18,817 nt of DNA from Octopus sinensis (GCF_006345805.1 NW_021824134.1:1-18817), one strand, 5' to 3'. Counted from the first letter of the stretch, positions 1 to 18,817 are shown. Program-made: numbers and translations. The notes: generated from the letters alone by a model not told the origin.

Positions 1-11114: not shown

Positions 11115-11330
11115 TATATAAAGTTAATCCAAACAAGAAATATATAAAGTTAATCCAAACAAGAAAGCACAAAAAACACAACAACGCGAGGACGTGGAAC
11201 AAATATAGTATTATTGGACGCTCAAGAAAGAAGGAAAGAAGGAGGGTTTAACGTTTCGAGTGGAGCTTTTCGTCGGAAACATAGGAGAAGGAAAGATCCA
11301 GAGAAGGGAAGATAGAGGAAAAAATCGCCA
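11115..11330 (-). mobile_element. Short Penelope-LTR/retrozyme-like element with a minimal type I hammerhead-like motif (11246-11280)
   Basis: The - strand reads GTTT-CCGACGA-A-AAGC-TCC-ACTC-GAAAC-GTT-AAAC. Stem I is GUUU/AAAC, the core is C(U>C)GANGA...GAAA, and helix III is the loopless palindrome ACGU before a GUU triplet. Confidence 0.55.
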
Positions 11331-11400
11331 ATATATATATATATTAGAGTATTTGTGTGTGTTTGGAGGTGTCTGCGTAAAGAATTGCGCGTGTAACTAT

Positions 11401-11823
11401 CTTTTATCTTATATCTTTTACCTATTTCAGTCATTAAATTGTGGCCATGCTGGGGCACCAGTTTGAAGAATTTTTATTCAAATGAATCGACTCCACTACT
11501 TTTTATTGAGCACGATGCTTATTCTCTCGGTGTATTTTGCCGAACCGCTATTGTTACGCGGACATAAACATACCAATATCGGTCGCCAAGTGGTGGTGGA
11601 GTACAAACACAGACACAAAGACACACACACAGAAACACACACACACACACACCAACATGTATATATAACAGGCTTTTTAAAGTTTCTGTCTCCCACGTGT
11701 TCTTACAAAGTTTTGGTTGACCAGAGACTATAGCAGAAAACACTTCCCCAAGGTGCCACGCAGTGGGACTGAACCCGGAACCATGTGGTTGGGAAGCAAG
11801 GTACTTACCACACAACCACGCCT
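11401..11823 (-). mobile_element. Family A SINE, near full length, diverged
   Basis: CCAAGGTGCCACGCAGTGGGACTGAACCCGGAACCATGTGGTTGG is the same head as the 6735-7140 copy. It has an internal (CA)n tract and the tail at 11401-11460. Confidence 0.88.
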
Positions 11824-11916
11824 ATATCTATATTCAAGGATACCAGGATATCATGAAGATATTCACTTCATGATATATCTGTGGTTCAGTTCTTGAGTGT
11901 TTTATATATTCTTAAG

Positions 11917-12301
11917 TGGAGGCGCAATGGCCCAGTGGTTAGGGCAGCAGACTCGCGGTCATAGGATCGCGGTTTCGATTCCCAGACCGGGCGTTGTGAG
12001 TGTTTATTGAGCGAAAACACCTAAAAGCTCCACGAGGCTCCGGCAGGGGATGGTGGTGATCTCTGCTGTACTCTTTCACCACAACTTTCTCTCACTCTTA
12101 CTTCCTATTTCTGTTGTACCTGTATTTCAAAGGGCCGGCCTTGTCACTCTCTGTGTCACGCTGAATATCCCCGAGAACTACGTTAAGGGTACACGTATCT
12201 GTGGAATGCTCAGCCACTTACACGTTAATTTCACGAGTAGGCTGTTCTGTTGATCGGATCAACCGGAACCCTCGTCGTCGTAACCGACGGAGTGCTTCCA
12301 C
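11917..12301 (+). mobile_element. tRNA-derived SINE (family B, tail type 1) with a 13-bp TSD
   Basis: Head GGAGGCGCAATGGCCCAGTGGTTAGGG...GGTTTCGATTCCC carries A and B boxes. TSD ATATATTCTTAAG at 11904-11916 and 12302-12314. Confidence 0.92.
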
Positions 12302-12385
12302 ATATATTCTTAAGCATTGCAGTCATGTACTCTGTTTCCTTGATTGGAATATACAACATATCTGTACGCAATATATTGATTTCAT

Positions 12386-12764
12386 AAAGCGGTGCGCTGG
12401 CAGAATCGTTAGCACGCCGGGCGAGATGCATAGCGGTATTTCGTGTCTTTACGTTCTGAGTTCAAATTCCGCCGAGGTCGACTTGCCTTTCATTCTTTCG
12501 GGATCGATTAATTAAGTACCAGTTACGCACTGGGTCGATATAATCGACTTAATCCGTTCGTTTGTCCTCTCTGTGTTTAGCCCCTTGTGGGTAGTAAAGA
12601 AATAGGTATTTCGTCTGTCTATACGTTCTGAGTTCAAATTTCACCGAGGTCGACTTTGCCTTTCGGGAACATTAAATTAAGTACGAGCTGCGTACTGGGG
12701 TCGATCTTATCAATTGGCCCGCCCCTCCCCCAAAATTTTGAGCCTTGTGTCTAGAGTAGAAACG
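12386..12764 (+). mobile_element. Dimeric Nin-domain SINE (family N) with a 16-bp TSD
   Basis: The body GGTATTTCG...GAGTTCAAATT..CCGAGGTCGAC occurs twice (~12435 and ~12605). TSD AATATATTGATTTCAT at 12370-12385 and 12765-12780. Confidence 0.88.
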
Positions 12765-12774
12765 AATATATTGA

Positions 12775-12958
12775 TTTCATGTTTTGACAAAAGGTCAGTG
12801 TGCGAAGGTAAGTCCATTACATCGACATATATTATCGACCCCGAAAGGATGAAATGCTAAGTTGACCTCGGCGGAATTTGAACTCAAAATTGTAAGCCGG
12901 ACGAAATGTCATTAAGCATTTTATTCAGCATGCTTATGATTCTGCCAGCCCGCCGCTT
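12775..12958 (-). mobile_element. Family N SINE in reverse orientation
   Basis: ATCGACCCCGAAAGGATGAAA...GACCTCGGCGGAATTTGAACTC...GATTCTGCCAGC is the reverse complement of the 12386 unit. Confidence 0.85.
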
Positions 12959-12993
12959 GATGAAAACTATATATTGTAGTAATGTAGTTCAAC

Positions 12994-13401
12994 CAGGAGT
13001 GGCTCTGTGGTAAGAAGCCTGCTTCCTATCCACGTGGTTCCGAGTTCAGTCCTACTACGTGGTACCTTGGGCAAGTATCTTTTACTATAGCCTCGGGCTG
13101 ACCAAAGCGTTGTGAGAAGATTTGGTAGACGGAAACTGAAAGAAGCCTGTCGTATATATGTATACATATGTATACATTTGTGAGTCTGTGTTTGTCCCGC
13201 CCCTCACCATCGCTTGACAACCAATGCTGGTGTGTTTACGTATCCGTAACTTAGTGGTTTGGTAAAAAGAGACCGATAGAATAAGTACTAGGCTTACAAA
13301 GAATAAGTCCTGGGGGTCGATTTAATTGACTAAAAGCAGTGCTTGCTCCAGCATAGCCGCAGTAAAATGACTGAAACAAGCAAAAGAATAAAAGAATAAA
13401 A
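12994..13401 (+). mobile_element. Family A SINE, full length
   Basis: CAGGAGTGGCTCTGTGGTAAG...GAGTTCAGTCC...CTTGGGCAAGT...TGACTGAAACAAGCAAAAGAATAAAAG. Confidence 0.9.
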
Positions 13402-13590
13402 GGATGTGATATCTGATACATAACTGTATATAACATAGGTTGTTTATAGTATGATACCAGGTTATATAACATTTTAAATGTATTATGCAATAGCTTATAA
13501 CTTGTAGTATATGATAGAATATGATGGACTCTACCGTCGTATGAGTATTCAGTTTTTTGCTGAACAAACCTGCACAAATGATTTGTTTAT

Positions 13591-13754
13591 AGTGATCTGT
13601 GTGGTAAGTAGCTTGTTTACCAACCACATGGTTCCGGGTTCAGTCCCACTGCGTGGCACCTTGGGCAAGTGTCTTCTACTATAGCCTCGGGCCAACCAAA
13701 GCCTTGTGAGTGGATTTGGTAGACGGAAACTGAAAGAAGCCTGTCGTATATATG

Positions 13755-13805
<51 letters not shown>

Positions 13806-14018
13806 ATGTGTCTGTGTTTGTCCCCCTAGCATTGCTTGACAACCGTTGCTGGTGAGTTTATGTCCCCGCTACTTAGCGGTTCGGCAAAAGAGACCGATAG
13901 AAAAAGTACTGGGCTTACAAAAGAATAAGTCCCGGGGTCGAGTTGCTCGATTAAAGGCGGTGCTCCAGCATGGCCGCAGTCAAATAACTGAAACAAGTAA
14001 AAGAGAGTAAAAGAGTAA
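13591..14018 (+). mobile_element. Family A SINE, near full length, internal (TA)n(TG)n
   Basis: Near-identical to the reverse complement of 6735-7140, with tail GAAACAAGTAAAAGAGAGTAAAAGAGTAAA. Confidence 0.92.
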
Positions 14019-14029
14019 ATGTATGAGCT

Positions 14030-14234
14030 GTACGTTATCTCAGTCCCGCCATCAAATCGACTTTACCTGAACAGGTGGACGGTGTATCACCTGTCAGGTG
14101 GGTGACGAAATGATCACAGACCAACGTGATATGAAATGTTTTGCTAAAGAGCTCAACGGCCCACCCGGTCTGGGAATTGAAACCGCGATCTCGTGATCGT
14201 GATTGCAACACCTTAACCACTAAGCCATGCGACC
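14030..14234 (-). mobile_element. tRNA-derived SINE (family C/B-related head)
   Basis: The reverse complement is GGTCGCATGGCTTAGTGGTTAAGG...GGTTTCAATTCCCAGACCGGG...TTTAGCAAAACATTTCATATCACG, related to the 1563 and 11917 heads. Confidence 0.75.
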
Positions 14235-14254
14235 TTATATCATTTTATAAAATA

Positions 14255-14438
14255 CTCTCTTTTACTCTTTTACTTGTTTCAGTCATTTGACTGCGGCCAT
14301 GCTGGAGCACCGCCTTTTAGTCGAGCAAATCGACCCCCAGGACTTATTGTTTGTAAGCCTAGTATTTATTCTGTCGGTCTGTTTAGCCGAACCGCTAAGT
14401 AACGGCGACGTAAACACACCAGCATCGGTTGTCAAGCA
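14255..14438 (-). mobile_element. Family A SINE, 3' half (5'-truncated), abutting the LINE
   Basis: TTTTACTTGTTTCAGTCATTTGACTGCGGCCATGCTGGAGCACCGCC...GGTTGTCAAGC is nearly identical to 6754-6920. Confidence 0.9.
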
Positions 14439-16197
14439 CATCGAGCGGGTCGGCGAGACCTGAAAGACTACGAAGCCGGTGACAGAGCAAAAATCAACCG
14501 GGAAAGTCAGTGGGCTTGCGGCTCGGCACCTGGAGAAGCAGCCCACCGTCCACCAGTACCCCCGTCGTGGGACGCTGGACAGACGGCTCGGCGTTGGTTG
14601 CTCGGGGTCTGGTTCGGTCCGGACCTCCCAAATGGAGAAGAACTGGAACGAGATAACGAGTATGGTGGTCACTCTCGCCCAGCAATGGGCCGAGAGGAAA
14701 CTGTCCCTAAAGGTCGGGCGGAGGTGGTGAACGCGTACATCGCGTCCATCATCTACTCCCCTGCCTGACCGTCGTACCTTTTCCGACCCTACCATCACCA
14801 AACTAGAACGCATCCCTCCGCTTCTTGTGGAAAGATGCGTCCCGATGGTCAGGCGATCCATTTGCTGCCAACACCCGTTAAAAGGAGGGCTGGGCATGCC
14901 GTGGTTGATGATGCGCAGACACGCGCCTGAGACTGCGACATCTCCGGCTCTATGTAGACGACGGTGAACAGGTGGTCGCCGTTTGTGAGGCACGCATTCC
15001 CGCAACTCTCTCCATGACCGAACTACAACTACGCCGTGGATCAAAAGAGGCCGAAGAAGGGCGAATGGCAACCGCGAGTGTCGCGTTGCTCTCACAACTC
15101 TGCCGTCCCGGGTCGACCTTGAGTGACTCAACACAACCAAGCATCTATAGGGGATTAGTGGAGGGGAGGTACGACGACGAGCTCGGGGCAAACCTGGGCG
15201 TCGACGAGGAATACCTGACCCGCCTGTTTCAAACGACTTTCGGCCCGGGACCTATGGACAACTTCCAGAGATCCCTGGCCTGGCGGTGCTACCGAGAAGC
15301 GCTACCCGTTCGGATAAGCTCTATAGGCATGGCTCGAGAAACACGGGGCCGACTGCCCCGAGATGCGGGCAGAGCGACGAAACCGCTCTGCACGCAATCG
15401 TGCAGTGTCCAGCAATTTCCCACCTGTGGGCTTATGTCGAACGACTGCTGTCACGTGTGGGACGTGTCGGTTTATCAGCCGAGTCTATCGTTAATATCGT
15501 CACGCCTCCTTCCTTCCTCAAACGGGAAGGAAGAGCTATTTTTATCATACTTGTGGCTATGGCGAAAGAATGTATCTGGTGGACGCGTCTGAAAGGATTA
15601 GAGAGAAACCTTTCCTCTCTGGTCAATCTCTCATCAACTTCTTCAAGTATCACTTGAAGAAAAAAGTGAGAGTAGAGAGGCAAGTTTGTCTAGTGAATGT
15701 TTTAAAAAAAGATGGGTGAATGTAGAAGGATGGCACGTATGAATGACGAAGCCACCTTGACTATGATTCTATGAACCGTAAAAATTAATACAGAGAGTTG
15801 CATATTTTGCAAAAAAAAAAAAAAAAAAAAAAAGAAATATAACATGTGACTTCATTGACCGAGGTTACCGTGGTCTTTTCCGTAGGCTTTTCTTTCCACG
15901 GGAAACCTCACTGTCCTCCCTTTACACTTCATATTGACATTTCTGTGATAACGATCCCTATTGATCAATTTTTTTCCTCTCCCCCTTTTTTTTAATCCCC
16001 CCCCTTTTTTGTCCTCTTTCCTCTCCTTTACGATCCCTTTTGATGGACACCCCCACCCCCCCTTTTTATTTTATTTTATTTTATTTTATTTTATTTTTTG
16101 TATTTTATTTTTTATTTTTTTTTTTAACCTTCAAAAGAAAAGCTCTACCTGTAATTTGTTCTCATCTGTGTGCAGCCCTGTGTGGCTAATAAAGAAA
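14439..16197 (+). mobile_element. 5'-truncated non-LTR retrotransposon of the L1/Tx1 clade: ORF2 C-terminal part, frameshifted, plus 3' UTR
   Basis: Motifs read across frames: end of RT (AKINR.KS..LRLG, LLGVWFGPD); WAERKLSLKGRAEVVN; HPLKGGLGMPWL (14872-14907); WRCYREALPV; CPRC-X8-H-X4-C zinc knuckle (15355-15408, one extra C base). The stop is at ~15772-15774. A pyrimidine-rich 3' UTR ends in AATAAAGAAA. Confidence 0.9.
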
Positions 16198-16202
16198 CAT
16201 TC

Positions 16203-16204
<2 letters not shown>

Positions 16205-16262
<58 letters not shown>

Positions 16263-16315
16263 ATATATATATATATATATATAATATATCTATATATTAT
16301 ATTATATTATATATC

Positions 16316-16346
<31 letters not shown>

Positions 16347-16347
16347 G
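16205..16347. repeat. (ATCT)n followed by (TA)n microsatellite
   Basis: Directly visible immediately after the LINE 3' end. Confidence 0.95.
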
Positions 16348-16554
16348 ATATACCAATTAAGGACTGAACACGAAAAGTGGACAGTCAACATGCTAGATAT
16401 AGACGTCAAATCGCCATTCACCACAACAGATTATGTTCTCAGATCAAACTCAGTTTGATCTGAGAACATAATCTTTTGTGGTGAATGGCGATTTGACGTC
16501 TATATCTAGCATGTTGACTGTCCACTTTTCGTGTTCAGTCCTTAATTGGTATAT
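16348..16554. repeat. Near-perfect 207-bp palindrome (103-bp arms, 1-nt spacer)
   Basis: The centre is C16451 (AGATCAAACT-C-AGTTTGATCT). I found one mismatch (C16427 vs T16475). Confidence 0.97.
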
Positions 16555-16649
16555 ATAAATATTTTAATCTTCGGATTCTTTTTTAATATGCTAGACCACT
16601 GGTCTTAATTGATAAATATCAATTTCTAATTCTACCCTAATTAATTTTA

Positions 16650-16701
16650 TATATTATATATATATATATATATTATAATATTATATATGTATTATATATT
16701 A

Positions 16702-16744
<43 letters not shown>

Positions 16745-16827
16745 TATATACGTGTTTTTGACAGACAGACAGAATATTGATGGCTAGCTAGCTAGCTAGC
16801 TAGCTAGATAGATGATAGTTAGATAGC

Positions 16828-16892
<65 letters not shown>
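16650..16892. repeat. (TA)n, (GACA)n, (GCTA)n, (GATA)n microsatellites
   Basis: Directly visible. Confidence 0.95.
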
Positions 16893-16897
<5 letters not shown>

Positions 16898-17765
16898 TCG
16901 ACAGACAGATAGACATCAATACATAGAACATATATATTCAAGTATGTAATTTTGTGTTTGTTAAACTAATATTGATACATGATACAAAGTACTCAATGCG
17001 TGAATGTTGGGGGGTTTAATATCAACAGATATGTAAAATACAGATATTTTGAACCTAATGTTTGGATATTTATCGAAAACCATCTCAAAGAGAAACACTC
17101 GAATGATAGATGAAAAGTTTTCATAATGCATAGAAATAGTTGGTGTACAAGTTACCCGGTTCTTTTCACACAAAAAACATAATCAAATATTCGTAACCAT
17201 AGTTGCAATATATATCTTTCAAATATTTTTATATATAATGTTTTGTATTTACCAACACGTTCAATGTTTGTCAGGATGCTGGCTTTGGCTGGGTCAGATT
17301 ACTTCGATAGATCTTAGTACAAGTCAATTAATTTGTAAAACATTTTTAAAACGTTCGCTGTTATGAATCTTTTGAAATTTCATGAAAACTATCTCGACTT
17401 GCCAGAGGACATACCAAAGTAAATGTACCCAGGCAACTTCAATATTTCGATTATTTGCAAACATTTTGAAGCTCCTTTCTTCTGTTATGGTAAACATGAC
17501 ACCATTAAGATCCAATGAATTGTTATTTAGATACAGTTAATGTGCGTGCAGGTGGGAGATTCTCTGTTTGTGTATATATAGAGAGATATCCGCACTGAGA
17601 CACATAGACGCATATAAAACATAAGACTACCTTAAATCGATGTTTGAGTGGAACACTTTAAGATAGTATTTCAAATAGTCATTGATTCAGAAAAAATATA
17701 GAAAATAAATTTAGTTTGTAAGTTGTAAATATTCTGATCGGAAATGTACAAGTTTTATATAAATA

Positions 17766-18782
17766 TGAGGTTAAGTCAAAAGTGTTTTCGTATTTCAAAC
17801 AAATCATACACTAAAGTCGCTTATTCCTCAAAAGATACACGTCCAAATATATTGCCTGTTGTTATCGTTGTACCAGCAAATAAAAACCATGCTCTTGGTA
17901 TTTTGCTGGTTTAGAGACAAAACCTTCCTGCACCTGTTTCAAATTCGTCCACATCGTTGAACCTCTGTTTGTGCAGCAAAGTGTCAGGGATCGGAAAAAA
18001 TAGTAATCTGAGGGTGCAAGGTCTGGACTGTAGGCAGGGTGAGACAGCACTTGTAGGAGGCGCAATGGCCCAGTTGTTAGGGCAGCGGACTCGCGGTAGG
18101 AGGATCGCGGTTTCGATTCCCAGACCGGGCGTTGTGTGTGTTTATTGAGCGAAAACACCTAAAGCTCCACGAGGCTCCGGCAGGGGGTGGTGGCGACCCC
18201 TGTTGTACTCTTTCGCCCCAACTTTCTCTCACTCTTTCTTCCTGTTTCTTGTCCCCAACTTTCTACGCAACTGCTGAGCCTGGATGCGCATTCGTCCATA
18301 CGTCGATGCTCTCGATGTCGGGGGTTGACCTGCTTTTTCTTCTGCGGGTTTTACGAATAGCAAAGGACCACGTTTCGGACTTCTGCCACTGGGACGAAGA
18401 CCGCTTCGCTCAACAGCAACAGCACTTGTAATCTCCCACAATTCCTCAAAGTTTGTGCTTGATCAGATTGGCACTTTGTGCAGATGCATTGTCATGCTGT
18501 AGGAATGTACGTCTTCTATTGACCAATGAGAGAAGAGGGCTCTCAAAGCAACATCACTCACTTAAGTTGTTGTTGTTCATAAAGGTTAGCATTCACAGCA
18601 TCCGGGACAGATTGAAAGTGAAACACCCACTCGAAATTCCACCAAACATACAACATGACCCCCCAAAAAAAACAATTCAGCTACGATTGGACAATTGTAT
18701 GAAATTAATAATTACCATAACATAGACATATAAGTTGCCGAAACTCATCAGTGAAAATCCGGAAAAGCTTTTCATTCAACCT

Positions 18783-18784
<2 letters not shown>
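17766..18784 (-). mobile_element. Internally deleted, decayed mariner (Tc1/mariner) DNA transposon with degenerate TIRs, interrupted by a SINE
   Basis: The - strand carries VMLYVWWN (~18637-18660), FLQHDNA (Asp codon at 18491-18493) and VLSHPAYSPDLAPSDYYFF (~17995-18050), the typical mariner catalytic-domain motifs. Candidate TIRs at 17768-17795 and 18755-18782 match at 21/28. Confidence 0.85.
18056..18418 (+). mobile_element. tRNA-derived SINE (family B, tail type 2) with a 12-bp TSD
   Basis: Same head as the 11917 copy. TSD ACAGCACTTGTA at 18044-18055 and 18419-18430. Confidence 0.93.

Positions 18785-18817
<33 letters not shown>
18784..18817. repeat. (GT)n microsatellite running off the window end
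   Basis: Directly visible. Confidence 0.95.

Follow-up and report, generated by a model that had tools for sequence, protein, structure and literature searches.

A candidate SINE and LINE partnership in Octopus sinensis through a shared Tx1-like hairpin tail

An 18,817-nt stretch of Octopus sinensis DNA (NW_021824134.1:1-18817; hereafter the window, with the annotated features on the plus strand) holds a SINE and a Tx1-like LINE with similar 3' tails, which raises the question of which LINE, the neighbour or a relative of it, moves the SINE. The aligned segments, 12561-12602 in the SINE and 16155-16197 at the LINE end, are identical in 35 out of 43 columns, exactly the count given by the first-pass annotation. 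Their local alignment score is 44, while dinucleotide-shuffling the SINE region 1000 times yields a mean of 20.1 (sd 2.7) and a maximum of 33, such that no shuffle reaches the observed score. Within the window, blastn assigns the match an E-value of approximately 1e-5, and no other site there scores above 18 against the LINE end. The short stem-loops noticed earlier in both tails also reappear in the minimum-energy fold as 4-bp hairpins, with a 5-nt loop in the SINE (12580-12592) and a 6-nt loop in the LINE (16174-16187), yet neither is more stable than its own shuffles (z = -0.09 and -0.18).

The SINE copy (12386-12764) is modular. Its head (12386..12470, delimited by sequence and family alignment) returns no tRNA in ARAGORN or Rfam, but an A-box-like motif (12398-12408) and a B-box-like motif (12458-12470) are visible all the same. 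The central domain of the first unit (12471..12560), which we take to be Nin/Deu-like, is kept in the best 30/30 copies and is followed by the Tx1-type tail (12561..12604), composed of a pyrimidine-rich part, the hairpin and then TAAAGAAATA. In this copy the tail is internal, as a second unit (12605..12764) comes after it. According to the sequence and the family alignment, this unit starts precisely at 'site 1', the position in the head between 12434 and 12435 where SINE units join and where a LINE family called G inserts. The central domain recurs at 12605-12711, and the unit ends in a second, different tail (about 12730-12764), for which no LINE source was found among the fetched loci (58 motif matches, no upstream ORF). 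A target-site duplication of 16 nt, repeated exactly at 12370..12385 and 12765..12780, encloses both units. The original proposal that the SINE ends in the LINE's 3' tail is retained in part: the segment is homologous to 3' ends of the Tx1/L1 group, but it is not the end of this particular copy.

The LINE in the window (14435..16199), further called family A, was delimited by its similarity to long copies. It is a 5'-truncated and frameshifted copy of 1.77 kb that retains the end of ORF2 and the 3' UTR, is 94-95% identical to the long copies and adjoins, on its 5' side, a SINE in inverted orientation. Alignment and comparison with other family copies place its 3' tail, with the hairpin and then AATAAAGAAA but without poly(A), at 16155..16199. 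A (TATC)n microsatellite follows at 16204..16260. Full-length copies measure approximately 6.2-6.3 kb. The zf-RVT match in the window copy is weak (E = 0.011), whereas in a long copy Exo_endo_phos, RVT_1 and zf-RVT (endonuclease, reverse transcriptase and C-terminal CCHC, respectively) all exceed the Pfam cut-off. A first look at the genome yielded 2439 candidates of family A. The nearest named homologue of its protein is an unannotated protein of Argonauta hians (67%), and the protein searches returned no named Tx1 reference among the 120 homologues listed or the cluster members.

The SINE consists of short non-coding monomers of approximately 230 nt that occur in high copy number with target-site duplications. 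Searching the genome (2.72 Gb) with the SINE tail pattern gave 85,399 exact matches, while the reversed control pattern gave none. Given that the Tx1-like segment is present in the best 30/30 SINE matches (a few with internal deletions) and that the family A 3' end is kept in 19/19 other copies, the resemblance is a property of both families, and not a tiny LINE fragment peculiar to the copy in the window. The first 100 matches listed of the 85,399 comprise 97 distinct tails, of which 65 are terminal, 31 run into site 1 and one runs into a second head position (site 2). Terminal copies end no more than a few bases from AAAGAAA and carry neither poly(A) nor a tandem tail. Duplications of 9-22 nt were called in 36 of these 65 with a crude script, some of them in TA repeats, and in several terminal copies the bases just 3' of the tail also open the duplication. 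The landing classes of the 97 tails are site 1 (n = 31), TATA (n = 27), GGTA-like (n = 22), AGAA-like (n = 9), site 2 (n = 1) and other (n = 7). These classes differ between tail variants: TAA tails are followed by a GGTA-like sequence or site 1 in 16 out of 17 cases (12 GGTA-like, 4 site 1; 1 other), CAA tails in 0 out of 16. Instead, eight of the 16 CAA tails precede an AGAA-like sequence (n = 7) or site 2 (n = 1), with seven before TATA and one other. Genome-wide, the exact tail-to-site-1 junction has 19,185 matches, the pattern used being a little shorter on the 5' side than the tail pattern above.

Family A is not the only LINE with such an end. Protein searches with zf-RVT and with a second family revealed many related LINE families that are 37-70% identical in the C-terminal part of ORF2. 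Their ORF2 has an L1-group affinity, as the ORF2 of family G, which is 57% identical to that of family A in its C-terminal part, matches human L1 ORF2p with an E-value of 2e-64 and R2 with 2e-20. In most of these families the 3' end lies 200-470 nt past ORF2 and comprises a stretch rich in pyrimidines, then a short hairpin, then AATAAAGA, with no poly(A). The 3' end of family P is a variant one, and the invariant core of the clade's tails is AATAAA. Across 19 family representatives, the 5' and 3' stem halves pair better with their own partner (9.5) than when permuted (6.9 ± 0.4; 0/20,000 permutations). Covariation in the stem amounts to 0.434 compared to 0.219 for the shuffles (0/500) and exceeds all six slid registers, calculated on 24 rows aligned by plain MAFFT, with the kinship among families only partly controlled. 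All four stem pairs change on both sides; as loops vary in length, no more than 68% of the cells are paired. When families are tested one by one, the hairpin signal is weak, with a combined p of 0.005. Taken over the aligned families, the comparison shows a hairpin kept by compensatory changes across the clade.

The SINE tail fits into this clade, and at clade level the 3' tail is shared best with families B, C, P and N, and not with A. Similarity scores to the SINE tail are 68 for C2, 65 for B, 64 for N, 62 for C, 58 for B2, 57 for G and 45 for A, which ranks 11th of 25; scores of G and probably M that reached into neighbouring SINE DNA were left out. The last 28 nt of family B are the same as in one SINE variant, and family P matches the upstream part of the tail in 29 out of 30 nt. 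The SINE tail is thus a mosaic, with the hairpin best matched by B and the upstream part by C and P. No LINE carrying the entire SINE tail was found by two genome pattern searches. A hybrid tail pattern gave six matches, five of which were inspected and comprise three SINE variants and two short non-SINE ends; the second, whole-tail pattern corresponded to family G in 98/100 of the matches listed. Judged by these alignments, the SINE tail is homologous to 3' ends of the Tx1/L1 group of LINEs.

Families B, E and G group together (support of 100), apart from A; several of their copies have target-site duplications of 16-22 nt, similar to those of terminal SINE copies. Within this clade, family G has a direct relation to the SINE. 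It measures 5.35 kb and encodes an ORF1 of 520 and an ORF2 of 1134 amino acids, open in several copies. Family G is located at site 1 of a SINE head for 30/30 3' ends and 20/20 full-length copies, and genome-wide 119 out of 132 exact family G tails are found there. A contig of another public run spans the family G 3' junction by 33 nt, a weak indication from one of four runs. Family G ends in AAATT and keeps the G/C base of its host. The insertions carry a 16-nt duplication, the variable first base of which agrees on both sides in 20/20 copies (11 C, 9 G), implying that every copy inserted independently into a SINE already present. A LINE end of family G, joined at site 1, also opens one sampled SINE chain.

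The SINE carries a tail of approximately 55 nt that is homologous to 3' ends of the Tx1-like clade, and we consider it probable that it is copied in trans by ORF2p of the B/E/G lineage, and not mainly by that of family A. The SINE would be transcribed by Pol III, after which the ORF2 protein of the B/E/G clade or its ancestor is predicted to recognize the hairpin plus AAUAAAGA. This protein would bind the tail hairpin and start reverse transcription a few bases past AAAGAAA. When one SINE has landed at site 1 of another, transcription may run through it into the remainder of the host, and such read-through RNAs may be copied again, either as whole multi-unit elements, as is likely for the copy in the window, or from the internal tail. 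The first read-through bases could pair with the nicked target and in this way bias the landing sites, and a shared site would then be weaker evidence for a single endonuclease. In 30 two-unit copies the junction reads AAATA-G, whatever base their head has (11 G, 10 C, 5 T, 1 A and 3 unread), unlike family G. The junction base being independent of the head base, we rejected the idea that every two-unit SINE is a fresh nested insertion; most chains are rather re-copied units of a nested founder. A doubled SINE head with a duplication, seen at one locus, has the form expected of such a founder. In the window copy the head base is G, so that it is indistinguishable from a seamless nested insertion. 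Present-day family G cannot explain the main SINE burst, because the sampled family G is younger than the SINE: the median divergence from the majority sequence is 6.7% for the SINE, 2.2% for B, 0.2% for A and 0.0% for G, the LINE samples being best hits and hence biased towards young copies. Moreover, family G is nearly exclusive to site 1, whereas 65/97 SINE tails are located outside SINE heads and 27/97 precede TATA. We infer that the driver of the main burst was an ancestor of the B/E/G lineage.

Alternatively, the tail may be read alike by many Tx1 families, with several of them moving the SINE, in turn or side by side, and no single partner. The tail motif is indeed clade-wide, the landing classes of the 97 sampled tails are mixed, the SINE tail is a mosaic and six SINE copies carry a family A junction before (CTAT)n. 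However, family A, abundant as it is, explains at most 0.12% of the SINE tails (background 0.05%), which points to discrimination at the family level and renders this scenario rather unlikely.

As another explanation, the Tx1 tail could be a relic of a captured LINE end, with another LINE clade moving the SINE, and multi-unit copies being mobilized via their second tail. In line with this, the duplication surrounds the whole element and lies at the end of the second tail in 16/30 two-unit copies as well as in the window copy, and the second tail has no LINE source among the fetched loci. Two observations speak against a mere relic. In the sample, 65/97 tails are terminal, breaking off no more than a few bases from the Tx1 end and lacking both poly(A) and a tandem tail, and the SINE-in-SINE joins use the exact base where family G inserts. 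As a general account a relic is improbable, although it is probably right about the final step, in which a LINE reading the second tail would have placed the window copy.

The first-pass annotation had proposed that family A, the LINE of the window, drives this SINE subfamily. Besides the 35/43 tail identity, this proposal can draw on rare SINE copies with a family A junction at (CTAT)n. The insertion targets of both elements differ, nonetheless. Among best-hit copies of family A, with two internal alignment breaks dropped, (TATC)n follows the 3' end in 18/19 copies and (CTAT)n precedes 12/12 true 5' ends; long copies likewise have the microsatellite at the 5' end. As it flanks both ends of truncated copies, the repeat is not an encoded LINE tail, a possibility we rejected, but the insertion target, as for Kibi and Koshi. 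SINE tails precede (TATC)3 in only 103 out of 85,399 cases (0.12%, some counted twice), against a rough background of 0.05%. Since the endonuclease picks the insertion target, as stated in the available text of Kojima 2015 (PMC4494074), and the SINE rarely resides in (CTAT)n, family A is not the main SINE driver. In addition, the SINE tail is closer to 10 of the 24 other representatives than to family A, which falls outside the B/E/G clade. The comparison of target sites nevertheless leaves family A a small share: six out of six hand-picked loci with the junction letters of family A before (CTAT)n proved to be SINEs, three or four of them flanked by the repeat on both sides. Family A thus likely moves the SINE on rare occasions, by cross-mobilization or template switching, while a leading role for it is very unlikely. 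A chance match, or convergence in AT-rich DNA on an AATAAA that resembles a polyadenylation signal, would fit the invariant core and a stem of only 4 bp, but it is hardly credible given 0/1000 shuffles at the tail-match score and the 28-nt and 29/30-nt identities to families B and P, which lie in the right order.

If the B/E/G lineage does copy the SINE, a closed loop may exist: a Tx1 LINE that reads the hairpin would move the very SINE that is its landing site and thereby multiply its own target, with read-through RNAs guiding the targeting. This extension is conceivable, and we put it forward tentatively.

Several known systems share traits with the octopus pair, which we class as a variant of a stringent SINE/LINE pair. 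SINEU of crocodilians has been tied to Tx1-Mar LINEs through shared insertion sites, according to the available parts of Kojima 2015 (PMC4494074), which report no LINE 3' similarity for SINEU. Both cases link a SINE to Tx1 LINEs, with several Tx1 families of differing targets per genome. SINEU, however, has snRNA heads, poly(A) and Mariner as the shared target, whereas the octopus SINE has a hairpin tail without poly(A) and a SINE as the target. Family A resembles Kibi and Koshi of fish, likewise Tx1-like LINEs with a microsatellite on both sides, as that same text describes them; the likeness is one of target type, apart from any phylogeny, and the target is (CTAT)n in family A versus (TC)n or (TTC)n in Kibi and Koshi. 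Tails from L1-type LINEs are known for three SINEs among 58 pairs, from maize and Chlamydomonas, in the accessible portion of Ohshima 2012 (PMC3472496), namely ZmSINE2/3 with LINE1-1_ZM and SINEX-3_CR with L1-1_CR (also in PMC3747384, as far as its available text goes). These L1-clade pairs share with the octopus pair a 3' tail of approximately 50 nt and a hairpin kept by compensatory changes.

With Nin/Deu and bivalve SINEs, the octopus SINE has in common a modular build, with a putative tRNA head, a conserved core and swapped LINE tails. The partners of those SINEs given in the available sections of PMC3747384 and PMC11481361 are CR1, L2, CR1-Zenon, Nimb and Crack, with no Tx1/L1 among them (for the bivalve SINEs CR1-Zenon, CR1, L2 and Nimb, from PMC11481361), and the table of Ohshima 2013 (PMC3747384), in its available part, lists no Tx1 partner. 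Kojima 2018 (PMC5786205) mentions neither Tx1 nor octopus. Papers on octopus repeats tally both L1-Tx1 and tRNA-Deu, but the text available makes no pair of the two (PMC13282606, PMC8967140), the latter giving tRNA-Deu as a main octopus SINE class in that text. In the literature searched (papers, as distinct from Repbase, Dfam and SINEBase), no animal SINE with a Tx1-derived tail and no octopus pair was found. Recognition of a 3' stem-loop by ORF2p, with family-specific discrimination, has been demonstrated by assay for the L2 elements UnaL2 and ZfL2, as the available text of PMC4176376 reports; for the octopus Tx1-like LINEs such recognition is suggested by sequence comparison.

The octopus pair bears on whether the L1/Tx1 group was ancestrally 'stringent', with a structured tail, or 'relaxed', with poly(A) as in human L1, a matter for which the available portion of Ohshima 2012 (PMC3472496) draws on three SINEs, from plants and algae. 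An animal Tx1-like radiation with a covarying hairpin, no poly(A), a matching SINE tail and young copies with open ORF1 and ORF2 would make this question testable in animals. The pair also accounts for a share of one of the most extensive repeat classes in octopus genomes, and it presents a LINE whose target, a SINE, carries the tail of that LINE's own clade.

Family P, a young family of Tx1-like LINEs, is directly abutted at its 3' end by the head of a second abundant SINE family in all nine copies with a readable end (loci L141 and L143-L150, of which L143 was inspected only briefly). Several copies of this SINE family lie in the window, for example at 12994-13380, 13597-14010 and 14250-14438. 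The core of the main SINE is also represented by two older, decayed copies without the Tx1-type tail, one on the plus strand (3488-3621) and one on the minus strand (12834-12965). A third tRNA-like SINE head occurs twice (11919-12300 and 18058-18230).

The second tail of the main SINE copy (12730-12764) may form a 4-bp stem, and its 5-nt loop sequence is the same as in the Tx1-type tail; the predicted fold of 12730-12764 does not contain this stem. A LINE source for the second tail was not found among the fetched loci. Two short elements (L221 and L225, around 1400-1545) combine a LINE-type upstream part with the exact SINE hairpin and lack the SINE core, and are possible remnants of the tail donor.

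Elsewhere in the window, a near-perfect palindrome (16340-16562; arms of 111 nt, 97% complementary, 1-nt spacing) may be a foldback element or an assembly artefact. Broken frames carrying a GIAMG motif on the minus strand (5300-6520) resemble a Penelope-type reverse transcriptase; a Pfam search of these frames gave no significant match.

Many zf-RVT matches are arranged in tandem at a spacing of about 5.4 kb. One Tx1-like LINE 3' end is located 4-5 nt upstream of a full U1 snRNA match (L111:2223-2391, G000:C15; 125 bits, Rfam), and this single locus possibly represents a U1-targeting family. Other Tx1-like families (L112-L119, L151, L156, L157, L159, L163, L165, L166 and L170) each have downstream sequences that recur. 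These sequences suggest further specific targets of Tx1-like LINEs.
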